Below, piece by piece: positions 1 through 64,000 of a stretch of DNA of 64,000 nt. Under the pieces are notes generated by a model. That model searched no databases. It saw only the letters and a program-made list of their open reading frames with translations, and had not been told where the DNA came from. This DNA is from an uncultured cyanobacterium (GTDB taxonomy: Bacteria > Cyanobacteriota > Cyanobacteriia > Leptolyngbyales > Leptolyngbyaceae). Made by a program: the position numbers and the translations under genes. Positions within the stretch are counted from its first letter, which is position 1, and each line of letters begins with the position of its first letter. The stretch covers positions 1 through 64,000 of the forward strand of contig CAVYAN010000008.1 of NCBI GenBank assembly GCA_963766075.1, in the 5' to 3' direction.

Positions 1-27
1 AGGTCAGGATGACGGGGGTAATGGCAG

Positions 28-1351
28 TTAGCATGGTTGATCGAAGGGATGACTAGAGGACAGTTGTTCGGGTAATGCTTTGGGTGGAGGCGTTAGCGTT
101 GGATGCGCTAATGTTTGATAGTGATTGATGAGTTGTAGAATGATGGCTGGCCATGCAAACTGAGCCCGTACAACTTGGGCGGCGCGATCGCCCATGGCAC
201 GCCCTACAGTTCGATCTTGGATAAAAGCATTTAGGATTTGGGCGATCGCCTCGGACTCCTGTGGCACCACCCATCCCACATGGTGGGTTTGCACCCATTC
301 TGCCAGCGCAACTTCGGGAGTAATGAGGATGGCAATCCCGCCCCCGCTGCTTCCAGAACCGCGATGCCAAAATTTTCGGAATAGGAGGGAAGCGCGAACA
401 GGTCCGCTCCCTGGAGCAGTAACTGTTTGCAGATCGCCGCTGGCAAATCCCACCCGATGGGTCCGGGCTGAGATCCTCGCGCTTGTGATGCATCGCGTGA
501 TTTCCGCTTCGTATTCCGGGGTGCCACTGCCCGCAATCACCAATTGAAACGGCTCTGAGGATAAATGCCCCAGGGCGGCAATCAAGGTCTCAATGCCTTT
601 TTTGGGATGGAGTCGCGACAAAAACAGGATGATCCGGTCTGTGGGGGGTAGCCCTAGCCAAGCCCGTAATTGGCTTTGGGCATCGGGTATCACTGGTGGA
701 AGTGTAATGCCGTGGGGCAGGATAAAGCTGGGGCAGTCCAGGTTCAAGGCGGCAGCTTCCTGCTGCTCTTGGGCTGATGTGAAGTGTAATGCGCTGGTAT
801 GATCGAGTTCTCGCCGAATTAGGCGCAGATACATCTGCTTTTTTCTGCGCACCCTGTTGCAGTGACCAATGGGCTAGGGAACCCAACGGACGAACAATGT
901 AGGGAACGTTCAACAGTCGTGCCAGAATCATGGCAATGACAGCAGGATAGGAAAAAACAGCGTGAATATGAATCAAGTCATAGTCACGCATATGTTGAAA
1001 CAACCAACGGGTCAACGCGAATGAAAATGTAAATTCGCGGATTGCGTCTGAAGCTGGAGAAAATCGTGGGAAGAAGCGGATAGGAATAGTGCGATCGCCA
1101 TTTTTTATATTGGTGGATGCACTAGTAGATGCACTAGTAGATACACTAACAAATGCTCTGGATGCGGAATCGACAGGATAATCAACCCACTGCTGTAGTT
1201 TCACATCCAGAAGCCCATCGCCATCGTCGTTGGTGGTGGCGATCGCGGCATCAATTCCCTGGTGGCGAAGTTGCCAAACCATTTCTAGGACGGCATGGCT
1301 GGGTCCGCCCCGCACCGGTGAAACCGATGGAATTACATGCAGAATTTTCAT
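28..1351 (-). CDS. GT4 glycosyltransferase, broken by 3 single-base indels (probable assembly errors, or a pseudogene)
   Basis: N-terminus [18 protein letters not shown] (ORF 590..1351) continues in ORF 28..852 ([12 protein letters not shown]), then ORF 231..536 ([20 protein letters not shown], the GT4 EX7E motif), then returns to the 28..852 frame. Confidence 0.85.
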
Positions 1352-2574
1352 TCAAAGGCCTCGTGGGTAAATTGAGGGTGGTGAGGATCTGTGGCTAAAG
1401 ACGACGTTTGCAGCAGGTGTGCCAGAGTTTGCCGAAATGCAGCGGGACCAAAGGTTTGCAGGGTAGCTTCCCGCAGTGCTGAGGGTGAGTACAGTAGTGG
1501 ATTGGGATGGCGTTTCTGCAAAATTTGTAGGAGGGTCGTTGCTAGCAAGGGCACATCGCAGGGATCGACCAGTGCTCCCAGGCGTCCGTGATCCAGGGCA
1601 TCAATCGCGCCATCCAATCCCCCCACGACGGGCTTACCCGAAGCCATCGCCTCCAGATATACAATGCCAAATCCCTCTAATTTACTGGGCATCGCAAACA
1701 CATCACACAGGTTGTAATACTGCGGCAGTTCTGCATCGGGAATGAAACCGGCTAAGGTGACGCAGTGCTGAAGCTGTTTGGCCTGAATCAGGCGTTCTAG
1801 GCGATCGCGATCATCCCCCGTGCCGACGATCAGATAATGCACGTTGGGAATGGCCTGCTGGATCTGGGGTAACGCCGCCAAGATCTGGTCATAGCTGTGG
1901 AAGGGTTCCCCGGCGGCCAAGCGATTCACCGTCAAAATGATGGGTTGCTCTGCTGTGAGGCCATGGCGCTGGAGTAGATGGGCCGGTTTCTCAGCCACCT
2001 GAAATCGCGTTGCATCAAAGGTATTGGGCAAAATGTGCACCTTCTGGGGATTAATTCCGCCGTGGGCTAACAGGCGATCGCGGGTATAGGAGCTAACGGC
2101 TAAGATGCGATCGGCTCCGGCGAGGGCTTGCAACACCTGGGGACGCTGGATTTCCCACGCTTCAAAGCCATGGGCAATCGTCCAATAGGGAATGCCCCGC
2201 AGTTGCTTCAGGCGATAGGCGGCCACCGTAAAGCTGAGATGAGTGGTCAGGACTAAATCTGGGCGTTGCCATGCTCCTGCCGCTAACACTTGGGCCGCAA
2301 AGGCAGGTGTTCGCCACCGCTGGGGAATCTGCCCTGCGTAATGAAAGTGGGTCTGGTCAGGGGCGATCGCCGTTTGGGGGCGATCGTGCATCAGAAACAC
2401 CTGCTTTTGCATCCTTGGATCGAGATCCTGAAGGGCCGTCAGCAAGAACTGGGAAAACACTTGGATGCCCCCTTTGAAATCAAATAATCCAGGGGACCAG
2501 AAATGTAGGAGAGGTTGAGGACGATGGGACATGGGCATTTTTCCTGTCAGGAATGAGCGGGCGACCTGTGACAT
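1348..2574 (-). CDS. GT4 glycosyltransferase
   Basis: CDVFAMPSKLEGFGIVYLEAMASGKPVV motif. Confidence 0.9.
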   Translation of the reverse strand: MSQVARSFLTGKMPMSHRPQPLLHFWSPGLFDFKGGIQVFSQFLLTALQDLDPRMQKQVFLMHDRPQTAIAPDQTHFHYAGQIPQRWRTPAFAAQVLAAGAWQRPDLVLTTHLSFTVAAYRLKQLRGIPYWTIAHGFEAWEIQRPQVLQALAGADRILAVSSYTRDRLLAHGGINPQKVHILPNTFDATRFQVAEKPAHLLQRHGLTAEQPIILTVNRLAAGEPFHSYDQILAALPQIQQAIPNVHYLIVGTGDDRDRLERLIQAKQLQHCVTLAGFIPDAELPQYYNLCDVFAMPSKLEGFGIVYLEAMASGKPVVGGLDGAIDALDHGRLGALVDPCDVPLLATTLLQILQKRHPNPLLYSPSALREATLQTFGPAAFRQTLAHLLQTSSLATDPHHPQFTHEAFE

Positions 2575-2621
2575 GGCGATGAACGGATTGGGTGAGGGCA
2601 GGGTGAGAGTGTCTGCTTCGA

Positions 2622-3689
2622 CTAGTTAGAGGGTTTCAACTGCTTACGGGTTTCTTGGGGACCGCTGCTTAAACTGGTGCGATTGAGGACACCCATTACG
2701 CCCAGTACACATCCCAAGGCACTCCACCCCCAGGGACTCACCATCAGGACGTTGGCGCTGAGTCCAGCCCAGAGTACAAGCCCATAAATGGTCCACACCA
2801 CTTGGGATTGGGACAAGCCTAGGCGTAGCAACCGATGATGGATATGGCGTTGATCTGGGAAAAACACGGATTTCCGATTCAGTAGGCGCGTCATCATCAC
2901 CAGAACCATGTCAATAATGGGTACGAATAGGACGAGGTAGGGAATGGCATTGCCCGTAAACTCGCCTTGGGCCATACTTAAGACCCCAATTCCTGCGAGT
3001 AGTCCGCCGATAAAATAGGAGCCGCCATCTCCCATGTAAAGCTGAGCGGGCTTCCGGTTATAGGGCCAAAAGCCCAGAGCTGCACCCGCTAGGGCTAGGG
3101 CTAGAATCATGACGGGTAAGTTATGGTGTTGCCATGCCAGGAGAGCAAACATGCCGGCGGTAATAGTGGCTACCCCGGTGGCGAGGCCATCCATCCCATC
3201 CATCCAGTTGATGGCATTAGCTACCCCGGCGAGCCACAGGAATGTAATCGGCAAGCTCCAGATGCCGATAGGGATAGAGCCTAGCAGTGGAATGGGTAGG
3301 GTATGAATTTGGACACCCATGAACCAGGTGCAGGAGACAACGATCGCCTGTAGGCCCAGTCGCCAGTAGGGAGACAGTTGCCAGCGATCGTCAGCAAACC
3401 CAATGGCAAAAAAGCTGATGCTGGCCAGTATCACGCCTGTGATCGGTAGCCATGCCCGCAATTCGGGGAAGGCTAAACCCGCTAGGGGGAGGCTGATCCC
3501 ACAGGCCAGTAACGTCCCGAGGGCGATCGCCAAGCCCCCCATCCGGACCATGGGTTTGTGGTGCAGTTTGCGGGCATCGGGCTGATCAAACATCCCCCAC
3601 CGCTTGCCTAAGCGATGAACCATCGGTGTTACGAGTAACACAATCCATAACGAGCAGAAAAAAGCCAGAGAAGCAATCATAGTTATCAC
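2622..3689 (-). CDS. MraY/WecA-family undecaprenyl-phosphate sugar-1-phosphate transferase
   Basis: Polytopic membrane protein with GFADD, NAINWMDGMDGL, YMGDGGS and HIHHRL motifs. Confidence 0.9.
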   Translation of the reverse strand: MITMIASLAFFCSLWIVLLVTPMVHRLGKRWGMFDQPDARKLHHKPMVRMGGLAIALGTLLACGISLPLAGLAFPELRAWLPITGVILASISFFAIGFADDRWQLSPYWRLGLQAIVVSCTWFMGVQIHTLPIPLLGSIPIGIWSLPITFLWLAGVANAINWMDGMDGLATGVATITAGMFALLAWQHHNLPVMILALALAGAALGFWPYNRKPAQLYMGDGGSYFIGGLLAGIGVLSMAQGEFTGNAIPYLVLFVPIIDMVLVMMTRLLNRKSVFFPDQRHIHHRLLRLGLSQSQVVWTIYGLVLWAGLSANVLMVSPWGWSALGCVLGVMGVLNRTSLSSGPQETRKQLKPSN

Positions 3690-3748
3690 ACAGGTCGTCC
3701 TGGGAAAAGTTTATGGATGCTTCTACTCTGCTCTCTCGTTGTTAACGA

Positions 3749-4984
3749 TCAAGATGATGAATGGGATTGCTGAACGTATAACTTCTGCTCAGTAGTTGCG
3801 GTTAATGAAGGAGTCGATAAAGGATTAATCCAGTTCAATGCTTGCTGCAATCCATCTGTTGTTTGGCGATAACTGTAGTGTTGAATTTGCCGTTCGCTAG
3901 CCTGTCCGAATTGGATGAGGCGATCGCCCGCTTGCAACGCGTCCTGCAAACATTCTGTCAACGCTGTTACATCCCCAGCCGGGAAAATCCAGCCATTCTC
4001 TCCCGGCTTGACTAGATTGGCAGCACAGCCGACGTGATCGCTGACAATAATTGGTTTTGCCATGCACATGGCTTCGTTCACGGCTAAGCCCCAGGTTTCA
4101 CTGTTTCCCTGGCTCGGTAGCACAAATACATCGGCGATCGCGTAGGTGCGGGGCATCAAGCTCTGGTTTTGAAAGGGTGCAAAGAAGATGTTGTTGTGAC
4201 CCGTGGCCTGCGATCGCAGGTCTCCCTCCAGTGCCCCTGCCCCCACGATTAACAGAGATGTTTCGGCTATATTGGCCGCAATAAATGCCTGGAGCAAATC
4301 CTGGGGACGTTTCTTCAGAATCAGTTTTCCTGCAAACAAGACAACGCGATGGGCTGCGGGAATGCCTAGGGTCTGTTTCCAGTGCTGTGCCTGCTGCTGT
4401 GCCGCCACCCGATGACTCATAAACCGTTCATTCTCAATGGCGTGGGGGGCAAAGAACAAGCGATCGGCGGGCACGCCATGGGCCCGAAAATAGTCATGGT
4501 TGGCCTGCCCGACATACAGCACCGCCGCAAAGCGGCGAAATACCTGCTGAATCCATTGCTGGCGCAGCCATGCTTTGCCACCGCGTTCGGGGACGAGGCG
4601 ATGGGAGTCGCCCCGGAAGAGGATGGGGGTCTGGTGCCAGGTCAGTAAAAATTGATAAATACTGGCATAGTTATAGTTCATTAACAGGACAGCATCGGGA
4701 GCATAGGCCCGGACGCGATCGCCCAGCATTGGATTTTGTAGTCCTAAGGGATGACTGGTACCGGGACGCCGACTCACATTGGGGACAAATTCCGACGCAT
4801 AGCCTGTGAGTAGAGGGATATCCCACTGAATGGCCTGCTGGAAGCCTTGATCGGCCTGTTGGGTGATGCCAAAATCCCAGAGATAAAAGACCCGAATGTC
4901 CAGATCGGTGGTAGCAGCGAGGTAGCGGAACCAGGGAGCATAATACTGGATCGGATGGGATGTGATGATGGCTAATTTTTTCAT
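3749..4984 (-). CDS. GT4 glycosyltransferase
   Basis: ADVFVLPSQGNSETWGLAVNEAM motif. Confidence 0.9.
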   Translation of the reverse strand: MKKLAIITSHPIQYYAPWFRYLAATTDLDIRVFYLWDFGITQQADQGFQQAIQWDIPLLTGYASEFVPNVSRRPGTSHPLGLQNPMLGDRVRAYAPDAVLLMNYNYASIYQFLLTWHQTPILFRGDSHRLVPERGGKAWLRQQWIQQVFRRFAAVLYVGQANHDYFRAHGVPADRLFFAPHAIENERFMSHRVAAQQQAQHWKQTLGIPAAHRVVLFAGKLILKKRPQDLLQAFIAANIAETSLLIVGAGALEGDLRSQATGHNNIFFAPFQNQSLMPRTYAIADVFVLPSQGNSETWGLAVNEAMCMAKPIIVSDHVGCAANLVKPGENGWIFPAGDVTALTECLQDALQAGDRLIQFGQASERQIQHYSYRQTTDGLQQALNWINPLSTPSLTATTEQKLYVQQSHSSS

Positions 4985-5059
4985 GATGTCTGTCCCATGG
5001 GTTGTGGGAGTGAGGAGTGCATTGGGAAGAGGTTGGGCTGGGCCAATTTAGGGGCCGAT

Positions 5060-6631
5060 TTAGGGTGAAGTTACAGTGGTGTTTGCCGGGGCTTGGAGTA
5101 GTGGGGCTTGGGGCAGCGGTGCTTGGGCCTCTAGGGCTTCGATCAAGAGGTGGATTTCCTCTTCGTTGAGGGTGGCTAAACGGGTGATCTCTAAGGGCGG
5201 TTGTGGGGTGCGGTGCGGTTTACGAAACCGCCGCATAATGACAAATCGCATCCCTAGCAGGGGCATGGAGGATTGTTGGAGCGTGGCGGCATAAACGCCT
5301 GCTGTCCATTCTGTTGAGGCGAGGGCAAAGCTAATCACGAGAATGCAAAACAACGTCCGAAATGAGAAGGTGGGGGCATCAGCGCCCTGGCGGGTGACAA
5401 AGCCATAGAATGCCCCCAGAATGCTGCCAATCAGCGCCGCGCCCATTAAGCCAAAATTGGCATAGGCTTCGGGCAGGAGTCCCCAGGCAATCACGGTCTT
5501 AAACGTTTCCTGATAGGTTTGTCGTTTTACATGCACGTTTAACAGATGGGTACCTTCGTGGCTGCGAATTTTATTGGGGCTTAAAAATCGCGGCATCATG
5601 AGTTGTGGAATAATTCCGTAGGTCGTCCCATTCATGAAGGGATACAGTCGAGGAATTTTATTCTGGGCCATCATCAGCATGTGGATCACACTGGAGCGAT
5701 CGACGAAGGATTCCTTTTTCTCCTTGGGTGGATCCCAACGATTGGCGTGATGAAACATTTCCCCCTGGGCATAGCCAATCCACTCCTGAAACCAGGCCGG
5801 GTACTCCCAAGGCTGAACATGCCGGGGTGGCCCATTCCAATAGATATGGCGCATCGGATGCTTGCCGTAATGCAGAGGAATAATGCAAACTAACCCAACC
5901 AGTAAAGCCACTAGCGGCAGCTTACGCCCCCCAATGACATACGCCACGACGCTCATGAGAAAAATCGTTAGGGCGGTTTTGAGGATCAAAGTGGCCGCAC
6001 TGGTTAAGATAATGCCCGCTATAAAGAACAGCAGCAACCCACTTTTGAATCTAGATAATTTGCCGCCGCCACAGCGATAGCACAATACGAAAACACCTAG
6101 CGTGCTGAGCCCAATAATAATGCCGCGAACTAAGGAAAATAAGCTGCCCGGAATGCTAAACCAGGCTCCTAAGAAATACATATTGAATACCAACTGCACC
6201 CCCAGCATCCAGAAAAAGAAATTTTCTGCGCCTTTGGTTTGCAAAGCTAAGATGGGTCGCTGATCAAGGTTTTCGGTTTTAACAAACTGCCACCAAATTA
6301 TGCTGCCACTGCCCAGAAACACCACCGTAGTGAAACTGGCGTACAAATGGGCCGCAGGTGAATACATGACGATATTGGGATTATCGCTGAGCAGTGGCAG
6401 ACAAAAGGTCCATAAATAGGTCAGGGTAAAGAATGGGAATATGGGCATGCCCTTGACCTTGCCTGCACACCATAAATACATCGGAAACATGCAGGCTATC
6501 CCAATCATGACTGCGCTGATCGCGGTGGCGGGGGCTACTTTGAATAAAGCTTTGGCGTTGGCTAGGACGAGTGCACCCATGCCAAACCAGAAGACGATCG
6601 GCATTTGATTTTTTTGTGGTGGTTTTGCCAT
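5060..6631 (-). CDS. Polytopic membrane protein, possible Wzy-like polysaccharide polymerase
   Basis: About 10 hydrophobic segments, a large loop with PRFLSPNK and a late EAYANFG motif; lies within a GT cluster. Confidence 0.55.
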   Translation of the reverse strand: MAKPPQKNQMPIVFWFGMGALVLANAKALFKVAPATAISAVMIGIACMFPMYLWCAGKVKGMPIFPFFTLTYLWTFCLPLLSDNPNIVMYSPAAHLYASFTTVVFLGSGSIIWWQFVKTENLDQRPILALQTKGAENFFFWMLGVQLVFNMYFLGAWFSIPGSLFSLVRGIIIGLSTLGVFVLCYRCGGGKLSRFKSGLLLFFIAGIILTSAATLILKTALTIFLMSVVAYVIGGRKLPLVALLVGLVCIIPLHYGKHPMRHIYWNGPPRHVQPWEYPAWFQEWIGYAQGEMFHHANRWDPPKEKKESFVDRSSVIHMLMMAQNKIPRLYPFMNGTTYGIIPQLMMPRFLSPNKIRSHEGTHLLNVHVKRQTYQETFKTVIAWGLLPEAYANFGLMGAALIGSILGAFYGFVTRQGADAPTFSFRTLFCILVISFALASTEWTAGVYAATLQQSSMPLLGMRFVIMRRFRKPHRTPQPPLEITRLATLNEEEIHLLIEALEAQAPLPQAPLLQAPANTTVTSP

Positions 6632-6708
6632 AGTCCTCTGGTTTGTTGATGTCCTCTGGTTTGTTGACGTTCTCTGGCTTGTTGACGGCTAATGCTGAAC
6701 CATTCCGC

Positions 6709-8097
6709 CTATACCAGGGCCTGCTCAGCGACGGCTCGGTCGAATACGGCGCAGAGCCGTCGGGTCATTTCCCTGGCTGTATAGGGAAGAAAGGCATCCC
6801 ATTGTGTATCCGGTGCTTTATGGCGGGGCTGGTTGAGCAGTGTGTTCAAGCAGAGGGCCATGTCTTGGCAGCGATCGCCCGGTGTTGTGTCCGCGTCAAA
6901 GGTGACGACCTGGCCAGCTTTGCACTGATGCATGATCTCCACAACGGAACTGTGCTGATGGAAAATGGCCAGAATCGGTTTCTGGGCGAGGATGCAGGGA
7001 TAGAGTTTAGAGGCGGTGTAGCTGGGGTCATCTGAGCCAATCATCAGAATTCCGTCGCTGTCTACCAGCAACTGCTGCGCCTCAAAGTAGGGAATGCGGC
7101 GGGTATGTTCTGTCACCAAGTCAGTGACCCCATACTCGTGAGCGATCGCCTCGACAGTTTTTACGGCCAAGGCATCGGGGGCATAGCTGGTACCCACAAA
7201 GTGCAGATGCACCTGTTGCCAGCGATCGGGTGCCTGCTGGCGCGCTTGTTGCAGCCCCGCAAACAGAATCCGCAGTGCCGTAGCCATATCTGCCCCCCCG
7301 CGTCCTACATATACCCAGTGGCGCTTGCCATCCTGGGGATCAAAAATTGACTGGCGGATCTGGAGCTGGGGTAATTGGGCAAAATCATGTTCCGGTGCCC
7401 CAAAGGGTAATACCGTAAATTGTTCCGATCTCAGCCAAGGATAACGCTGTTGTAGCACTTCGGGGTAGGTGGGCGAAACACTAATCACATGGTTCACAGT
7501 TTGCAGTGCCTGTGGCTCACAGAGGCGAGCTAAAAACTGGGTCACCCCATATTTAAATCGACCGCCGGGAGGCGGGGGAGTGGGCTCCTGAAGTTGGGAG
7601 CTTTCCAAATTTCTCCGGTGGTAGTCGCTCCGCCAGGGATCCTGAAAATCCAGCACATAGGGTAGACCAAAGCGCTGTTGCCACCGTTTGCCCAGGGTCA
7701 TGACGGGGAAAATTGTGGTGGAAAAAAAGACTAAATCAAAGGGGCGGGTCTGGAGCAGGCGATCGCCTTGGTGCTGAAAGTAGGGCAGACAACGCCAACC
7801 GACATTGCCCAGGCCTACCCAACCCGTATATTGGCGCGGCAGAGCGGTGGTTCGGGTGATGGCTAGATCCGGTGGCAGGGCCTCGGCCAGTTTCGGATCA
7901 ATCGGGTGGGGGACTTGATCGGCCTGTACGGCGAGGATCTCTGCCTCCCAGCCAAACTCCTGTAAATACGGCAATGCCACCCGAATCCGTTGATGATCGG
8001 GGGCATTGGTGGGGGGGAAATGGGGACTAACAATCAGCACGCGCCGTCGAGATTGAGCGGTCATGGCTGAGGCGAGAGCAGAAGCGCAAAGGGCCAT
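6709..8097 (-). CDS. GT-B (GT4-like) glycosyltransferase
   Basis: VLIVSPHFPP N-terminus, VLDFQDPW, SKLYPCILAQKPIL. Confidence 0.8.
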   Translation of the reverse strand: MALCASALASAMTAQSRRRVLIVSPHFPPTNAPDHQRIRVALPYLQEFGWEAEILAVQADQVPHPIDPKLAEALPPDLAITRTTALPRQYTGWVGLGNVGWRCLPYFQHQGDRLLQTRPFDLVFFSTTIFPVMTLGKRWQQRFGLPYVLDFQDPWRSDYHRRNLESSQLQEPTPPPPGGRFKYGVTQFLARLCEPQALQTVNHVISVSPTYPEVLQQRYPWLRSEQFTVLPFGAPEHDFAQLPQLQIRQSIFDPQDGKRHWVYVGRGGADMATALRILFAGLQQARQQAPDRWQQVHLHFVGTSYAPDALAVKTVEAIAHEYGVTDLVTEHTRRIPYFEAQQLLVDSDGILMIGSDDPSYTASKLYPCILAQKPILAIFHQHSSVVEIMHQCKAGQVVTFDADTTPGDRCQDMALCLNTLLNQPRHKAPDTQWDAFLPYTAREMTRRLCAVFDRAVAEQALV

Positions 8098-8173
8098 AGG
8101 GAAATGGGGTCAGGGTATCTCCCTACGATAGGCCAGTCCCTGTTAGCGATGGCGTATACGGAACTGTATAGGT

Positions 8174-9193
8174 TTAGCGTTGTATACCCCAACGCTGTTT
8201 GTTTAGCATGGGTTGGGATGCAACCCAGCGTGTTCCCAAGCGTTTCCACCAGCGATTCTGTTGTAATTTATAGCGGGCTCCACTCCAGTCAATCAAACTT
8301 TGATTGATATCGTGGTCGCCCCGTTGTTCGTCGGGAATATTGCCGGTTTCGATTCGTTCAATGAGTTCGGGCAAGCGATCGTAGAACTCTGGGCAGCGGT
8401 AGGGCGGATGCAATGACCACATGCCCGCCCCCTCACCCAAAAATTCTACGCGCAGCAATCCTTTCTTTGCCATCATCCGGGTGAAAATATCCTCGGGCAA
8501 GCGATAGGGGGGATTGCCCTCAAGTATTGCTTTCATAAAGCCCCAGGGCGCAGCGTAGGGCAGTGGCAAGGCTCCTATGCGATCGCGAAATCTGGCGCGA
8601 TCGAGGAGGAAATATCGAGAACTCATCTCATCAAGTTGAAAAGCGGGAGTGTTATAGGCAAACGGATTGGCGTGTTGAGATCGCAGCTTGCCATTGGCGG
8701 TGGGAGCACCGGGTAATGGGCCACAGAATAACACATGGGGAAACTGCTGCAAAAATGCGATCGCCTCCGCAATCCAGGTTTGGCTGCCACCGCCAAACAT
8801 CAAATCGGAGTCCATGTGGAAAACATAGTCATGCTGAGCGGCATATAACCCATAAAAGTAAGCATAGAAAGGCCCGCCGCGAAAGTCCTTGGCTGGCATC
8901 ATAGCCCCACCAAAAAATGCCTGACTGACTGCCTTCACCGCTTCCGGATGATAATCCACCAGCACGGATCGCACATTGGCAAACTGCGTACAACAGTCCT
9001 CAATCAGCGCTTCTAGCTTGGGGCGACGCTCCTCCCAGCCCTCAGAGAACCGCCCCACACTGCGGTGGAGATCGAGGGTGAGCAGTACTTCATCCACTTG
9101 TCCTGCAAACTGCCGCAATTGGTGCGGCAGAATATGGCAAGCATGAAGCCAGTCACTCGGTGCAAGATTAATCTGTAGCGTCGTTTGAGCCAT
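8174..9193 (-). CDS. Putative GT-A fold glycosyltransferase
   Basis: YVFHMDSD DxD motif; cluster context. Confidence 0.55.
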   Translation of the reverse strand: MAQTTLQINLAPSDWLHACHILPHQLRQFAGQVDEVLLTLDLHRSVGRFSEGWEERRPKLEALIEDCCTQFANVRSVLVDYHPEAVKAVSQAFFGGAMMPAKDFRGGPFYAYFYGLYAAQHDYVFHMDSDLMFGGGSQTWIAEAIAFLQQFPHVLFCGPLPGAPTANGKLRSQHANPFAYNTPAFQLDEMSSRYFLLDRARFRDRIGALPLPYAAPWGFMKAILEGNPPYRLPEDIFTRMMAKKGLLRVEFLGEGAGMWSLHPPYRCPEFYDRLPELIERIETGNIPDEQRGDHDINQSLIDWSGARYKLQQNRWWKRLGTRWVASQPMLNKQRWGIQR

Positions 9194-9239
9194 GAGCCAT
9201 CACCAATTTTTAAATGTATGAGGATTTACAATTGAAGAC

Positions 9240-10652
9240 TTACAACTGAGGATTTACAGCATCGCTTTTTGACCGTCGGGTGGATGCAACAGTGGAAAAC
9301 CAGCCCTCAACGGAGATTGGATCGTGTTTAGATCCAGCCAGTGCCCGTTGAGCTTGATGGACTAATTTTTCTGCTTGGGTTTCCCAGCTCAGTTCGACAC
9401 TCGCTTGTTTGGCAGCCTGCTTAGCCTGCCATAATTCATCTGGATGGCGCATCCAATGATTAATCACCTGCGCTAAGGCGATCGGATCATTGGCTGGAAT
9501 TAGGTGTCCCGCTTGGGGATGCTGTTGCAACACCTCACGCTGTCCCGCTGTATCGGTGGCGATCACCGCTAAGCCAGCTTCTAGATACTGAAACAGCTTG
9601 TTCGTTACGGTTAAATTACGGCTAGGAATCTGTGGGGTTTCAAGGGCTAAACCCATGTCATGCTCTGCAATCCGAGCCGGTAAGTGATGATTATCAACCG
9701 TTTCATGCAAAAAGATTCGATCTTGCCATCCATCGGGTACGAGGGCCATCAACCAATCCCGATACCCCCCTGGACAATTACCCCGCAGATGAATTTCCAC
9801 GGGGGCTTGCACCTGGGGCAGAGCGGCTAGCAGCGTTTCTAACCCCCGGCCTGGCCCAATCGTCTGGGAAAACCAATGCAGTGAAGGAACGCTGAGATTG
9901 TGTCGATCCTGATAGCCTCGGACTGGGTGGTCCCAGGCTGGGCAGTCCCGAACCAGATAGTCCCGAACCGTGTAGTCCCACGCTAAAGAGTTCCAAATTG
10001 GAGAATCCCAAATTTGTGGGCGATCGCTCCGAGGAAAGGCGTTATAGATCACGGTTGGCTCTGCACAGGCATAGGCCGTTGCCATAGCCGTTGCCATGGC
10101 CTGCGAAGTCGTTAAGCAATAGCGACAATGGCGGGCTAGCTCCGCCTCCAACGTTTTGATCCAGGTGATTGGACGGTTGGCCTTTGCCGCAGGCAGCAAA
10201 TCCTCTGAAAACCAATCTTCAAAGTCCACACCAACCTGATACCCCTGCTGTTGCAACTTTCGTCCAACCCACAAGCCAACCTCAGAATGGACAATCGTCA
10301 AATCCGCTCGATACTGTTGTGCAAACCTGAGCATCGCCCGTGCGCCATAGCCTAAGAGTGGCAGAGATAGCAGATTTGCTTTCACAAATAGCTGCTGTGC
10401 TAATTTTGCTTGTAGTCGAATTAGCCCACGCTGGCATGTTTGGAGCAGCGTAATTCCCCGAAAATCGAGAATGGGATAAAACTGCCAAGATTTCGTTTTG
10501 AGTAATACGTAATCTCGCTGCACAAACTGGCGATCAAACCAGACTCCCGCGACCATAACATCATGGCCAGCAGCAGCTAGGGCATCTGCCTCTTTACAGG
10601 GGCGTGGGCCGTTGCACAAGTGCCCGCCCATTAAGATCAAAATTTTAGCCAT
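9240..10652 (-). CDS. GT4 glycosyltransferase
   Basis: NKLFQYLEAGLAVIATD motif. Confidence 0.85.
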   Translation of the reverse strand: MAKILILMGGHLCNGPRPCKEADALAAAGHDVMVAGVWFDRQFVQRDYVLLKTKSWQFYPILDFRGITLLQTCQRGLIRLQAKLAQQLFVKANLLSLPLLGYGARAMLRFAQQYRADLTIVHSEVGLWVGRKLQQQGYQVGVDFEDWFSEDLLPAAKANRPITWIKTLEAELARHCRYCLTTSQAMATAMATAYACAEPTVIYNAFPRSDRPQIWDSPIWNSLAWDYTVRDYLVRDCPAWDHPVRGYQDRHNLSVPSLHWFSQTIGPGRGLETLLAALPQVQAPVEIHLRGNCPGGYRDWLMALVPDGWQDRIFLHETVDNHHLPARIAEHDMGLALETPQIPSRNLTVTNKLFQYLEAGLAVIATDTAGQREVLQQHPQAGHLIPANDPIALAQVINHWMRHPDELWQAKQAAKQASVELSWETQAEKLVHQAQRALAGSKHDPISVEGWFSTVASTRRSKSDAVNPQL

Positions 10653-11680
10653 GAGTTAGGAGTGAATCGTGAAGGGTGGATGCTGAGGTAAACGCTTGTC
10701 GTTTGAAATGCAATAACCAACGACGATAGCCAAGGGCATATAGAAAATGCTGAACGTGCTTTGCCAGTCGCCAACCCAATCGCTTTGAGAGTTTCTCAAA
10801 CAAGGGACTGCCCGTTGCAGGCAAATCTGAACCCCCTAAGTCCTCAACTTGCGTTGCGGCCTGCTGCCGCAAACTCCCCGCTGCTGGGTAGACCTCATAG
10901 ATAAAGCGCTGAAATACCGTGGCGCAGACTTGCCGGGTGCGATCGCTCATTTTCCACCCGCAGCAGTGCCTCTACCGATCGCTCAATGGCCCGATAGGCT
11001 GAGGCATAGGCCGCCTTTGACTTCTGATCGCTTAAACTGCCCAAAAGTCCCGATCGATAGTAACTCTTGGCTTCCGCACAGAATTTAATTCCCTGGCTGG
11101 CCAACACCACCCGGCAAAAATATTCCCCATCATCATTCAACGACAGAGTGGGATCCCAGGGGCCAGCCATGTCTGCAATGGCTTTTGGCACTAACCAGGC
11201 TGCGGGATGCATCATCCAGTTGCCCGACCAAGCACAAATCAGCCAATTTATGGGTAACCGATCCTGCCACAGCGGTTCCGGCGTAAACGTGGCTTCCTCG
11301 GGATGGCGATAAAACCGCGCCCAGGCCCCCGAAGCCACACAATTTTCGGGAGCTTCTAATAGCAACTTGACTTGGCATTCAATCTTATTGGGGGCAAGCA
11401 AATCATCTGCATCTAGAAATTGGATGAATTCACCCTGCGCTAACTGCAGGGCTGTGTTCCGCGCTACCGCCGCCCCTTGATTGGCCTGGGTAATGACTTT
11501 GACCCGATCGCCTTCAAACCGTCGGGCGACAGCTAATGTCTGATCCGATGATCCATCGTCAACAATAATGATTTCAGTATTGGTCCAGGTTTGATTGAGC
11601 GCTGAGTGAATTGTCTCAGTCATCCAATCAGCTGCATTATACGCCGGAATGAGAATAGAAACGAGTGGTTTCATAATCAA
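10645..11680 (-). CDS. GT2 glycosyltransferase with one frameshift near 10948
   Basis: VSILIPAYN, IIVDDGSSD and FLDADD motifs; C-terminus continues in ORF 10645..10950 (SDRTRQVCATVFQRF). Confidence 0.85.
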
Positions 11681-11815
11681 TGAAAATTGAGTGTATGGAT
11701 TATTAAATTAGTCAACAAAAGAATCGTCAAAAGTCAGTTGTTTTAATACATGACTTGTGTGATTCAGGAGAAATAACTATTCAGTCATTAGTCTTCTGCC
11801 CTCTGCGTTTTTGCA

Positions 11816-12799
11816 CTACCCTAAACAATGTCGCCAAGCATCACGAAAATACCAGGGCTTGGAATTGGCAACATAGTGATGCATGACAGCCGTGGGCGTT
11901 TGCACTTCTGCTCTGTCGGGCATTAATACATAATCTTGTGCGGGGGCAATAATACTGGGATAGCGCGCCATCAACATCGCCGCCATCGCTTGTTCCTGAT
12001 AGTAATTGGTGCCTTCTGCTTCAATCATTGTCTTGCACCAATACTCTAGCTCATGCCAATCAATGGACTCGCTCTGCAAGCCACAAATCCCGACATTAAT
12101 TTTGGCGGGAATAGTGGCTCCTGCCAATCGACACATTAGTTCATCTGAATAGCCATAGGCTGTTTCTACATCGACCATAGCGCAGGGGGTCTGTGGTGAC
12201 TGGAGCCAATCTAATAAAAAGGTTGGCTGACGAAAGAACAGCATGTCAGAATCTAAAACCAGTTTCCATCCCTGGGAATTGACGTGAATATCCGTCAGCT
12301 TGCGCAGATTAAAATAGCTCAATCGACGCGATCGCAGGGTGGGAAACGTCGCGATCGGCAAGTATTCATCTAACGTTGCTGTCGTTGTCTGGGCAGTAAT
12401 GATTTCTGCATCGGGGAAAATACGCCGAATGGCGGCTACGTAGGGCTGGCTTAAGCTGCCATCGTCATAAATTACGGGCCGAAAGTAAATTCCCGACTGT
12501 TGAATCATTGAATAGGCACAAAAGCAGGTCTGGTACCAAAACCGCTGTCCGCTGAGGAAGTAGATTCGATCAGGATTTGGGGTGGGGGTGAGCGGCGGCA
12601 ATCGGTTGGCAGCAGCTTCCATTTGCTGCTGGGCGCGGCGATCGCCCATTTGGGCTAAAATCCCCCGCTTTAATGACTTTTGGATCAATCCTTTGGGAGC
12701 GTAATACCCCCAGTACAGAATTTTACCGGGTTGAAATACCTTAGCGAATTGATACATCTGATTGTGGGCAGGCATATGGTTGTCCAAATAGTTGTCCAA
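11816..12799 (-). CDS. Putative GT-A fold glycosyltransferase
   Basis: LVLDSDMLFF DxD motif, INVGICGL, VMHHYV; cluster context; start codon uncertain. Confidence 0.6.
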   Translation of the reverse strand: MDNYLDNHMPAHNQMYQFAKVFQPGKILYWGYYAPKGLIQKSLKRGILAQMGDRRAQQQMEAAANRLPPLTPTPNPDRIYFLSGQRFWYQTCFCAYSMIQQSGIYFRPVIYDDGSLSQPYVAAIRRIFPDAEIITAQTTTATLDEYLPIATFPTLRSRRLSYFNLRKLTDIHVNSQGWKLVLDSDMLFFRQPTFLLDWLQSPQTPCAMVDVETAYGYSDELMCRLAGATIPAKINVGICGLQSESIDWHELEYWCKTMIEAEGTNYYQEQAMAAMLMARYPSIIAPAQDYVLMPDRAEVQTPTAVMHHYVANSKPWYFRDAWRHCLG

Positions 12800-12842
12800 G
12801 TCATTGTCTAAAAAACGTTGGGATAACCCAAATCAACAGCCC

Positions 12843-13780
12843 TTAAGCCCCAGATCCAAGGGATTCGTAGAGTCCGCAGGCTCCCCGCCAACGCACATAG
12901 GCCGCCGCATTCCGCCATGCCTGATAGGCAAAAAACGCTTTGATTTTGCGGGGTATGACAGTCCAGGGGCGATCCGTTGCCAAGCTTCAATGCCGTGGAC
13001 CTGTAGGACTTGCACCCACGAACGGGTGGAAGCGTAATTTAAACGAGCCAGATAGCCTTTTGTTAGCCGGTTTGCGGCAATCAAATGGGTAATTTGGAGT
13101 TCGGGGAAATACCCCACCTGCCATCCCATCGCTAACAGGGTAAGCACAATGTCATTATCTTCACCGGAGGTGAGTTGCTGGCCCGTGCGCCCAAACGATA
13201 ACCGCTGGGGTTGGCACAACACGCCCTCGACATAGCCTTGAAAGACGGATCGCCGAATGGCTAATCCAATGCCTGCTGGGGCAAATTCGGGATAGGTCTG
13301 GGGTGGCTCCGACACGCTGGCAGGACTAATCAACGGCTGGTCCCCAAAATCGCGAAGGGCGAGGACTGGGTAGAATTCGGCCATCCAGGCTTCGGGCAGA
13401 ACTTCAAACTCGGGGCAAGACTTGCCCCCGATCGCTCCTAGACCGGGCTGCTGCTGAAAAATATGTTGAACGTGATTGAGATAATCCGGATGGAGGACAT
13501 TATCATCGTCTACAAACACTAAAACCTCACCCTGTGCTTCCTGATACCCGCGCAAGCGGGCGGCAGTCAGCCCCAAGGTCGCTTCTCGAATAATCTGCCC
13601 GTGCGGGTGCCAGGGTAAAGCCCACGTCGCAGCTAAGGGCAGGGCACTGGCGTTGTCAATGACCAGCAGTTCCCATTGGCTTAATGCCAACGTTTGTTGT
13701 TGGAGAGATGCTAGTACGCGCTGTAAATAACTGGAGCGCGGATTATGGGTGCAGATAATCACGCTAATTTGCAAAGACAT
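12843..13780 (-). CDS. GT2 glycosyltransferase with probable frameshift near 12967
   Basis: ISVIICTHNP, FVDDDN and GEDND motifs; adding one C to the C-run gives the tail PWTVIPRKIKAFFAYQAWRNAAAYVRWRGACGLYESLGSGA*. Confidence 0.85.
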
Positions 13781-13902
13781 GGCGACGGTGCTCTTAGAAG
13801 GAATTGGGGACAGAATTGGGGAGCAGAATTAGGGCCGGGTATGGGATGAAAGTTAGGGTGAAAGTTATTTTTAGTATGGTGGTGCTCAATTTGCGATCGC
13901 GC

Positions 13903-14613
13903 TTAAGATGAATGTATCGGATCCAGGGTTAACGTATAACTTTGGGGTTGCTTTTCCCGACTCCAGGTGATTTCTCCTCGCCGCACTTGCGCGGGAATGC
14001 CAGCGGCTAGGCTATGGGGTGGCAGGGATTTCGTCACAATTGCCCCCGCCGCGACGACACTATCATGGCCAATGATCAAGTCTTTTAATACCCGGACGTG
14101 CATGCCCAGCCAAACATGGGATTCAATCGTTACAGAATGGGCTTGATTGAGCCGTTGTCCACTGCGGCGATCCAACACGGCATGGGAGTCTCCGCAGCGA
14201 ATTTCAATCCCGTGGGCAAACATGCAATCTTCGCCAATGCTGATCCGGGCTTCGGGATCGGCCACGCCAATATTGGCTCCTGCGATCGTGGTGTTTCTAC
14301 CAATCCGAATCTGGCCCCGATCATCCTGAATCCATAGGCAACTCTCATTGATGGTGCAATCGGCACCAATCACAATGTGATTGTGTGAGCCTTGAATTTG
14401 CAACTGAGTCTGACGGAGTTGCGCCCCGGATTCAATCACAATCGTGTTGTGGCTGCCTTGCACCTCGATCTTCACCTGTTGCAGCATCGGTAAGTGGCTT
14501 TGTGTCTTGAAGAGCAATTGGTTATGTTCACCTACAATGCGCTGACGATTGTGCCGTAATCGATAGCGCAGCTTAAAAGTCAGCGCTCTGATCGCTGGTA
14601 CGTGTTTGAGCAT
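13903..14613 (-). CDS. Hexapeptide-repeat (LbH) acyltransferase
   Basis: IGEDCMFA, VWLGMHV, IGHDSVVAAGAIV and AGIPA repeats. Confidence 0.9.
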   Translation of the reverse strand: MLKHVPAIRALTFKLRYRLRHNRQRIVGEHNQLLFKTQSHLPMLQQVKIEVQGSHNTIVIESGAQLRQTQLQIQGSHNHIVIGADCTINESCLWIQDDRGQIRIGRNTTIAGANIGVADPEARISIGEDCMFAHGIEIRCGDSHAVLDRRSGQRLNQAHSVTIESHVWLGMHVRVLKDLIIGHDSVVAAGAIVTKSLPPHSLAAGIPAQVRRGEITWSREKQPQSYTLTLDPIHSS

Positions 14614-14656
14614 CGGTTGTTTCCTGGGGCGTTATGCCGAAATATTATGGGTTGAT

Positions 14657-15895
14657 CTAAATCTTGGCGTGTAGTCCTTGACGACAGTTGGCGATCGCTG
14701 CGGCATAGGCGGCTTCTTGCTGCTGTCCAACGCAATCCAGACTGTAGTGACTCAGCACGCGATCGCGGGCGATCGCGCCATACTGCTGCCGCAAAGGTGG
14801 ATTTTGGAGCAAATGGAGCATGCCATGGGCGAGCAACTGAGGCTGTTTCGGGGGGAGGAGTAAGCCCGCTTTTCCCCCATCCAGCAATTCGGCCATGCCC
14901 CCCGCACTACTGCCAATGACCCCACGGCCTGCGGCCATGGCCTCTAGACAGACCAAGCCAAAGCTTTCCCAAAGGCTGGGAAAAACGCAGATGTCCGTTT
15001 GTGCTAAATAGGTGGGAATTTGGTCGAGGGGGACGGCTCCTGTGAATTCTAGGGCGTGGATATGGCGATGGAGCTGTTTACAGAGGTATTGTTGCATTGT
15101 GAGATGCTTGACAGGGGAGGGCCAAGCGGGGCCAACAAAGCGAAATTTGGCTTCTGGGTAGTGTTTCAACACCTCGGGAATGGCCCGCATTAAATCCAAA
15201 ATTCCTTTGCGAAGTTCCAAGCGCCCAATAAAGGTAATTCGGTGAGTCTGGGTCTTGAGCGGAATGTCCAGCAGTGCGGGAGAAGGGATGTAGGGATAGG
15301 GAAAGGTGGCAATTTTGGCTGTATCCAGGTGCCAATCCGCTTGTACTTGGTTGCCGATCGCCTGCGAAGGAGCCGCAATAATTTGGGCGTGCAACGCATG
15401 GCGATATTCAGGATCGGACGGGCAATCATAGACAGGCTGGGACTGGGGCCATTTCAGTCCTTGTCCGCGCCGCAGCGCCCCCAGCAGAAACCGCAGTTTG
15501 GCTGGCGTACTTAGCGGTGTCGCTCCCACTTTTTGCAGGATATAGCTCGGGGTATGGAGTTTCAGGACCAAGGGCAGATCGGGAAAGTGCTGCGCGATGA
15601 CTGCCGCATCCGCCCCGCAATCCGGGCCTTCCACGACATCGAATTGGACAACATGATGCCGTGCAGCAAAGATGGGGGCAATGTCCTCGGCAAAGTGGGC
15701 GCGATCGCGGGGTTGGATTCGATGGACTGTGAGGCCCTGTGTCATTTCGCAGCCCGCTCGATGGGGACTGGCGGTAAAAACTTCGACATCATGTCCCCGT
15801 TGGGCCAACATCTGGGCAGCTTGGCGAACATAGGTGGCAATCCCCCCGATAGCGGTATCTGGCGGATATTCGTAGCTAACAAAGGCAATTTTCAT
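14657..15895 (-). CDS. GT4 glycosyltransferase
   Basis: DICVFPSLWESFGLVCLEAMAAG motif. Confidence 0.9.
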   Translation of the reverse strand: MKIAFVSYEYPPDTAIGGIATYVRQAAQMLAQRGHDVEVFTASPHRAGCEMTQGLTVHRIQPRDRAHFAEDIAPIFAARHHVVQFDVVEGPDCGADAAVIAQHFPDLPLVLKLHTPSYILQKVGATPLSTPAKLRFLLGALRRGQGLKWPQSQPVYDCPSDPEYRHALHAQIIAAPSQAIGNQVQADWHLDTAKIATFPYPYIPSPALLDIPLKTQTHRITFIGRLELRKGILDLMRAIPEVLKHYPEAKFRFVGPAWPSPVKHLTMQQYLCKQLHRHIHALEFTGAVPLDQIPTYLAQTDICVFPSLWESFGLVCLEAMAAGRGVIGSSAGGMAELLDGGKAGLLLPPKQPQLLAHGMLHLLQNPPLRQQYGAIARDRVLSHYSLDCVGQQQEAAYAAAIANCRQGLHAKI

Positions 15896-15912
15896 AGAGT
15901 TATGGGGTCAAA

Positions 15913-17208
15913 CTAGAGTCGGGTTAAGCTCGCGGTCCGTTGATACAGATAACTGCCTTGGGCCAGTCGCACAATGCCGTGATCATTGCGGTAGGCGCAC
16001 ATGGCATCTTGCACCACTGCTGGCTGCACTTCAAAACTAATGGCATCTTCGACGCCTAAATAGGTGATTGGGTCGTTGCTGCGATGGAGATGTAGACTGG
16101 CGCGATAGGAACCGGGAAACAGCGGCATCCGTTTCAAATCAAAGGTCAGATTGATTTTTCCATTGATGGGAAACGGGGCTAGACCTTCTTCAATGCTACA
16201 TAGACTAGAAACCAAGGTCCCCATCATGTCATAAATCCGGATAATCACACCGCAGTCACTTAATGGGCTATGGGCATGGAGATTAACGTGCAAATAATAA
16301 TCGCGATCGAAAATGGGGGATTGGGTGCGGCAGTCTTCCTCCGCATCTTCCAAATAGATATCTGACAATTCAATGCCATAGCGACTAACGACCCCCACCT
16401 GACTACCCGATGATTCCGACTGCTTCAGGTATTGCTTGACACCCGCTTCCGCGCTACCTGAAAAAATCAATTCTCCCTGATGCATCATCAGAGCGGAATC
16501 GCAAAGTTGGCGAATCGCCGCCATGTTGTGGCTGACAAAGAGGACGGTGCGACCGCCGTGGGCCACATCTTTCATTTTGCCCAGGCACTTATTTTGAAAT
16601 TGCGCGTCCCCGACTGCCAACACTTCGTCCACAATCAGAATTTCGGGTTCGAGATGGGCAGCAACGGCAAAGGCGAGCCGCACATACATACCGGAGGAAT
16701 AGCGTTTCACCGGGGTATCCAGAAATCGTTCAACTTCGGCAAAGGCCACAATTTCATCAAATTTGCGCTGAATTTCTCCTTTGCTCATGCCCAAAATGGC
16801 CCCGTTCAAGAAGATATTTTCTCGCCCGGTCAATTCAGGGTGAAATCCGGTTCCTACTTCTAGTAGACTGGCAACCCGACCGCGCATGCCAATCCGCCCA
16901 GACGTGGGTTCGGTGATGCGGCTGAGAACTTTCAGCAAGGTGGATTTCCCGGCTCCGTTACGCCCAATCACCCCCACGCGATCGCCTTGACAAATTTCAA
17001 AGGACACATCCCGCAATGCCCAAAATTCCTCTGATTGGGACTGGGGGCGCGATCTCTGACCGGGATGGAGTTGCCGCATCAATCGGCGAGTTTTTCCGGT
17101 CAACATATCGCGAAAGGACTGATAGCGATCGGTTTGCTGAGCGCCTAGGTTATAGCGTTTACTAAGCCGCTCAACTTGAATAACCGTGGATGATGAAGCG
17201 AATGACAT
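15913..17208 (-). CDS. wzt: Polysaccharide ABC transporter ATP-binding subunit with C-terminal domain
   Basis: GRNGAGKST, YSSGMYVRLAF, ILIVDEVLAVGD. Confidence 0.92.
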   Translation of the reverse strand: MSFASSSTVIQVERLSKRYNLGAQQTDRYQSFRDMLTGKTRRLMRQLHPGQRSRPQSQSEEFWALRDVSFEICQGDRVGVIGRNGAGKSTLLKVLSRITEPTSGRIGMRGRVASLLEVGTGFHPELTGRENIFLNGAILGMSKGEIQRKFDEIVAFAEVERFLDTPVKRYSSGMYVRLAFAVAAHLEPEILIVDEVLAVGDAQFQNKCLGKMKDVAHGGRTVLFVSHNMAAIRQLCDSALMMHQGELIFSGSAEAGVKQYLKQSESSGSQVGVVSRYGIELSDIYLEDAEEDCRTQSPIFDRDYYLHVNLHAHSPLSDCGVIIRIYDMMGTLVSSLCSIEEGLAPFPINGKINLTFDLKRMPLFPGSYRASLHLHRSNDPITYLGVEDAISFEVQPAVVQDAMCAYRNDHGIVRLAQGSYLYQRTASLTRL

Positions 17209-17311
17209 GGCGCAAGTTCCAATTATAAGTACAGGTCGGTTTTATACGGGGTGACGCGATAGGGCGTTATATTTGCGATAGTGGAGTAGCGTCATCGATA
17301 GCTTGAAAGTC

Positions 17312-18424
17312 CTAGGCAAGGGCATCCAGGACGTATTGAGCCACTTTTTCGGGCAAAAGATAGCGATCGTAGATGGCTTGATTGTGGGCTTTAATCCGGT
17401 GCCAGAGGGCTTCATCAATGGTTTGGAGATGGGATTCCAAGGACTGCCATTCATCGATGTTGTAGAACACCTTGAACTGATTGAAATCAAAATAGGGTTC
17501 TAGCAGAGGCTGATCCATATAGATCGGCAGTCCCCAGTACAGCGCCAGGGTCATGATGTTGCGCCAACCCCAATGAAACCCAGTGGCAAAAACGGCTAAC
17601 CGGGAAGCCGCTAGCATGGCTTCATAGTTGCCTGCGATCGGGCGCGAAATCAGGGGGAATTGTTCCGGAGTCAACCCCGATCCCAAGGCGGCATCATTCC
17701 ACTTCAGTTGGGAGTAAATGAGAGAGTACGGGGCAAGCTGACCGAGCTTTTGATGCAACGCATAGCGATGGTGAGGCCAACCCCAGAGGGTGTCGGCCAG
17801 CACGACATCATACTGAAGGGTCGCAGATCGCAGGGCGTGCATTGCCCGGTAGCGCTGCTCAAACACCTGAAATTCGGGTTGCCAGTAGCGTTGTCCGGTC
17901 AAGGCTTTCTGGGTTTTATCGCGCAGATTGCGCCATTTCTGGGTGGGCCAGGATGGCGTGGGCCATTGCCCCGAGTCCGGCCCAATCGGGACGTATTTTT
18001 TGACTTTAGGGAAGTGATCACCCCAGCGCTGAATCATCTGTTCTACCTGCAAACGGTAGCTGGCTACATCAGCTTCTGTCTGCCAGGGATAGGGTTGCAA
18101 AAAGGTTTTATGGTGAAAAATTTGGCGGTTGTAGCCTGCACAGAAGTACACATCGACGTCCTCAATCAAGGGACAAAGCTGTGCAAAGGAATCTTCGCTA
18201 TCGACGAGGATCCATCGTTTGCGGGTATTGTGCTCCCAAAGGAGTAGGGTTGTATGGCGATGCTCATGCTGCCGAAGGCGGAGAGAAACATCATAGGCGG
18301 CTAGGGAGGATTGATCGCGGACAATAAACTCGACGGTACCCGCATGATGCAGTTTCATGAAACCGTATTTCAGCAGATGGTTTCGCTGTTCGTGGGCGTT
18401 GGTAAACCAAGTAATCCGTTGCAT
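17312..18424 (-). CDS. Hypothetical protein, possibly GT-B-like
   Basis: Long ORF co-oriented in the operon; likely start MQRITWF just after the glf stop; C-terminal YEAMLAASRLAVF...GLPIYMD. Confidence 0.6.
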   Translation of the reverse strand: MQRITWFTNAHEQRNHLLKYGFMKLHHAGTVEFIVRDQSSLAAYDVSLRLRQHEHRHTTLLLWEHNTRKRWILVDSEDSFAQLCPLIEDVDVYFCAGYNRQIFHHKTFLQPYPWQTEADVASYRLQVEQMIQRWGDHFPKVKKYVPIGPDSGQWPTPSWPTQKWRNLRDKTQKALTGQRYWQPEFQVFEQRYRAMHALRSATLQYDVVLADTLWGWPHHRYALHQKLGQLAPYSLIYSQLKWNDAALGSGLTPEQFPLISRPIAGNYEAMLAASRLAVFATGFHWGWRNIMTLALYWGLPIYMDQPLLEPYFDFNQFKVFYNIDEWQSLESHLQTIDEALWHRIKAHNQAIYDRYLLPEKVAQYVLDALA

Positions 18425-18446
18425 GGTAAGACGAAGGGGAAGAAGT

Positions 18447-19652
18447 CTACGGAGCGGTTTGCAGGACAGGAGAACGATCTGCCGGAAGGCTATCTTCTGT
18501 ATTAGGGAAGCGATCGAACTGGTCCCATTGGGAGGCAGGCTGTTGCATAAAACGGCGGCTAAAGTCGAGGGCTTCGCCAATCACATGGTGCATGTCCATA
18601 TAGCGATAGGTGCCCAAGCGCCCCACAAACGAGACGTGGGTTTCCGTCTGAGCTAATCGGCGGTAACGTTGAAGGAGGGCATGATCCGCCTGCAAGCGTT
18701 TGGGATAGTACGGAATATCTCCCACGGCGGTTTCTTTGCTATATTCTGTGAGCACAACGGTTTGGCGGTGGGTTTCCCAGGGAGTAAAGTGTTTGTGTTC
18801 ATGGACCCGTGTATAGGGCGTGGCGGCATCGCAGTAGTTAATTACCGGATTGCCCTGATAATCTCCTTCCTGGGTTTGGCGATTGAAATAGATGGTGCGA
18901 TAGCCTAACCGGCCCAGGGCGAATCCGTAATAGGCATCCAAAGGTCCGGTGTAGAAAACGTAATCAAATTCGGAATTCCAGGAGCGATCATAGGTACTAT
19001 TCAGCTTGACGGTGATGGTGGGCAGCGCTAGGATGCGCTCGATGATTTTGGTGTAGCCATCGGTTGGAATGCCTTGGTAGGGCATGTTGTAGTAATTGTC
19101 ATCGTAGTTGAATCGTACCGGCAGACGTTTGAGAATCGAGGCCGGTAGTTCCTTTGGATTACAGCCCCACTGCTTGAGCGTATAGTCCCGAAAGAAGTTT
19201 TCGTAGAGGTCTCTACCCACGAGCTTTAGGGCTTGTTCCTCAAAATTCTGGGGTGATTGAATATTAGATTCCCCAATTTGGGCCATGAATTGTGCGGCTT
19301 CGGCGGGATTGAATTGCTTCTGAAAAAATTGGTTAATGGTCAGCAGATTAATCGGCAAAGAAAAGACGCCGCGCTTTGTGACGGCCTTCACCCGATTCGT
19401 GTAGGCTCCAAACGTTGAAAATTGTTGGACATAGCGCCACACGTCGAGGCGATCGGTATTGAAAATATGCGGTCCGTACTGATGGATCATCACGCCCGTT
19501 TCGGGGTCCCGTTCCGTATGGCAATTGCCCGCAAGATGGTTGCGTTCATCTACCACTAGGATTTGATAGTCTGTTGCTAAGGCAATTTCTCGCGCGATCG
19601 CGGCCCCGGAGAATCCAGCGCCCACAATCAGAATTTTTTTAGGCATAATCAT
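18447..19652 (-). CDS. glf: UDP-galactopyranose mutase
   Basis: IVGAGFSG, HQYGPHIF, YTRVHEHKHF, PYYP, GRLGTYRYMDM. Confidence 0.95.
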   Translation of the reverse strand: MIMPKKILIVGAGFSGAAIAREIALATDYQILVVDERNHLAGNCHTERDPETGVMIHQYGPHIFNTDRLDVWRYVQQFSTFGAYTNRVKAVTKRGVFSLPINLLTINQFFQKQFNPAEAAQFMAQIGESNIQSPQNFEEQALKLVGRDLYENFFRDYTLKQWGCNPKELPASILKRLPVRFNYDDNYYNMPYQGIPTDGYTKIIERILALPTITVKLNSTYDRSWNSEFDYVFYTGPLDAYYGFALGRLGYRTIYFNRQTQEGDYQGNPVINYCDAATPYTRVHEHKHFTPWETHRQTVVLTEYSKETAVGDIPYYPKRLQADHALLQRYRRLAQTETHVSFVGRLGTYRYMDMHHVIGEALDFSRRFMQQPASQWDQFDRFPNTEDSLPADRSPVLQTAP

Positions 19653-19693
19653 TGTTTAGGCATGGCCAAAAAGTGAGAAAGCAGTAAAAAACG

Positions 19694-20524
19694 TCAGATT
19701 ACATCGGCAAACGAGCGCTCATAGGCCCGGAAGTAGCGCACACCGGTAATCAGGAAGAGCAGAACTAAGGCGATCGACAGAGCAAACGTAGGCAGATAAA
19801 GCTGAGAATCGCCCCCAAGAATCGCCCAGCGAAAGCCATCAATCACACCTACCATGGGGTTGAGGGCGTAGAGCCAGCGCCACTGTTCGGGCACAATGCT
19901 GCTACTAAACCCGACGGGCGAGACATAGAGGCCAAATTGGATAATAAATGGGACAACATAGCGAAAGTCTCGGTATTTCACATTCAGCGCCGACAACCAT
20001 AGCCCCGCTCCCATGGCTGCCCCAAACGCGATGAGGACGAAAAAGGGCAGGGTTAGAATCCGCCAACTGGGCATAAAGTGATACCAGACCATCAGGCCCA
20101 GCAGGATAATGCCAGAAATCATGAAGTCAATAAAACTCACAATCACCGCACTAGTGGGTAAGACTAAGCGGGGAAAGTAAACCTTTGAGAGTAAGTTGGC
20201 GTTGGTAATCAGGCTATTACTAGATTCTGAGAGGGAGTTGGCAAAAAACTGCCAGGGCAGCAAGGCCGAAAACACCAAAATTGGATAGGGAGTCCCTTGA
20301 GAGGGGAGTTTGGCCAAACTGCCAAAGACCACAGTAAACACCACCATGGTCAAAAAAGGGCGCAGCAAGGCCCAGACAATGCCGATCGCAGTCTGTTTAT
20401 AGCGCACTAGAATATCGCGCCATGCCAGGAAGTAAAACAGCTCACGATATCGCCAAAGATCGCGCCAATACTGGCGATCGGCGCGACCGGATTCAATCAA
20501 GAGGGCGGGGGGACGAGAAGTCAT
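19694..20524 (-). CDS. wzm: Polysaccharide ABC transporter permease
   Basis: RDILVRYKQTAIG, KVYFPR, LNPMVGVIDGFR, FADVI. Confidence 0.93.
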   Translation of the reverse strand: MTSRPPALLIESGRADRQYWRDLWRYRELFYFLAWRDILVRYKQTAIGIVWALLRPFLTMVVFTVVFGSLAKLPSQGTPYPILVFSALLPWQFFANSLSESSNSLITNANLLSKVYFPRLVLPTSAVIVSFIDFMISGIILLGLMVWYHFMPSWRILTLPFFVLIAFGAAMGAGLWLSALNVKYRDFRYVVPFIIQFGLYVSPVGFSSSIVPEQWRWLYALNPMVGVIDGFRWAILGGDSQLYLPTFALSIALVLLFLITGVRYFRAYERSFADVI

Positions 20525-20745
20525 AGTCAATTTATCCAAACTTTACAGAATGCCCGATATCCCTACTCTGGAGAGTGCCCCCTCACGATCGCACTTGCCT
20601 TACTGTTCAACTTCCTGTCTGACTTGGCGATCGTGTATAACTTGTGCCGAGTATGCGGAAAGCCCTGTGCTGCCGGGAATAGTGTACTAACCCTGTGGCC
20701 TTGAATTCGGTTCACGCATTCCTTTTTGAAGAATTTGCTGGTGTT

Positions 20746-21942
20746 ATGCGATCTCCCTCCTTTGGTTACCTTGCAGTTGCGCTGCTCACCTACAACAGTT
20801 CCACCTCTCTAGTTCTGGCTCAGCTCCCGATCGCTCCCCCCGTGGCCCCGCCGACTGCCCCCGCTGCCAAGACAGATCCCGCTGCCAAGACAGCCCCCGC
20901 CCTTGCCCCCTCGCCGTTGGGTCCCATGCCGACCATTTCTCCGGCCCCAACGGCAGGTACGCCCCCCAGTCGCCAAACTCCCGATCGCGGCAGTGTCCCC
21001 CTCGTGCGTCCTGCGGCCTATACCCTCGCTCCGGGCGATCGCATCAATGTGTCGATCTCCACAGTGCCTGAATTTAGTGGGGTCTATCAAGTAATGTTGG
21101 ATGGCTGCATTACCCTGCCCGTGATTGGCACCGTCGAGTTGCAAGGCATGACTGAAACCCAAGCCGCTCTGACCATCGCCCAACGCTACACCACGGAACA
21201 GGTGCTGGTAAAGCCCACCATTACGGTGATTCTGGCGGAAATGAGCACGGTGCATGTGGCCATCATTGGGGAAGTGAATCGACCGGGAGCCTATACGATC
21301 ACGCCCAAAAATGGCGAATTACCCAAACTGACCGAAATTATTGAACAGGCAGGCGGCATTACCCAACAAACCGACCTAAAAGCGATTGAGATTCACCGCC
21401 CGCAGCGAGATGGTGCCATTCAAGTGATTCAAACCAGCCTCTGGCAGCTATTAACAACTGGGGACCTGAGCCAAGACATTGCCATCCGCGATGGCGATAC
21501 CGTGGCCCTCAATCCGGCTGCGGACATTCCCCCCGAGGTGGCTCTCAAGATTAGCCGTGCCAATGTCACCCCGGCCACGATTCAGGTCAATATCATCGGT
21601 GAAGTGGGCAGCCCTGGTGTGCAAGTGGTGCCCACCGGCACAGCGCTCAACCAGGCTCTGCTGCTGGCCGGGGGCTTTACCGGACGGGCCAAAAAGAAAT
21701 CGATCGAGCTGATTCGCCTCAATCCCAATGGCACCATTTCCCGGCGTAAAGTGGCCATTAACCTCAACCAATCGATTAATGCCACGTCTAATCCGATCCT
21801 GCAAGGCCAGGATGTGATTTTAGTCGATCGCTCCCTCGGGGCTAAAATTACCGACACCGTGGGCACCATTGTTACGCCAATTAATAGTATCTTCTCGCTC
21901 TTTAACGTGTTCAGTCCCTTCTTCCCAAAGAGCAAAAAATAG
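20746..21942 (+). CDS. wza: Polysaccharide export protein (Poly_export + SLBB domains)
   Basis: YTLAPGDRI, DGCITLPVIG, IIGEVNRPGAY, repeated SLBB motifs. Confidence 0.88.
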   Translation: MRSPSFGYLAVALLTYNSSTSLVLAQLPIAPPVAPPTAPAAKTDPAAKTAPALAPSPLGPMPTISPAPTAGTPPSRQTPDRGSVPLVRPAAYTLAPGDRINVSISTVPEFSGVYQVMLDGCITLPVIGTVELQGMTETQAALTIAQRYTTEQVLVKPTITVILAEMSTVHVAIIGEVNRPGAYTITPKNGELPKLTEIIEQAGGITQQTDLKAIEIHRPQRDGAIQVIQTSLWQLLTTGDLSQDIAIRDGDTVALNPAADIPPEVALKISRANVTPATIQVNIIGEVGSPGVQVVPTGTALNQALLLAGGFTGRAKKKSIELIRLNPNGTISRRKVAINLNQSINATSNPILQGQDVILVDRSLGAKITDTVGTIVTPINSIFSLFNVFSPFFPKSKK

Positions 21943-21944
21943 CC

Positions 21945-24266
21945 ATGACGTCTTCCCCCGGATCAGACTCGGCGCTGACCACACTTCTGCAAAAGTTGGG
22001 TCGTCCAGTGCCCGCGACTAATCCCAGTGCTGATGATAGTGCCCAATCGGGAGAATCCACCTGGAGCATGTCCCAGGTGACCGGCATGCTGCGGCGCAAA
22101 GCCATTATCCTGGGCATTAGTGCGCTGGCGATGGCGGGCTTGATGGGCGTCAAAACGGCTAAGAATACGCCCGAATTTGAAAGCAGTTTCCGCCTTCTCG
22201 TGGAACCCGTCACCCCCAAAACTCAGGTGGCGGACCAACTTACAGATGCCCCCGCCGCCCCCCCTTCCAATAAGGGCCTCGATTATTCCACCCAGATTGA
22301 AGTGCTCTACAGCCCCAAATTGCTCACGCCCGTTTTGCAAAAAGTCAACGAGCGCTATCCCGGATCTACCGTTGATGCGGTCGCGCCCAACCTTTCTGTG
22401 ATCCGACTGGGAGAAACCAAAATTATTGAGGTGACCTACCACGATTCCAACCCCGACAAAGTGCAGCTCATTTTGCAAAGTCTGGCCCAGGGATATTTGG
22501 AATACAGTCGGGAAGAACAACAATTCCAACTCAAGCAGGGGATGAAATTTGTCAAACAGGAATTGCCCAAAATTCAAAATCGGGTCAATTCTCTGCAACA
22601 GCAACTCGAACAACTGCGCCAGCAATTTAACTTGACTGACCCCCAAAGTGCTTCCGATGACTTAGCCAAACAGCTCCTTGCGCTGAATCAGCAGCGTCAG
22701 ACGATGGAAAGTGATATCGCGGCCATGAAAACGCGCGAAGCCATTCTGAGCGAGCAATTGGGCAAAACCACAGCTCTGAGCCAGTCCGTCCGCTACCAAG
22801 CCCTCCTGCAAAAATTTCAAGTCCTAGAACAGCAGATTGCGATCGAAGCCGCGCGCTTTGGGCCGAATAGTCCCAATATCCAACTGCTGCAACGGCAACA
22901 GGAAAACCTCGTCCCCATTTTGTTGAAAGAAGCGGCCCAAGCCGTGGGAGAGCAATTGGCTACCGTGGAAAACGATCTGCAAATTGTCCTGGCACGCTAT
23001 CAATCGCTCACCCAAGCCTATAACCAACTGAATGAGAAGTATCGTCAGATGCCTGCGGTGTCCCGGCAGTACAACGAGCTACAGCGGGAATTGGCGATCG
23101 CCACCGAAAGCCTAACCCGATTTTTGCAAACCCAAGACAATCTTCAGATCCAGGCTGCGAAAAATGATGTGCCTTGGCAATTATTGGCTGAACCCAAGCA
23201 TCTCAAGCTTAGACCAGGAGGCAATCCGGTTAAAAGTATGATCTCCGGGGCCATTACCGGGGCCATCCTGGGGATCATCCTCGCCTTCATGATCGAGAAA
23301 TTAGAAAACACGTACTATACGGTTGATGACCTGAAGCGGAAAGTGAAGTTACCGATCTTAGGCACCATTCCCCTGCATATTGATTTGAAGAATGAAGGCT
23401 TTCAGTCCAATATTGTTGATTTGCGCTCTGCCGATCGCACCATTCACCGCTCTATCGCTGAAAATGCCACCGACCTCAAGCATCGGTTGAAGGACTGGCT
23501 CAATCAGGCTCAGCCTACGACCACCACCCCAAATGCGCCCGCCCTGGCCCCAGCCACCGAAACAGTCCCAATCCACGCTCCAGAACTCGTTGCCACGAAC
23601 CGCAATACCGAACAAAATTATTGGCTGCGGGAATATGATGCCTACGGCTTCATGGAGTCCTTTCGGACGCTATACACCAACATCCAGGGCGTGGGCCTTA
23701 CAGAGCATATCTCCCTGGTGGTCAGCACCTCTCTCCCTGGCGAAGGCGGCACCACCATTGCCATCCACCTGGCCCAGTCCGCTGCGGCAATGGGCCAGCG
23801 GGTCCTGCTGGTCGATGCCCACCTCCGCCGGGGCAGCACGCCCGTTCAGGCCCTGCTTGGCCTCACCAACGAACTTGGCCTCAGTGAGTATTTAAGCGGC
23901 AATGCCACCCTGACGGAATCTATTCAACGCCTCTCCTGGGAATCCAACTTATTTGTGATGACTGCGGGGGTGCCGCCCGCCGATCCGACGCGGTTACTGT
24001 CTTCTGACAAAATGCAGTTGCTCATGGCGCAAATGCAGCAGGCTTTTGATCTGGTGATCTATGTGATGCCGCCCCTGATGGGATTGGCCGATGTCAAACT
24101 GATTAGCGCCCAAGCGACGGGATTACTCCTCGTCAACCGACTCGGAAGACGGGGCAGTGCCGGGGCCTTGGACCGCACGATCGCACAGTTACAATCGGCG
24201 CGGCTTCCCCTTGTGGGCGTCGTCGCGAATGGGCAGAAAAACTATGCGGTTGATTTATATGCCTAA
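21945..24266 (+). CDS. wzc: Wzc/GumC-family chain-length regulator with a degenerate kinase Walker A
   Basis: TM, coiled coil, TM, then ESFRTLYTNI...PGEGGTT...VLLVDAHLR. Confidence 0.88.
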   Translation: MTSSPGSDSALTTLLQKLGRPVPATNPSADDSAQSGESTWSMSQVTGMLRRKAIILGISALAMAGLMGVKTAKNTPEFESSFRLLVEPVTPKTQVADQLTDAPAAPPSNKGLDYSTQIEVLYSPKLLTPVLQKVNERYPGSTVDAVAPNLSVIRLGETKIIEVTYHDSNPDKVQLILQSLAQGYLEYSREEQQFQLKQGMKFVKQELPKIQNRVNSLQQQLEQLRQQFNLTDPQSASDDLAKQLLALNQQRQTMESDIAAMKTREAILSEQLGKTTALSQSVRYQALLQKFQVLEQQIAIEAARFGPNSPNIQLLQRQQENLVPILLKEAAQAVGEQLATVENDLQIVLARYQSLTQAYNQLNEKYRQMPAVSRQYNELQRELAIATESLTRFLQTQDNLQIQAAKNDVPWQLLAEPKHLKLRPGGNPVKSMISGAITGAILGIILAFMIEKLENTYYTVDDLKRKVKLPILGTIPLHIDLKNEGFQSNIVDLRSADRTIHRSIAENATDLKHRLKDWLNQAQPTTTTPNAPALAPATETVPIHAPELVATNRNTEQNYWLREYDAYGFMESFRTLYTNIQGVGLTEHISLVVSTSLPGEGGTTIAIHLAQSAAAMGQRVLLVDAHLRRGSTPVQALLGLTNELGLSEYLSGNATLTESIQRLSWESNLFVMTAGVPPADPTRLLSSDKMQLLMAQMQQAFDLVIYVMPPLMGLADVKLISAQATGLLLVNRLGRRGSAGALDRTIAQLQSARLPLVGVVANGQKNYAVDLYA

Positions 24267-24418
24267 ACTCGGCCTATGAAGTTATACGTGAACGCAGACA
24301 TCGGGGCACCGCGATCGCACTCCCTCATCTGCTTTTAATAGACGTAGTGGGAGTCTGACTGACTACTCACGTCTCATGCATCCCTAACCTAACCCTTTTA
24401 CTCCACATTGATTTCACC

Positions 24419-24772
24419 ATGACGATAACATTGGCAGATTTGAAGCAGCAGCATGACATTCCAGTTGTGATTGCGGATCACCAAGGTTTTGTAACCTACA
24501 TTAATCCGCGTTTTACCGAAGTTTTAGGCTGGCAAGAAACGGACATTATTGGGCAACTTTTAACCCTCATCCTGCCGGATAGTTTTCGCGACTCCCATAC
24601 GTTGGCGTTCTCCCGCTTTCAGGCTACGGAAACCGCCACCGTGCTCAATCATCCGATTCAGCTCAAAACCGTCACCAAAACTCAGGAAGAAATCTTGACT
24701 GAACATTTGATTGTGGCCGAAAAGCAGGGAGATATGTGGTTGTTTGGGGCTGTGCTGCGCCCTTTGCCCTAG
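24419..24772 (+). CDS. Stand-alone PAS domain protein
   Basis: [23 protein letters not shown]...[14 protein letters not shown] signature. Confidence 0.85.
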
Positions 24773-24800
24773 GAGGATATTAAAAAAAAGGCTAACTGTC

Positions 24801-27800
24801 ATGACCCCTAACACCATTGCTCTTGTTCACCAGTTGCGGACCACGCTTGGAAAAATGGAAGTGGCCCTCGATGCCGTTGCCAATGCCATTGTCTGGACGA
24901 ACGAAATCGGACAAGTGCAATGGTGCAATGCCCTATTTCTATCGATGATTCAGCGCTCCAAACTTCAAACCCTAGGACAACCCTTGCTGCCGTTGTTGCC
25001 CCTGAAGCAGGCCGGTGAACGTCTCCCCGATGCGGCCCACCCGATGCAGCGGGCCTTGGCAGAACAGAACCGGGGCGTAGCATTTTATGAATGGGAGTAT
25101 GCGGACACAACGGCAATTCTCGAAATTAACTGGTCGCCTTTTCCGTTTGAACAAGATAAATTTAGTGCTGTGTTGGCCATTCGGGATGTGACGGCGCAGC
25201 AACAAGCTCTAGTAGAACTACAGCAGTACCGAGAACAGCTAGAAGTCTTAGTCACAGAACGTACCACGGATTTAACCGTACTCAACGCACAATTACAAAC
25301 GGAAATTCGCGATTGCCAGCAGGTTGAAATCGCCCTACGGCAAGCAGAAGAGAACTATCGCAGCATCTTTGAAAATGCTAATGAGGGCATTTATCAAACC
25401 ACACTAGAAGGGCGGTATCGCAGTGCTAATCCAGCCTTAGCGAGAATTTATGGCTATGACTCTGTTGAAACCTTAATCACAGAAATTTCTGATATTAGAC
25501 ATCAGATTTATGTCCACGCAGACGCCCGCGAAGAGTTGGACCGTCGCATGCTGGCCGAGGGGAGTATCCGCAACTTTGAAGCCCAGGTCTATCGCCGGAA
25601 CGGGGATATCATTTGGATTTCGGAAAACGCCCGCCTGGTGCGGGATCCAAAGGGACAAGTTTTATACTACGAAGGTTCCGTTGCGGATATCACTGCCCGC
25701 AAGCAGGCAGAAGCCGCTCTCCAGGCCAGCGAAGCTCGGTTACGTCAGATTATCGATTTAGTCCCCCATCGAATTTTTGCCCAGGATCATCAAGGCCGAT
25801 TTATCCTGGTCAATCAGGCTTTGGCACAGTCCCTCGGACAGCCCATAGAAGATCTCCTAGGACAAGATGGCACAAAGCTATTGACCTCACCTGCAGGGAG
25901 CCTCTCCTACTCCGAAAACGACCGAGACATTATTCAAACGGGGCAACGCCAAGAAATTCCTGAATTAAGGATTACCACGGCTGAGGGAGAAGATCGGGTC
26001 TTACAAGTCACTAAAATCCCCTTTCATGTGTCTGACTCGCGCCTCCCCGCCGTCCTCAGTGTCGGCATCGATATTACAGAACTCAAACAGGCCGAAATAG
26101 CCCTCCAACAGCAGGCCGAGAAGGATAAACTCATCGCTGCGATCATGCTGCGGATTCGTCAATCGCTGAATTTGCCAGAGATCTTGCAGATCGTAACGGA
26201 TGAGGTGCGCCAGCTCCTCAATACTGATCGCGTCTTAGTGTATCAACTGGATCCCCACCACCAAGGCTTAATTGTGGCGGAGTCAGTGGCTTCCTCTTGG
26301 GGTACCCTCCTCAACCAGAATATTTGTGACAACTGTTTCCCCGAACAAACTTTTGTGCGATTTAGTCAGGGCCAACCCAAGTTCTATGACGATATTCAAA
26401 CAGCCGATTTAGATCCGTGCTATCTCGAATTTCTCGCTAGCTTACAGGTTGCTGCTCAAATTTCTGTGCCGATTGTGCAAGAAGAGCATTTGTGGGGGTT
26501 ATTGATTGTCCAACATTGCTCAGGTGTCCGCCATTGGGCCACTTGGGAAATCGATTTGTTACAACAATTGACCGACCAATTGGCGATCGCAGTCCAGCAG
26601 TCGGAACTCTATCAACAAATGCAAATCAAGCTGGTAGAGCGCCAGCGCATGGAGCAAGAATTGCGCACCAGCGAAGCCGCCATTCGGGCCTTGCATCAGG
26701 TCACCTCATCCCACAGCCTAGAGTTTGAGCCACGGCTGAAAGCCTTGCTCGATTTTGGGCGGAAACAATTTAGCCTGGATATTGGCCTGTTGTCCCAGGT
26801 ACAGGGCGATCGCTACACCATCCTATGCGCCCGCCTGCCCCAAGGCCGAACCCTCCGGGACATCTCCTTTGACCTCGCTCAAACCTACTGTGAAACCACT
26901 CTGCGGGCCGAAATGCCCATCTGCATTCTTTCCGCACGGGATAGCCATTGGCAGAGCCACGCCTGCTATCACACCTTTAAGCTGGAGTGCTATGTGGGCA
27001 TTCCCGTGTATGTGGCGGGAGAACTCTACGGCACGTTGTGTTTTAGCAGTTTTACCCCCCGCCGCCACGCCCTCAACAGCCTGGAACAAGAAATTCTGTG
27101 GATGATGGCGCAATGGATCGGGGGCGAAATTGAGCGCCAGCAAGCTGCCCAAGCCCTGGCCCAAGCCCGAGATGAAGCCATGGCCGCCACCGTCTCGAAG
27201 AGTGAATTTTTGGCGACGATGAGCCATGAAATTCGTACCCCGATGAATGCTGTCATCGGCATGACCGGCTTGTTGTTGGATACGCCCCTTTCCCTGGAGC
27301 AGGCCGATTTTGTCGAAACGATCCGCAACAGCGGTGAATCCCTCCTGACTATCATCAACAATATCCTGGACTTTTCTAAAATTGAGTCCGGCAAGCTGGA
27401 ACTGGAACAGCAACCCTTTGACCTGCGCCTCTGTGTCGAAGAATCCCTCGATTTGTTAGTGATGCAAGCCACAGCCAAAAGCTTGGAACTGATCCACCAG
27501 TTTGAGCCAGATGTCCCCCCCAGAATCATGGGAGATGTCACCCGATTGCGTCAGGTGATTGTCAATTTACTGAGCAATGCCGTCAAGTTTACAGAGTCCG
27601 GGGAAATTGTAGTGTCCGTTCAGGTTGTGGCAGACACTAGCGCTCCATCTATCCCGCCCGTCTCAGCGCTATCTAACTCAGCGCTATCTAACTCAGCGCT
27701 ATCTAACTCAGGACCGTCTGGTTCCCCCACGAAAATTTGCTTTACGGTGCAGGATACGGGCATTGGCATTCCCCAGGAGCGCATGAATCGCCTATTTCAG

Positions 27801-29378
27801 CCCTTTAGCCAAGTTGACGCTTCGACAACGCGCAAGTATGGCGGCACTGGCCTCGGGTTAGTGATTTGTAAGCAATTGGTGGCTTTAATGGGGGGCGAAA
27901 TGTGGGTGGACAGTGTTGTCGGCCAAGGCACGACGTTTCATTTCACAATTTTGGTCCCGGCAGTGCCCGCGCCGCTGGCGCTGATGCCGCAGGCCAGTGC
28001 GGAGATGCTCCATGGCAAACGGGTGTTGATCGTGGATGATAACGCCACGAATCGGCAGCTTTTGGACAAGCAAACTCAAAACTGGGGGATGGTGTCTCAT
28101 GCCGTGAGTTCGGGAGCAGAAGCGCTGACTTGCCTAGCCCAGAGTGCACCGTTTGATTTAGCGATTGTTGATATGCAAATGCCGGAAATGAATGGCATCA
28201 CCCTGGCACAACGGATCCACAAGCTGCCCCATAGGGCGTCGTTATCACTGGTCATGTTAACGTCCTGGAGTCGCCAAGATATGCCGCAGCAGGCGCTAGA
28301 GGCCGACTTTGCGGGGTGTTTAACCAAACCAGTGAAACAATCCCAGTTGCTCAACTTGCTGTGTCAAGTGCTGGCACCGGGAAATGTAGTCCTCCAGCCT
28401 GCCCAGATCCAACCGCAGGCGATTATTCACGATCTGGCGGAGCAGCATCCGCTCAGTATCTTGCTGACAGAAGATAACGCCACCAACCAAAAATTGGTCT
28501 TACAGATGCTGAAACGGATGGGATATCGGGCGGATGTGGCCGGGAATGGCCTGGAGGCGATCGCCGCCGTTCGCCGACAAACCTACGATTTAATTTTTAT
28601 GGATGTTCAGATGCCAGAGATGGATGGGTTAGCGGCAACGCGCCAAATCTGTCGGCAGTGGCCCAAACCCGATCGCCCCCGCATTATCGCGATGACGGCC
28701 AACGCCATGCAGGGTGATCGTCAAAATTGCCTCGATGCTGGGATGGATGACTACATCAGTAAGCCAATTCGTTTGGATGAAGTTGCCAAGGTGCTGAAAA
28801 CAACCCAGCCCCGTAGCGGCCATCCTCCCAAGGCCATGCTTGCGCTCAAACCTCCTGTGGATGCACCCCCCGTGAATATAACCCCCTTGGATCCCCCCCC
28901 TGTGGATACCCCTCCTGTGGATACGACAACTCAACCCATCGCACCCTCCGAAAATTTGGCCCCGCCCGGGCTATCATCCCTGCCCGCCGCGATCGCCCTC
29001 GATGGGTCTGGCTGCCTAGACGAAACCGTTTTTACTGAGCTGAGTCAAGCCATTGGCGAAGACAGTCCAGATATTCTACTAGACACGATTACGTCCTACC
29101 TAGAAGATGTCCCGCTTTATGTCCAATCCATTGTGACGGGCATTCCCCTAAATGATGCCGCCGCAATTATTCGGGCGGCCCATACGTGCAAAGGCATGAG
29201 TGCTACCTTTGGGGCCATGCGATTGTCCACCCTTTGCCACCAGCTAGAAATCCTAGGCATGGAGGGCAAGCTTCAGGAAATCTCCCCCCTGCTGCCACCC
29301 TTAGAGGCTGAATTTAGCAGCGTGAAAGCCGCTCTGCTCCACAAACAAACCCTCCTGAACCCGGCTCTGCCCAGCTAG
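24801..29378 (+). CDS. Hybrid sensor kinase PAS3-GAF2-HisKA-HATPase-REC2-Hpt
   Basis: [31 protein letters not shown], two receiver domains (DMQMP, DVQMP), Hpt AHTCKG. Confidence 0.93.
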
Positions 29379-29445
29379 CAGAGCTTGCTCCCTGAGCGTA
29401 GTCGCAGGGAGCGTAGTCGCAGGGAGCCACGTTCCGAAGAGGCTT

Positions 29446-29955
29446 CTAGGTCTGCTGCCAGAAGCGTTGATGGATGATGGCGATTTCTGCTTCTACTTCT
29501 GCGATCGGTCCCCACACCTTAATGGGCTTTTGGCCGCGATCGAACAAGTCGCGGCAGGGCAAGCTGAGCGTTGGATTTTCGGCATGATTGCCCGTCAGTT
29601 GCAGGAGACGTGACTCCGACAAGCCATAGACTAGGCGGCCTACATGGCCCCAATACTGGGTTGCCGCGCACATGGCACAGGGTTCAACGGTGGTGTACAG
29701 TGTGCAGTGCCACAGGTAAGCCGGACTAAAATTGGTGCAAGCCGTCCGAATGATGACTGATTCTGCATGGTTGACGGTATCGACATTGCCCTGGGCCAGC
29801 AACACGGTCTCATGATCGGGGGCAACCAAGATGGCCCCAAAGGGGTGATGCCCAAAGGTTTGGGAGCGCACGGCAATTTGGTTCGCTGTCCTCAAATGCT
29901 GGGTCATCTGAGGAGGTGTGGGGTCGGGGTTCGTAAAGTTTGTGTGGGACAACAT
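29446..29955 (-). CDS. Zn-dependent nucleoside/nucleobase deaminase (CDA fold)
   Basis: PFGAILV, HAE and EPCAMC motifs; start uncertain. Confidence 0.88.
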   Translation of the reverse strand: MLSHTNFTNPDPTPPQMTQHLRTANQIAVRSQTFGHHPFGAILVAPDHETVLLAQGNVDTVNHAESVIIRTACTNFSPAYLWHCTLYTTVEPCAMCAATQYWGHVGRLVYGLSESRLLQLTGNHAENPTLSLPCRDLFDRGQKPIKVWGPIAEVEAEIAIIHQRFWQQT

Positions 29956-30032
29956 GTACCGATGCTCGTCAGTAGACGGGGAATTAACCGCTGGGTTCAT
30001 TATCATCTGGATTGTCTGAACAGGCTTATCCA

Positions 30033-30054
30033 TCTAGATACATTTGTCTAGACA
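30033..30054. promoter_or_regulatory. Palindromic putative operator (GntR/HutC-like GTCTAGAC box)
   Basis: TCTAGATACATTTGTCTAGA overlapping the perfect palindrome TGTCTAGACA, between divergent genes. Confidence 0.35.
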
Positions 30055-30115
30055 CGGCCAGTTGTGTTGGACTAGATTAAAATTAGAGTAGAAGCGTATC
30101 CTCTGAAAACTGCCT

Positions 30116-30391
30116 GTGCTGAAATCGATCTATCGGCGTGAACCCGTTGTCAGCTTTGCTGTCACGGTGGGAATTGTCAATGCGCTACTGGGCGGAGTGA
30201 CCGACCATCCTACCCTGCTGGGGTTAGGCTTGAGCACCGCTGGCGTGACGATAATTCTGCGGTGGTGGATGCTGCAACAACTGCGCCGCCCCCTCTCACC
30301 GCCCGCTCAGCCAGCGGTCTACGTCTTGCCGCCTGCGCGCCCCAATCGGACTCCCCTCCATCTGCCCAAAAAAGCGCCCCCCCTGCGCTAA
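30116..30391 (+). CDS. Small membrane protein
   Basis: Two hydrophobic segments and a Pro-rich tail; directly upstream of the ABC gene. Confidence 0.65.
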   Translation: MLKSIYRREPVVSFAVTVGIVNALLGGVTDHPTLLGLGLSTAGVTIILRWWMLQQLRRPLSPPAQPAVYVLPPARPNRTPLHLPKKAPPLR

Positions 30392-30438
30392 GCAGCGGGA
30401 GCCGCTCCAAAATCACGTACCATGGATAGGGTCTATGC

Positions 30439-32244
30439 ATGGACGGCAGTTCTTCGATGGCACACTCTCGGCTGGATAAATTATGGCTTTACCTGCGTCC
30501 CCACTGGCGTCAGGCGGCGTGGGGGGTGGGGGCGTTATTCGTCGTGAATGCTCTGGGGGTCTACATTCCGCTGCAAATTCGCGAGGCGATCGACAAATTT
30601 CAAGGTAATTTTAGCTTTGCGATCGCCCTGCACTACGTAGTACTGGTGCTGGTGCTCTCTTCCCTGATGTGGGGAGTACGGATGGCCTCGCGGGTGGCGC
30701 TGTTTGGCGTGGGACGGCAGGTGGAATTTGACCTGAAGCAACGGATTTTTACGCATCTGCTGCGGATGGAACCGGCCTATTTTGCGGCCAATACCATTGG
30801 TGATTTAATTAACCGGGCCACCAGTGATGTGGACAATATTCGGCGGCTGATGGGGTTTGCCGTGCTGAGCTTAGCGAATACGGTGTTTGCCTACGCCCTG
30901 ACTCTACCGGCAATGCTGGGGATTAGCTGGTCGTTGACGGCGCTGGCGCTGGGTGTGTATCCGGTGATGTTAGTGCTGGTGCGCTTGTTCAGTGAAAAGT
31001 TGCGATCGCAACAGCTCCATGTCCAAGAGGAACTGTCCACCATCAGTGAGCTGATCCAAGAGGATATGAGTGGGATGGGGTTGGTGAAAATCTACGCCCA
31101 GGAAGCCAACGAACGCCAAGCCTTTGGGGATTTAAATCAACGCTTGCTCCAGGCTAGCTTGAAACTTTCATTAACCCGAAATCTATTATTTCCATTACTG
31201 CGGGGGTTAGCTAGCGTCAGTCTTTTGGTGGTACTGTGGTTCGGCGTCAGTGCTATCCAAAGTGGTGTCCTGAGTGTTGGCAGTTTTATTGCCTTACTCT
31301 TGTTTGTGGAACGGTTAGCCTTCCCCACGGCTCTGCTCGGCTTTACGATTACGGCGTACCAGCGGGGTGAAGTTAGCATCGATCGCATCGAAGCGATCCT
31401 GTCGGTTGAACCCCGGATTCAGGATCAGGCCACGGCGATAGCCCTGCCCCTGCCTGACGTGAAAGGAGAGCTAACTGCCCAGAATCTCTCGTTTATCTTT
31501 CCCGACCCCACGAGCGGCAAAATCCAAGACACGCTCGCTCTCAATGCCGTGAACTTTACCATTGCGCCCCAGGAAACCGTGGCGATCGTCGGGCCAATTG
31601 GGGCGGGAAAATCCACTTTGGCCAATGCCCTGCCGCGCTTGTTGGACATTGCTCCCGGTCAGCTCTTTCTGGATGGCTATGATGTGACTCAATTGAGACT
31701 GGAGGATCTGCGGGGGGCGATCGCCCACGTGCCGCAAGACAGCTTTCTTTTCAGCAGCACCATCCAAGACAACATTCGCTATGGCGACCCCACTGCCTTG
31801 AACACAGATGTGATCGCCGCCGCCAAAATCGCCCAAATTCACGAAGAAATCCTCAATTTTCCCCGCCAGTACGAAACGATTGTCGGCGAACGTGGCATCA
31901 CCCTATCCGGCGGGCAACGCCAGCGTACCGCCCTGGCCCGCGCCCTCTTGGTCGATGCCCCCATTCTCATCCTGGATGATGCGTTGTCCAGTGTGGATAA
32001 TCAAACCGCCACGCGGATTTTACAGGGATTGGGCACTGGCAATCCTAACCAATCCACCGTGCGGCAACGCAAAACTGTCGTGTTCATTTCCCACCAGCTT
32101 TCAGCAGCGGCAATGGCAGACCGAATTTTTGTCATGGCCGCAGGAAAAATTGTCCAGATGGGCACCCATGCGGCCCTGGTGGAACAGCCCGGTCTCTATC
32201 AAACCCTCTGGAACCAGCAGCGCCTAGAGGAGGTGCTAGCGTAG
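30439..32244 (+). CDS. ABC transporter, fused permease/ATPase (MdlA/MsbA-like)
   Basis: TM domain, GPIGAGKST, LSGGQRQR, ILDDALSSVD. Confidence 0.93.
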   Translation: MDGSSSMAHSRLDKLWLYLRPHWRQAAWGVGALFVVNALGVYIPLQIREAIDKFQGNFSFAIALHYVVLVLVLSSLMWGVRMASRVALFGVGRQVEFDLKQRIFTHLLRMEPAYFAANTIGDLINRATSDVDNIRRLMGFAVLSLANTVFAYALTLPAMLGISWSLTALALGVYPVMLVLVRLFSEKLRSQQLHVQEELSTISELIQEDMSGMGLVKIYAQEANERQAFGDLNQRLLQASLKLSLTRNLLFPLLRGLASVSLLVVLWFGVSAIQSGVLSVGSFIALLLFVERLAFPTALLGFTITAYQRGEVSIDRIEAILSVEPRIQDQATAIALPLPDVKGELTAQNLSFIFPDPTSGKIQDTLALNAVNFTIAPQETVAIVGPIGAGKSTLANALPRLLDIAPGQLFLDGYDVTQLRLEDLRGAIAHVPQDSFLFSSTIQDNIRYGDPTALNTDVIAAAKIAQIHEEILNFPRQYETIVGERGITLSGGQRQRTALARALLVDAPILILDDALSSVDNQTATRILQGLGTGNPNQSTVRQRKTVVFISHQLSAAAMADRIFVMAAGKIVQMGTHAALVEQPGLYQTLWNQQRLEEVLA

Positions 32245-32274
32245 TCTTTCAAGAGTCACCATCAGGAGCCACCA

Positions 32275-32631
32275 TTAGGAGCCAATCCGCTGATATCCGG
32301 CTGTCGCTGGCGACACCACTGAAATGAAAATCAAGGGCACATCACCGGTGTTGCAGACGCCGTGCACGCATCTGGTCGGGGCCACGACCACATCTCCCAC
32401 CGCGATCGGTGTGGTTGGGCCTGCGGCCTCTAGATAATATTCTCCCGTTCCGCTCAAGATAGTCCAGGTATCTTGGCCGTGGGGATGGATGTGTGCAGGG
32501 ATTTCCTGTCCCGGTTTAATGTACCAGGCGACAACGACAGCCTCCAGCGATTCCGTAATAACGGAACGAATGGGCTCTCCCTCCGTCGGTTGGAAAAATT
32601 CAGCGCTGTTAAAGATTCGGGTTGATCGCAT
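32275..32631 (-). CDS. Cupin domain protein
   Basis: HIHPHGQDTW...G.VVVAP...HGV cupin motifs. Confidence 0.88.
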   Translation of the reverse strand: MRSTRIFNSAEFFQPTEGEPIRSVITESLEAVVVAWYIKPGQEIPAHIHPHGQDTWTILSGTGEYYLEAAGPTTPIAVGDVVVAPTRCVHGVCNTGDVPLIFISVVSPATAGYQRIGS

Positions 32632-32925
32632 TTTGGTGCTTTATTGACGTTGTGTTCTATCACAACCGGAATTATCACAACTGAAAATGAGCAAACGCTG
32701 AGAACATGCTCCTGATTTCAGAAATTCTTTTGGATTTGCTGCGGGCACTGATCGCTGAATGACAATCTTGCGCCGAATAATGTAACCGCGCTGACTGACT
32801 GCACTGACCGACTGCACTGACTGACTGCGCTGGCAGAGCGCCTGCTGCACCCCAGTTCCGGCCCCTGACTGTCATCTGAGATACCACGACGAGAAGGCTT
32901 TGCCAGTCTAATAAAATATTCCTCT

Positions 32926-34239
32926 ATGTTCCCAGGTGGGTGTATGACAACTACAACAAAGCCAGAGGCTGTAGCCAGTGCGGGCTTAGTCCAGGAAGAT
33001 TATCCGCTAACTGCGGTGCCGACCCATGCCCGCAAATCACTATGGTCCCTCGCACCTTTGCTGATGGGATTTGCCTTGACCTCGACCACACTGTTTGCTG
33101 GGGGCAAAATCGGTCCAGCTTTTCAGTTTGCTCCCGACTTGATTGGGCTAATTTTGCTCGGTAATTTGATTTTAGGGGCCTACTGCTCGGCATTGGGGTT
33201 TATTGCTTACAAAAGTGGACTCTCTACCGTGCTGATGGCCCGGTTTAGCTTTGGCAATATTGGCTCTAAATGGGTGGATTTTATTCTGGGCTTTACCCAA
33301 ATTGGCTGGTACGCCTACACCTCCGCCTTGGTCGCAGATGTGGTTAACAAGCTACTGGGGATTCCGCCCTCCTGGAACTGGCTCGGGATTCTGTTTTTTA
33401 CCTACGCCTTTTGCTCCACCGCTTACATCGGCTACAAGGCGATGGATTGGCTCAGCCGCATTTCCGTACCCCTCATGATCGTGCTGATTCTCTGGAGTTT
33501 GTCCATTGCGACGGGCAAGGTGGGTGGCTTTGCCGGGGTGCAGGCGATCGCCCCCACGGCCACCCTCAGTGTCGGCGCAGCTCTCACCGTGATCATTGCC
33601 ACCTTCATTTCGGGGGGCACCCAGGCTACCAACTGGAGCCGATTTGCCAATTCTGGCCGGACGGCTATTTTAGGAACCCTGGCAGCATTCACAGGGGTAA
33701 ATGGCTTGATGATTTTTGCCGGGGCGTTCTGTGCCTTGGTTTATGGCAACCAGGACATTGTGCAGGTGATGGGGCAGCAGGGTATTCTGCTGGGGGGCAT
33801 TATCTTGCTGTTGCTCAATATTTGGACGACCCAGGATAATACGATTTATGCGTTTGCGATCGCCAGTGCCCACATGTTCCGGGTCAATAAGCGGACGGTG
33901 TTTGTCCTCGGCGGAGCTACTATTGCGTTGTTGATGGCGTGGGCGGGTATTTACGAAGCCTTGGTGCCCTACCTACTGTTCCTGGGATCGGTGATTCCGC
34001 CGGTGGGAGGCATCATCATGGCTGACTTTTGGGTCAAGCACAAAGGCACATTCCCATCCCTGGATCAAAAACAGCCTGCGTTTAACTGGGCGGGGGTAAT
34101 TGCCTATGTGATTGCGTCTGTCACAGCCTACATTTCGACGAATGCGCCGACGGGCATCGCCCTGTTTGACATTGCCCCACTCAATGGCGTCGTCGTGGCA
34201 GCGGTGCTTTACGCCATTTTGTCCAAGGTGTTGCGCTAA
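32926..34239 (+). CDS. codB: Cytosine/purine permease (NCS1 family)
   Basis: About 12 TM segments; TQIGWY, SGGTQATNWSRF, NIWTTQDNTIY. Confidence 0.88.
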   Translation: MFPGGCMTTTTKPEAVASAGLVQEDYPLTAVPTHARKSLWSLAPLLMGFALTSTTLFAGGKIGPAFQFAPDLIGLILLGNLILGAYCSALGFIAYKSGLSTVLMARFSFGNIGSKWVDFILGFTQIGWYAYTSALVADVVNKLLGIPPSWNWLGILFFTYAFCSTAYIGYKAMDWLSRISVPLMIVLILWSLSIATGKVGGFAGVQAIAPTATLSVGAALTVIIATFISGGTQATNWSRFANSGRTAILGTLAAFTGVNGLMIFAGAFCALVYGNQDIVQVMGQQGILLGGIILLLLNIWTTQDNTIYAFAIASAHMFRVNKRTVFVLGGATIALLMAWAGIYEALVPYLLFLGSVIPPVGGIIMADFWVKHKGTFPSLDQKQPAFNWAGVIAYVIASVTAYISTNAPTGIALFDIAPLNGVVVAAVLYAILSKVLR

Positions 34240-34507
34240 AGATGTCAGTGGGGGACGGGGGAGGCATGCTCGACGGGAGATGCCCTCCCACTTTCCTGCC
34301 ATGATTCCGTCAAAGCTGACTCTTTTCAAGCTGACGTTGTTCAAGCTGACTCTATGGAAAACAGCAAGAATCCTGCCAATTAACGTTGTAGCGCCTAACG
34401 TTGTGGCGCTTGGCGCTATCCAAAATCCGATAATGGTGTAGCATCGCTAGAGCGATCCCCATAAATTTTCTGGGGATTCCTGCTCTTTTCTTTAGCATGA
34501 GGCTGTT

Positions 34508-35281
34508 ATGCCAACAGTGTTGCCGCGGCTGTCCACCGATCTTTTGGCCTCCTACCGCCAGATTAGCCAACAGCAATTCACCATCGTCGATGTGGAAACA
34601 ACGGGCTATAAGCCAGAAAACAGCCGAGTCATCGAAATCTCCATTCTCCAAGCCAGCCTCGCCGATGGGATTCAGCATCAAGAAACCCATTTGATTAACC
34701 CAGGTACCGCTATCCCGGCCAAAATCACGCAGTTGACGGGAATTTCCCAGGCCATGGTGGCAGAGGCAGAAGCCCCAGAGCCCGTGTGGCAGCGCTGTTT
34801 ACCCTTGCTGAATGCGGGAATTTTCACTGCCCATAACCTCAGTTTTGACTATGGGTTTATTTGTTCAGAGTTCCGGCACTTGGGCATAACGTTCTCGCGG
34901 CCCCCGGAAGTCCGGCTCTGTACTGTCATATTGTCGCGGTTGCTGTTACCCGAACTGCCCTCTCGCAGTCTGCCAAACTTGGTCCAGCACTTTGGCTTTG
35001 ACGTGGGGCGATCGCACCGGGCCGCCGCCGACACCCAAGCCTGCTGGCTATTGGCCAAACATCTCCTCACTGAAATCCAGACCACCGCCGACGCAGAATT
35101 GCTCGCCCGCTTTGCCCAGCAGTGGCTAACCCTGGGTGATGCCGCCGCTATCATGAACTGTAGCGGCAAACAAGCGCGATCGCGGCTGGCCCAAGCGGGT
35201 ATCGAACCCCGCATTGTCGGACGCTACAACACCGCCATGTATCGTCGCGGCGACATAGAACGGTGTTGCCTCACGTCTTAA
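34508..35281 (+). CDS. DEDDh 3'-5' exonuclease (DnaQ-like) with C-terminal HTH-like tail
   Basis: IVDVETTG, AHNLSFD, HRAAAD. Confidence 0.88.
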   Translation: MPTVLPRLSTDLLASYRQISQQQFTIVDVETTGYKPENSRVIEISILQASLADGIQHQETHLINPGTAIPAKITQLTGISQAMVAEAEAPEPVWQRCLPLLNAGIFTAHNLSFDYGFICSEFRHLGITFSRPPEVRLCTVILSRLLLPELPSRSLPNLVQHFGFDVGRSHRAAADTQACWLLAKHLLTEIQTTADAELLARFAQQWLTLGDAAAIMNCSGKQARSRLAQAGIEPRIVGRYNTAMYRRGDIERCCLTS

Positions 35282-35345
35282 AATCGAATATCGTCATCCA
35301 AGCAGATATCGTCATTCAGCGTCCGGCCTCTAGACCTCCTGGTCA

Positions 35346-37043
35346 TTACTTGACCACACCTAAAACAGCCGCCGATTTAGAGTCAGCGATCGCCGGACTC
35401 CCTAGACCCCAAGCATAGATAGCTGGATTCGTCTGCAACGCCTGCTCGTAGGACTCCCGCATGCGGGCATTCACTGCCACCGTCTTCACGTCATACAACT
35501 GCGTCGCCAGCTTGGGATAGCAGCCGATTGCCACAATCAGCGCCAAGAAACAGACGGCAATAAAAACCTCACGGGGACTGGCATCTTTAAATTCCGCGTC
35601 CTCCGGCACCACACAGTCTGTGCCGAAACATACCGCCTCTTGATTGCCCTGGGCCTTCAAATCCCGATCATTCACGTCACAGGTAGGGACCAGATCGCAC
35701 ATTTGATCGGCGCTGGCTCCATGAAACACCTGCCGCACCATGGATAGCAGATAGATGGGGGTCAGGATCAACCCGACCGCCGCTAGAAACACCGTTACCA
35801 ACCGGAAGGCCGAACTGTCAATATCCGTCGTGGCCATCCCCACAAACACCTCCAGCTCTCCCACAAACCCACTCATTCCCGGCAGGGCCAAGGAAGCCAT
35901 CGCCCCCATGGTAAACAGGGCAAACACCTTGGGCATCGCCTGCCCCAAGCCGCCCAACTGATTCATCATCATCGTGTGGGTGCGATCGTAGGTTACCCCC
36001 GCCAGGAAAAATAGCACTGCTGCAATCAGACCATGGGACAGCATTTGCAGCATGGCCCCACTTACCCCCAAATCACTGTAGGAGGCAATCCCCAGCAGCA
36101 CAAACCCCATGTGGGAAATCGAGGAATAGGCCAGTCGCCGCTTCATATTGGTCTGGGCAAAGGAGTTCAGCGCCCCATAAACAATGTTGACCACACCCAA
36201 AATCGCTAACACCGGCGCAAAATAAACATGGGCATGGGGCAGTAGCTCCACGTTCAGCCGAATCAACCCATAGCCCCCCATTTTTAGCAACACCCCGGCC
36301 AAAATCATCGACACCGGGGAAGACGCTTCGCCGTGGGTATCCGCCAGCCACGTATGAAACGGAAAAATCGCCAGTTTCACCCCAAAGGCCACCAGCAGCC
36401 CCGCGTACACAAGCAGTTCCAGCCCCAGCGGAAATTGCTTGAGTCCCAGCTCGGCCATATCAAAGGTGATCGTGTCGCCATAGAATGCCATGCCTAGAGC
36501 GGCCACCAAAATAAAAATCGAAGCCAGCGCCGTATACATCAAAAATTTGGTCGCCGCGTAGCCCCGATTTTGCCCTCCCCAGATGCAGACGAGCAAGTAA
36601 ACCGGAACTAGCTCCACTTCCCACATGATGAAGAACAGCATCAGATCCTGGGCGACAAATACGCCCACCTGGGCGGCATACAGCACCAACATTAGGGCGT
36701 AGAAGAGGCGCGATCGCCGATCCACCTGCCAGGCCGAAAACATGGACAGCGTGGTCACCAGTCCTGCCAGCAACACCAGAGGCGCGGACACGCCATCCAC
36801 CGACAGCGCCCAGCTCAACCCCAACTGCGGCATCCAGGCCACCTTTTCCATCATTTGGAACGTTGCCAAACTGGGATCGTAATGTTGCCCAAAGGCGTAG
36901 CACATCAAACTAAAGTCAGCAAATCCGACCCCCAGCGCATACCAACGCACCACCTTGCCGCCTTTATCCGGCAGCATGGGGATAAACAACGCGGCAACGA
37001 GGGGCAGCAAGACGATCGCAGTCAGCCAAGGAAAGGGTTGCAT
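35346..37043 (-). CDS. ndhD: NAD(P)H-quinone oxidoreductase subunit 4 (NdhD paralog)
   Basis: [40 protein letters not shown]. Confidence 0.93.
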
Positions 37044-37174
37044 GGTGATAAGGATAAATACCTATGGGTGAGTTAAGAATATCTTACGCAACTGCGGGGA
37101 TCATCGGGCATCAATCCTTCGCGAGTGGGACATGGATTCAGGGTTATGGGTCGTTGATGCAGGCATCAACGACC

Positions 37175-37672
37175 CTAGGGTGGGCCTACAGCCTGCAATT
37201 CGGCCAATACGGTCTGGAGGTTGGCGGGCAATCGACGCAAAATCTTGCCCGTCTGGCGATCTACGGGCACCAGAGTCACTTCTGCCGTTACAAATAAATC
37301 ATTCCCATCCGTCGAGCGAATCTCATACTCAAAATTCCAGCGGATGCCCTTTTGTTTCAGGCGCAACCACACCACAACCGCCATTCCCATCAGCACGGAC
37401 CTGTGGTATTTCAACCCCATGGCCGCCACGGGCAAATCGCAACCCAGTGCCACCAAATCGGCAAAATTGATACCGCCATGGCGTAAACATTCCACCCGAG
37501 CCTCTTCTAACCACGTAATGTAAGACCCATGCCAAACAATTCCGGCATAGTCGGTGTGATGGGGTTGGGCCCGAACTGGGTATAACCACCACCCCGCCGC
37601 TGTTTTCTGAATTGGCCCTGGGATTGTGACTGTTGGTTGCAAACCGGTCAAAGAAGGTGCGTCGTTTGGCAT
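37175..37672 (-). CDS. Acyl-CoA thioesterase (4HBT/YbgC family)
   Basis: VRAQPHHTDYAGIVWHGSYITWLEEAR. Confidence 0.88.
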   Translation of the reverse strand: MPNDAPSLTGLQPTVTIPGPIQKTAAGWWLYPVRAQPHHTDYAGIVWHGSYITWLEEARVECLRHGGINFADLVALGCDLPVAAMGLKYHRSVLMGMAVVVWLRLKQKGIRWNFEYEIRSTDGNDLFVTAEVTLVPVDRQTGKILRRLPANLQTVLAELQAVGPP

Positions 37673-37720
37673 TCTATTAAGCAGGCGCGTCATTAAAAAA
37701 AAACGGATGAGGTAAATTCC

Positions 37721-38572
37721 ATGATTGAAAAAATTTTGTTTGCAGACTCCGGCACCGGTAATTCTGAGGCTATGCTGAAGGTCCTGCTGGAGATTCCGGG
37801 GATTCAACGGGCCACCGTGACCGTGCTCCACGTTGTGCCCCCTCAAGTATCATCCGATGCCATGACCGAAAAGTGGGAAGAAGGCGGCAAAATCCTGGCC
37901 AAGGCGATTCAATCCCTTAATTTGGATCCCAGTCGGGCCACCGCCATACTGCGCCAGGGCGATCCCAAGAATGTTGTTGTTCAAGTTGCCGAAGAAATTG
38001 ACGCCGATCTGATCATTATGGGGTCACGGGGGCTGGATCGGTTAGTTTCCATTTTAGAGAACTCTGTTAGCCAGTATGTGTTCCAGCTTTCGCCGCGACC
38101 AATGCTACTGGTCAAGGATGACCTCTACGCCATTCGGCCCCTGAATAAGGTGGTGGTGGCGATGGACAAGTCCGATTCGGCGTTGGAATGCCTCAAGCTG
38201 GGAATTTTCCTGCTACGGGATATAAAAGGTGGGCAGCTTGTTCTCGTGCGCATTGATCCAAATCTCAAGGCTGATGCGATTCTGTCGGCGGCTGAAGCGG
38301 AAAAGGATGCGGTATTGGCTCCAGCGGTGGCAGAGGCTAAGCGGATGGGGATCAGCTATCGCTGCGTGGTGGAAGGTGGCAAAGCAGGTGAAAAGATTTG
38401 CCAGTTGGCTACAGAGGCGCGGGCTGATTTGCTGCTACTGGGTTCTCCGGAGCGCCGTCCCTCGATCGCCAAGGGGCTGCCTGATCTGGATCGGCTATTG
38501 GGCAGTTCGCTGTCTGACTATGTACGGGTTCATGCCGAATGCCCGGTGCTGTTGGCTCGGCGCGTGGGCTGA
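37721..38572 (+). CDS. Tandem universal stress protein
   Basis: Two USP domains: DLIIMGSRG...SVSQYV and LLGSSLSDYV...CPVL. Confidence 0.9.
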   Translation: MIEKILFADSGTGNSEAMLKVLLEIPGIQRATVTVLHVVPPQVSSDAMTEKWEEGGKILAKAIQSLNLDPSRATAILRQGDPKNVVVQVAEEIDADLIIMGSRGLDRLVSILENSVSQYVFQLSPRPMLLVKDDLYAIRPLNKVVVAMDKSDSALECLKLGIFLLRDIKGGQLVLVRIDPNLKADAILSAAEAEKDAVLAPAVAEAKRMGISYRCVVEGGKAGEKICQLATEARADLLLLGSPERRPSIAKGLPDLDRLLGSSLSDYVRVHAECPVLLARRVG

Positions 38573-38772
38573 GCCGGGGATCAGGACAGGGGTGGGTGCA
38601 CAGCATTCACCTCCCCCCTAGGGCTGACTTTGTTAAACGTTTTGGCATGTTTATTGATGACTCGACATATTTTGTAGGATTGCTTTGCGATCGCGGTCAA
38701 AGGATTGCCCATATCCGAAGAAAGAAGAAAGAAGCAGCCCAAAATCCCCAAAAATAGTCGATAACTAGTCAA

Positions 38773-40011
38773 ATGCGTTCCGCTTTCTTCGGTGGTATCG
38801 TGATGATCATGAGTGACCTTGATTGGTGTTATCGGATTTTGGACCTGAAACCTGGTGCGTCTCTGGAAGAGGTGAACCAGGCGTATAAGGATATGGTCTT
38901 TATCTGGCATCCAGACCGGATTCCCAGTGATAATCCGCGATTGCAGCAAAAAGCTCAGGATAAGATCAAAGAGCTGAACGATGCCCGCGATCGCCTCCGC
39001 ACCCGCATTAAAACGCAGCCTGCGTCCTCCCGGACAACGGCACATCATGCAGCCCAGGCCACAACTACGGCCCAAACCAAGACCACGGCCCAAGCCAAGA
39101 CGACAGAAGCGAAAACCAGTTCCTCCCGCTACTACTACCAGCCCTATCCGCGTCCGAACTACAGCGAAGGCGCAGGTCGGCACGCAACGGGCAGTAACGC
39201 GAATAGTAGTAATGGTGCGGGCAATAATGGCACGGCCAGTGGCGCGACGGGCAGTAACGGTACCGGCAATAACGGCACGGGTAGCACTGGGTATAGCAGT
39301 AATGGCAACGGGCGGGCGGGCCATGCCAGCGGTTCTACGGCAACGGGTGCTACAAATGGCCACCATGTCTATACCGCCCATACCCGGAATCCCTATTCCC
39401 ACACCGCCCATGCCAGTCAGCAAGCGGCAAGTCGCGCCAGTAATACCTATAACGGCAACCACGCCAGCAGCAGCACGCGCCACAGCACGACCAGCAGTGT
39501 GAATCACAGTACGAACCATAATGGCGCGAATCATAATGGCGCGAACCATAGCGCTGCCAATGCCAAGGCTGCGAGTCACAGCTATGGCTATCGCGCTCCT
39601 CAGTCCACGCCCTATCCGCCCTCTGCCAGTCAAAATCGCCGTCAAGACCCTGATCTCAGTGGCGTAGACTACAGCGGGCGCAACCTCAGCGAAAAAGACT
39701 TCTCGGGCCGTAATCTCAGTAGCGCCAATTTGAGCAATGCTGACCTCAGCGACGCCTTTTTGCATCGGGTTAACTTTAGCGGGGCTAATCTCTACCGCAT
39801 TAATTTGTTTCGCGCCAATTTGCTAGAGGCTGATTTAACCCAAGCCGATCTTCGAGAGGCCAACTTAATTGGTGCAGACCTCAGCGGTGCCGATTTGCGG
39901 GGAGCAAATCTGCGGGGGGCAAAAATTGGGGCGGGCGATCGCGTCATGGTCAAGTTGACCGGAGCTAATCTGGCCGGAGCCACCATGCCCGATGGGCGTA
40001 TCCATGAATGA
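38773..40011 (+). CDS. J-domain protein with low-complexity linker and C-terminal pentapeptide repeats
   Basis: WHPD motif; A(N/D)LxG repeats. Confidence 0.9.
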   Translation: MRSAFFGGIVMIMSDLDWCYRILDLKPGASLEEVNQAYKDMVFIWHPDRIPSDNPRLQQKAQDKIKELNDARDRLRTRIKTQPASSRTTAHHAAQATTTAQTKTTAQAKTTEAKTSSSRYYYQPYPRPNYSEGAGRHATGSNANSSNGAGNNGTASGATGSNGTGNNGTGSTGYSSNGNGRAGHASGSTATGATNGHHVYTAHTRNPYSHTAHASQQAASRASNTYNGNHASSSTRHSTTSSVNHSTNHNGANHNGANHSAANAKAASHSYGYRAPQSTPYPPSASQNRRQDPDLSGVDYSGRNLSEKDFSGRNLSSANLSNADLSDAFLHRVNFSGANLYRINLFRANLLEADLTQADLREANLIGADLSGADLRGANLRGAKIGAGDRVMVKLTGANLAGATMPDGRIHE

Positions 40012-40055
40012 CTAGATAGACTTCGGCGATCCTGTGCACCCCTTCTTGCTCACAA

Positions 40056-40171
40056 GCTGAGCGAAGTCGAAGGGGCGACAGATCGCAGGCTGAACGGAGT
40101 CGAACGGACGACAAATCGCAAGGTTAACCAAGTCGAAGGGAGGACAAATCGAAGGCTGAGCGGAGTCGAAG
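40056..40171. repeat. Degenerate tandem array of GCTGAGCGGAGTCGAAG-type short repeats
   Basis: Four units of about 33 bp with similar linkers. Confidence 0.75.
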
Positions 40172-40220
40172 CCTGCTTATCGCAGGTTACTCAGCGGTCA
40201 CAGTATTTTTGGGAAATTGC

Positions 40221-40330
40221 GGGAGCATGTCACCCTTTTGGGTAGAAAAATCAACCCCTCGAAATGCGTTCTACCATGGCCACGGGTTTACTGGCTTTTG
40301 AATTTCTCTGGAAAAAGATGACATGCTCCC
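40221..40330. mobile_element. 110-bp MITE with ISKra4-like ends
   Basis: Terminal IR GGGAGCATGTCA...TGACATGCTCCC; 8-bp direct repeat GAAATTGC at 40213-40220 and 40331-40338. Confidence 0.88.
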
Positions 40331-40446
40331 GAAATTGCAGCCAATTCCCATCAGAAAATCTTTTTCATTTCTCTATAGATTGATTTAGTTACAGAGTGCC
40401 TTGAACGGGGAATCTTAAGCATGAGTTGTTTCAACCTGCCATCCTC

Positions 40447-43149
40447 ATGCCTGACCTTTCTGCGCCTGTGCAACGCCTGAATGCTCTGCAACAAGCCGCC
40501 TATCAACTATCCTCCTGTACGGACCAGATTTTTCAACAAATTGAGCAACACCAGACTTTGACCCGGATCATCGACAAAATTCGGTCATCCCTGGACTTGG
40601 ATATCATCTTCAAAACTACGGCAACGGAGATTCGTCAGTTGCTCAATGCCGATCGCGTTGGGGTGTTTCGCTTTACTCCCGGCAGTGGGTGGGATGAGGG
40701 CGAGTTTGTCTCAGAGGATGTGGATGCCGAATTTCCGTCAGCCATGGCAGCCAAAGTCTATGACCACTGTTTCGGGTCTCAATTTGCGGTCTACTACACC
40801 CAGGGACGGGTCCAGGCCGTCGCCGATATCTACGAGGCGGGCCTAAGTGATTGTCACGTCCAGATTCTCGAACAATTCCAGGTGCGGGCGAATCTAATTG
40901 TGCCCGTGCTCAAGGGAGACGAACTGTGGGGGCTTCTGTGCATCCATCAGTGCAGCGCGCCGCGCCGCTGGCAACTGGCAGAAATTGAATTTGTCCGCAA
41001 AATTGCCGATTATTTTGCCGTAGCCTTGCAACAGGCCGAGCATTTAGAACAGATTAAGCATCAAGCCACATTGCTGGCACAAGTCAGTGCCCAAGAAAAA
41101 TCGCTGATCCGGCAAAAAGCCTTGGTCAAAATTACTAGTCGGATTCGGCAATCGCTTGACTTTGCGGTGATTTGTCAGACTGCCACCGAGGAAGTGCTCC
41201 AGTTGCTAGAGGCTGATCGGGTGACCATTTACCGCTTTAATGCTGACTGGAGTGGTGATTTTCTGTTTGAGTCGGTGTCTGTAGACTGGCAGCCATTAGT
41301 GGGAGTGTGCCCAACCATTGAGGACACGCACTTAATGGAGACTCAGGGGGGACGCTACGCCGCCAATGAAACCTTTGCCATTGCCGATATTTACACGGCG
41401 GGGCATTCCGACTGCCATGTGGCGTTGCTGGAAGAATTCCAGGCCAAAGCCTATGCGATCGCCCCCATTTTTCAGGGCGATCGCCTCTGGGGATTGCTGA
41501 CAGCCTTCCAAAATTCTGGTCCCCGCCACTGGCACGCCGATGAAATTGAATTGCTAGCGCAGATTGGCGAACAATTGGGCATTGTGATTCAGCAAACCCA
41601 GGAACAAGAACGCGCGATTAGTCGCCAGAAGGCCCTGGTCAAAATTGTCAATAAAATCCGCCAGTCCCTTGATTTTGCGGTGATTTGCCAAACGGTGACG
41701 GAGGAAGTGCGGCAGTTGCTCAGTGCGGATCGGGTGACGGTCTACCGCTTTAATACCGATTGGAGTGGGGACTTTTTGTTTGAATCGGTGGCTGCGGAGT
41801 GGAAGCCCTTGGTCGGTGTTTCCCCCTCAATTGAAGATACCCACTTAATGGAGACTCAGGGAGGACGCTACGCAGCCAATGAAACCTTTGCCATTGCCGA
41901 TATTTACACGGCGGGGCATTCCGACTGCCATGTGGCGTTGCTGGAAGACTTCCAAGCCAGAGCCTATGCGATCGCCCCAATTTTTCAGGGCGATCGCCTC
42001 TGGGGATTGCTGACGACCTTCCAAAATTCTGGCCCGCGCCAATGGCAAACCGATGAAATTGAATTGCTGGCCCAGATTGGCGAACAACTTGGCATTGCCC
42101 TACAGCAAGCGGAAGCCGTGCGCCAGATTCAAGCGCAGTCGGTCGAATTGCAGGGAATGCTGGAAGAATTGAAACAGTCTCAAGCCCAATTGATTCAGCA
42201 AGAAAAAATGGCAGCCCTGGGACAGTTAATTGCAGGCGTGGCCCATGAAATCAATAATCCTTTGGGAGCGATTAAGGCATCGGCGAGCAATACCCATAAG
42301 GCCCTCCAGGAAGCGATCGCCGATTTCCCATATTTGCATCAACGGTTGAATGCTACTGAGCAAGAGAGCTTTTTTAAGCTGATCGATCGGGCAATCGATA
42401 GCCCTTCCCTGGTGGATGCGTTAGAAGGCCGTGCCTTGAAACGCAAAGTGACCGCCTATTTGCAAGCGCAGGGGATTGAAGAAGCCCGAGACATTGCCGA
42501 TACCTTGATGGACATGGGCATTCGAGAGGACTTGGACTTTTTGTTGCCGCTCTTAAAGGGTGAACACCATGAATGGGCGGTGCAGTTTGCCTACAACTTA
42601 ACCTGTTCCTTTCTCAACAACCAAACGATTCTGCGTGCGGTCGATCGTTCGGCCAAAATTGTGTTTGCGCTCAAAAGCTATGCGCGGGTTGAGCAAAGTG
42701 AACAAAAACAGTTAACCCAATTAACTGACGGCCTAGAGACAACCCTGGAGATTTATCACAATCACCTCAAACGCGACATTCACGTTGTCCGAGACTATGC
42801 CGCTCTGCCCCAAGTGTGGGTGTATCCCGACGAACTGATTCAGGTCTGGACCAACCTGATCCATAACGCCATTCAGGCCATGGAATCCGGCGGTACCTTG
42901 ACCCTTTCCACCCGGCAGCAGGACGAGGGGATTGCGATCAGCATTACGGATACGGGTTCGGGTATTCCTCCTGAAGTCCAGCAAAAAATCTTTGATGCCT
43001 TTTTCACCACGAAACCGCCGGGTAAAGGCAGTGGGTTAGGACTTCACATTTGCCAAAAAATTATTGATAAGCACCAAGGGCACATCCACGTCGAGAGTCA
43101 GCCTGGGCAAACTCAATTCCGGGTGTGGCTGCCTCACGAAGCGACTTAA
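40447..43149 (+). CDS. Cyanobacteriochrome sensor histidine kinase (3 GAF domains + HisKA/HATPase)
   Basis: GAF1 DHCF...DCH; GAF2/3 DTHLMETQGGRY...DCH; AGVAHEINNPL, NLIHNAIQAM, GSGLGL. Confidence 0.9.
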   Translation: MPDLSAPVQRLNALQQAAYQLSSCTDQIFQQIEQHQTLTRIIDKIRSSLDLDIIFKTTATEIRQLLNADRVGVFRFTPGSGWDEGEFVSEDVDAEFPSAMAAKVYDHCFGSQFAVYYTQGRVQAVADIYEAGLSDCHVQILEQFQVRANLIVPVLKGDELWGLLCIHQCSAPRRWQLAEIEFVRKIADYFAVALQQAEHLEQIKHQATLLAQVSAQEKSLIRQKALVKITSRIRQSLDFAVICQTATEEVLQLLEADRVTIYRFNADWSGDFLFESVSVDWQPLVGVCPTIEDTHLMETQGGRYAANETFAIADIYTAGHSDCHVALLEEFQAKAYAIAPIFQGDRLWGLLTAFQNSGPRHWHADEIELLAQIGEQLGIVIQQTQEQERAISRQKALVKIVNKIRQSLDFAVICQTVTEEVRQLLSADRVTVYRFNTDWSGDFLFESVAAEWKPLVGVSPSIEDTHLMETQGGRYAANETFAIADIYTAGHSDCHVALLEDFQARAYAIAPIFQGDRLWGLLTTFQNSGPRQWQTDEIELLAQIGEQLGIALQQAEAVRQIQAQSVELQGMLEELKQSQAQLIQQEKMAALGQLIAGVAHEINNPLGAIKASASNTHKALQEAIADFPYLHQRLNATEQESFFKLIDRAIDSPSLVDALEGRALKRKVTAYLQAQGIEEARDIADTLMDMGIREDLDFLLPLLKGEHHEWAVQFAYNLTCSFLNNQTILRAVDRSAKIVFALKSYARVEQSEQKQLTQLTDGLETTLEIYHNHLKRDIHVVRDYAALPQVWVYPDELIQVWTNLIHNAIQAMESGGTLTLSTRQQDEGIAISITDTGSGIPPEVQQKIFDAFFTTKPPGKGSGLGLHICQKIIDKHQGHIHVESQPGQTQFRVWLPHEAT

Positions 43150-43208
43150 CAATCTGCCGTGCTCAGAGCACAGAGTCGCAATAGGATAGCCCGCAGAAAA
43201 CCGCTCCT

Positions 43209-43270
43209 TTCGACTCCGTTCCCTGAGCGGAGTCGAAGGGAGCGGAGTCGAAGGGAACGGAGTCGAAGGG
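43209..43270. repeat. One inverted plus three direct 15-bp GAGCGGAGTCGAAGG repeats between convergent genes
   Basis: Read directly; can form a hairpin. Confidence 0.8.
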
Positions 43271-43307
43271 AGCAACCCCCGTCAGTACAATCTCCATGGA
43301 AATCACC

Positions 43308-44278
43308 CTAGCCCTGTAGCCGATGCATCAAGGCCACCCACTCCTGCGATCGCGCATCGTCAATCGTCTCAAAGCCCACCGCCGTCAACGCTGCCAGCAC
43401 ATCCGCTTCATAGTCCACGGTAAACCCCGCCGTTAGCAACAGGCCCCGAGGCTGAAGTGCCCGCTGAAAATCCGCCGCCAGGGCAATATGCACCCGCGCC
43501 AAGATGTTTGCTGCAATCAGATTAAACGTCGCTTGAGGCTCCAGGCGCGGCACCCCCCCCCCATTTCTCCCCCCATCCAATGCCCCAAGGCGCTGCCCTC
43601 TCCCAGGCTAGCCTGCATCACCGTCACCTGGTCAGCCACGCCATTGCGCTGCACCGCCTCCTGACTGGCTTGCACCGCCACCGCGTCATTATCAATCGCC
43701 ACCACCTCTGCCCCCAGCTTTGCCATGGCCACACTCAAAATTCCCGATCCACAGCCCAAATCCAAGCCAGACATCGGGGGCTTCACATGGCGCTCCAACA
43801 CCTGCACACTGAGCTGGGTAGCCGGATGCAAACCGCTGCCAAAAGCTAAGCTGGGCGGAATATACAGAGGAATTTCGCCCGTCGCCTGATCGGCGACAGG
43901 CGGAGTTGCCCACACCACAAACCGCTGCCCGATCGCCTGTTTGAGCGGATGCCCTTGCGCCGTTGGCCGCTCTGCCTCCAGGAGACTCTCACCATCAGAC
44001 ACTATCCGGAGCGGCGTCGCAATGCCCGTCCGCACCAGGGGCGCGATCGCCTGTTCAATCGCCGCACAGAGGCTAACTTGATCGGCAGGCAGCATCAGGG
44101 AGAGCGTAAAGGCCCAGTGCTCCGGGGCGATCCCCGCCGCCTCGGCTTCCTCACCCGGATCTCCCCGATAGGCAGTCATCTGCATCACACCGCTATAAGC
44201 CGTGCCCGCCAGCAGCGTCCGCACCCAATCCACTCCCTCTCCAGTGGTATCTAAACTTAATTCAATCCACGGCATCAT
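43308..44278 (-). CDS. prmA: PrmA-like (ribosomal protein L11) methyltransferase with a frameshift in the C-run at ~43554-43562
   Basis: AFGSGLHPAT, LDLGCGSGILS, then FNLIAANILA in ORF 43308..43580. Confidence 0.8.
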
Positions 44279-44442
44279 CTTTCCTAGTCCTCTCGCGATC
44301 GCGTCCCCGGCAAGGCTCCCATCATAAGGGCTTCCGATCACACTTGAAGCCATACGCATTGAAAGCGCATTGAAAACAGTGCACCGATCCAGTTGTCATC
44401 CTAAAGATTCCACTTCCGGAATCCGAACGAACGCTTCTGTAG

Positions 44443-45061
44443 GGGTGCAACCTCGACTTGATTTAACGTTTGAATCGTGGTGTTGCTCAGTGATGAAAAC
44501 CAAAGGTGCAGTCATGGGCGTTCAATTACTGAGCATTGAAGGGTCGCAAGTAACGATAGAAGTAAGGATAGAACTGAGTTGTTCGATGCTGACGAGTGAA
44601 GAAAAATATCCAGCAAAACCTGAACAAGGTCGGTTGTATTGCCACAGCAGCGGCGCTCAAATATTTGGATACCGACGGCTCAGCGATAGCGATAGCGATA
44701 GCCGGAGAAGTGATGCGCACTAAAGGTGAACAGCCGAAAGCGTATCAAACTCCGTATGGGGAAGTTGTGGTTGAACGCCATGTCTATCAACGCTCAGGTA
44801 GTGGCAAGACCTATTGTCCGTTGGAGAGAGCGGGTAGAATCATCATCACGTCAACGCCTCTGTATGCTGCTATGCGACACCGGATGGCGAGAGGCCAAAC
44901 GCTATCCGATTGGCTCGGGTGTGACTGAAGCGGCTTGTAAAACGGTCATTAAACAACGCTTGTGCTGTTCTGGCATGCGATGAAAAGAAGCGGGTGCCGC
45001 TGTCGTGCTGAGTTTAAGAACGTTAGTCTTAACGCCGACGCTATGAAATCAATTCTGGAAT
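44443..45061 (+). pseudogene. Internally deleted and frameshifted ISKra4-family transposase remnant
   Basis: N-terminal YQTPYGEVVVERHVYQ joined directly to C-terminal PIGSGVTEAACKTVIKQRLCCSGMR; in-frame stops; cut by IS66. Confidence 0.75.
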
Positions 45062-46628
45062 GTAACTACTCAGGCTGAGGGTACAAGGTCGGTGTCTTTC
45101 CGGAGAACAGGTCAATCAGCGCCTGAAAAACAGGACGCTTTTGTTTACGCCAGGTTGAAATAGCACTGCGAATGCGGCAGAACATTTTGGCCCCGTCCTT
45201 TGAGCGGAAGCCACCGGATATTTTTTGCTTCAACTTAACCATGCGCAAGTCACGCTCAGCTAAATTGTTGTCAAAAGGAACCGCAAAATCGTGGAGAAAG
45301 CCAAGAACAGGCGCCTGTTGATCTCGCAAGCGCTCTAGAAGATTGCGCATGGGGGATTGCTTCGGTCGTCCTCTCGATTTCGGCGCATCCGGCGGGCGCT
45401 CGACGCGTGGATTGGCCGCCAGTCCCTGAGCTAAAATGGACTCATAGCGGGTTGTTAACGCGGTCAGTTGGTCAGCATCTAAAGCCCCGTGTCCTTGCGC
45501 CTGAGCGCTCTGCACGAGAGTCAGACTGGTGACCAACAGCAAAATCATCTGATAGGCCCACCCCTGTTGATAGCGCTCGAACAGAAACTGCAACTCCCGT
45601 AAATGGTGGGCATTACAGAGGAAATGCGCGCAAGCATAGCTGAGATAGCTTTTCCAACCATCATGCACGGCTTTGCCCTGAAACGCGGGCCAGATCCCGA
45701 TTTCATCAAGCGCCGTTTGACCCCGTTTGGCATGGACAAAGTAGTAGGTTAGTCCCGACGTACAGGCCACATGCAACCAATTCAACTGGCCCTGCACCCG
45801 CATCCCCGTTTCATCCCCGTGTAAAACCTCTGCTTGAATCAGGGCCGCGTGAATCGCTTCATCCAGCGGCGCGAGGTTCTCAAAACACTGCCTCCGAGTA
45901 GTGAACAGCGTGCCTTCAGACAAGGGCACACCCATGAGTTCAGCGATGACCTCACAACTGCGTTGGGCAGGCAATAGCTGTCCCTCCATGAGATACATCA
46001 TGGCTGCTTTCAGACGGGGACCATATTGCACAACCGTGGTCACCTCGGCCGGAAATTCACCCTGGTTGAATGTCCCACAATGGGGACAGGTTTTCTCTTG
46101 CGCTTGATGTTCCACCACGACCAATTCAATCGGCGGCAGGTCAAACACTTGGCGCGACAGCACTGATGCTACTGGCACCGACGCCAGTGATTGGCCACAA
46201 CCTTGGCATTGATGCACCGGATGAATTTCGATGTGATCCGCTACCTCTCGCCATTCCAACGTGCTACCCGGATGATCCGCTTGCCCACCACTCGGCTTGT
46301 CACTTTTTGTGCGCAAACTTCGCGTCCGCTTGCCAAACCCATCGCCTGAAGGAGGCTTACTGCTGTTACGACTCGTCTTGCTCAAGCGATTTTCCAGATC
46401 TGTGATCCGCGTTTCAAGTTTCTCAACTTTGCCTAACACCTCTGTAAACCACACATACAGAGCATCCTCTCCTTGCTCATACAGCGCATGGAACTCTTCT
46501 CGACTGATCTGGGTAGGGCGCTTGGCTTGGCTCACAACAAAACTCGATTTGCAACGATTGCCTTGAACTTACTAGTTCTGACTCAGTTTCAGAACATTCC
46601 TTTGCATTTCTTAAGCCTGAGTAGTTAC
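45062..46628 (-). mobile_element. IS66-family element (single TnpC ORF)
   Basis: 15-bp perfect IR GTAACTACTCAGGCT. Confidence 0.9.
45066..46535 (-). CDS. IS66 transposase
   Basis: NSSKPPSGD, zinc finger, HGDETG, CNAHHLREL, DNNLAERDLRMVK. Confidence 0.93.
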   Translation of the reverse strand: MSQAKRPTQISREEFHALYEQGEDALYVWFTEVLGKVEKLETRITDLENRLSKTSRNSSKPPSGDGFGKRTRSLRTKSDKPSGGQADHPGSTLEWREVADHIEIHPVHQCQGCGQSLASVPVASVLSRQVFDLPPIELVVVEHQAQEKTCPHCGTFNQGEFPAEVTTVVQYGPRLKAAMMYLMEGQLLPAQRSCEVIAELMGVPLSEGTLFTTRRQCFENLAPLDEAIHAALIQAEVLHGDETGMRVQGQLNWLHVACTSGLTYYFVHAKRGQTALDEIGIWPAFQGKAVHDGWKSYLSYACAHFLCNAHHLRELQFLFERYQQGWAYQMILLLVTSLTLVQSAQAQGHGALDADQLTALTTRYESILAQGLAANPRVERPPDAPKSRGRPKQSPMRNLLERLRDQQAPVLGFLHDFAVPFDNNLAERDLRMVKLKQKISGGFRSKDGAKMFCRIRSAISTWRKQKRPVFQALIDLFSGKTPTLYPQPE

Positions 46629-47047
46629 CCTGGATTGAATATGGTCTCAAGCAAGCTAAAGATGCTTTAGGTTGGGCAGACTTTCGCATGACAAGCTATG
46701 AGCAGATTGAAAAGTGGTGGGAGTTGGTCATGAGTGCGTTTTTGATGGTCAGTTTGTTTGCCGACCAGTTCAACGATTCGTGTCCACTTGCCCATCAACA
46801 GTTTGCACGACATCCCTGGTGGGACAACCAAAGCGGTTGGAAGAACGTACTCAACAACCTGCGCTTAATCATCCAACCGTTAATTTGTTTCAACTGGCTC
46901 AAACGGTGGTTAGAGGTCTTTCCGCTCGCCTCATTGCAAACCGGGTTTGAACAATTGACACGCAAAATGGATGCGTTCATCTGCCCATTGGTGCATGAGT
47001 TAAATCTGCAACTCATCTTTTCATCTGCTTAGAGTGACCAAAGAGGG
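46629..47047 (+). pseudogene. 3' remnant of an IS701-like transposase and its right end
   Basis: WIEYGLKQAKDALGWADFRMTSYEQIEKWWELV; 5' part missing at the IS66 junction. Confidence 0.7.
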
Positions 47048-47777
47048 ATATTCTTGGCTCATATTTTTCAAAAAAAAACATTCCCCTGCTGCATGAGGAT
47101 TTCGATTTCCTTACAAATGACGACGATTTAGAGAAGCTTATCTATTTATTGTCAGAGTTTGGGAAGTATGCTCGATATCACAATCTCGACGTAGTTACTT
47201 CAGCAGCAAAACCTAGCATTAATGTTAAACAATTGTGGGAGGAATATGAGAGTAACCTTATTACCTCAAACCCTGAAATTTTAGAGAAATTGGGAAACTT
47301 GGAAGCCACAGAAGAAGTGATAAGTTATACAAAACGACAAATTCTGATTAAACTAGAAAAGTTCACTCGGGCTATTTGTCGACAATTCACAATTGGTCAA
47401 CCAGGGAAAAAAGCCTTGCAATATTCCCCCACTTTATACAAATTTATACTTCTTAAAGATGAAGACTTAGGTAACCAGAATTATCGGTTAGAAACAACTA
47501 GATATCAAAAAAGAACAGAAGGTTCATCAGCGAACACTAGTTAACGAGCTTCAGCGAACATATAATCCTCGTTATCGTTATGCAATTGTTAGAAAAGAGA
47601 ATTTTGATGGAGACTGGCCCTTCTACCATGATGAGGTAACTATCGAGTGTCGTGAAAGATATTGGTGTGTGGTGACTATTGAGAATAAGGATTATGCCTT
47701 AAATGGATCTGCCGCAGGACGATATAAACTTGAAAGTGCACATGATGCTGGTATGGCAATTTTAGGAAAGTCTTGTG
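47048..47777 (+). pseudogene. AT-rich hypothetical gene truncated by IS elements at both ends, with a frameshift at ~47510
   Basis: ORF 47149..47544 continues in another frame (…NFDGDWPFYHDEVTIECRERYW…YALNGSA) up to the ISKra4 end. Confidence 0.65.
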
Positions 47778-48996
47778 GGGAGCATCTCACCTTTGCAATG
47801 AGCATAAATGCTTAGTGATAATTTCATCGAAATACGACAAAATTGAGTCACTGATTTGAGGCTTTGCCGCCATGACGCCTGAAGAATTACAAAAAATAGA
47901 ATACCATGCCAACCAAATTGCCCAAATTCTCTATTCTGATACGGATCCGAAAGTGATTCAGACCTTGGGGGATATTGAAACTACCGTTCGTCAGCAAATC
48001 CTGCAGCATGTCAGCCCTCCTATCGGTGTTTTTTTGTCAAAAATGCCACCGAAATCGAAACGGGAAGAAAGCGAAACATCAAAACAACAATCGGGAATCT
48101 TGAAATCACGGAACGTCAAGCCCAACACCTCAATGTAAAACCCTATACTCAAATCAGTGAGCACTTAGAAAACTGCTGTCTACTCGTGAGTGCAAATAGC
48201 TCTTATGCACGTTCACAAGAAGATTTAGCAATTCTAATGGGAATAGATATTTCTCATAGTACTCATCATAGATTAGTGAATCGTCAGGAATTTAAGGGAA
48301 TCATTTCTGAAACCACTATTGAATCAATGAGTTTAGATGGCGGAAAAGCTAGAATCCGCACCCCCAAGGGTGAAGTGTCTATTTACAAAGATTACAAAGC
48401 CGTGGTTTTAGAAGGTCAAGGGATCGGGGGATATTTCCAAAAAAATGAGGCGTTGATTGATTGGGTCAATAGCCAACCCTTAGCCACCACGGTTTCCTGT
48501 TTAGGCGATGGGCATGATGGGATTTGGAATGTATTTCGTGCGGTGGCGGTTCCAGAACAGCGGCGTGAAATTCTGGATTGGTACCATTTGGTCGAGAATT
48601 TGCACAAAGTGGGTGGCTCGAACAATCGCTTAAATCAGGTGGAAGCCTTGTTATGGACTGGCAAAGTCGAGGCGGCGATGGCGCTGTTCTCCGATTGCAC
48701 TCTTGATACCGTGCCCAATTTCATCACCTATCTGACCAAGCATCGGCATCGGATTCCGAATTATGACTATTTACAGTCAGAAGGATTCACCATTGGCTCG
48801 GGTGGCGTGGAATCTGGAATTAAACAAATTAGTCGCCGGGTGAAAATTTCAGGAGCACAATGGGAGGCGAAGAATGTCGATCAAGTCGTAAAACATCGGT
48901 GTGCCTACCTAAATGGTCAATTTTCAACGCATTTTCAGCTTTCCAGGGCGATATGATCACAAGTATTTCTACTCATCGCAAAGGTGAGATGCTCCC
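47778..48996 (+). mobile_element. ISKra4-family IS, copy 1 (ORFs 47872..48138 and 48186..48956)
   Basis: 19-bp IR GGGAGCATCTCACCTTTGC; LDGG, LGDGHDGIW, LDWYHL, IGSGGVES. Confidence 0.92.
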
Positions 48997-49205
48997 TACA
49001 GAAATGCCTATTTCGCCAAGATTGTCTGCACAAGTCAGTGCAAATAAGAGAGCTTATAAAATTCTCTTATTTGTGCTTTATTAGCGTTCCACATCCCCTT
49101 TTCGTCGGCTTGCTTGGTGTTTTTTTAGTACGGCAGCTGAGCCGTGCCCAAGAGTGAGCGGCAAATTTCAGTTTGTAACCCTCAAACCTCGCAAAGAGTC
49201 CTAAC

Positions 49206-49451
49206 ATGATGGAGTTATATCAAGAAGTCGCATTACCTTGCGACTTACCAGAGTGTGGACTGAGAGCTGGAGATGTCGCAATATTGGTTGATTTTGTTCC
49301 CTATCCGAGCGATGGCGAAGGGGGCTGTGTGCTGGAAGTCTTTAATGCGATCGGTGAATCTTTTGAAGTGATTGCTGTCCCAATCTCTGTAGTAGAAGTT
49401 CTGCGCCCGGATGAAATTTTAACAGTCCGCCCCCTAGCAAAAGCGAGTTAA
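49206..49451 (+). CDS. DUF4926-like small protein
   Basis: LYQEVAL..DLPE.GLRAGDVA..VD...LEVFNAIGE pattern, recognised from memory. Confidence 0.75.
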   Translation: MMELYQEVALPCDLPECGLRAGDVAILVDFVPYPSDGEGGCVLEVFNAIGESFEVIAVPISVVEVLRPDEILTVRPLAKAS

Positions 49452-49477
49452 TGTTCAAAAGTATAATAGCTGTGGTG

Positions 49478-49564
49478 GTCTAACAAATCGTTGCAACGGC
49501 GGAATTAAGGATGGTTGGTAGAGATGCCAAAACTTATCGCCGCTGCTGAACTCAATCGTTATGC
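49478..49564 (+). other. Integron attC-like recombination site 1
   Basis: R'' GTCTAAC, 5 nt, L'' GTTGCAAC ... L' GCTGAAC, 6 nt, R' GTTATGC; inner GGCGG/CGCC stem. Confidence 0.75.
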
Positions 49565-49632
49565 CGCTCAGTTTACCGTTGAGGCAATAAAATGCAAGCT
49601 GTCTCTTTAAGCAAATCTTCAATATCTATTGG

Positions 49633-50247
49633 TCACCTTTTCACTAAATAAGATGACAGCATAGCCATAATTTCTTGTTCAAGTTCTCCATTGTTCAACA
49701 GTTCCGGACGATCAAGCATCGCCCCATGACTGAGCGCTTTAATCGTCCGCCCAACTATGAAAACAGTTAAATCTAGATTTTTAGGTTGAAGTTGATTGCA
49801 TCGATGCGCCATAAACGATCGCAGCATTTTTTCCATCCTTTCATCATCTAGCTGTCGCATCTCCTCACTGCGGGGAATCTGTTCATGTAGAACGCGATGG
49901 AGCTTAGGATTCACGGCATGAGCCGCCAACGCCGCTTTGACAATCTGCTGAAGCACATCAATGATAGAGCTATCTTCTAGCCCTGCTAAATGCTGCTGAG
50001 CTATCTGCGCCATTTCATTGGCATAATGTTCCGTCAAAGCAAAAATCAGAGATTCCTTATTCGGAAAATATTGATACAGTGAGCCGATACTTACGCCTGC
50101 CAGTTCGGCTACTCGATTTGTGGTGAGATGGTCGTATCCTTTTTCGGTCAAAATGTGAGTCGTTGCCGTGAGAATGGCTTCAACGGTCGCTTGAGAACGT
50201 TCCTGTTTTGGTAGTTTACGCGGTGTGGCTGGGGGCTTATGTGGCAT
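49633..50247 (-). CDS. TetR/AcrR-family regulator
   Basis: TTNRVAELAGVSIGSLYQYFPNKE HTH. Confidence 0.93.
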   Translation of the reverse strand: MPHKPPATPRKLPKQERSQATVEAILTATTHILTEKGYDHLTTNRVAELAGVSIGSLYQYFPNKESLIFALTEHYANEMAQIAQQHLAGLEDSSIIDVLQQIVKAALAAHAVNPKLHRVLHEQIPRSEEMRQLDDERMEKMLRSFMAHRCNQLQPKNLDLTVFIVGRTIKALSHGAMLDRPELLNNGELEQEIMAMLSSYLVKR

Positions 50248-50366
50248 GAGTAAGTATCAAAAAAATGCGAGTTGTCAGGCGATCGCGATCGCTCGTAAAG
50301 TATGAGTAATCATTCACATTATACGCAGTGAGTCTCACCGCTTGCAGCGCCACAGGAGTACTATTC

Positions 50367-51641
50367 ATGCGTATTGCGATTATTGCGCTGGGATCTCGCG
50401 GCGATGTTCAACCCTATATTGCTTTAGGCAAGGGCTTGAAAACAGCGGGGCATTACGTCCGATTGATAAGCCATGAAAACTTTGAACAACTGGTTAGTTC
50501 TCATGACCTAGAATTCTGGTCAGCTAAGGGTGACGTGCAAGAAATCATGGAAAGTCCAGAAATGCGCGATCTATTGGAAAAAGGGAATTTTCTTGCTATT
50601 ACAGCGTATACGGCAAAAGCATCCAAACAAGCGGCGATTGACTGGGCGCACGATGGGTTAGCCGCTTGTCAGGGCATGGAATTGCTGCTTGCAGGCGTGG
50701 GTGGGCTGTTTCTAGGTCTTGCCCTTGCCGAAAAATTAAAGCTGCCCTTGCTTCAGGCATATGTCTTTCCCTTTACGCCAACATCAGTTTTTCCCGCTCC
50801 CCTTTTCCCTCAGTTTGTATCCAAACTCGGCGGATATGTGAATCGGTTGTCTCATCATTTATTCCGACAGATCATGTGGCAGGGGTCTCGCACGGGCGAT
50901 GGGATAGCACGACAGCAAGTTCTGGGCTTGCCCGCCGCCCCATTTTGGGGACTCTACAATTCACCCCCGCTCCAGCGCTATTCAATTCTCTATGGTTTCA
51001 GTCCGTCCATAATCCCTAAACCATCAGATTGGCGTAATACCCATGTCACTGGCTATTGGTTCTTGGATGAGGCACCTAATTGGACTCCACCAGCAGCCTT
51101 GGTGGAGTTTCTGCAAAGTGGCTCGCCGCCTGTGTATGTTGGGTTTGGAAGTATGAGGAGTCAAAATCCAGAAGAAACGGCAGATCTAGTCTTAAAAGCG
51201 ATCTCTCTCACGGGGCAACGCGCCATATTGCAATCGGGTTGGGGTGGTCTGAATAAGAACCATTTACCAGATACAGTTTTTATGGTGGATTCAATCTCCC
51301 ATTCATGGCTCTTCCCACGTGTCGCGGCTGTCGTCCATCATGGTGGTGCTGGGACAACAGCCGCTGGACTCAGAGCGGGAGTTCCGACCATCGTAATTCC
51401 GTTCTTTGGCGATCAGCCCTTTTGGGGACAGCGCGTTGCAGAATTAGGGGTTGGACCAAAACTGATTCCTCGCAAAAAACTAACGGCTGAAAGACTTGCA
51501 GAAGCGATTCACATCGCGATGACCAATCGATCGATGCGTCAGTGTGCAGCCAAGCTAGGGGCGAAAATTCGAGCCGAAGATGGTATTGCCAGTGCGGTTG
51601 CCATCGTAAAGGAAATCGAAAAGCGTGGGGTTAACTACTGA
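50367..51641 (+). CDS. GT1 (sterol-3-beta-glucosyltransferase-like) UDP-glycosyltransferase
   Basis: GSRGDVQPY, VVHHGGAGTT, PFFGDQPFW. Confidence 0.92.
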   Translation: MRIAIIALGSRGDVQPYIALGKGLKTAGHYVRLISHENFEQLVSSHDLEFWSAKGDVQEIMESPEMRDLLEKGNFLAITAYTAKASKQAAIDWAHDGLAACQGMELLLAGVGGLFLGLALAEKLKLPLLQAYVFPFTPTSVFPAPLFPQFVSKLGGYVNRLSHHLFRQIMWQGSRTGDGIARQQVLGLPAAPFWGLYNSPPLQRYSILYGFSPSIIPKPSDWRNTHVTGYWFLDEAPNWTPPAALVEFLQSGSPPVYVGFGSMRSQNPEETADLVLKAISLTGQRAILQSGWGGLNKNHLPDTVFMVDSISHSWLFPRVAAVVHHGGAGTTAAGLRAGVPTIVIPFFGDQPFWGQRVAELGVGPKLIPRKKLTAERLAEAIHIAMTNRSMRQCAAKLGAKIRAEDGIASAVAIVKEIEKRGVNY

Positions 51642-51675
51642 CAATTTGGATTCTGTTATTAATCCCAAAATAACT

Positions 51676-52230
51676 ATGTCATTAGAAATCATTCTCATTG
51701 GTCCCATCGGTGCTGGCAAATCTAGTGTCGCTGAGCTTTTAAGCAGTCGGCTGAGTCTTCCACAACAATCAATGGATGAACGACGCTGGGACTACTACAA
51801 GGAAATTGGATATGACGAAGATCTGGCAAAGCACAAAAGAGAAACCAAAGGATTCCGGGAAGTTTATCAATATTGGAAGCCTTTTGAAGCATATGCTGTG
51901 GAAAGACTGCTATCGGAGCATCACAATTGTGTCATTGATTTTGGTGCGAGTCACTCTGTTTATGAAGATGTTGCTTTATTTCAGAGGGTTGAGTCAGTGT
52001 TAGCCCCATATCCCAATATTGTTCTTCTACTTCCATCTCCTGATTTAGATGAGTCGATACGGATACTGAATGAGCGGAATGATTATATATCCGATAGCAG
52101 TTCCAATATCAATGAATATTTTGTCAGGCATCCTTCAAATCATAAGCTTGCAAAATTTACGACTTACACGAAGGCAAAGGCAATAGAAGAAACTTGCAAT
52201 GAAATTTTGAGTCTGACAGGCACGGCGTAA
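51676..52230 (+). CDS. Shikimate-kinase-like P-loop kinase
   Basis: IILIGPIGAGKSS, VIDFGA; stop codon lies inside an attC R'' box. Confidence 0.8.
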   Translation: MSLEIILIGPIGAGKSSVAELLSSRLSLPQQSMDERRWDYYKEIGYDEDLAKHKRETKGFREVYQYWKPFEAYAVERLLSEHHNCVIDFGASHSVYEDVALFQRVESVLAPYPNIVLLLPSPDLDESIRILNERNDYISDSSSNINEYFVRHPSNHKLAKFTTYTKAKAIEETCNEILSLTGTA

Positions 52231-52313
52231 CAACGCCCATGCACACCGACCGCCGAGAGTCGATTGGTTATGATGTAAAGGTTACTAGCGGCGGGTAATG
52301 GGCAACGTTATGC
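52225..52313 (+). other. Integron attC-like recombination site 2
   Basis: R'' GCGTAAC ... GCCCAT(G)CAC/GTAATGGGC stem, CCGCCG/GCGGCGG ... R' GTTATGC. Confidence 0.75.
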
Positions 52314-52360
52314 TGTCGGCATTGTATGCTTTTCTGTAATTCTAAGGCGCTAGATCATCC

Positions 52361-53551
52361 TTGCTAAAAGTAATCATCATTGGGGGTGGAATTGGGGGAT
52401 TGACCCTGGCGCGTGCCTGTTTAGATGTAGGCATTGCGGTCGAGCTCTATGAAAAGCGCCCGCTGAATGCAATGCTGTCAGGACCGGGTGGCATTTTCAT
52501 TCAGCGAAACGCCCTGCGGGTCTATAAGCTCCTGTGGGGAGGAAAAATATACGATCGCCTCTCCCAGCAAGGCGGAACCATTCTGAAAGGCGGCTTCTTC
52601 AGTAAAAGCGGCGAACCGCTCTACATCAATTCCCCGCAATTTGTTCAAGAAGATAACCTGGGGATTTGTTTACTGCGAGCAGAGTTGCAGCAAATTCTCT
52701 ACACAGCGCTGCCAGAAGGTACGGTCCGCCCTGGATATGCCTTCGAGGGCTTTGAAGAGCAGGGAGACAGTCTACGCGTTGTCTTTCGGGACGGCAGCAG
52801 CACAGAAGGAGACATCCTTGTTGGTGCCGATGGGCTGTATTCTACCGTGCGGGCTCGTCTGAGTGGCAAAGACCGATTGGAGCCTCCCATCTATAGCGGC
52901 ACGTGCTGTTGGCGAGGCTATTTTGATGGGACTGGGTTACCCCTAGATGACCAATACAGTTGGGCAGAATTTTGGGGGCAGGGCGATCGCTTTGGTTATT
53001 TTGATGTCGGCTCCGGGCGCTGCTCCTTTTATGCCTTTGCCAACGTGGCTGCGGGGGGAAACGATGACAGTGCGGGCGGGGCGTTAAATGCGTTGAAATC
53101 TCGGTTTTCTGGCTATGCCAGTCCAGTGCCCGCCATTCTCGAAGTGCTGGCTGACCAGCCGATCTACCGAGATGACATCTATGATCGCATCCCCCTGGGA
53201 CGGGAATGGGGCCATGGACGGGTCACACTCATTGGCGATGCCGCACATCCGGTGCAACCCAGCATTGGTCAGGGGGGATGCATGGCGATTGAAGACGCTT
53301 TTGAAGTGGCGAAGCGGCTGTCTACGCAGGGACAGGAAGATGCCGTTCCAGTGTTGTTGCGCCAGTTTGAAGCGAGCCGCAGCGATCGCATCGCCCGTGT
53401 GTTCACCACTGCCCGCCAGGTCGGTCAGTTAGGGCAGGCGGAGGGCGCGATCGCCTGTTTTCTCCGCAACTGGATCTATAAACTTACCCCCACCCGACTG
53501 GCTGATCAACAGTTCAAATGGCTATTTGATTACGTTCCACGCTGGGATTAG
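52361..53551 (+). CDS. FAD-dependent monooxygenase (aromatic hydroxylase / zeaxanthin-epoxidase-like fold)
   Basis: GGGIGG, LVGADGLYS, LIGDAAHPVQPSIGQGG. Confidence 0.9.
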   Translation: MLKVIIIGGGIGGLTLARACLDVGIAVELYEKRPLNAMLSGPGGIFIQRNALRVYKLLWGGKIYDRLSQQGGTILKGGFFSKSGEPLYINSPQFVQEDNLGICLLRAELQQILYTALPEGTVRPGYAFEGFEEQGDSLRVVFRDGSSTEGDILVGADGLYSTVRARLSGKDRLEPPIYSGTCCWRGYFDGTGLPLDDQYSWAEFWGQGDRFGYFDVGSGRCSFYAFANVAAGGNDDSAGGALNALKSRFSGYASPVPAILEVLADQPIYRDDIYDRIPLGREWGHGRVTLIGDAAHPVQPSIGQGGCMAIEDAFEVAKRLSTQGQEDAVPVLLRQFEASRSDRIARVFTTARQVGQLGQAEGAIACFLRNWIYKLTPTRLADQQFKWLFDYVPRWD

Positions 53552-53641
53552 GTGAGCACTGGGATGCAGTGAGCTAGGCTACCGACCAGATAGCGCGGGT
53601 ATAGAGCGGGTCGGCTAGTCCGCAAGATGGCTGGCCACCGT

Positions 53642-55216
53642 TTACCAATCGTCGTCGTCATCGATTTCGGTCGTCGGTGGGCTGGGATGGCTGGCGGGTG
53701 GTATTGGACTCCACAGGGGCGATCGCTCCGCGGCCCGTGGCAATGCGTTGGGCGGTACGCCATAGGGCGGCGGCACCAATTCCAACTGCGGGGCTGCCTT
53801 TTTCGCAGACTTTTTCGTTGCTTGATAGGGCTGATTATGCCGTCGCCGGGAAACGTTTTCTTCGCTCGTATCTTCAGCGATCACTTCGTAGAGCATGGCC
53901 AACTTATCGGGATCGTTTCCGCGCCGCAGCACGCGCCCCAAACGCTGAATATGTTCGCGGGTGGATCCCGTGCCCGAAAGCACGATCGCCACCTTGGCAT
54001 CGGGGACATCCACGCCTTCATTCAGCACCCGCGAAGCCACCAAAGCGCGGTACTGCCCCTGCTTAAACTGGGTAAGAATGTCATGGCGTTCCTTGACGGC
54101 GGTTTGGTGGGTGATGGCGGGAATCAGGAGTTCCTGGGAAATGCGATAGACCGTGGCATTGTCATCGGTGAAGATCAGGGTGCGATCGGGGTGGTGCTTG
54201 GCCAGGAGGTCAGCCAACACCCGCAATTTGCCAGCGGTGCCAAAGGCAATGGCCCGAGCTTCTCGATGGGCCAGCATGGCACGGCGTCCGGCTTTGGATT
54301 GGGCGCTGGCTTGGACAAAGCGCTGCCAGCCCTGCACCGATCCCAGAAAGATCTTGGCGCTCTGGAGAAATTCATTGCGCTGGGCGATCAGCTGATCGTA
54401 GCGATCGCGCTCCTGGGGCGACAGCCGCACCTTAATTTGCACCGCCTCATGGTTGGCCAAGGCACCGCCCGCTAGATCCTCGGCCCGCTTGCGATAGACC
54501 TCCGGGCCGATCAGCGTGGCCAGATCGGCGTGCTTGCCGTCGGTGCGTTCGGGGGTGGCGGTGAGGCCTAGGCGATAGGGCGCGATCGCATACTCCGCAA
54601 TCACCCGATTAAAGTCACTGGGCAAATGATGGCACTCGTCAAACACCAGGAGGGCGTACTGATTGCCCAGGGTTTCGGCATGGATGGCGGCACTGTCGTA
54701 GGTGGCTACCAAAATAGCGGTGCGATCGCGGGAACCGCCCCCCAACAGGCCAATCTCCGCATCGGGAAACGCCGCCACTAAATGGGCATACCACTGGTGC
54801 ATCAAATCCAGGGTGGGCACCATGATCAGGGTGCTGTGCTGGGTGGCTTGCATAGCCAGTTGAGCCAGATAGGTTTTGCCCGCAGCGGTCGGCAAAATCA
54901 CGACGCCGCGTTGCTGAGACTGTTTCCAGGCATCCAGGGCCTCCTGCTGGTGGGGATAGGGCACCATTTCCACACTGGGCACCAGGGCCACTTCTCGAAA
55001 GGCTTTGGCTTTATCGGTGATTTCGGTGCTCGATTCGCGACAGGAGCGCAGGACTTCAAGGTAGCGCAGGGCGGGAATGCGGAAGCGTTCGACTCGATCA
55101 TCCCAGGCGGCGTAGTCCATCCAGGCTTTGCCTCGGGGCGGTGGATGCAGAATCAAGGTGCCGCGATCGTAGGTCAACGTGGGAGTGCGAGCCATTACCC
55201 TGGTCCGGTAGGTCAA
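53642..55216 (-). CDS. SF2 DEAD/DEAH helicase (XPB/Rad25-like)
   Basis: LPTAAGKT, DECHH, LTATPER, EGVDVP, QRLGRVLR. Confidence 0.9.
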   Translation of the reverse strand: MTYRTRVMARTPTLTYDRGTLILHPPPRGKAWMDYAAWDDRVERFRIPALRYLEVLRSCRESSTEITDKAKAFREVALVPSVEMVPYPHQQEALDAWKQSQQRGVVILPTAAGKTYLAQLAMQATQHSTLIMVPTLDLMHQWYAHLVAAFPDAEIGLLGGGSRDRTAILVATYDSAAIHAETLGNQYALLVFDECHHLPSDFNRVIAEYAIAPYRLGLTATPERTDGKHADLATLIGPEVYRKRAEDLAGGALANHEAVQIKVRLSPQERDRYDQLIAQRNEFLQSAKIFLGSVQGWQRFVQASAQSKAGRRAMLAHREARAIAFGTAGKLRVLADLLAKHHPDRTLIFTDDNATVYRISQELLIPAITHQTAVKERHDILTQFKQGQYRALVASRVLNEGVDVPDAKVAIVLSGTGSTREHIQRLGRVLRRGNDPDKLAMLYEVIAEDTSEENVSRRRHNQPYQATKKSAKKAAPQLELVPPPYGVPPNALPRAAERSPLWSPIPPASHPSPPTTEIDDDDDW

Positions 55217-55475
55217 TCTGTTTCCGAGTATGCCGTACTTTGTCGGCGATTTCGTTGCTATTTCTGTGCAACTTGGACGAGGAAAGAATGGGGACGGGTA
55301 TGTTAAGGTATATAAATAATTATCTTTATGAAATCTATTCGGGTTTTGCCTAGAGGTTCTCGGCTTTTTTGCTCCGCCTGCTTTTGCGCCCTGCTCCGTT
55401 CACTCAACGTTGTCCTTAAATACGCCTTTAATCGCTGGTTTTGTCTGACCTGTACCCTAGAGTGATCCCGTTAGC

Positions 55476-56258
55476 ATGGTTTCCCCGATTGCCGAAGGCA
55501 GCTCCCTGTCCTCCTTCCCGGAGGCTTTTCCCTCTGAACTTTTCGTCCTCCGCCAACGTACCCAGTGGTTGGGTTTAGCGATCGCACTGCTGATTCTCAC
55601 GGTCTGGTTAGCCAGCACTGTGGTGCTGTTACGGTGCAATATTTCCCAGTGGCACCCGTTGGGACGATATCTCGCGACGGCATGGCAAACATTTTTGTAC
55701 ACGGGCCTGTTTATTACGGCCCATGATGCGATTCATGGGGTGGTAGTGCCGCAGCATGCGCGGATTAATCGGGTGATTGGGGCGATCGCCCTGTTCGCCT
55801 ATGCCATGTTTCCCTATGCCCAAATTGCCCAGCGGCACTGGCTGCACCACCAGCACCCCGCGAGTTCACGGGATCCGGATTTTCACAATGGCACCCATCG
55901 GCACTGGCTGTTGTGGTACCTGTACTTTATGTTCCGTTACTGGAGTTGGCTGCGGTTTATTGCCTTAGCGACGACCTATAACCTGATGTTTCGCTTGCTC
56001 CAGATTCCGGAAGCCAATTTGGTGGCCTTTTGGGTGCTGCCGCCGTTACTCAGCTCGTTGCAGTTGTTTTATTTCGGTACCTATTTGCCCCACCGCCAAC
56101 CCGTGGGGGGCTATACCCATCCGTCGCGGGCGGAAACGATTCGGCGCTCTTGGTTCTGGTCGTTTGTGACCTGTTATCACTTTGGTTATCACCGCGAACA
56201 CCATGACTATCCCTTGGTGCCCTGGTGGTTGTTGCCGACGGTGGGGCGCTTGGGCTGA
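55476..56258 (+). CDS. crtW: Beta-carotene ketolase
   Basis: TGLFITAHDAIHG, HWLHH...DPDF, GTYLPH, CYHFGYHREHH. Confidence 0.88.
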   Translation: MVSPIAEGSSLSSFPEAFPSELFVLRQRTQWLGLAIALLILTVWLASTVVLLRCNISQWHPLGRYLATAWQTFLYTGLFITAHDAIHGVVVPQHARINRVIGAIALFAYAMFPYAQIAQRHWLHHQHPASSRDPDFHNGTHRHWLLWYLYFMFRYWSWLRFIALATTYNLMFRLLQIPEANLVAFWVLPPLLSSLQLFYFGTYLPHRQPVGGYTHPSRAETIRRSWFWSFVTCYHFGYHREHHDYPLVPWWLLPTVGRLG

Positions 56259-56300
56259 ATCGTTCCACTACAATCTAAGGAACTCCTTGGCTGATTTGGA

Positions 56301-56846
56301 ATGAATGCTGATTGCGATCGCCTGACTCGTTGGTCTGCTGCGCTCTGTGCCTTGGCGACTTTCCCGACCCTGTGGATCTTTGGTCTGATTGTGGCGCTGT
56401 TTGGGGTGACGATTTTTCAATCTATGGATTTTAACGAATTCTATGGATTGACGGGGGTGACGCTGAATATTGGTGGGGCCTGGGTGATCATGGTGGCTTT
56501 AGCCGGAATCAATTACTGGATCGGCATGTGGCTGGCGCATCAGTATTGGCGGGCGGTGCGACGGCAGCACCCTTTGGTGCAGTGGTATGCGGATGCTGCC
56601 CAGAAATTTCAGCGGAGTCTGTGGCGGTATACGCTGATTTCGATGCTGTTGTGGACGCTGCTGCTGATGACGATGTGCGGAATTGGTCCGACCCAGATTG
56701 ATGAGGTCTATGGGGTGGCGATCGCAGCGTTTCTTTGGCTAGCGGCGCTCGGCGTTTTCAATGGGGTGGTTACGGTGTTTGCGGCGGTGCGGGCGCTGAG
56801 GGGACAGGTTTATCACTATCCTGGGGCGACGGCGGTTTTGCAGTGA
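56301..56846 (+). CDS. Hypothetical membrane protein (about 4 TM)
   Basis: Hydrophobic ORF downstream of crtW. Confidence 0.7.
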   Translation: MNADCDRLTRWSAALCALATFPTLWIFGLIVALFGVTIFQSMDFNEFYGLTGVTLNIGGAWVIMVALAGINYWIGMWLAHQYWRAVRRQHPLVQWYADAAQKFQRSLWRYTLISMLLWTLLLMTMCGIGPTQIDEVYGVAIAAFLWLAALGVFNGVVTVFAAVRALRGQVYHYPGATAVLQ

Positions 56847-57015
56847 GAGGATGTTTTAAAAGTCCTGCTGTTGGTAGCAAAAGTCTGGATCCCCCTAAAT
56901 CCCCCTTAAAAAGGGGGACTTTCAATCCGGTTCCCCCTTTTTTAAGGGGGGCTAGGGGGGATCTCCGGGATCGTTGAGTGCCTAACATCACATTTGAAAC
57001 CTTTAAAACGTCCCC
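56847..57015. mobile_element. 169-bp MITE-like element with an internal hairpin repeat
   Basis: IR GAGGATGTTTTAAAAG / CTTTAAAACGTCCCC, flanking TGA duplication, internal CCCCCTTAAAAAGGGGG palindromes. Confidence 0.75.
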
Positions 57016-57030
57016 TGAGGACAGGCGGGG

Positions 57031-57375
57031 CTAAAAGGCGGCTTCATCGGTGAGGGTTTCAATCAGCAAGTCCACCTGCTGCTGACGCTGGCTCAAAAAT
57101 TCTTCGCACTGCTGGAGATAGTCCACGGCCTGGGCGAATTGGTCAAAGACGGCTGCGAGCTCTAGCTCGCCGGACTCAATCCGGGCGACGATCGCTTCCA
57201 CCTGCTGGACTGTCGTTTCATAGTTCCAGCCGTCGGCCACGGGCGGCAGCATCGGCTCGACATCCGGCGACAGGGCTTTCTGCGATCGCGCCTGAGATTT
57301 GGATTGGGATTTTGCCTGAGACTGGGAAGATTGACTCACCGAAGGTTCCACTGCGAATCGCCTAACAGGTTTCAC
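57031..57375 (-). CDS. xseB: Exodeoxyribonuclease VII small subunit
   Basis: [22 protein letters not shown]...LQQCEEFL. Confidence 0.85.
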
Positions 57376-57599
57376 TTGATTTACTGTACCAGTGTAGCCC
57401 TCTTGAGGGGTAGCTTTTGGCCCAGCCGCAGGGCTTCCTTCCTCGCGTTGATGCTGGGTTCACAGGGGCGATCGCCCGTGCTGAAGATCGGCGCAAAACT
57501 CCACGCTGGGCAGGCGGCGGGGTCAGCCCTGCGATCGCTCTCTGGACTGGGCAGGGGACTGATCTGCAGGGCGGCTGTTTTCCCTGGCCATCCCTTGGA

Positions 57600-58979
57600 C
57601 TAGGCGTTAAACGTTAAGGCGTGACCTCGAACCTGCTGATTAAATTGGCCGCGATCGTAGACCACCTGCCCCCCTACAATCGTCACCACTGGCCAGCCCG
57701 TCAAATTCCAGCCCTCAAAGGGACTCCAGCCACACTTGGTCTGCAATTCTTCCCGCAGGACCGGATGGTACGTGTCTAAATCCACTAGGACGAGGTCGGC
57801 ATCGTAACCAGGGGCGATCGCGCCCTTGCCGACAATTCCATAGGCTTTTGCCACCGCCGTGGACATCCACTGGGAAACTTGCGCGACGCTACAGCGCCCC
57901 TGCATCGCCTGGGTCAGCATCAGCGGCAGCGAGGTTTCCACTCCTGGCATGCCCGAAGGCACCTTAGCGGGCTCTAGAAAAACGGTTGCCGAAGTCGCCT
58001 CTTCATCGGCAGGCTTGGCGGACTGCGCCTGCCCCTTTTCGGCCAGGGTATGGGGCGCATGATCGGTGGCAATGAAGTCGATCACGCCATCTTGCAGGGC
58101 TTGCCACAGCACTGCGTTGTCGTGGGTGCTGCGAATCGGCGGGTTCATTTGAATCAGGGATCCCAGCTTTTTGTAGTCGCCCGTATTCAGCAGCAGATGC
58201 TGAGGTGTGACTTCTGCGGTGACCCAAGCAGGCTTGTCCTGACGCAGCAGTTCGGCTTCTTCGGCGGTGGACAGGTGCAGAATATGCAGCCGTCGCTGAT
58301 ATTTTTTCGACAGTTTGAGTGCCAGTTGGGTGGCATTGAGTGCGGCTTGATTGTCTTGAATCACGGAATGGATGGCTGGATCGGTGTTGCCAGCAAATTC
58401 CTGTCGCCGTTGGGCGATCCGCGCTTGGTCTTCGGCATGGACGGCGATCAGGCGGGTGCCGGTGGCAAAAATGCGATCGAGGGCGGCTTCTTGATCCACC
58501 AGCAGATCACCATGCATCGACCCCATGAAAATCTTGATGCCGGGGGTGGGCGTTGCGGTTTGCAGATCTGGTAAGTTGGCAGCGGTAGCGCCGATAAAAA
58601 AGCCGAAGTTGACAAACGACTTCTGGGCGGCGCGGGCCAGTTTATCGTTGAGGGCCGCCTGGTTGATGGTCAGCGGCTTGGTGTTGGGCATTTCTAAGAA
58701 GGATGTGACGCCGCCACGGGCACAGGCGCGGGAGGCGGTGGTGAGGTCTTCTTTGTGCTCTAATCCCGGTTCCCGAAAGTGGACTTGGGGGTCAATGACG
58801 CCGGGGAGTAGGGTGAGCTGGTTGGCCTCGATGACGGTATCGGCTGCGCGCTCTAGGTTGGGACCAATGTCTTGAATCACGCCGCCTTCAACCCACACAT
58901 CGGCGGATTCAAAGTGGCCATTGGGGAGTAAGACCCTAGCGTTGCGGATGAGTAATGTGGCGGCGGGGGATGAGGACAT
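57600..58979 (-). CDS. pyrC: Dihydroorotase (amidohydrolase family)
   Basis: DPQVHFREPG, EMPNTKP, HAED, MNPPIR, ATDHAPH, KCGWSPF. Confidence 0.9.
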   Translation of the reverse strand: MSSSPAATLLIRNARVLLPNGHFESADVWVEGGVIQDIGPNLERAADTVIEANQLTLLPGVIDPQVHFREPGLEHKEDLTTASRACARGGVTSFLEMPNTKPLTINQAALNDKLARAAQKSFVNFGFFIGATAANLPDLQTATPTPGIKIFMGSMHGDLLVDQEAALDRIFATGTRLIAVHAEDQARIAQRRQEFAGNTDPAIHSVIQDNQAALNATQLALKLSKKYQRRLHILHLSTAEEAELLRQDKPAWVTAEVTPQHLLLNTGDYKKLGSLIQMNPPIRSTHDNAVLWQALQDGVIDFIATDHAPHTLAEKGQAQSAKPADEEATSATVFLEPAKVPSGMPGVETSLPLMLTQAMQGRCSVAQVSQWMSTAVAKAYGIVGKGAIAPGYDADLVLVDLDTYHPVLREELQTKCGWSPFEGWNLTGWPVVTIVGGQVVYDRGQFNQQVRGHALTFNA

Positions 58980-59233
58980 GGTGAACCAGGAGAGAGACTG
59001 CTTCCATCATAGGAAATTTCGGTTGCGTACCATTCTAATCAGCGCGATTATGCCGATAACGGACTGATCTCGTCGTTCCGCAACGGCCAGTCTCAGGGTA
59101 TCTGTATCTAAGCTCTCTGGTTCGAGTGGCGGACCATAACGGGTAATCAAGCTTTTCCAGTAATGACCTGCATTGAGATCCATGGGTGAACTCCTAAAGC
59201 AGTGAGTCAGTGGGAATGAGAAAACAGAATTCT

Positions 59234-60862
59234 TTACCAGTTACCACCAGCACCACCGCCATCGCTACCGCCACCGCCAAAGTCAGAACTGCTGCTGCTC
59301 GACGTATCAGGATAGTAATTGGGTTCGTAGGTGCTGCTGGATGAGGAACTTGCATCAGAGGAAGTGCGCGATCGCCCACTTGTTTCAGAACCAGAAGATG
59401 GCGATGGACGATAAATCCGGGCGATTTGCAGATGAGTACTTTCCCGATTGATGGCCGCATTACAGGTTGGGCAGTGCCAGCCACAAATTTTGACATCCTT
59501 AGCGGCTGGAGAGGTTCGTTGTTTCGATGTGAGCAGGGGTTCTAGCTGTTCGGGCTGTAAAAGGTTGAGAGCGGTGCGGTGGCGATCGCAACAAAACGCT
59601 TGATGTTGTATACGGTAGCGTAAACTATCCCGTTCAAACGCTTGCAACAGCTTCCCGCTGAGCAAAATGCTGCATCCTGCCGTCAGCCCAGCCGCCTGTA
59701 TTGGCCGCTGAATCCACCCCCCAAAGTCTCGGAGCGGAAACCAACCCAGGCTACTAGCAAACCCCACTAGGACAAACAGTAACACCACCGAGGCGAGGAA
59801 GGATGACACCACGTCTCCCCAGTCAGGCTGAATCACCTCCTGCAGCACAGGCAGGAAACGTCGCTTATTGATCAGCCAATCCATGATGAACTTCAAGAGA
59901 CCGCCAAAAATCAGCAAGGCGGCTAGGATCGGAATCAGCAAGCTGAGCCCAAAAATTTGGCCCCCCCAGTAGCGGGTGGCGGTTAAGATCATAAAGGTGA
60001 GGCTATAGAGAATAACGGCGATCGTAATTAGAGTTGGTGCCAAAAATAGCCCCGTAAATTTACGCTCTGGATGCTCACCCACCCAGGTTTGAACATCTTC
60101 TTGACGAAGAACATCCCGTCGCGTTTGCTGTTCTCCCATCTGAAGTGGTGTAAGTTGGCGCGATCGCCAGGTCAAAAGCCCACATATTCCCAGCAAGCCC
60201 ACAATTCCTCCGCCCAGCAATTCCCAAATTACCGGGGGGATGACAAACTGCCGGAGGCGATCGGCATTGTTCCGAATTTCGTCTGCGAGTTGCTGGGTTA
60301 CCTGGATAATTCCACCTGCATAGTCCTCCTGGCGAAAACGGGGGACTATCACCGTTTCAATCAGCGTGGCAACTTGGGCATCTGGCAGAATGTTGGCGGT
60401 TCCTCGTCCGGTTTCAATTTCAACTCGGCGATCGTCGCGGGAGACCAGGATCAGCAGTCCATTGTCTTGAGTGGCTTTGCCAATGCCCCAGGTATTAAAT
60501 AGTTCTGTGGCAAAGGCTTTGGGCGAAGCTGCTGGATCGGTCGTTGGCACTGTGACGACAGTTAACTCAGCTTGCGTATCGGCTTCCAGATCGGTCGCAA
60601 TTTGATTAATCTGGACTTCAGCCTCAGGTGAGAGCAATGCTGCCATGTCAGTCACCCAGCCTCCTGAGGTCTGACGGGGGTTGGGAACGTCTTGAACAGT
60701 AATTGCCGTAGCAATGGGAGCCCAACTGAACCACAGCAATATCATTAAGCAGATGCCTATAACCAAACGAACAGATGGTTTGAATAGACCTGGTAACTGC
60801 ATGGGGAAGTATAAAAATGAATATGGTGATTGGCTATGCTCGTAGTCTAACCTCTCTGACAT
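59234..60862 (-). CDS. TPM-domain (YgcG-like) membrane protein; likely start 60802
   Basis: VTDMAALLS, FNTWGIG...NGLLILV...RRVEIETG; C-terminal FGGGGSDGGGAGGNW. Confidence 0.88.
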   Translation of the reverse strand: MSERLDYEHSQSPYSFLYFPMQLPGLFKPSVRLVIGICLMILLWFSWAPIATAITVQDVPNPRQTSGGWVTDMAALLSPEAEVQINQIATDLEADTQAELTVVTVPTTDPAASPKAFATELFNTWGIGKATQDNGLLILVSRDDRRVEIETGRGTANILPDAQVATLIETVIVPRFRQEDYAGGIIQVTQQLADEIRNNADRLRQFVIPPVIWELLGGGIVGLLGICGLLTWRSRQLTPLQMGEQQTRRDVLRQEDVQTWVGEHPERKFTGLFLAPTLITIAVILYSLTFMILTATRYWGGQIFGLSLLIPILAALLIFGGLLKFIMDWLINKRRFLPVLQEVIQPDWGDVVSSFLASVVLLFVLVGFASSLGWFPLRDFGGWIQRPIQAAGLTAGCSILLSGKLLQAFERDSLRYRIQHQAFCCDRHRTALNLLQPEQLEPLLTSKQRTSPAAKDVKICGWHCPTCNAAINRESTHLQIARIYRPSPSSGSETSGRSRTSSDASSSSSSTYEPNYYPDTSSSSSSDFGGGGSDGGGAGGNW

Positions 60863-60906
60863 ACGTCACTGGCATTTGTCTCACTGGCATTGGTCTCAAG
60901 AAAGCG

Positions 60907-62592
60907 TCACTTGAGGCAGCAATCATTCTTGTAAAGTAATTCAGCACTCCCATCAGGGCTGATATGGTAAATCTCCAGACAAAACTCACCTATACTCAGA
61001 GGTAGGAATGAGACACGGTTCTCCTGTCTGCCCTGCTCGCTGGTTTTGAGTAGCACACCTGGTTGACTGACAAAAGTCTGCAAGTCAATTCCTGATTACC
61101 TTAAACTCGAGTCGTTCCAAACGCTGTTCCCGTTGCCATCGCGAGGCAAAAGCCGGGTCCGGATCCTGGTCAGACTGGAGCGCGACCTGCGTAAATACCT
61201 TCCACCCGCGCACCGTGACACCCTTCATCCAATTCCAACCGATTTTGAGATAGCTACTGCCGCGCTGCCAATGGGGATCCACCTGTCGGCGCAACCCTGC
61301 CGCCACGACCGCCGTCCCTTGCAGCGTCAGAAACAACGTCGCCACCGCCACCACAAAACACAACCGCGACAAGGCGATGGCATCGCGCAGCATCGAGCGC
61401 TCCAATTCAAAGCCATTCGATTTGTCGTCCAAAAAGTTTTCCTCGATATCAAACCGTTTGCCATATTCGGCAAAGGTTTGCAGTGTCGTCGGTTCGCTGC
61501 TGAGAATGAACCAATTTTCAGGGGTGCCTGCGACTTTCGCCAAGGCCAAATGGACATCGCTGAGGGTCTTGGTTGTGTAGATGCGCACTTGCTGAAACAG
61601 CCGTGCTTCCCCAGCACTGAGATGATAGTCCTTGATTTGTCGCCAGCCCAGACCCGCTTGCCAAAACCAGAAATTTCCCTTCACCCGAATCCGATAGTGC
61701 CAGCCCAACTCCTGACGCACGTAGCGCATCAAATCCACATCCACAAAGCCCCGGTCGGCGAGCAATACCACTTTGACGCCCACAGGGAGTACCCCTGCCA
61801 CCCGCTTGAGCATGTCACGATAGACTGCCAGTTTGACACTACAACTCTTGTGCCGAATCACCCGCCAGCCTACCGGCACCGCCCGTCCCCGGTAAACCAC
61901 CGACACCCGAATGAGGCAGAACACATCCCACAGACTGCTGGTATCGAGGCTGAGGTACAGGCATGCCTCTTGCCAATCGCTCAATGCCGCTCGAATCAAG
62001 GGACCATACAACCGTGCCACGTTCAGCCGACTGTTGTGCAGCCATCGTCCGAACCGGCGCTGGGTGCTTTGGGCATACTGCGCTTTCGTCTCCACACGAC
62101 TAATCCAATGGGTCACATTCACCCGGCCTTCTTCCAAAAGACCAATCAGCATCCACACCAAGACCGCGATGTGGCGCACATCCTGCCAGGTGGATTGACT
62201 CACAAACTCCCACAATGGATGATAAAGGCGAGAGGCGTAGACGATTTTCATAATGGTCAATCTGATGTTTTTTGAACTAACAACAGATTAACGCCTCTTT
62301 CCTTGGTCTTCACACCTCAACACCCCTCTAGGCAAGATTTCCAGTCCTATTCCAAAAAGTTTTGTCAGTCAACCAGGTAGTTCACACAGTCTCTCAATCC
62401 TTCCAACCACATGAATGGGGGTTGGTCATCAATCAGTATTCTTCCAGCAACCACCAATCCAGAAAGTGGCTTGATCCCGCCTCCCACATCATCGACATAG
62501 GCAAAGAGAGGTTCTGGCTCTAGGAAAGCTGATAAATCAATCTTGAAGCCGACTCCCCCAGAGATGCTGACAACTTGGACTGGGTTGTCCAT
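60907..62592 (-). pseudogene. 121-aa hypothetical gene split by an IS4-family element
   Basis: Removing 61058-62377 joins …RDCVNY to VLLKTSEQG…CCLK* in frame. Confidence 0.6.
61058..62377 (-). mobile_element. IS4-family-like element (transposase 61085..62260)
   Basis: 18-bp IR CCTGGTTGACTGACAAAA; LSLDTS, LLADRGF, YGKRFDIEENFLDDK. Confidence 0.88.
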
Positions 62593-62625
62593 TTCACATC
62601 ACCTTCGCTTATTTAGCTCTTTACT

Positions 62626-62709
62626 GTCCAACAACCCCAATCACCCACCGCAGATGAACTTGAACTCCAATCGACAACCTCTCGGCGGTCGGTGTGCATT
62701 GAGATTGTT
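62626..62709 (-). other. Integron attC-like site 3, with its R'' box abutting the ISKra4 end
   Basis: Minus strand AAC-AATCTC-AAT(G)CAC...GGTGATT-GGGGTT-GTTGGAC; shares ATGCACACCGACCGCCGAGAG with site 2. Confidence 0.72.
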
Positions 62710-63928
62710 GGGAGCATCTCACCTTTGCGATGAGTAGAAATACTTGTGATCATATCGCCCTGGAAAGCTGAAAATGCGTTGAAAATTGACCATTTAGGTA
62801 GGCACACCGATGTTTTACGACTTGATCGACATTCTTCGCCTCCCATTGTGCTCCTGAAATTTTCACCCGGCGACTAATTTGTTTAATTCCAGATTCCACG
62901 CCACCCGAGCCAATGGTGAATCCTTCTGACTGTAAATAGTCATAATTCGGAATCCGATGCCGATGCTTGGTCAGATAGGTGATGAAATTGGGCACGGTAT
63001 CAAGAGTGCAATCGGAGAACAGCGCCATCGCCGCCTCGACTTTGCCAGTCCATAACAAGGCTTCCACCTGATTTAAGCGATTGTTCGAGCCACCCACTTT
63101 GTGCAAATTCTCGACCAAATGGTACCAATCCAGAATTTCACGCCGCTGTTCTGGAACCGCCACCGCACGAAATACATTCCAAATCCCATCATGCCCATCG
63201 CCTAAACAGGAAACCGTGGTGGCTAAGGGTTGGCTATTGACCCAATCAATCAACGCCTCATTTTTTTGGAAATATCCCCCAATCCCTTGACCTTCTAAAA
63301 CCACGGCTTTGTAATCTTTGTAAATAGACACTTCACCCTTGGGGGTGCGGATTCTAGCTTTTCCGCCATCTAAACTCATTGATTCAATAGTGGTTTCAGA
63401 AATGATTCCCTTAAATTCCTGACGATGCACTAATCTATGATGAGTACTATGAGAAATATCTATTCCCATTAGAATTGCTAAATCTTCTTGTGAACGTGCA
63501 TAAGAGCTATTTGCACTCACGAGTAGACAGCAGTTTTCTAAGTGCTCACTGATTTGAGTATAGGGTTTTACATTGAGGTGTTGGGCTTGACGTTCCGTGA
63601 TTTCAAGATTCCCGATTGTTGTTTTGATGTTTCGCTTTCTTCCCGTTTCGATTTCGGTGGCATTTTTGACAAAAAAACACCGATAGGAGGGCTGACATGC
63701 TGCAGGATTTGCTGACGAACGGTAGTTTCAATATCCCCCAAGGTCTGAATCACTTTCGGATCCGTATCAGAATAGAGAATTTGGGCAATTTGGTTGGCAT
63801 GGTATTCTATTTTTTGTAATTCTTCAGGCGTCATGGCGGCAAAGCCTCAAATCAGTGACTCAATTTTGTCGTATTTCGATGAAATTATCACTAAGCATTT
63901 ATGCTCATTGCAAAGGTGAGATGCTCCC
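62710..63928 (-). mobile_element. ISKra4-family IS, copy 2 (ORFs 63568..63834 and 62750..63520)
   Basis: Near-identical inverted copy of 47778-48996 with the same IRs. Confidence 0.92.
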
Positions 63929-64000
63929 TTTCTGTATCCTATTCTTGCCATTTCCAGGGCTTCTTCATAAGTCCACTGAGGCATGGGATCAAGGTCGGCA

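Follow-up and report, generated by a model that had tools for sequence, protein, structure and literature searches.

Integron attC sites and a probable IS-mediated inversion in a Leptolyngbyaceae genome with one intact integron integrase

The window analysed here is a stretch of 64,000 nucleotides on contig C8 (CAVYAN010000008.1) of an uncultured cyanobacterium of the family Leptolyngbyaceae (assembly 84.9% complete, 126 contigs). It holds three imperfect palindromes (sites 1–3; Table 1). Sites 1 and 2 enclose genes for a TetR-family regulator, a glycosyltransferase and a P-loop kinase-like protein and are followed by an FAD monooxygenase gene, and a housekeeping block (GC 0.56–0.61 in the three genes measured) that contains no attC separates them from site 3 on the opposite strand. 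Two ISKra4 copies enclose all three sites.

Table 1 Features of the locus (window positions; those marked C8 are contig positions)
Feature	Position	Strand	Remarks
131-aa ORF, low GC	47149-47544	+	segment GC 0.37 (genome 0.535); no convincing Pfam family
DUF2511-like ORF	47576-47777	+	PF10709 E 0.0036, below cut-off; cut by left ISKra4 copy
ISKra4, left copy	47778-48996	+	NF033572 214 bits, cut-off 205
8-bp target duplication TACAGAAA and last 16 codons of DUF559-like gene	48997-49047	+	
DUF6883/DUF4926 cassette, 5′-truncated	49160-49451	+	tail of first gene, then DUF4926 gene (49206-49451)
attC site 1	49478-49564	+	R″ GTCTAAC, R′ GTTATGC
Three-gene cassette, 2.75 kb	49559-52307	+	bounded by the G|TT points of sites 1 and 2; GC 0.46
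TetR-family regulator	49633-50247	-	PF00440, PF17918; divergent from glycosyltransferase
Glycosyltransferase	50367-51641	+	GT28 N-terminal and EryCIII-like C-terminal parts
P-loop kinase-like gene (AAA_18)	51676-52230	+	stop inside R″ of site 2
attC site 2	52225-52313	+	R″ GCGTAAC, R′ GTTATGC
FAD monooxygenase	52361-53551	+	PF01494; no attC behind; GC 0.55, host-like
Housekeeping block	53642-58979	.	XPB-like helicase, crtW, DUF4870, xseB, amidohydrolase; not cassette DNA
TPM-domain membrane protein	59234-60862	-	also follows attC sites in G022
IS4-family transposase	61085-62260	-	NF033591 over cut-off; inserted behind 75-aa ORF
75-aa ORF	62365-62592	-	starts 34 bp after site 3; no family found
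attC site 3	62626-62713	-	R″ = ISKra4 end and AAC; R′ GTTGGAC
ISKra4, right copy	62710-63928	-	
Second target duplication copy and DUF559-like gene body	63929-64000	-	runs on to C8:67504
intI 3′ remnant, 41 codons	C8:67806-67928		3.8 kb beyond window

The hairpins at sites 1, 2 and 3 are genuine integron attC recombination sites. AAC and GTT cores are present in all three; R″ of site 1 fits RYYYAAC fully, that of site 2 departs from it at one base and that of site 3 is partly IS-derived, the four bases preceding its AAC being the end of the ISKra4 element. A first, sequence-only reading had placed the sites correctly, except that the end of site 3 moves from 62709 (the AAC) to 62713, and it was also right about the 21-nt identical core common to sites 2 and 3 (their longest shared stretch), the kinase stop codon (TAA, 52228–52230) within R″ of site 2 and the nearby ORF starts (TTG at 52361, 48 bp past site 2, and ATG at 62592). 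Its attC architecture stands for the AAC and GTT boxes, whereas the extra G that it described lies on the top strand, hence the extrahelical base of the bottom strand is C. In 23 of the 24 aligned sites C occupies this first extrahelical position, and 20 have T at the distal one; sites 2 and 3 carry C, T and T, and site 1 has no distal T. The alignment showed 70 compensatory cells against 21.1 ± 3.7 after shuffling (a level reached in 0 of 500 shuffles, with the structure drawn from the same alignment), and 90.4% of its cells were paired, compared with 28–44% in slid controls.

Profile searches found more matches than chance would give. An iterated attC profile yielded 24 genome matches at E < 1e-3 and a single match (E = 3) in the reversed genome. 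The leave-out profile, built from seven attC sites that lie beside intI in other genomes only, recovered sites 1, 2 and 3 in the window at E values of 1.7e-7, 6.2e-5 and 0.024 (weak for site 3); it missed site 3 when run genome-wide, and in the reversed genome it had no match with E ≤ 1. Bottom-strand folding, proposed as a check by the sequence-only reading, gave z = −2.9 against base shuffles at site 3 and is weak, for the sites taken alone, at sites 1 (−1.0) and 2 (−2.0). G:T wobble pairs favour the bottom strand (24 G:T against 9 A:C), but the minimum energy was lower for the top strand in all three window sites. Rfam returned no match in the window at gathering thresholds, and promoter and terminator scans of 49000–53700 stayed at shuffle level, with no hairpin called as a terminator. 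A rigid attC pattern search was dropped as unspecific (94 matches; sites 2 and 3 were absent among the matches listed).

The genes at the sites had been read as cassettes, and attC-bounded counterparts in two other genomes (G010 and G117) and on contig C2 of this genome bear this out. At the boundary of the three-gene cassette, 8 of 9 bases agree between R′ of site 1 and the complement of the R″ that belongs to site 2. The TetR and glycosyltransferase genes have attC on both sides in one of three loci (G010) and are ended by attC in a second, the kinase gene is a single-gene cassette with attC on both sides in G117, and the window cassette genes were not attC-bounded in G006 or G067. The three-gene cassette is likely to have arisen by fusion of two cassettes. 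Those ending at sites 1 and 3 have lost their upstream ends; the remainder before site 1 (PF16277 at E 7e-5, below cut-off) resembles a two-gene cassette on C2, with 85.7% identity over 406 bp. The 75-aa ORF probably represents a cassette that lost its end to the IS4 element, and the 131-aa ORF is likely cassette cargo that once lay upstream of site 3, a connection drawn from the inversion described below. The cassette status of the FAD monooxygenase gene is uncertain: its best relatives are 32–36% identical and occur in 9 of 60 genomes, and an attC array was found at 1 of 11 such loci. Several cassette cargoes resemble anti-phage genes.

The two ISKra4 copies are inverted relative to each other and 99.8% identical over 1.2 kb. 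Other copies in the genome (C29, C31) have 8-bp duplications; here the 8-mer TACAGAAA flanks both the left and the right copy, the two halves of the duplication being divided between them. The DUF559-like gene is split in the same way: rejoined across the inversion, it has an open frame of 247 codons, a terminal YRN-Y motif matching that of its homologues and a head 57% identical to the start of a homologue. The split target duplication and the split gene together indicate that the segment between the copies was inverted, and it is established that IS elements can mediate inversions that leave split duplications. The 49.0–62.7-kb segment was thus likely inverted by an ISKra4 event, which would have moved sites 1 and 2 from an original position beside the intI remnant. 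The body of the DUF559-like gene, broken by IS630 and IS66, ends 300 bp from this remnant, and undoing the inversion brings sites 1 and 2 to about 1.8 kb from it, arranged divergently as in the intact integron on contig C41. The left ISKra4 copy and site 3 have no common target duplication, which calls for the assumption of a further deletion. Specific targeting of attC by ISKra4 was ruled out, as three insertions lie at different positions.

It is improbable that the inversion is an assembly artefact in which the flanks of the near-identical ISKra4 copies were swapped on a chromosome that is in truth un-inverted. Copies this similar can be mis-joined, the assembly is fragmented and, on contig C90, a copy of the small-ORF repeat described below abuts AT-rich, foreign-looking genes; but the contig passes through both ISKra4 copies, which differ at few bases, and the rearrangement is of an established kind. 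One metagenome run (0.06 share) gave pieces of other organisms only. If the artefact were real, the identity of the attC sites would be unchanged and their link with the intI remnant strengthened.

A genome search for IntI-type recombinases found one full integron integrase gene, on C41 (TIGR02249, 464.6 bits; cut-off 265), and no full intI on C8. Its product matches the solved integron integrase 2A3V over its full length (E 3e-86), in an alignment that is nearly ungapped across both the integron-specific insertion and the catalytic motifs (HxxR, H and Y). An attI and a first cassette with matching R′/R″ cores adjoin this intI, making a complete integron. The integrase was over cut-off in 30 of the 61 genomes sampled. 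The absence of an integrase, as stated by the sequence-only reading, holds for the window, where no integron integrase match was found, but not beyond it, given the C41 gene and the 3′ remnant on C8. The genome has six attI-like platforms, and many dispersed platform copies in it have no integrase; no attI-like cluster was found in C8:43–70 kb, and the locus does not constitute a complete integron. Because of this, and because a comM-like fragment and a non-cassette-like gene lie between the intI remnant and site 1, the link between sites 1–2 and the remnant is one of distance and orientation.

In total, the genome contains 29 attC sites in 24 places, 20 of which hold a single site, a number inflated by contig breaks. 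The same attC family is present in 59 of 60 relatives (none from the source genus), and in complete genomes long arrays of it adjoin intI. Upstream of 4 of 25 genome sites there is an exact 9-base match to the complement of R″, compared with 0 of 25 on the other strand. Scattering across the genome had been named in advance as evidence against attC identity; the sites are indeed scattered, but it is behind cassette-type genes and attI platforms that they lie, and attC was found at none of nine helicase loci of relatives. Part of this distribution involves a small-ORF repeat with 21 genome copies, which comprises an ORF of 65–90 aa and about 300 bp of conserved upstream DNA and carries intI ends. 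A co-oriented attC follows 9 of the 21 copies (0.26 expected) and an opposed one follows none. There is one copy per platform; the left flanks differ, and inspection by eye of the flanks listed showed no shared end, terminal repeats or target duplications. The small ORF matched no Pfam family, its Atlas neighbours are unnamed (all <0.9), and Rfam at E ≤ 0.05 gave weak miRNA matches only, far below cut-off, in the repeat-bearing loci.

Taken together, we consider it probable that the hairpins, as integron attC sites, belong to two small facing arrays scrambled by IS elements, and we predict that they can be recombined in trans by the one intact IntI of the genome. IntI would bind the folded bottom strand and recombine at G|TT; recombination of site 1 with site 2 would excise a 2.75-kb circle carrying the TetR, glycosyltransferase and kinase genes, which could then enter any attI platform of the genome.

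An unlikely alternative holds that the arrays never stood on an integron platform, that IntI inserted the cassettes at secondary attG sites and that the intI remnant is incidental. Such a route has been described (10.1101/2022.09.11.507474) and would suit both the predominance of single-site places and the lack of an attI near the window, as well as a cassette on C95 with an exact core match and no attC or attI found before its start. It fits less well with the C41-like divergent layout that un-inverted sites 1 and 2 would form with the remnant and with the repeat, which carries intI ends and precedes attC in a single orientation, and contig breaks inflate the count of singles. We give still less credence to the view of the sequence-only reading that all three sites are one array, broken by IS elements and partly inverted. 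The damage to cassette DNA that it invoked is supported by ISKra4, IS4, IS66 and IS630 around the sites, and sites 2 and 3 have their core in common; but sites on other contigs are 77–83% like site 2 over most of its length, so the core is a subfamily trait. Moreover, site 3 is on the strand opposite to sites 1 and 2, at a distance of 10 kb that includes the 5-kb housekeeping block; the sole readable inversion takes in all three, and undoing it does not bring them into one orientation. It is exceedingly improbable that the hairpins represent REP-like repeats or terminators of the ordinary kind: scattering and presence in nearly all relatives would be expected of such elements, but the conserved AAC/GTT cores, one-sided extrahelical bases, arrays beside intI, cassette-boundary matches, empty helicase loci and lack of terminator calls are against it.

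Two facing attC arrays thus remain our preferred reading, and the locus would be a well-resolved example of a cassette cluster lacking an integrase (CALIN) that arose by intI decay and IS inversion, and an example of a multi-gene cassette built from smaller ones. The common picture of a chromosomal integron is that of a single fixed locus. A tentative and rather doubtful extension is that the repeat has fused to an integron platform and serves as the vehicle or homology anchor by which attI, alone or together with a deleted intI, is copied across the genome, one integrase then loading and swapping cassettes in trans and the window array being a decayed node. That the repeat is always part of an integron was ruled out: 20 regions of three other genomes (G037, G045 and G014) contained no intI and one attC, so the repeat is free in those genomes. 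If the extension were true, the genome would hold a distributed non-autonomous integron network, which would add a third origin of orphan cassette clusters to decay and insertion at secondary sites, and cyanobacteria would lend themselves to tests of cassette exchange in trans.

Cyanobacterial integrons had been called little studied; attC sites and CALINs from this phylum are already published, and the present sites add one more case. Cyanobacteria are among the integron carriers reported by Cury et al. (2016, PMC4889954), and a phylum-specific attC covariance model (Ghaly et al. 2021, PMC8352920) means that chromosomal cyanobacterial attC sites are known. Loss of intI and rearrangement are origins of CALINs in PMC4889954, and sites 1 and 2 are such a cluster as the sequence stands (2.7 kb separates two attC on the same strand, under the 4-kb limit, IS elements lie around, and intI occurs elsewhere in the genome but not in the nearest 4 kb), whereas site 3, single and opposed, is no part of it. 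Here the distance from site 3 to an intI remnant is 5 kb; that study found intI pseudogenes near only 15 of 279 CALINs, although with its rule of 50% coverage a remnant as short as 41 codons would escape notice. As in the insertion of cassettes at attG sites (SALIN; 10.1101/2022.09.11.507474), many single cassettes are scattered on the chromosome, but many sites here stand behind copies of an integron platform and not at bare chromosomal sites. Integron mobilization units (NFM2-MITE; PMC3184786) are also non-autonomous repeats tied to integrons with a defective integrase; they are paired MITEs whose terminal inverted repeats flank the integron, whereas the repeat here is one-sided and encodes a small protein. 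With VCR and attCaadA7 (Nivina et al. 2016, PMC5027507), the sites share RYYYAAC/GTTRRRY cores, an unpaired spacer of 5–6 nt, two to three extrahelical bases on one arm, the distal T and a length within 57–141 bp, and they differ from these in having C in place of the usual G as the first bottom-strand extrahelical base.

The three palindromes in the window are real attC sites, and the window holds a small CALIN whose state of decay is unremarkable. Re-examination agreed with the sequence-only reading on the positions of the palindromes and their AAC and GTT cores, the 21-nt core common to sites 2 and 3, the kinase stop codon within R'' of site 2 and the short gaps from the attC sites to the next ORFs. 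An iterated profile search found 24 sites in the genome at E < 1e-3 (reversed genome, one match at E = 3), and a covariance model built on 24 sites returned 29 genome sites at E ≤ 0.01 and exactly three strong sites in the window, all three of which belonged to its training set. The fair test was an independent profile of seven attC sites adjoining intI in other genomes, which matched sites 1, 2 and 3 in the window (E = 1.7e-7, 6.2e-5 and 0.024, respectively). Against the reversed genome it gave zero matches, and its genome-wide run missed site 3. Bottom-strand pairing held in 90.4% of cells (slid controls, 28–44%), with 70 compensatory cells versus 21.1 ± 3.7 in shuffles. Against the textbook attC, sites 1 and 2 folded singly gave weak structure, and the lower folding energy fell on the top strand for all three window sites. 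The first extrahelical base was C in 23 of 24 sites, whereas G is usual there according to Nivina et al. (PMC5027507). At the helicase loci of relatives, no attC was found (9 of 9).

No integron integrase lies within the window, as had been claimed. Elsewhere in the genome, contig C41 carries a full gene (matching the solved integron integrase 2A3V at E = 3e-86) beside an attI and a first cassette with matching cores. Five C-terminal intI remnants are also present. The integrase family cut-off was passed by 30 of 61 genomes (source genome counted), and the attC model matched 59 of 60 relatives; among the matches listed, complete genomes carry the attC family as long arrays adjoining intI and as scattered singles. 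In the arrays of one relative (G017, locus L029; C1:2607000-2641000), many near-identical attC sites recur every 308 bp, a pattern that points to a single short cassette amplified in tandem. Gene content and HIP1 density (1.37 per kb) identify the host as a cyanobacterium.

Integron-related features and ISKra4 copies on contig C8 (which includes the window) and contig C41
Feature	Position	Remark
attC site 1	49478-49564 (+)	
attC site 2	52225-52313 (+)	
attC site 3	62626-62713 (-)	
ISKra4 element, one copy	47778-48996	inverted relative to the 62710-63928 copy
ISKra4 element, second copy	62710-63928	inverted relative to the 47778-48996 copy
intI remnant	C8:67806-67928	3.8 kb past the window end
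Full integron integrase	C41:95200-96165	464.6 bits (cut-off 265)

ISKra4 copies on C29 and C31 have 8-bp duplications at their flanks; in the window, the 8-mer TACAGAAA stands directly after the left copy and before the right one. A DUF559-like gene broken at 63929 resumes in frame at 48997, and once rejoined its ending resembles that of homologues; its start, at C8:67504, has 57% identity to the start of a homologue, and IS66 and IS630 interrupt it. Given the split 8-mer and the rejoinable gene, the 49.0–62.7-kb segment is inverted, either in the chromosome itself or through assembly. By arithmetic, once the three IS events are undone, the distance between site 1 and the C8 intI remnant is about 1.8 kb, with the two divergent as on C41. 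Because no attI-like cluster remains near this remnant, we infer its link to sites 1 and 2 from distance and orientation. Site 3 is still opposed to sites 1 and 2 once the inversion is undone; of the earlier proposal of one cassette array broken up by IS elements, the IS rearrangement stands, and the single array probably gives way to two arrays converging on a housekeeping block. Before the inversion, site 3 would have followed the left-hand low-GC ORFs, with an ISKra4 copy lacking a duplication in between; this order requires another deletion, reaching the AAC of site 3.

ISKra4-type ends lie inside attC in 3 of 28 cases, each at a different position (C8:62710, C31:32620 and C95:39029), and within 1.7 kb of an attC in 12 of 28; on C95, a miniature element of this type (~190 bp, 9-bp duplication) interrupts an attC arm. 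A comM/YifB-like 3' fragment (C8:67679-67804; 79% to the C25 copy) is fused directly to the C8 intI remnant, which has the same break position as that at C31:37082.

The DUF6883/DUF4926 cassette that ends at site 1 is truncated at its 5' end; a copy on C2 keeps both genes. A 2.75-kb unit (TetR, glycosyltransferase and kinase) is delimited by sites 1 and 2, and 8 of 9 bases agree between its own R' and the R'' of site 2. The TetR–glycosyltransferase pair has attC on both sides in relative G010 and at its end in G009; its locus in G006 is without attC. The kinase was found in 4 of 120 relatives: in G117 it forms a single-gene cassette, in G119 it lies downstream of an attC, and at the loci of the other two genomes no attC scored. 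About 35 bases before attC in the G010 and G009 cassettes resemble the end of the kinase. The 2.75-kb cassette probably arose by fusion of two cassettes through loss of an internal attC, after which some lineages would have lost the kinase. The FAD monooxygenase 3' of site 2 has host-like GC and no attC behind it; among 11 loci of distant homologues, one sits in an array.

Around the second array, a TPM gene (59234-60862) lies downstream of attC both here and in G022, whose genome belongs to another family. It shares 78% DNA identity, upstream DNA included, with locus L013:642-1160 and may be an old cassette. The amidohydrolase gene bordering this array recurs in relative G003, just downstream of one gene held between two opposed attC sites (L012:327-412 and 1394-1482); the neighbourhood is possibly an insertion hot spot. 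A palindromic intergenic repeat at 56844-57019, common to many relatives and several contigs, did not match the attC model.

Across the genome, the 29 attC sites are spread over 24 places; 20 of these have one site each, a number inflated by contig breaks. Six attI-type box clusters were found versus one in the reversed genome, with a motif derived from five of the six, so that C37 is the newly found one; inspection by eye showed additional attI-like repeat types on C17, C22 and C31. The C17, C31 and C65 platforms have one common intI deletion junction, 89–93% mutual identity and different first cassettes. The junction (C17:164677, C31:99565 and C65:49077; loci L046, L047 and L048) forms a short imperfect palindrome, which points to template switching as its origin and to later duplication of the deleted platform. 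C37 and C65 have an identical starting sequence behind two different attI types (on C65, an ORF-less cassette), which suggests exchange between platforms. Other platforms carry a cytosine methylase with an HNH nuclease, an AbiA-like reverse transcriptase and a NucS-like protein.

The 3' end of intI is accompanied by a repeat that encodes a 75-aa ORF and is present at 21 places in the genome. A co-oriented attC occurs within 7 kb of 9 of the 21 copies and an opposed one near none (random placement: mean 0.26, maximum 4 in 20,000 trials), with a limit picked once distances were known and, for seven copies, a contig that ends within 7 kb downstream. The ORF family was found in 10 of 60 relatives, G037 alone giving 41 matches. 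Among 20 sampled regions of three genomes, intI was in none and attC in one, and 4 of 19 intI loci of relatives have a distant family member nearby; this is therefore a free repeat whose tie to integron platforms arose in this genome. Copying by the repeat, recombination between its copies or repeated acquisition of related islands may each account for the layout. The layout of multiple repeat-linked platforms is the part of the finding that deserves following; that the repeat multiplies attI platforms served in trans by one integrase is a tentative, rather doubtful reading of it.

The G037 copies (L095–L108) have a conserved, hairpin-rich upstream region with a fairly sharp end; no transposase stood beside the sampled copies, and no Rfam family matched. 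Tandem repeats of 20/21 bp, varying in copy number, separate the intI stop from the small-ORF repeat (C8:67955-68164 and C41:95078-95170). On C109 (L071:3308-5701), the small ORF's first 36 codons are fused in frame with an AAA ATPase gene. On C90 (L070:3137-5721), possibly a chimeric contig, a copy adjoins AT-rich, foreign-looking genes that, from their sequence, we presume to be ksgA-like and pcrA-like.

In the literature searched (titles and abstract starts, most subscription journals lying outside), no paper was devoted to cyanobacterial integrons, repeat-linked platform multiplication or ISKra4 within attC. The integron system is known in the phylum and, as remarked earlier, little studied there. 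Cury et al. define CALINs, name Cyanobacteria as carriers of integrons and consider mobilisation in trans (PMC4889954), and Ghaly et al. constructed an attC model for Cyanobacteria (PMC8352920); the supplements of both may list comparable arrays. Other papers describe single cassettes at attG sites (10.1101/2022.09.11.507474), report CALINs distant from intI as common in Xanthomonas (10.1101/2025.06.18.660453) and review defective integrons flanked by MITEs (PMC3184786). The integron system is already known in Cyanobacteria, and the sites in the window add a case.
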